DNA of 16,747 nt from Infirmifilum sp. (GTDB lineage Archaea; Thermoproteota; Thermoprotei; Thermofilales; Thermofilaceae): NCBI GenBank assembly GCA_041287245.1, contig JBEULP010000023.1, positions 1 to 16,747 of the forward strand, given 5' to 3'. The notes under the pieces are model-generated. The model saw nothing but the letters and a program-made list of their open reading frames with translations. It did no database searches and had not been told where the DNA came from. Positions within the stretch are counted from its first letter, which is position 1, and the number at the start of each line of letters is the position of its first letter. The position numbers and the translations under genes are program-made. Shown piece by piece: positions 1 through 16,747 of the stretch.

Positions 1-39
1 GTTTTTACCGTTAAAGCGTAAGTTCAAAGGAAATGACCA

Positions 40-288
40 TTGGAAGCAAGGATGAAGAGGAATGCGCGTGCCTTTCTTCAACTGGCTAAATTCTCCTTAA
101 AACAAAGCTACTATGATATGGCGGCGTTCAATGCTGAGCAAGCAGCTTAACTTGCTTACCTGACGAGCAGATATTTTTACAAGTTCTTCGATAAGGAAGA
201 CAGGGAGTATCTTGTTTCACTATCCGAGAAGGTGATAAGATTCTGTGAGAAAATTAGACACAGCATGGGACAGGGCTCGTATTCTTAG
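40..288 (+). pseudogene. HEPN-domain protein pseudogene (HEPN-MNT toxin-antitoxin type), with an in-frame stop and an apparent internal deletion
   Basis: Frame-1 translation from 40: LEARMKRNARAFLQLAKFSLKQSYYDMAAFNAEQAA*LAYLTSRYFYKFFDKEDREYLVSLSEKVIRFCEKIRHSMGQGSYS*. 'YDMAAFNAEQAA(Q)L' and 'AY..SRY' are typical N- and C-terminal motifs of small archaeal HEPN proteins. TAA at 148-150 sits where Q (CAA) is expected, and the central part is missing. It overlaps the downstream MNT gene. Confidence 0.8.
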
Positions 289-592
289 GAATCGCGAAGT
301 GTTGCTGCTTAAGATAAAAGAAGCCGCCCGGGAGACACTGGGTTCAAACCTTATCGGTGTTTACCTGTTTGGAAGTGCAGTCACTGGTGAAATTATAGAC
401 TCCTCGGACGTCGACATTCTGATAGTTGCTAAAGGGCTGCCCCGATCCCTTGTTGAAAGATCTGAGTTAAAGGAGAGAATAATCGAAAAGTCTGGCTTGC
501 CGTTGATCCATCCATTTGAGATCCACCTGGTAGATGAAGATGAGGCTAAGATCTATTTCAGACATATCGGCGAAAAAATCCTTGAACTATAG
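245..592 (+). CDS. Minimal nucleotidyltransferase (MNT) domain protein, partner of HEPN
   Basis: 115 aa with 'VYLFGSAVTGE...SDVDILIV' (GS...DxD Pol-beta NTase motif) and C-terminal 'PFEIHLV'. GTG start overlaps the HEPN 3' end. Confidence 0.9.
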   Translation: MRKLDTAWDRARILRNREVLLLKIKEAARETLGSNLIGVYLFGSAVTGEIIDSSDVDILIVAKGLPRSLVERSELKERIIEKSGLPLIHPFEIHLVDEDEAKIYFRHIGEKILEL

Positions 593-612
593 CATAATAG
601 CCTGGGGAACAA

Positions 613-797
613 CTGACCCCGCCCTAGGGGGGTTCCTCTGTGTGGCTCACTGGTTTGTGGTCTGTCGGCTTCACCCTCACCGCCTTATTGCCAGCGGCTT
701 GAACTCGCCCCGCTCTGCCCGTCCAGCGGCAGGCTGTGCACCTGAGCATTACCCTAGTACCTCAGCGGGGCTCCCAGCTCCACGGAGACTCAGGGGT
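613..797 (-). ncRNA. Putative TnpB omega/reRNA scaffold (orphan)
   Basis: About 185 nt of GC-rich sequence directly 5' of the right-end TCAG, where TnpB omega-RNA scaffolds lie. A TTTTAA TATA-like box at 896-891 (minus) inside the element could drive it. The 5' boundary is uncertain. Confidence 0.5.
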
Positions 798-933
798 GGG
801 CGTCCAGTGCAGGGGACGCATAGAGGCTAGGCGTAGGCCCGCGGGGCGAGTACCCCGCACGACCCACTGGGCGCCCAACGTATTCGCGGCTTAAAATCAG
901 CCCGCCCTGAAAAGCGGGGCCTGCGTTATCTTT
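613..933 (-). mobile_element. Non-autonomous, internally deleted IS200/IS605-family (tnpB-type) element
   Basis: On the minus strand: left-end hairpin CAGG-CCCCGCTTTTCAGGGCGGG (923-901) and right end GAAC-CCCCCTAGGGCGGGG-TCAG (635-613). The GAAC/TCAG pair fits the IS608-type guide/cleavage-site pairing rule. The interior blocks GGGTAATG...CCGCTGGACG...GAGCGGGG...GTGAGGGTGAAG...ACCACAAACC...GGAACC resemble, from recollection, the 3' ends of crenarchaeal tnpB elements. No transposase or TnpB ORF is present. The left boundary is approximate. Confidence 0.7.
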
Positions 934-965
934 GTCGTGAATCCGATGGGAGCCACTGCTCGTCA

Positions 966-3200
966 TTAGACTATGGGCTTTCCCGCTCTCTCTACGGATA
1001 TAGGCTTGAGCTTTAAGGATATGGTCTCGCCAAGCACTCTTGAGGCACGCTTTCGAGATAGTATCTTGTTGTTGTTTCCGCAGTACGGCGAGAATATGCA
1101 TCGTGGGCAGCCGTCTTCGCAGCTGCATTTCGATACTATGTCGTAAGCTTTAGATATAACCTCTTCTAGCCTGGAAAGCAGGGCTTTGGTCACACCCGAC
1201 CCGCCCGGGAAAGCGTCGTATATGTATATGTGGCCCGAGGGGAAGCTGATTCCACCCATGTCTGTCGGAGAAGCCCCGAGAACCAACTGGCCCGCGTAGA
1301 TTAGAGCGTGTTCGACCGCGTGAAAAGCCTCGGCGTTCTGCATCTCGCTCCACTCGGGGTAAGGCGGGAACTCGAGGAGTAAGCCCTTGGTAGAAAACCT
1401 ATAGGTTAACTCTTGCCCTAGAAGCCGCTGGTTTATCACTTGTCCTTCAGGAAAAGACTTTACTACGTACCCGTATACAACGTCGGTAACGGTGAGGTCA
1501 AGGTATGAAGCTTTGACGCCTAGAACCTCACGCTCGGTGTAACGCGTGCCTTCTTCAGGAAGAGTGTAGAAAAGGGGGGTGGTCGTCACAGGGGGCATTT
1601 TGCTGGGTAATAGCTTTACAATAGCCTTCTCGCCTTCAAACCTGACTGTAAGGTAGCTTCTACCGCCGTGCATGTAGATACTCCCCGGGAAGAGCTCTCG
1701 GATTGCCATCTGCTTCTCCCTATACCCTAGCAGCCGGCCAGTTTCCGAGAATATCCTTACCTGGTCGCCCACACCCCTCAGGTTCTCGTGTTCTCTGAGG
1801 AATGTTCTTCCAACCCTTGTAACCTGGATAAAACCTCCGCTTGAGAATTTAAGGTATCCTTGCCTTACAAGCTCCTCAAGCTGGCTCCTCTCCACAGGGT
1901 TTAACTCTTCAACCCTTAAAGGAGCGTCTAGAGCCATAGCCATAAGGTGGATTTTCGTCACCTCATAGTTCCCCGGCTCTAGGAAAACAGGATCAGGCTC
2001 CTGGCTGAAAAAGTCCTCGGGGTTCCTCTCGTAGTAGGCGCTTATAGGGTCGTCGCCGAGTACCAGGAAAACGAAGCCTACTCTGCTGCGCCTCCCCACC
2101 CTTCCCGCCCTCTGGAGATACTTCGAGTACGTCGGGGGTATTCCGTAGAGGATAGCGGAGTCAAGCTCGCCAATGTCTATACCCAGCTCGAGGGTAGGTG
2201 TGGCCACAATAGCGTCCAGTAGCCCACGCTTCAGCTGGCTCTCAACTTTCCTCCGCTCCTCGGGTAGGAGCCCAGCCCTGTGAACCGCCACTCTTAAACC
2301 CATGTTCAAGGCGCGTATTGCTAGTGACTCGGCGACGCGGTGGCTGTCTACGAATAAAATCGACTTTAACCCTTTCTCCGAGAGCTTCTGAAGCAGCCAG
2401 AGAGCCTCCGCTGAGCGGGACCTTGTCTTAGGCGAAAGCATAACGTGGTATATCGCTGCTTTTCTCGTCCTACCTGCGTCTACAACCTCGACAGGTTCGC
2501 CGAAAAGCTTCTCGGAGAACTCTGAGGGGTTTCCTATGGTAGCTGAGGCACCTATCATGACGGGGTTAGCCTTGAGAATCCTTTTTAGCCTTCTAAGAAC
2601 GTAGTGCACGTGGCTCCCGAATACGCCGCTGTAGATGTGAGCGTCGTCCATCACGATGAAACCGGTCTTCGAGAAAATTTCGTGGTAGGTGTGGCTCAGG
2701 TGAAGCGTAAGGTGGAGCATGTCTGGGTTTGTGACAATCACCTTAGGCGGGTAGGCGAGCAAACGCCTCCTCTCCGACTCAGGCGTGTCCCCGTCGAAAA
2801 CACCTAGGCGGAACCCGAAGGCCCGCCCAACATACCAGTCTATCCTTTCAAGCTGGTCGCGTGCGAGTGCCTTGGTAGGGTAGACGAGAAGAGCAAGGCT
2901 GTCCTCTCCTTGAAGTAGTTTTTCGAGTACGGGTAAGAGAAAAGCCTCGGTCTTTCCTACTCCTGTGCCCGCAACTATGAAAACATTCCTCCCCTCCCTT
3001 ATCTTCCCAATGGCCTCCCACTGGAACCGGTATAGCCTGGAAATCCCCCTGGCCCTTAGAGACTCTAGTAGTACAGGGTTTGTGATGACCTCCTCTACCC
3101 GAGGCCCCGGCTCAGGCTCGCGGGCCTCCTCATAATAAGTGTAGACCACGCGGTGACCGTTGTCGTTGCGGATGAGGTCTAAGATATCGCTACCATACAC
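966..3200 (-). CDS. SF2 DEAD/DEAH-box helicase with C-terminal DUF1998 Zn-binding domain (Hrq1/MrfA/SftH-like)
   Basis: 744 aa. Motif I AGTGVGKT, Ia YPTKALARDQ, TNPDMLH, motif II DDAHIYSGVFGS, SAT, ATPTLELGIDIG, QRAGRVGR. C-terminal HAVEH, YDAFPGGSG and CSCEDGCPRC. Confidence 0.92.
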   Translation of the reverse strand: MYGSDILDLIRNDNGHRVVYTYYEEAREPEPGPRVEEVITNPVLLESLRARGISRLYRFQWEAIGKIREGRNVFIVAGTGVGKTEAFLLPVLEKLLQGEDSLALLVYPTKALARDQLERIDWYVGRAFGFRLGVFDGDTPESERRRLLAYPPKVIVTNPDMLHLTLHLSHTYHEIFSKTGFIVMDDAHIYSGVFGSHVHYVLRRLKRILKANPVMIGASATIGNPSEFSEKLFGEPVEVVDAGRTRKAAIYHVMLSPKTRSRSAEALWLLQKLSEKGLKSILFVDSHRVAESLAIRALNMGLRVAVHRAGLLPEERRKVESQLKRGLLDAIVATPTLELGIDIGELDSAILYGIPPTYSKYLQRAGRVGRRSRVGFVFLVLGDDPISAYYERNPEDFFSQEPDPVFLEPGNYEVTKIHLMAMALDAPLRVEELNPVERSQLEELVRQGYLKFSSGGFIQVTRVGRTFLREHENLRGVGDQVRIFSETGRLLGYREKQMAIRELFPGSIYMHGGRSYLTVRFEGEKAIVKLLPSKMPPVTTTPLFYTLPEEGTRYTEREVLGVKASYLDLTVTDVVYGYVVKSFPEGQVINQRLLGQELTYRFSTKGLLLEFPPYPEWSEMQNAEAFHAVEHALIYAGQLVLGASPTDMGGISFPSGHIYIYDAFPGGSGVTKALLSRLEEVISKAYDIVSKCSCEDGCPRCIFSPYCGNNNKILSRKRASRVLGETISLKLKPISVERAGKPIV

Positions 3201-3236
3201 ATCAGGTTAATAGCAAACCTTGTTATAAAACCTGAG
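3201..3236. promoter_or_regulatory. Compact bidirectional promoter (helicase / MBL operon)
   Basis: 36-bp gap between divergent starts. GGTTAATA (3205-3212) lies ~25-32 nt before ATG 3237, and TTTTATAA (minus, 3230-3223) lies ~23-30 nt before GTG 3200. The gap is flanked by the inverted repeat TCAGGTT...AACCTGA. Confidence 0.6.
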
Positions 3237-3932
3237 ATGATTAGAGAAATCCATCTAGACGTCCTCGTAGACGATATCCCAGCCGTTGAAGGCGTCCTAC
3301 CTCTACACGGCCTCTCGATAAACCTCGAAATTACATACAGCGACGGGTCCGGCAAGACGGTCCTCTTCGATACCGGGCCGAGCGCCAAGATACTAGACAG
3401 GAACGCCAGGGAGCTTGGCGTGGTTCTAAACCCTGATGTTGTATTTGGAAGCCTGCCTCACTTCCACCATATCGGGGGACTCCTATCATCCCTACGTGGA
3501 AAACCCAGAGTTCTGCCCCCGCCGCCTCTCACACCTCGAAAGGAGAGCGGTGTCCGTCCTCTCCCCGGGGTACCAGATGTCTTTGTATTGCAGGGCGATA
3601 CATATTGGAATGAGCAGGGGCTTGCTGTGAGGACTCGCAGGGGGTGGCTTGTAGTCCTAGGTTGTAGTATACACGGGCTTAGGAGAACTTTCGGCGGCGT
3701 ACTCGCAGAGCTTGGAGAGATATGGGGGTTAGTCGGAGGGTTAAACATTTCGACCCGAGACAGTGTAAATATTAGATTCCTCGAGAAGATTTCGAGAAGG
3801 GGATTAGAGCTTGTTATGCCCCTGCACTCGGTGAGTATGGAGGCCAGGAAAACAATATTAGAGGGTATAAACAGGTTTGACTTCGGCTACGAGGTAAGTG
3901 GGTGTGGCGTCCAGTCCGATTTTAGTTTCTAG
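3237..3932 (+). CDS. Metallo-beta-lactamase-fold protein (HGLS/DTG/GCSH subfamily) with a non-canonical metal motif
   Basis: 'HGLSINLE', 'VLFDTG', 'SLPHFHHIGG' (in place of SHxHxDH), 'EQGL', 'LGCSIHG', 'VGGLN', 'PLHS'. Confidence 0.8.
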   Translation: MIREIHLDVLVDDIPAVEGVLPLHGLSINLEITYSDGSGKTVLFDTGPSAKILDRNARELGVVLNPDVVFGSLPHFHHIGGLLSSLRGKPRVLPPPPLTPRKESGVRPLPGVPDVFVLQGDTYWNEQGLAVRTRRGWLVVLGCSIHGLRRTFGGVLAELGEIWGLVGGLNISTRDSVNIRFLEKISRRGLELVMPLHSVSMEARKTILEGINRFDFGYEVSGCGVQSDFSF

Positions 3933-5049
3933 CGGAAACATAGCTTTCCTAGCAAGTGTAATCCTGTTATATGCTTTGATAGCTACCTTGCAGAAGTGGA
4001 AGCCTGAGAAGCTTGAGAGAAAAGGCGTGAAGCTAGAAGGATTAATAATCATGTATAGAACTGAGAGGCTTAACAGGGCTATAATCTCTATTGCACGAAG
4101 GCGCCCGAGACTATTAAGACTCTTCGGGGACCTGTCGGCCGTGGCAGGGCTAATTCTCATGTTCTACGGGTTAGCGTATTTTCACCAAAACCTAATCAAC
4201 TTTTGGAGGCAGCCGGAAATGGCTAGCCCTGTCGCCCCAGTTATACCAGGTATTACTCTCTCACTCGACGCCTTACCCTACTTCTTGGTAGCGGTCTTCC
4301 TTACCATACTGCCTCATGAGCTGGCCCACGCGCTCACAGCAGTAGCGGAAGACGTACCCTTGAAGTCCACGGGGCTTTTCCTAGCACTAGTATTTCCAGG
4401 TGGGTTTGCGGAGATCGATGAGGAAAGGCTCGGAAAGGCCTCGCTCCGAACTAAGCTACACGTCCTCTCATCTGGAAGCTTCACAAATATAGCATCTTTC
4501 TTTGTATTTGCTCTTCTCGCTATACTTCTAATACATCCTATAGGCGTCCGCATAGCATCTACTCTCCCAGGCTACCCCGCTGCCACCACATTAAAGGCTG
4601 GAGATATCATACTAGCGGTGGACGGTGTCTCTACGCAAAGCCTAGATGATTTCCAAAGAGTGCTCGCGTCTAAGAAACCTGGAGAAAGCGTCGAGTTAAA
4701 GGTTCAGCGAGGAGGAGAAGTATTGAACCTTACCCTCAAACTAGCACCCAGACCTGACAATACGTCTAGAGGGTTTCTAGGCGTTCAGATACAGCAGGCT
4801 GTTAGCAGCTATGAACTCTACAACCTGTTGTTCTGGTGTATGGTGCTTTCCTCGAGTGTAGCGATAATAAACATGCTTCCGATCCTCCCACTGGATGGTG
4901 GGAGGGTTTTCCAAGCGCTTATTGAGAAGATCATGTCTCCAGAGGGGGCTAAGAGGGTGACTATGGCGATCACCGCTTACACGGCTATAATAATACTCCT
5001 GAACATTGTCTTTTCGACAAACATTTATGGGTTTGTTCCCTTCCCATAA
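3898..5049 (+). CDS. Site-2 intramembrane zinc metalloprotease (peptidase M50) with PDZ domain
   Basis: HELAH zinc motif, 'GGFAEIDEE', PDZ segment 'YPAATTLKAGDIILAVDG...RGFLGV', 'NMLPILPLDGG', several TM helices. GAGGT SD-like sequence at 3891-3895. The start could be GTG 3898 or 3904. Confidence 0.92.
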   Translation: MGVASSPILVSSGNIAFLASVILLYALIATLQKWKPEKLERKGVKLEGLIIMYRTERLNRAIISIARRRPRLLRLFGDLSAVAGLILMFYGLAYFHQNLINFWRQPEMASPVAPVIPGITLSLDALPYFLVAVFLTILPHELAHALTAVAEDVPLKSTGLFLALVFPGGFAEIDEERLGKASLRTKLHVLSSGSFTNIASFFVFALLAILLIHPIGVRIASTLPGYPAATTLKAGDIILAVDGVSTQSLDDFQRVLASKKPGESVELKVQRGGEVLNLTLKLAPRPDNTSRGFLGVQIQQAVSSYELYNLLFWCMVLSSSVAIINMLPILPLDGGRVFQALIEKIMSPEGAKRVTMAITAYTAIIILLNIVFSTNIYGFVPFP

Positions 5050-5062
5050 CGGTGTTGATGAC

Positions 5063-5509
5063 ATGCATAGCGAGACGCTTGAGACGATAACCCCGATAGT
5101 CTTCCCAGTTCTCATAGCCTCTTTCTTCACGTTTGTTCCTATCGAGAATTTTCTCAGCGCCTACCCCGTACCGCTAAGCTTCACCTGGTATGCACCGTGG
5201 AGAGGCGCTCTTGTAGCTCTCATCCTATGGCTTGGAAGCGGCGCCTTGTACAGTGACAAGTACTACTGGATTAAGCTTTTCTTCCTAGGCTCAGCGGCTG
5301 GTTTCGTCTTTTTCCACTACTGGCATCTCTACATAGTCTCACGGTTTGCTTTTGTACGGCTCTACCCTGTAGTGTATTTTGTTGGGAACAGTCCCCCGAT
5401 AGCTGACCTTGGACAGATCGTCGTAGCCTTGACTCTCATAGCTTTTAGAAGAGAACTGACCTCCTCCCCTGCGCGCGCGAAGAAAAGTAAAGAAACTACC
5501 GGCAGGTAA
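5063..5509 (+). CDS. Hypothetical integral membrane protein (~148 aa, about 4 TM segments)
   Basis: Hydrophobic ORF directly after the S2P stop. GGTG at 5051-5054 precedes ATG 5063, which is preferred over the track start at 5006 that overlaps S2P. Basic C-terminal tail. Confidence 0.7.
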   Translation: MHSETLETITPIVFPVLIASFFTFVPIENFLSAYPVPLSFTWYAPWRGALVALILWLGSGALYSDKYYWIKLFFLGSAAGFVFFHYWHLYIVSRFAFVRLYPVVYFVGNSPPIADLGQIVVALTLIAFRRELTSSPARAKKSKETTGR

Positions 5510-5511
5510 TT

Positions 5512-6837
5512 CTACTTGAGCATTTTTTCTTCAAGCTCTCGAAGGTAGTTTGAGGACTCCCTAGTACTTATGAAGAGCTGGGAAACCTCTATGACGTCCT
5601 CCCTAGACACCTTCTCGCGACCCTTCCGCCTGGCGAGAATACTAGCGGGGGTTAGGAGCTGCGTAGAGTACCTGAGGCTTCTCTCAGCGCCTAGCCTTAC
5701 AAGCTCCTCCAGGGCCTCATTGTCCAGGTCAACCCCCTCCTCACGAGCCCTGATCTTCAAGATCTCACGTATCTCATCCGGCGTATAAGGCCGAGTCCTT
5801 ATTATTAGAAGCCTGTCGAGAAGATCTAGGGGCATCCCGTGGGGCGCCTCGATATCGGTTCCGCGGATCCGAGTGTAACCCCTGTTAGTAGCTAGTATTA
5901 TGATGGGGCTTAGCTCGCTCTCCATGGCTCTGGATAGGAAGCTGTATGCCTCGATGTCCAGCATGTGCGCGTCATCGATGAACAGGACTCCAGGTATGAG
6001 TTCAGCCTTCTTCGACTCCACCCACTCCTTAACAGTCTTGTCTACGCGTGCTCTCACGTCTGGCGGTATCTCCTTCTGCGAAGGCGCCCCGAAAAATATG
6101 GAGAGTATACTGTCGCTACGGCTCTCCATCTCATCAAGGTTGTGCAGGGTTAGCGTGTAAACGAACTCCTTCTCCTTGTATATGGGACCCGTTGGTATAT
6201 CTACGATGTCTTTCGGCGTAACGTCGAACTCCCCATACCCCTTGGCCCGCCCTGCCCTAGACACTCTTCCCGTCTCCTCGTCTATCCAGATGACATCCCC
6301 TTCTGTGATGCCTCTCTGCAAGATCTGGTAGATGAGGTTCGAGTCAACCCTTAACGTCCTGGTCTCCTTGTCAGTCTTCAAGGTTATCGTTCCACCTACT
6401 GGAACCTGGGTGTAGGGGTTTAATGGGTGCCTGTCGTATCTGACGTCAAGCTTTTCGAGAACACCTTCGTAGACCCACCTCCTCTCACGTATCCTAACGC
6501 CTATAGACTTCCTCATGGCCTGCATGAGAACCTCGGTTTTCTTCAGCTCAGCAGAGTAGACCTCGCTTCCGGTTAGCGCCATGAAGGGTGTCTCAGACCC
6601 AAGCTCACGGGCAATTGCAACAGCTATAGCAGTCTTACCCGTGCCGGGCGGGCCAACTAGGAGTATCGCCCTCCCGGCCATCTTACCGGATTTTATAAGC
6701 TGAACTACAAGCCACGCTGCTTTACGAGCCTCTACCTGCCCTACTAGCCCGTCAGCTATGGGAAGTACTTCTCCATCCCTGATGCCTAGTCCTCTAATGT
6801 GACTGTGAGTCCCAACACGTTCGGTAACCGTCGACAT
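5512..6837 (-). CDS. tip49: TIP49 / RuvB-like AAA+ ATPase (archaeal RuvBL homolog)
   Basis: N-terminal 'HSHIRGLG', 'GLVGQVEARKAA', Walker A GPPGTGKT, 'GSEVYSAELKKTEVL', Walker B 'LFIDDAHMLDIE', 'ATNRG', 'PHGMPLDLLDRL', 'SLRY'. Confidence 0.95.
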   Translation of the reverse strand: MSTVTERVGTHSHIRGLGIRDGEVLPIADGLVGQVEARKAAWLVVQLIKSGKMAGRAILLVGPPGTGKTAIAVAIARELGSETPFMALTGSEVYSAELKKTEVLMQAMRKSIGVRIRERRWVYEGVLEKLDVRYDRHPLNPYTQVPVGGTITLKTDKETRTLRVDSNLIYQILQRGITEGDVIWIDEETGRVSRAGRAKGYGEFDVTPKDIVDIPTGPIYKEKEFVYTLTLHNLDEMESRSDSILSIFFGAPSQKEIPPDVRARVDKTVKEWVESKKAELIPGVLFIDDAHMLDIEAYSFLSRAMESELSPIIILATNRGYTRIRGTDIEAPHGMPLDLLDRLLIIRTRPYTPDEIREILKIRAREEGVDLDNEALEELVRLGAERSLRYSTQLLTPASILARRKGREKVSREDVIEVSQLFISTRESSNYLRELEEKMLK

Positions 6838-6863
6838 CGAAATGTTTTTTAAGAAGCGATGAT

Positions 6864-7283
6864 TTAAGCCTTTCTCCTCATCCTCACGTTGGGCTCCCAG
6901 TTGCTCTCATCCTCAATGGTTACCACTATGTCCTCGCTTAGGAGGCTGTCAACCTTTTTGAAGACCCACTTCTGGGCGGAGGGGAACCACACGGCTATGA
7001 CGGCCTCTCTCTTAGAGTACCTTTTAAACGCGTCTAGGAACCTGAAAAGCTTAGACACCTGGAACGCCTTGACCTTCACCTTCCTCCCAACCGTAGACTT
7101 GACCTCAAAGGCCACAATCCTATCCTCAAGGTTGTTTACGAGGAAAACGTCTGGGAAGCTCTCCCCGGCCCCGCTCACAGGAACCCTGAACACATGGTTC
7201 TCAGGGTTCGACGAAAACAGCTTTACAAGCCTGCGCTCAACGTTGAAAGCGCTCCTCCGCCTCGCGACAACAGCCCTCGACAC
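6864..7283 (-). CDS. Hjc/Hje-like archaeal Holliday junction resolvase (PD-(D/E)xK nuclease)
   Basis: 139 aa: 'VERRLV', 'RVPVSG', 'PDVF', 'FEVKST'. TTTTAAAA TATA box ~20-27 nt upstream of the GTG (7310-7303). Confidence 0.8.
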   Translation of the reverse strand: MSRAVVARRRSAFNVERRLVKLFSSNPENHVFRVPVSGAGESFPDVFLVNNLEDRIVAFEVKSTVGRKVKVKAFQVSKLFRFLDAFKRYSKREAVIAVWFPSAQKWVFKKVDSLLSEDIVVTIEDESNWEPNVRMRRKA

Positions 7284-7356
7284 AACAGCACAAAAACCAG
7301 CATTTTAAAAAACTTGGCTACTATTTCCAAGCAATAGACACGGAGACAGTGCTGTG

Positions 7357-7371
7357 GAAAACGAATTTAAG
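7357..7371 (+). promoter_or_regulatory. BRE + TATA promoter of the C/D sRNA
   Basis: GAAAACGA-ATTTAAG, with the TATA element 21-27 nt upstream of the sRNA 5' stem at 7392. Confidence 0.55.
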
Positions 7372-7391
7372 ACAACACGCGTCTTATGAAA

Positions 7392-7450
7392 GTGGATGAT
7401 GAGAGTCATGCACACGCGATAGATGAGCTATATCCTGGGGTATCTGACAC
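7392..7450 (+). ncRNA. Box C/D methylation-guide sRNA
   Basis: Terminal stem GTG...CAC, box C ATGATGA (7396-7402), guide GAGTCATGCACAC, D' GCGA (7416-7419), C' AGATGA (7421-7426), guide GCTATATCCTGGGGTAT, box D CTGA (7444-7447). It is 59 nt long and has its own promoter. Confidence 0.75.
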
Positions 7451-7561
7451 GCACGTCACCAAGTGTGATGTGAAGGCCCTTTAAACGCCATAAAATCATA
7501 ACGGAACCCTTCGTATCACGCGGAAAACGGAAGTTCAAAGATGCTCATTCTCGTGCCTAGT

Positions 7562-7660
7562 GGGATTGGTTTGATGAGCCGGGGGCTTAAAACCTCTGCT
7601 TGTGAAGCAGTGATTGTGAAAAGCAACTCTCACAGACATGCCTCGGAGTTGCGAGTGCCC
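7562..7660 (+). ncRNA. Candidate structured small RNA (C-box-like motif plus hairpins)
   Basis: The ends GGGATT...AGTGCCC can pair. It contains TTGATGA (7571-7577), hairpin CTGCTT-GTG-AAGCAG and hairpin GCAACTC...GAGTTGC. Upstream GGAAAACGGAAGTTCAAAG resembles the promoter of the first sRNA. Strand is not certain. Confidence 0.3.
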
Positions 7661-7704
7661 GTCTTTAGAAATGGTTTTTAAGTGTAGGCGTTTTCTACGA
7701 CCTA

Positions 7705-10374
7705 GTGTCAGCGTCTCTGGGAAACCTGGTCTATGCTGAGAGGGAGTACTCCAAGGAGGAGGTATTAAGGGTACTTAACCCTATAGTCGCGGAGTGGTTT
7801 GACTCGAGGTTCCCGGACCTAACTCCTCCGCAGAGGCTTGCATTGATACCTATCCACGAGGGTAAAAACGTGCTGGTCTCCAGCCCCACCGGCACTGGAA
7901 AAACCTTAACCGCTTTCCTCATAGCGATAAGCGAGCTGATAGAGCTGGGGCTGAGGGGGGAGCTGGGCGATAATGTTTACGTAGTATACGTATCTCCGCT
8001 GCGCGCGCTTAACAACGACATCTACAGGAACCTCGAGGAGCCACTTAGGGAGATCCGGGAGCTCGCAGCGAGGAAGGGGGTTGAGTTGCCGGAGATAAGG
8101 CATGTGGTGAGAACGGGGGACACTACGACCACGCAGCGTCAAAACATGCTTAGAAAACCCCCGCATATTCTGATAACAACGCCGGAGACCCTGGCGATAA
8201 TACTTGTGGCTCCGAAGTTCCGTGAGAAGCTCAGGAACGTCAGGTGGGTTATAGTCGACGAGGTTCACAGCCTAGCGGAGAGCAAGAGAGGTTCTCACCT
8301 ATCACTGTCTCTCGAGAGACTGAGAGAGCTGACTGGTAGGGACTTTGTGAGGATAGGGCTCTCCGCCACTATAAACCCCCTCGAAGATGTCGCACAGTAC
8401 CTAGTAGGCTATAACGACGACGGGACACCCCGGGAGTGTGTTATCGTCGACGCGCGCTACGCCAAGAGGAAAAGCCTGAGTGTTGTTACCCCCGTGTCTG
8501 ACCTCATCCACACCACGAGCCAAGAGGTAACACAGAGGATGTACGAGCTGTTATACGATATTATCAAGAGACATCGTACAACGCTCATTTTCACAAATAC
8601 TCGCAGCGGCACCGAGCGGGTTGTCTTCCACCTTAAGATGCTCGCCCGGAAGAGGGGCGACATGCCTGAGGATGCAATCGCAGCCCACCACAGCTCCCTA
8701 TCTAGGGGTGTACGCCTAGACGTTGAGGAGAGGCTCAAGCGCGGCGAGCTGAGGGCTATTGTTAGCAGCACAAGCCTCGAGCTAGGCATAGATATAGGCT
8801 ACATCGACGTCGTCGTCCAGATAGGGTCGCCTAAGTCTGTAACAAGGTGTCTTCAGAGGATAGGTCGTAGCGGTCACAGGCTTCACGAGACAAGCAAGGG
8901 CGTGATGGTCTGTGTCGACCGTGACGACCTGGTAGAAGTAGCCATTATGATACGCGAGGCTTACCGGCACCACCTCGACAGGATTCACATTCCGCGAAAC
9001 CCGCTTGATGTGCTTGCACAGCACATTGTCGGTATGGCGCTGGAGAACAAGATGAAGGTCGATGATGCCTACAGGATTGTGAGGAGGAGCTTTAGCTTCC
9101 ATGAGCTAGCTTACGAGGACTTTGTAAACGTTATAAAGTATCTTTCAGGAGGGTATAGCGAGCTGGAAGGCTACAAGGTATACGGGAAGGTCTGGTTTGA
9201 CCCGCAGGAGGGTGTTTTCGGCAGGCGTGGGAAGTACGCCCGGGTAATATACTCGCTCAACATTGGTACTATCCCGGACGAGGTCAGCATAAGAGTCTAC
9301 ACGACAGAGAGGAAGTACGTTGGGAATATTGAGGAGGAGTTCCTTGAGAGGCTGTATCCTGGCGACAGGTTCGTCTTAGGCGGAAAGGTATACGAGTTCG
9401 TGAAGAGCGAGGGCGCCGTCGCCTTTGTCAGGCCGGCTTTCGAACAGAAGCCGACTATACCAGCCTGGTTTAGTGAGATGCTCCCCCTGAGCTACGACCT
9501 AGCCTTGAAGATAGCGGAGTTTAGAGGACAAATGTTCAGGTGGCTGGAGTCTGGGAAAAATCGTGAAGAAATAGTGAAGTACTTGAAGCGTGAGTGCCGC
9601 GTAGACTCGAATTCCGCGGAGGCGATACTGGGATACTTCCTAGAGATGTATTATTTCCTGAAGAGTCTAGGTATAGAAGACTACCCGAGCGACAAGGTTA
9701 TCCTTGTCGAGAAGTGGGTTGACGAGCAGGGAAGACTACACCATGTGTTCCACACTCTATTTGGGAGGAGAACCAACGACGCCCTCAGCCATGCTTTGGG
9801 CTACCTTGCCTCGAAGACGACGGGTTCAAACATAGGAATAGCGCTACACGACAACGGGTTCGCCTTGATATACCCTAGAGGGGTGGAGCCGCGTGTAACG
9901 CTACGAGACGTGAAGCCCGACGAGCTCGAGGAAATCCTTGAGAAGGCGCTGATCAACACAGAGCTTATGCGGAGAAGATTCAGACACGTAGCCGCGCGGG
10001 GCCTTATGATCCTAAGGAACTATAAGGGACATGAGATTAGCGTGGAGAGACAGCAGTTGAACGCAACCACGTTATTGAAGGTTGTTAAAAGGTGGAGCGA
10101 CTTCCCCTTGTTAAAGGAGACATATCGAGAGATACTTGAGGACTACATGGATATCCACCATGCCCGTGAGGTACTTGCCAGAATACAGGATGGGTCGTTA
10201 AGAATAGTGGAGACCCCGCTGCTAGACACGCCGAGCCCCTTCGCCTATAATATTGTCCTCGAGGGGCTGAGTGACATAGTTCTAATGGAGGACAAGCGCG
10301 CTCTTATCGAACGCTTCCACGAGCAGGTTATGAGGAGAGTGTCGCAGCTCCTAAAGCTTGAGGAGAAGAGCTGA
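7705..10374 (+). CDS. lhr: Lhr family ATP-dependent SF2 helicase (archaeal Lhr-core)
   Basis: 889 aa: SPTGTGKT, YVSPLRALNND, TTPETL, DEVH, 'KRGSHLSLSLERL', GLSAT, HHSSLS, SLELGIDIG, QRIGRSGH, 'LDVLAQH', 'NIGTIPD', 'FRHVA', 'PSPFA'. TTTTTAAG TATA box at 7675-7682. Confidence 0.93.
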   Translation: MSASLGNLVYAEREYSKEEVLRVLNPIVAEWFDSRFPDLTPPQRLALIPIHEGKNVLVSSPTGTGKTLTAFLIAISELIELGLRGELGDNVYVVYVSPLRALNNDIYRNLEEPLREIRELAARKGVELPEIRHVVRTGDTTTTQRQNMLRKPPHILITTPETLAIILVAPKFREKLRNVRWVIVDEVHSLAESKRGSHLSLSLERLRELTGRDFVRIGLSATINPLEDVAQYLVGYNDDGTPRECVIVDARYAKRKSLSVVTPVSDLIHTTSQEVTQRMYELLYDIIKRHRTTLIFTNTRSGTERVVFHLKMLARKRGDMPEDAIAAHHSSLSRGVRLDVEERLKRGELRAIVSSTSLELGIDIGYIDVVVQIGSPKSVTRCLQRIGRSGHRLHETSKGVMVCVDRDDLVEVAIMIREAYRHHLDRIHIPRNPLDVLAQHIVGMALENKMKVDDAYRIVRRSFSFHELAYEDFVNVIKYLSGGYSELEGYKVYGKVWFDPQEGVFGRRGKYARVIYSLNIGTIPDEVSIRVYTTERKYVGNIEEEFLERLYPGDRFVLGGKVYEFVKSEGAVAFVRPAFEQKPTIPAWFSEMLPLSYDLALKIAEFRGQMFRWLESGKNREEIVKYLKRECRVDSNSAEAILGYFLEMYYFLKSLGIEDYPSDKVILVEKWVDEQGRLHHVFHTLFGRRTNDALSHALGYLASKTTGSNIGIALHDNGFALIYPRGVEPRVTLRDVKPDELEEILEKALINTELMRRRFRHVAARGLMILRNYKGHEISVERQQLNATTLLKVVKRWSDFPLLKETYREILEDYMDIHHAREVLARIQDGSLRIVETPLLDTPSPFAYNIVLEGLSDIVLMEDKRALIERFHEQVMRRVSQLLKLEEKS

Positions 10375-10788
10375 GCTTGACCTGAACTTTTTCCAGTCAA
10401 CCCTATAACCGTACATTCGTTCTAGTCCCTTAAGAAGCCTTTCAAGCTCCAGGATGCCTTTAGCTAGCTCCTCCCTCCTCTGAGCGAATTCCCTGGCTAA
10501 AGGACAGTCCTCGTCAAGCACCACGCCTCTGTCCTCGTCGAAGACCAGTGGGTATAGCCTGCAGCCCAAGGGTCTGTGCTCATATATACGGCAATGTCCG
10601 TTTGCCTCATCATAGAACACGCAGCGCCCGTCTACATTTTTCAACCTTAGAAAACCTCCTCTGCGCTCAGCCACTGCGTCAAGGTTTAAGCCCAGGCTTT
10701 TGAGTCGCTGGACGTCTTCCTCGAGTAAGATCATCTCGGTGTTTATGCAACACTTGCCGCATTTCAAGCAGTAGGGGCTCTCGAACAT
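10351..10788 (-). CDS. YkgJ/UPF0153 family cysteine-cluster (CxxCxxCC, Fe-S or Zn) protein
   Basis: 'CLKCGKCC', 'CVFYD...CRIYEHRPLGCRLYP', 'DEDCP'. Its 3' end overlaps the lhr 3' end by 24 nt. Confidence 0.88.
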   Translation of the reverse strand: MFESPYCLKCGKCCINTEMILLEEDVQRLKSLGLNLDAVAERRGGFLRLKNVDGRCVFYDEANGHCRIYEHRPLGCRLYPLVFDEDRGVVLDEDCPLAREFAQRREELAKGILELERLLKGLERMYGYRVDWKKFRSSSALLLKL

Positions 10789-10836
10789 TTAACGTCCCAA
10801 GTAAAGTTTTAATCCTTCACAGTATTTTTAAGTCAC

Positions 10837-11094
10837 GTGACCCTGTCTATATTTTTGATTGTTTTAGGCTTTTTGATGGTTATTCTAGGCTTCATTATCC
10901 TCCTCTTGTTAGCGTTCCCGAGGCATGGTTCCTCGCAAGGCGAGGTGAGGGGTGGGGGTGTCTTAATAGTCGGGCCCTTACCTTTAGTTTTCGCGTCTGA
11001 CAGGGCCATAGCTAGAGAGTTACTACTCCTAGCGTTAATGCTTACAGCTGTGACACTTCTCCTATTCGTTGTCCTAGCCGGGTGGCGGCTGTGA
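10837..11094 (+). CDS. DUF131 (TIGR00304) membrane protein
   Basis: TM helix, then 'EVRGGGVLIVGPLPLVFASD', then TM helix. TTTTAAT TATA box at 10807-10813. Confidence 0.85.
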   Translation: MTLSIFLIVLGFLMVILGFIILLLLAFPRHGSSQGEVRGGGVLIVGPLPLVFASDRAIARELLLLALMLTAVTLLLFVVLAGWRL

Positions 11095-11366
11095 GGAGGG
11101 AGGATATAGGTTTGTCTCTTGTTCTACTAGGCTTCCTAGTTATAGTCGTTGGAGCGCTTCTGGCAGTAGTGGAGCACGGTGAGACAGGAGGTTCGGTGGG
11201 TGGTTGCGTCTTAATCGGCCCGGTTCCGATCTGCTTCGGTTATGGGGAGGTAGGGGGGTTCTTGATGCTTGCTAGTGCTGCGGTTATGCTTGTGTTGATG
11301 CTTTGCTACGTAATCTTGTATGTTCTAACAAGGCGCTACGAGAGAGGTGTCGAGAACTCACTATAA
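11082..11366 (+). CDS. Second DUF131-like membrane protein
   Basis: TM helix, then 'GGCVLIGPVPICFG', then TM helix. Overlaps the stop of the first paralog. Confidence 0.8.
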   Translation: MAAVRREDIGLSLVLLGFLVIVVGALLAVVEHGETGGSVGGCVLIGPVPICFGYGEVGGFLMLASAAVMLVLMLCYVILYVLTRRYERGVENSL

Positions 11367-11418
11367 GCTTGCACTTCTTTTAGTTAAATGTCGATTTGTA
11401 TTAAGCCTTCCGTTAAAC

Positions 11419-11437
11419 ATTAATACGAGGTATTAAT
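11419..11437. promoter_or_regulatory. Palindromic operator candidate over the promoter of the HTH-CBS regulator
   Basis: Perfect inverted repeat ATTAATAC-gag-GTATTAAT at -35 to -17 from ATG 11454. Confidence 0.5.
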
Positions 11438-11453
11438 AAATATCCTCCAACAT

Positions 11454-12347
11454 ATGGCGATGCCTGAAAGCCTCTACGAGCTACTTGTAACCATAGTCCA
11501 GCTATACGAGTCGAGCAGACGACCCGTGACCAGCACCCAGATAGCGGAACACCTCGGTAAAAGCGACGGCACAGTCCGGAACACCATTTCCGCGTTGAAG
11601 GCGATGGGGTTAGTCGAGGCACGGACAGGTCCAAACGGGGGTTATATCCCAACTGTGAAGGGTTTGGAAAGCGTTAAGTCCCCTCAGCTTATGGAGCGCT
11701 TCTGGGAGCCGATACCCGTGGTTATTAACGGTATGCTCAGCAAGATTTACGCGCTAGAGCTAGACCTTGTCGGCATAACAGACCCCACGGGGGTGAAGGC
11801 GGTGCTTAGGGTAGCTGGCAGCATGCACCAGCTCAGGGAGAACACGAACATCAGGCTTGGGCCTACTCCCAGGACGCGCCTGGTTATAGCTGGTAAGACG
11901 ACAAATGTGGACTTTAAAAGGAGAGAGGTACTCCTATCGGTAGAATCTCTGGTAGCAATACCCAGGATAACGGCTGTAGAGGTTATGACCCCTAACCCTC
12001 TCGTAGTCAGTGAGGACGAGCCTCTCTCGAGCGTTGCCGAGCTATTAATAGCTCAGGGTATCAGGGCTCTCCCGGTTGTCGACTCACAGGGCAAACTCCG
12101 GGGACTCGTGACGGCTTCCCACGTAGCTGAGGCCTATGCCAGTGGGGACTACTCGGCGAGGGTGGGGAAGTATATGGACAAGGAGTTCGTATCTATAAAG
12201 CCTGAAACAGATATACTGGACATTATGAGGATCCTGGCTAGGAAGAGCACTGGAAGAGCGATAGTGGTTGACGCGGAGGACAAGCCCCTAGGGATTGTTA
12301 CAAGGACAGACGTACTTAACAAGCTTGTAAGCTTCACCCTAGCTTAA
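11454..12347 (+). CDS. Transcriptional regulator: N-terminal winged HTH (HrcA-like), central DUF293-like region, C-terminal CBS pair (COG2524-like)
   Basis: 'RPVTSTQIAEHLGKSDGTVRNTISALKAMGLVEARTGPNGGYIPT', 'IRLGPTP', and CBS repeats 'VMTPNP...ALPVVD...GLVT' and 'YMDKEF...IVVD...GIVTRTDVL'. Confidence 0.88.
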   Translation: MAMPESLYELLVTIVQLYESSRRPVTSTQIAEHLGKSDGTVRNTISALKAMGLVEARTGPNGGYIPTVKGLESVKSPQLMERFWEPIPVVINGMLSKIYALELDLVGITDPTGVKAVLRVAGSMHQLRENTNIRLGPTPRTRLVIAGKTTNVDFKRREVLLSVESLVAIPRITAVEVMTPNPLVVSEDEPLSSVAELLIAQGIRALPVVDSQGKLRGLVTASHVAEAYASGDYSARVGKYMDKEFVSIKPETDILDIMRILARKSTGRAIVVDAEDKPLGIVTRTDVLNKLVSFTLA

Positions 12348-12370
12348 AAAACAATAAATTTGGGAAGATT

Positions 12371-14290
12371 TTAAACCGTTTTCCCAACAATGGCACGCAG
12401 CTCCTCTATAGCCGCGGGATCCTCAATTGTCGAGATATCCCCCAGCTGTGACTCACCCTTGACTATGCCCTTTATAACTCTACGCATTATCTTCCCGCTC
12501 CTCGTCTTCGGAAGCCTCTTTACGAAGAAAATCCCCGCAGGCCTTGCGATCGGACCTATACTCTCCGATATATACTCCATGAGCTCCTCCTCCAACTTCA
12601 CCGTAGGGGAGAAACCTTCGCGGAGCACGACGAAGGCCACGGGAACCTCACCTTTAATCGGGTCAGGCTTGCCTATAACAGCCGCCTCGGCGACAGCTGG
12701 GTGGGATACGAGTGCGCTCTCAATCTCCATCGTGCTTATCCTATGAGCCGCGACCTTCAACACCTCATCGGCTCTCCCTAGAATCCAGAAGTAACCGTCC
12801 TCGTCCTGCATCGCGTAGTCCCCCGGATAGTAGCATCCTGGGAACCTGCTCCAGTACGTCTCTATGTACCTCTTAGGGTCGCCCCAGACGCCCAGCAGCA
12901 TCCCAGGCCATGGCTTCTTTATTACGAGTAGACCCTGCTGGTTGGGTGGAGCTTTTGTTCCATCCTCGTTTAAAACTTCTGCCTCAACCCCGGGTAGTGG
13001 TAGCGTGGCGCTGCCAGCCTTTAACGGTATCGAGTCTACCCCTATGGCAGGAGCTATCATGAAACCGCCTGTTTCGGTCTGCCACCAGGTGTCAATTATC
13101 GGGCACCGCTCATGCCCCACGACCTTGAAGTACCACTCCCAAGCCTCGGGGTTTATCGGCTCGCCAACGCTTCCCAGAACCCGAAGCGAGGATAGGTCGT
13201 GGGTCTTGACCCAATAGTCTCCATACCTCATGAACATTCTAATAGCAGTCGGTGACGTGTAGAAGACTGTGACACCATGCTTCTCGATTATGCTCCAGGT
13301 TCTGTCCGGCTGGGGATAATCTGGGGCCCCCTCATACATAACTGTGGTGAGCCCGTGAACTAAGGGGCCGTAGACGACGTAGCTGTGCCCCGTGATCCAG
13401 CCTATGTCGGCTGTGCACCACCATATGTCCTCGTCGTTAGGGTTAAACGTCCACTTGAGTGTCCAGTATACCCATGTGAGGTATCCTCCGGTGGAGTGAT
13501 AGATGCCTTTAGGCGAGCCGGTTGTCCCTGAGGTGTAGAGGATGAAAAGAGGGTGGTTAGAGTCGAGCTTCTCAGGCTCGACATAGGTGTTCCTACTTAT
13601 GCCCTCCATGAGCGAGTGTAGCCAGAAGTCCCTCCCGTCTACCATGTTAACATCCACCCCCGCGCGTCTCACCACTATCACGTTCTCCACCGAAAAGGTC
13701 TGCTCGAGGGCCTTGTCCGCTATTTCTTTGAGCGGGACGACCTTTCCACGTCTAAACCCGCCGTCGGCTGTGACTAGGAGCCTTGCCTGGGAGTCGTTTA
13801 TCCTCTTAGCAAGGGAGTCACTACTGAAGCCGGAGAACACGACTGTGTGTACAACGCCTATCCTGGCTGCGGCAAGCATGAATATTGGGAGCTCTGGAAT
13901 CATGGGCAGGTACAGGGCTATCCTGTCACCTGCTTTTAACCCAAAGTTTTTGAGGAGGGCGGCGGCGCGGTTAACCTCTATGTAGAGGTCCCTATAAGTG
14001 TACTTTCTAACTTCGCCGTCCTCGCCCTCCCATATCAGGGCAACCTTGTTCTTCCTCCAGTTCTTCACGTGTTGATCCAGCGCGTTGTAGCTTGCGTTTA
14101 TCTTGCCACCTACAAACCACCGATAGAAGGGTTTTTGCGAGTCGTCTAGAACCTTATCCCAAAGCCGGAACCATTGTAGCGCCCTCGCATGCTCGTCCCA
14201 GAACTCCTCGGGGTTTTCAAGCGATTTTCTCCGCAGCTCTTCGAGCCTTGTTGTAAGCAGTTTCTTCTGCTCTACGGGCAAAACACCCAT
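12371..14290 (-). CDS. acs: AMP-forming acetyl-CoA synthetase (acetate--CoA ligase)
   Basis: YTSGTTGSPKG, 'WCTADIGWITGHSY', 'GSVGEPINPEAW', 'DTWWQTETGG', 'GRADEV', 'PKTRSGKIMRR'. The start is taken as ATG 14290 (MGVLPVE). The track start at 14359 runs through AT-rich promoter-like DNA. Confidence 0.95.
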   Translation of the reverse strand: MGVLPVEQKKLLTTRLEELRRKSLENPEEFWDEHARALQWFRLWDKVLDDSQKPFYRWFVGGKINASYNALDQHVKNWRKNKVALIWEGEDGEVRKYTYRDLYIEVNRAAALLKNFGLKAGDRIALYLPMIPELPIFMLAAARIGVVHTVVFSGFSSDSLAKRINDSQARLLVTADGGFRRGKVVPLKEIADKALEQTFSVENVIVVRRAGVDVNMVDGRDFWLHSLMEGISRNTYVEPEKLDSNHPLFILYTSGTTGSPKGIYHSTGGYLTWVYWTLKWTFNPNDEDIWWCTADIGWITGHSYVVYGPLVHGLTTVMYEGAPDYPQPDRTWSIIEKHGVTVFYTSPTAIRMFMRYGDYWVKTHDLSSLRVLGSVGEPINPEAWEWYFKVVGHERCPIIDTWWQTETGGFMIAPAIGVDSIPLKAGSATLPLPGVEAEVLNEDGTKAPPNQQGLLVIKKPWPGMLLGVWGDPKRYIETYWSRFPGCYYPGDYAMQDEDGYFWILGRADEVLKVAAHRISTMEIESALVSHPAVAEAAVIGKPDPIKGEVPVAFVVLREGFSPTVKLEEELMEYISESIGPIARPAGIFFVKRLPKTRSGKIMRRVIKGIVKGESQLGDISTIEDPAAIEELRAIVGKTV

Positions 14291-14327
14291 CGTTGATCGA
14301 TTAAAGCCTCTAATACAACTGTCTAAG

Positions 14328-14353
14328 TAGATTTCTAGTAATCTATCATGATA
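14328..14353. promoter_or_regulatory. Operator-like palindromes upstream of acs
   Basis: TAGATTTCTAGTAATCTA (14328-14345, 16/18 self-complementary) overlapping TATCATGATA (14344-14353, perfect palindrome). Confidence 0.45.
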
Positions 14354-14542
14354 ATACATGACAGTTCACAGGAAACGCCGTCTTAAACTCCATTTTCCGA
14401 TTATGCTTAGAGTATTGAGGGTTAGGCGTAACAGGGCTATAATGGAGTATGTAAATGTGGATTATGTTGCGGGGGTCTGATCCTGAATTTTATTCGAAAA
14501 TATCCTGGAAAGGCTTTTATGAATCTACTTTTCGAATCCTAT

Positions 14543-15820
14543 ATGCAGCCGGCAGAACTTGTTGACCCTGAGGAAGCTTTAAGAAATTTTTCTAAGGAAG
14601 ACATCAGATACGTAAGCATTATTTTCCAGGATCTTGAAGGGTGGCTACGTGAGAGGCTGATAAGGGCAAACAAGCTGAAAAGCCTATGCGAGGAGACCCG
14701 TGTAGACGGCTACTCCATCGGTTTTATGCCCGTGGAGGACTCAGACCTCATACTCAAGCCTGACCCTTCAACGGCTCGCCTCTTAGAGTCGCCCATTGGG
14801 AAAACATTAGTCATGGTGGGAGACCTCTACTATGAGTCAAGGCCTCTCCCTCACTACCCGCGGCACATCCTCCGCGAGGCGCTCCGTGGCGCTCACTCCG
14901 AGGCACGCGTAGGGCTGGAAGTCGAGTTTTACCTTACAACGGAGGGCAAGCCTGTGGACAGAGGCTACTACTGGTCCCCTATTTTGCTCCAGGACGTGGT
15001 CGGCGAGGTTGTTTTAACCCTCGAGAAGGCTGGAGTAGAAGTGCGCTCCGTACATCACGAGGTGGGACCCGGGCAGTATGAGGTTCTCCCTGGACCGATG
15101 CCACCGCTTGCCGCCGCAGATACCATCCTAATAATGAAGAAGGTTATCCACTCCATCGCCCATAAAAACGGCTACAACGCCACCTTCATGCCCAAGCCTT
15201 TCGCAGGGCTCCCAGGCAGCGGGCTGCACCTCCACCTCAGCCTTCACCGGGATGGGAAGAACATCTTGTTTGAGGATGGCGCTGTTACCGAGGATGGCCA
15301 GGCCTTTATAGCTGGGCTACTCGCAAACGCAAGGAACTCGGCGCTGCTGACGAATCCCACCGTAAACTCCTACAAGAGGCTGACCCCAGGGTATGAGGCC
15401 CCGGTTCTCATCGCCTGGGGTGTCGGGAACAGGTCAGTCCTCGTTAGGGTTCCCAGGGGAAGCAAAGGGTTTGCAGGGACGGTTGAATACAGGCTCCCCG
15501 ACTCCTCCGGGAACGTCTACCTGGCCATAACTGCGGCTGTCCTAGCCGGGCTCCAAGGCGTCCGAGAAAGACTAAAACCCCCACCACCCTGCAACGCTAA
15601 CGCCTACAACCTTAAAGGCCTCGAAGCTATTCCCCGAACCCTTGGAGAGGCGGTGGAGCACGCGTCAAACCTAAATCTGTTTGAAGGCGAGGCCAGAAAA
15701 ACGATCCAGATGCTAGCCAACCTAAAGCTCAAGGAGTGGGAAGACTACCTCAAAGCCACAAAAGGGCAAGATTCAGCAGGGATCACCCAGTGGGAAATAG
15801 AAAAATACTTTGAAAGATAA
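14543..15820 (+). CDS. glnA: Glutamine synthetase type I (GlnA family)
   Basis: 'VDGYSI..VEDSDLILKPD', 'GLEVEFY', 'HHEVGPGQYE', 'ATFMPKP..G.GSGLHLHLSL', 'NPTVNSYKRLTPGYEAP', 'NRSVLVRVP', 'VEYRLPD'. GAAAGG-CTTTTAT promoter at 14508-14520 favours a leaderless ATG 14543 over 14519. Confidence 0.9.
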   Translation: MQPAELVDPEEALRNFSKEDIRYVSIIFQDLEGWLRERLIRANKLKSLCEETRVDGYSIGFMPVEDSDLILKPDPSTARLLESPIGKTLVMVGDLYYESRPLPHYPRHILREALRGAHSEARVGLEVEFYLTTEGKPVDRGYYWSPILLQDVVGEVVLTLEKAGVEVRSVHHEVGPGQYEVLPGPMPPLAAADTILIMKKVIHSIAHKNGYNATFMPKPFAGLPGSGLHLHLSLHRDGKNILFEDGAVTEDGQAFIAGLLANARNSALLTNPTVNSYKRLTPGYEAPVLIAWGVGNRSVLVRVPRGSKGFAGTVEYRLPDSSGNVYLAITAAVLAGLQGVRERLKPPPPCNANAYNLKGLEAIPRTLGEAVEHASNLNLFEGEARKTIQMLANLKLKEWEDYLKATKGQDSAGITQWEIEKYFER

Positions 15821-15852
15821 CCTCTATTTAACCCACTCCTCTAAATCTGGAA

Positions 15853-15908
15853 GTGTGATGCACGTCTAAGTAAGCTCTGAGCCTGATTGCTTAATGCCGA
15901 GTGAACAC
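15853..15908 (+). ncRNA. Candidate box C/D sRNA with variant boxes
   Basis: Terminal stem GTGT...ACAC, box C GTGATGC (15855-15861), D' CTGA (15877-15880), C' TGATT (15884-15888), D GTGA (15901-15904). Guides are 12-15 nt. TATTTAA (15825-15831) is correctly spaced upstream. Confidence 0.5.
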
Positions 15909-15954
15909 GCGCCCGTACAGAGGATTAGTTCGTCCAACCATTCTCTCACGCAAT

Positions 15955-16139
15955 AGCAATACGTGTAATAGCAGCGTGGGAGGAGTTGAAAACTTGTATT
16001 TGGACTAATATATGCAGGGTTTACCCTGCTGGAAGCCTCGCGATTTATAGCTATGAATGAGTGAAAAAGGCTGTTAGTCTTGGTCTTGTCAGATACGTTA
16101 AAAGAGGCTAGGTGCATATCCCTCCGAGCTAAACCGTGA
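15955..16139 (+). pseudogene. Possible decayed PIN/VapC C-terminal fragment
   Basis: Frame from 15990: KLVFGLIYAGFTLLEASRFIAMNE*KRLLVLVLSDTLKEARCISL. This loosely follows the VapC pattern 'GLTxYDASYIAxA...LVTxDxxL...A'. 'IRVIAAWEEL' precedes it in another frame. Confidence 0.25.
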
Positions 16140-16199
16140 TTTGGGACGGGCTCCTTATAGAAGACAATAATAGGTTATGTTTGGGGAGATTAATGGCGG

Positions 16200-16589
16200 T
16201 TGATCCTGGCTGTTTCTTTAGCTGCGAAGTTTTTGGAGGAGCTCGAGGCTGACTCCAGGCTTAGGAAGAGGCTTACAGAGCTTTTAGTATCTGAGCCTGA
16301 TGTGAGGCTTACACTAATCAAAGCTGTTTTAGCAGAAGTTGTCACAAAGCAGGACATAAGAGAGCTTAGGAGCGAAATAGCCCAGCTGAAAGGCGAGATA
16401 AGCAACGAAATAAACGGGCTCAGAAGCGAGATATCCCAGCTAAGAACAGAGATAGGCGAGATCAGAAAAGATGTATTTTTGCTTAGGGGCGAGATGGGGA
16501 GCTACTTGAAATGGACAATTGGGATAATAATCACAGTATGGGGGGCAACTGTAATACCAATACTACTTAAGCTAATAGGGGCAATATAA
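16200..16589 (+). CDS. Coiled-coil protein with C-terminal membrane anchor (DUF1640/CCDC90-like or paREP-type)
   Basis: 'EVVTKQDIRELRSEI', heptads LRSEIAQ/LKGEISN/LRSEISQ/LRTEIGE, and C-terminal TM 'LKWTIGIIITVWGATVIPILLKLIG'. A T-tract follows the stop. The exact start is uncertain. Confidence 0.75.
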   Translation: MILAVSLAAKFLEELEADSRLRKRLTELLVSEPDVRLTLIKAVLAEVVTKQDIRELRSEIAQLKGEISNEINGLRSEISQLRTEIGEIRKDVFLLRGEMGSYLKWTIGIIITVWGATVIPILLKLIGAI

Positions 16590-16590
16590 C

Positions 16591-16599
16591 ATATTTTTT
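16591..16599 (+). terminator. Archaeal oligo-T terminator
   Basis: ATATTTTTT directly after the stop codon at 16589. Confidence 0.45.
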
Positions 16600-16747
16600 G
16601 AGAGAAATAGACGCCCCTACCTCGCATCAAAATGCCTTGCATCCAACTTTTACATCCGTCATGAAATGCCAGTCTACTCTTGACGACCCGACAAGTCTCG
16701 TGTTGTTCTCGTCGACAGAGGTTAGAGGTAGTTTAGCCTCCTTCTGT

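Follow-up and report, generated by a model that had tools for sequence, protein, structure and literature searches.

The element described here occupies positions 613 to 933 of the window (the whole stretch of 16,747 nucleotides that was analysed). It is 321 bp long, lies on the minus strand (running from 933 to 613) and has a G+C content of 65%, against 52% for the contig. It is flanked by two convergent genes, one coding for a nucleotidyltransferase (245-592; PF01909/PF18765) and the other for a DEAD/MrfA-type helicase (966-3200, minus strand; PF00270, PF09369). The stop codon of the helicase is located 32 nt ahead of the element on the same strand, with no T-run in between. Upstream of the nucleotidyltransferase a HEPN frame is present at 34-290 of the plus strand (PF05168 on 37-147); it looks shortened, with a stop at 148-150, and the two are probably a broken HEPN-MNT toxin-antitoxin pair. 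In 21 relatives the helicase does not have this pair next to it, and strain contigs differ at several sites in 153-612. The features of the element and of its borders are:

934-937, minus strand: transposon-adjacent motif (TAM, the insertion tetranucleotide), mutated, CGAC where the family has TGAC
901-933, minus strand: left end of IS605 type, its subterminal hairpin degenerate; CAGG as guide tetranucleotide, against CAAG in the family
891-903, minus strand: remnant of the tnpB promoter; TATA hexamer (896-891) kept, BRE lost
861-890, minus strand: left-end-proximal leftover up to the first internal deletion, common to the second copy of the same genome (C86 copy, see below)
804-860, minus strand: what is left of the tnpB zinc-finger codons; 8 pairs remain possible between the arms 860-853 and 814-807
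801-806, minus strand: site of the second internal deletion, with loss of the RuvC-III codons (about 45 nt); the zinc-finger hairpin is joined to the omega-RNA start
613-801, minus strand: decayed omega-RNA scaffold of a sot0042/HgcC-like family, homologous with parent blocks matching RF02656
613-635, minus strand: right end; GAAC guide, hairpin shorter by 7 nt, 7-nt spacer lost, terminal TCAG
593-612, minus strand: host DNA next to the element, the would-be guide; it is antisense to the sequence flanking the nucleotidyltransferase gene on its 3' side
573-578, minus strand: six-T run, seen directly 35 nt past the right end, possibly an archaeal terminator

The sequence-only reading had taken this locus for an orphan TnpB omega-RNA cassette, i.e. 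an IS605 remnant that lost tnpB but kept promoter, scaffold and guide. Read directly on the minus strand, every part that it named is in its place: the left-end hairpin (923-901), TTTTAA (896-891), the GAAC-hairpin-TCAG right end and the guide (612-593). The letters of the right end are GAAC (635-632), CCCCC (631-627), TA, GGGCGGGG (624-617) and TCAG (616-613), with no spacer. In all, 14 nt are gone from this end; intact right ends elsewhere in the same genome carry a spacer ahead of TCAG. TTTTAA is not rare, with 18 copies within the window. The left-end hairpin region holds a stem of 7 pairs (918-901). Compared with shuffles, neither the whole element (z +0.55) nor its two end hairpins as DNA (z -0.53 at the left, +0.11 at the right) fold better, and the fold of the left end reaches -6.0 kcal/mol, against -9.5 kcal/mol (z -2.38) in the parent element L078. 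This left end was not picked up by a left-end HMM at E<=1. The sequence ahead of the left end is TGAC in most relatives with the left-end guide CAAG, including the C86 copy (C86:44240) and four minimal PATEs (palindrome-associated transposable elements) of the same genome. The element is bordered by CGAC and TTGT, so that no target duplication is seen. An empty site was recovered neither from the 21 helicase loci of relatives, where the gene junction is missing, nor from metagenome contigs or the sequencing runs.

A second full-length copy is found at C86:44240-44580 of the same genome. The two are identical at 198 of 321 positions (62%), with an alignment score reached by none of 500 shuffles; the order of the parts thus exceeds chance. 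The same holds for the 798-900 part considered separately (61 of 103 positions identical, 0/500 shuffles). The abrupt join that had been seen near 797 is real, with a position corrected to about 801-806, and it is not peculiar to this copy because the C86 copy aligns across it. The idea of a join unique to the 613-933 copy was accordingly rejected.

The C86 copy matched 10 of 60 related genomes. Its best matches, over its positions 140-347, correspond to the 3' ends of intact tnpB genes in two of them (G058 and G005), and it also matches the parent protein by tblastn. The protein from G005 (P0001) is a TnpB with PF01385 and PF07282, and a scan of the species genomes with it gave 37 loci. The 3' 105-130 nt of the 613-933 element itself match intact tnpB elements with E-values from 1e-9 to 3e-13, and homology to the 3' end of this archaeal tnpB family extends over its last ~190 nt (whole-element global alignment to the parents scattered the 5' half, and was kept for the 3' block only). 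The parents are 1.25-1.8 kb long, and the first internal deletion removed about 1.1-1.5 kb of tnpB. The segments of the element map to the left end, the zinc-finger codons and the 3' end of the parents. By these homologies it is an internally deleted IS605/IS1341-type element that lost tnpB. The proposed IS605 origin therefore holds, and the tnpB parents and other copies that BLASTN had been expected to reveal exist, in G058/G005 and at C86:44240-44580. The element also has the characters of a PATE: near-terminal palindromes related to IS605-type ends (with weakened hairpins), no terminal inverted repeats, a length of 321 bp that is too short for a transposase, and an origin by internal deletion of an IS605-type element. 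A PATE/MITE-like nature, offered initially as an alternative, is thus supported.

BLAST of the element against 40 relatives gave no match, and the 119 other genomes of the class contain no close copy, six of them giving short distant matches to the family. An HMM of the 613-933 and C86 copies detected shorter 3' fragments on C44, C54, C86, C46 and C6 of the same genome. This genome is strewn with other IS605 remnants, including five minimal PATEs of 43-45 bp in which a left end is fused to a right end, four after TGAC and one after TTAC. In a tree of the 3' blocks (30 rows) the 613-933 copy is the sister of the C86 copy (97/84), next to the G058 elements, and its end branch is the longest (0.55 vs a median of 0.066). 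Its score with the parent HMM (57.8 bits) is the lowest among near-full blocks, against 140 for the C86 copy. A 250-nt contig from a sequencing run of the same community (X1) matches 666-850 with 27 differences (about 85% identity) and no gap, and at four positions inspected by eye (798, 796, 759 and 719) its base is that of the family. On this gap-free match, a subfamily with the same deletions is present in the X1 community, and the 613-933 copy has drifted further. At 792-796 the X1 contig has one extra G while two other runs (X2 and X3) agree with the window, which is either a strain variant or a homopolymer error.

The existence of the sister copy and of the X1 contig indicates that the subfamily once spread, and Y1 TnpA is encoded in one of 23 genomes of the family, which belongs to the same genus. 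Is the element then a parasite that still transposes whenever a TnpA is available? We judge this extremely unlikely. The two copies are only 62% identical and no near-identical copies were seen. The TAM and the left-end guide are altered (CGAC and CAGG for TGAC and CAAG), the right end is 14 nt shorter with its spacing lost, and the assembly has no PF01797 match, i.e. no Y1 TnpA. Moreover, three sequencing runs of one study contain only the filled site, without any excision joint. Strain contigs in these runs differ at 6-8 sites over 153-1541 or 153-2000, none of them in 613-933, which is too few to mean much. The immobilisation suspected from the shortened right end is therefore probable.

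The Rfam families were searched with four sources. Two parents (L078 and L023) and one gene-less miniature (L088) match the sot0042 model (RF02656) over its whole length (1-174 of 174) at 38-44 bits, and HgcC (RF00062) at 35-44 bits; all these matches are below the gathering scores (88 and 50). The C86 copy given to Rfam had no match. The 613-933 copy matches neither family: window 1-2500, which includes it, gave nothing at E<=1, and a search of its own genome with RF02656 missed the locus at E<=0.1. The sot-RNA models proposed for recognising the element thus recognise its parents, below gathering, and not the element. The sot0042 match of the parents starts at the motif homologous to window ~801, and this motif also opens the cloning primer used for the RACE-mapped sot0042 (PMC4615843). 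Because the match begins at this base, the scaffold-like block of the sequence-only reading corresponds, by homology, to the omega-RNA region, with the join as its 5' boundary. The homology of 613-933 to the omega-RNA region of tnpB elements continues through the right end.

To describe the state of this scaffold a family structure of 49 pairs was used. It was set by hand from the Rfam alignment and a parent-only fold, since on the mixed alignment RNAalifold gave a weak consensus that was out of register in places, and it hence derives from the same sequences. Across 28 relatives 92.2% of cells agree with it, and double changes number 22 vs 11.9 in shuffles; slid structures give 36-50% pairing, and the pair-type measure is not above shuffles. 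By hand alignment the 613-933 copy keeps 26 of the 49 pairs and the other 29 rows keep 38-49. Likewise 20-21 of its 185 core columns are deleted, vs 0-5 in the other 29. In this first count helix P2 scored 0/6, a register artefact of the hand alignment, and for that reason the pairs were recounted with gaps placed most favourably for pairing, which raises the number to 31/49. Random mutation at the same divergence, starting from the consensus of parents that are not the direct ancestor, gives 28.5 of 41 alignable pairs; with this reference the p-values for the kept pairs are 0.39 (hand) and 0.23 (favourable gaps). Compensatory double changes number 3-4 (P1a, P3b, P4b), 4 with favourable gaps vs 2.1 expected (p 0.14; 0.21 by hand alignment), an excess over the mean expectation that is not significant. 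Pairing is thus not above the neutral expectation and the scaffold, 3' hairpin included, is not intact. The fold of the omega block tells the same, with z-scores of +0.15 for the 613-933 copy, -3.8 for the parent and -2.3 for the C86 copy. Against a mere relic, helices P1 and P4 are kept, as are the zinc-finger hairpin and the TATA hexamer; P2, P3, P5 and the right end are eroded, and P3a is deleted. Among the 30 family members compared, this scaffold is the most decayed. The C86 copy (L008:541-881) has a better preserved scaffold, with 40/49 pairs and a nearly intact TGAC and right end, and a worse promoter (-5.2 bits).

The initial proposal was that the RNA part persists as a guide working in trans with a TnpB encoded elsewhere. 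In its strongest form, 613-933 would be a functional standalone omega-RNA that loads either a cognate TnpB missing from the assembly or one of two other TnpBs, and that serves either to protect the insertion or to bring the protein to a target. Trans-acting standalone omega-RNAs are described (PMC10691335), a Sulfolobus TnpB was reported to work with a separately expressed guide (PMC11043419), and the boundaries of 613-933 fit an omega-RNA exactly. The same genome encodes two intact-looking tnpB genes plus one broken tnpB, and fragments of a parent-type tnpB occur in that hot-spring community, where the runs cover parts of a parent element that may come from any of its members. We nevertheless consider this reading highly unlikely. 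The two resident TnpBs belong to other clades (E 0.001 and 0.013 with the parent) and have different 3' scaffolds, so their use of 613-933 as cognate RNA was rejected. The parent-type tnpB was not found in the assembly by tblastn, blastn or profile search; this assembly consists of 119 contigs, from which repeated IS copies can drop out. The 3' hairpin is the one feature kept across TnpB omega-RNAs according to PMC10278001, and it is the most damaged part of 613-933, which in addition has lost P3a and has a mutated TAM.

The guide does not point to a target either. In the genome, 13 sites match the first 12 nt of 593-612 with <=1 mismatch, none of them after a GAC motif, and over 20 nt there is one 4-mismatch site besides the guide itself. 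Scanning viruses with 16 nt of the guide gave four loci, none with TGAC directly 5', a number that a rough estimate places at the chance level; one of them has an 18-nt match with TGAC one base off. Pattern scans of metagenomes found neither the guide nor the subfamily motif (0 each), in a collection from which near-identical genomes may be left out, and the 20-nt flank has no exact match in metagenome contigs. The TAM-adjacent target that had been envisaged was thus found neither in the genome nor in viruses. A TnpB-derived regulator as the user of the RNA had also been suggested. Such a TldR-type protein was rejected: both intact resident TnpBs have acidic residues at the three RuvC motifs (by eye), and the guide is ordinary flanking DNA, for which neither a conserved nor a TAM-adjacent target was seen.

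The promoter was scored with a BRE/TATA matrix trained on 638 upstream regions of the same genome, and its scores are predictions (a sigma-70 promoter scan of the window is unsuited to archaea). The four parents tested reach 12.2-12.6 bits (4/4) and five of six other miniatures 10.6-13.7 bits, while 613-933 has -0.4 bits, a value reached by 41% of coding windows. The claim of a kept promoter is therefore half right: the TATA hexamer is homologous to that of the parent promoter, and with the BRE lost the element's own promoter is likely at background level. Read-through from the helicase could still transcribe 613-933, since the helicase, on the same strand, ends 32 nt before it and no T-run intervenes.

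The position between convergent genes, co-oriented with the helicase, raises the question of a use by the host without TnpB, either at the end of the helicase transcript (as a terminator or a structured 3' end) or as an antisense RNA to the HEPN-nucleotidyltransferase pair. A hairpin followed by T4 at 918-893 and the T6 run at 578-573 would suit this role, and PATE-derived RNAs are expressed in Halobacterium with a growth phenotype (PMC4615843). Terminator-like matches are nevertheless at chance (1 vs 0.4 expected) and there is no folding signal. The junction is not conserved, none of the 21 helicase loci of relatives having a nucleotidyltransferase beside it, and the neighbouring HEPN frame has a stop. 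The chance that such a co-option occurred appears slight.

Altogether, 613-933 is very probably a gene-less PATE of an archaeal IS605/IS1341-type tnpB element. It still has its two ends, the promoter region, the zinc-finger hairpin and the omega-RNA block, and it is now likely a relic that no longer moves and decays neutrally, not a guide-RNA gene at work. Its origin from a tnpB element, its two deletions, its omega-RNA boundary and the erosion of its TAM, BRE, helices and right end are demonstrated. The order of events may have been as follows. Two internal deletions in an ancestor common to the C86 copy would have removed most of tnpB and the RuvC-III codons, leaving about 90 nt between the former tnpB promoter and the omega-RNA. 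Following the IS605 retention model (PMC10055086), this ancestor would have been moved to a TGAC site by Y1 TnpA in trans, and would have expressed a standalone omega-RNA loading the cognate TnpB, with the emptied donor site as its only natural target. The loss of the cognate tnpB and tnpA from the lineage would then have relaxed selection, and this would be the cause of the observed erosion of the TAM, the BRE, helices P2, P3 and P5 and the right end.

The long leader hairpin of the sequence-only reading exists, in that its arms can still pair, yet it is not new sequence. Region 860-804 aligns to the zinc-finger codons of parent L022, which read CGETHPNGRIHRGLFKCPRM, with a score that, in this gapped test, 5 of 500 shuffles reach (0/500 for the C86 copy). 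When the arms were tested singly with an ungapped matrix, significance was not reached for 613-933 (p 0.44 and 0.42), nor for many of the miniatures. Folding of this leader hairpin is modestly better than shuffles (z -1.3). In all 13 parents examined, the zinc-finger codons form an inverted repeat of 12-15 bp with compensatory differences, located 40-55 nt before the omega start; in 613-933 the helix has 8 pairs and ends 6 nt before it. No match to the RuvC-III matrix was found in 613-933.

When left ends were matched up with 3' blocks, other genomes yielded 21 distinct gene-less miniatures of 148-432 bp (after dropping a duplicate row, L106), to which four were later added, making 25 in other archaeal genomes and 27 with the two of the source genome. 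None scores >1 with the RuvC-III matrix, vs 38-39 in the parents. Both zinc-finger arms are visible in 12 of the 27; ten of these 12 keep at least 8 pairs, with a helix ending 3-8 nt from the omega start. These 12 were picked by eye and all the miniatures were found through their 3' block, so that the count is partly circular. On the supported branches of the 3'-block tree (30 rows), the type with both arms needs at least four changes. Since miniatures with the same interior carry swapped left ends, recombination could mimic such independent origins, and palindrome correction could mimic compensation. A brief literature search, judged by titles and abstract starts, returned nothing on a hairpin in TnpB zinc-finger codons. 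A tentative proposal, which we hold to be rather improbable, is that the zinc-finger codons double as an RNA hairpin of 12-15 bp, which the repeatedly arisen miniatures keep as they cut the RuvC-III codons, bringing it to within 3-8 nt of the omega-RNA start. Each miniature would then amount to a minimal pre-omega-RNA gene with its own promoter. The hairpin, concealed within the TnpB coding sequence, would be a signal by which the maturing omega-RNA is processed or protected, and 613-933 would be an aged example of this design.

Left-end swapping is seen in one Caldisphaera bin, where L088, L094 and L098 on one side and L089 and L103 on the other have the same interior with different left ends (TTAC/AAAG, or TGAC/TAAC with CAAG). 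This suggests exchange of left ends through the common hairpin, and hence a change of target site. A second class of miniatures (L090, L096, L097, L099, L102, L109, L111, L024, L037, L121 and L128) has a single palindromic zinc-finger arm; judged by eye, this arm makes a local hairpin a short distance ahead of the omega start.

ISC1733 is a member of the IS200/IS605 family. SMN1 of Sulfolobus islandicus (320 bp), which uses the ISC1733 transposase, resembles 613-933 in size and non-autonomy, a likeness of description; unlike 613-933, SMN1 is reported as active (PMC3718332). Also close are the PATEs of Haloquadratum walsbyi, especially HqIRS71 (PMC3119063), from which 613-933 differs by its host (hyperthermophilic, crenarchaeote-type), its tnpB clade and its damaged ends. 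In Pyrococcus abyssi, the intergenic repeats sRk48/sRk52 and sRkB/sRkC are described as relatives of an orphan OrfB (tnpB) 3' end, and they carry a BRE/TATA promoter of their own; the primary sRk transcript is longer, with a 5' stem (P0), and is processed to a shorter RNA, and silent sRkB/C copies lack BRE/TATA (PMC3124441). Expression was shown for the sRk RNAs (PMC3124441), whereas 613-933 has no BRE and is known from sequence; here also the likeness is one of description. In Halobacterium salinarum, PATE-derived VNG_R0052 and sotRNAs are reported (PMC4615843). The omega-RNA PATEs of Geobacillus stearothermophilus (PMC10055086) and the standalone omega-RNAs (PMC10691335) are likewise protein-free, with an omega-RNA needing TnpB in trans; the genomes described there hold a cognate effector, and none was found in the assembly with 613-933. 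Two further papers were also considered (10.1101/2023.03.06.531077 and PMC12558985). The design of 613-933 is thus already covered by PATEs, Pyrococcus tnpB-tail RNAs, sotRNAs, omega-bearing PATEs and standalone omega-RNAs, and as a locus it matters little, being a fossil of a described kind of element. The parent family is of modest use, as it provides thermophilic TnpBs with a putative TGAC TAM and omega-RNA boundaries marked by natural deletions. The repeated retention of the zinc-finger-codon hairpin makes the setting of omega-RNA 5' ends directly testable.

Other IS605-type elements of the same genome have different scaffolds. An intact tnpB-only element at C86:31500-32850 (L001), with a TTAC-type left end and a different, short (~120-nt) 3' scaffold, splits a host reading frame in two, and a gene-less miniature of its type is found at C9:1560-1832. 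At C29:205420-205706 and C69:57124-57400 (L017 and L018), IS605-type right ends border a third type of structured interior, alike by eye in the two. The C69 element (~270 bp) has a TTAC-type left end, and the C29 element gives a weak sot0042 match (E 0.098).
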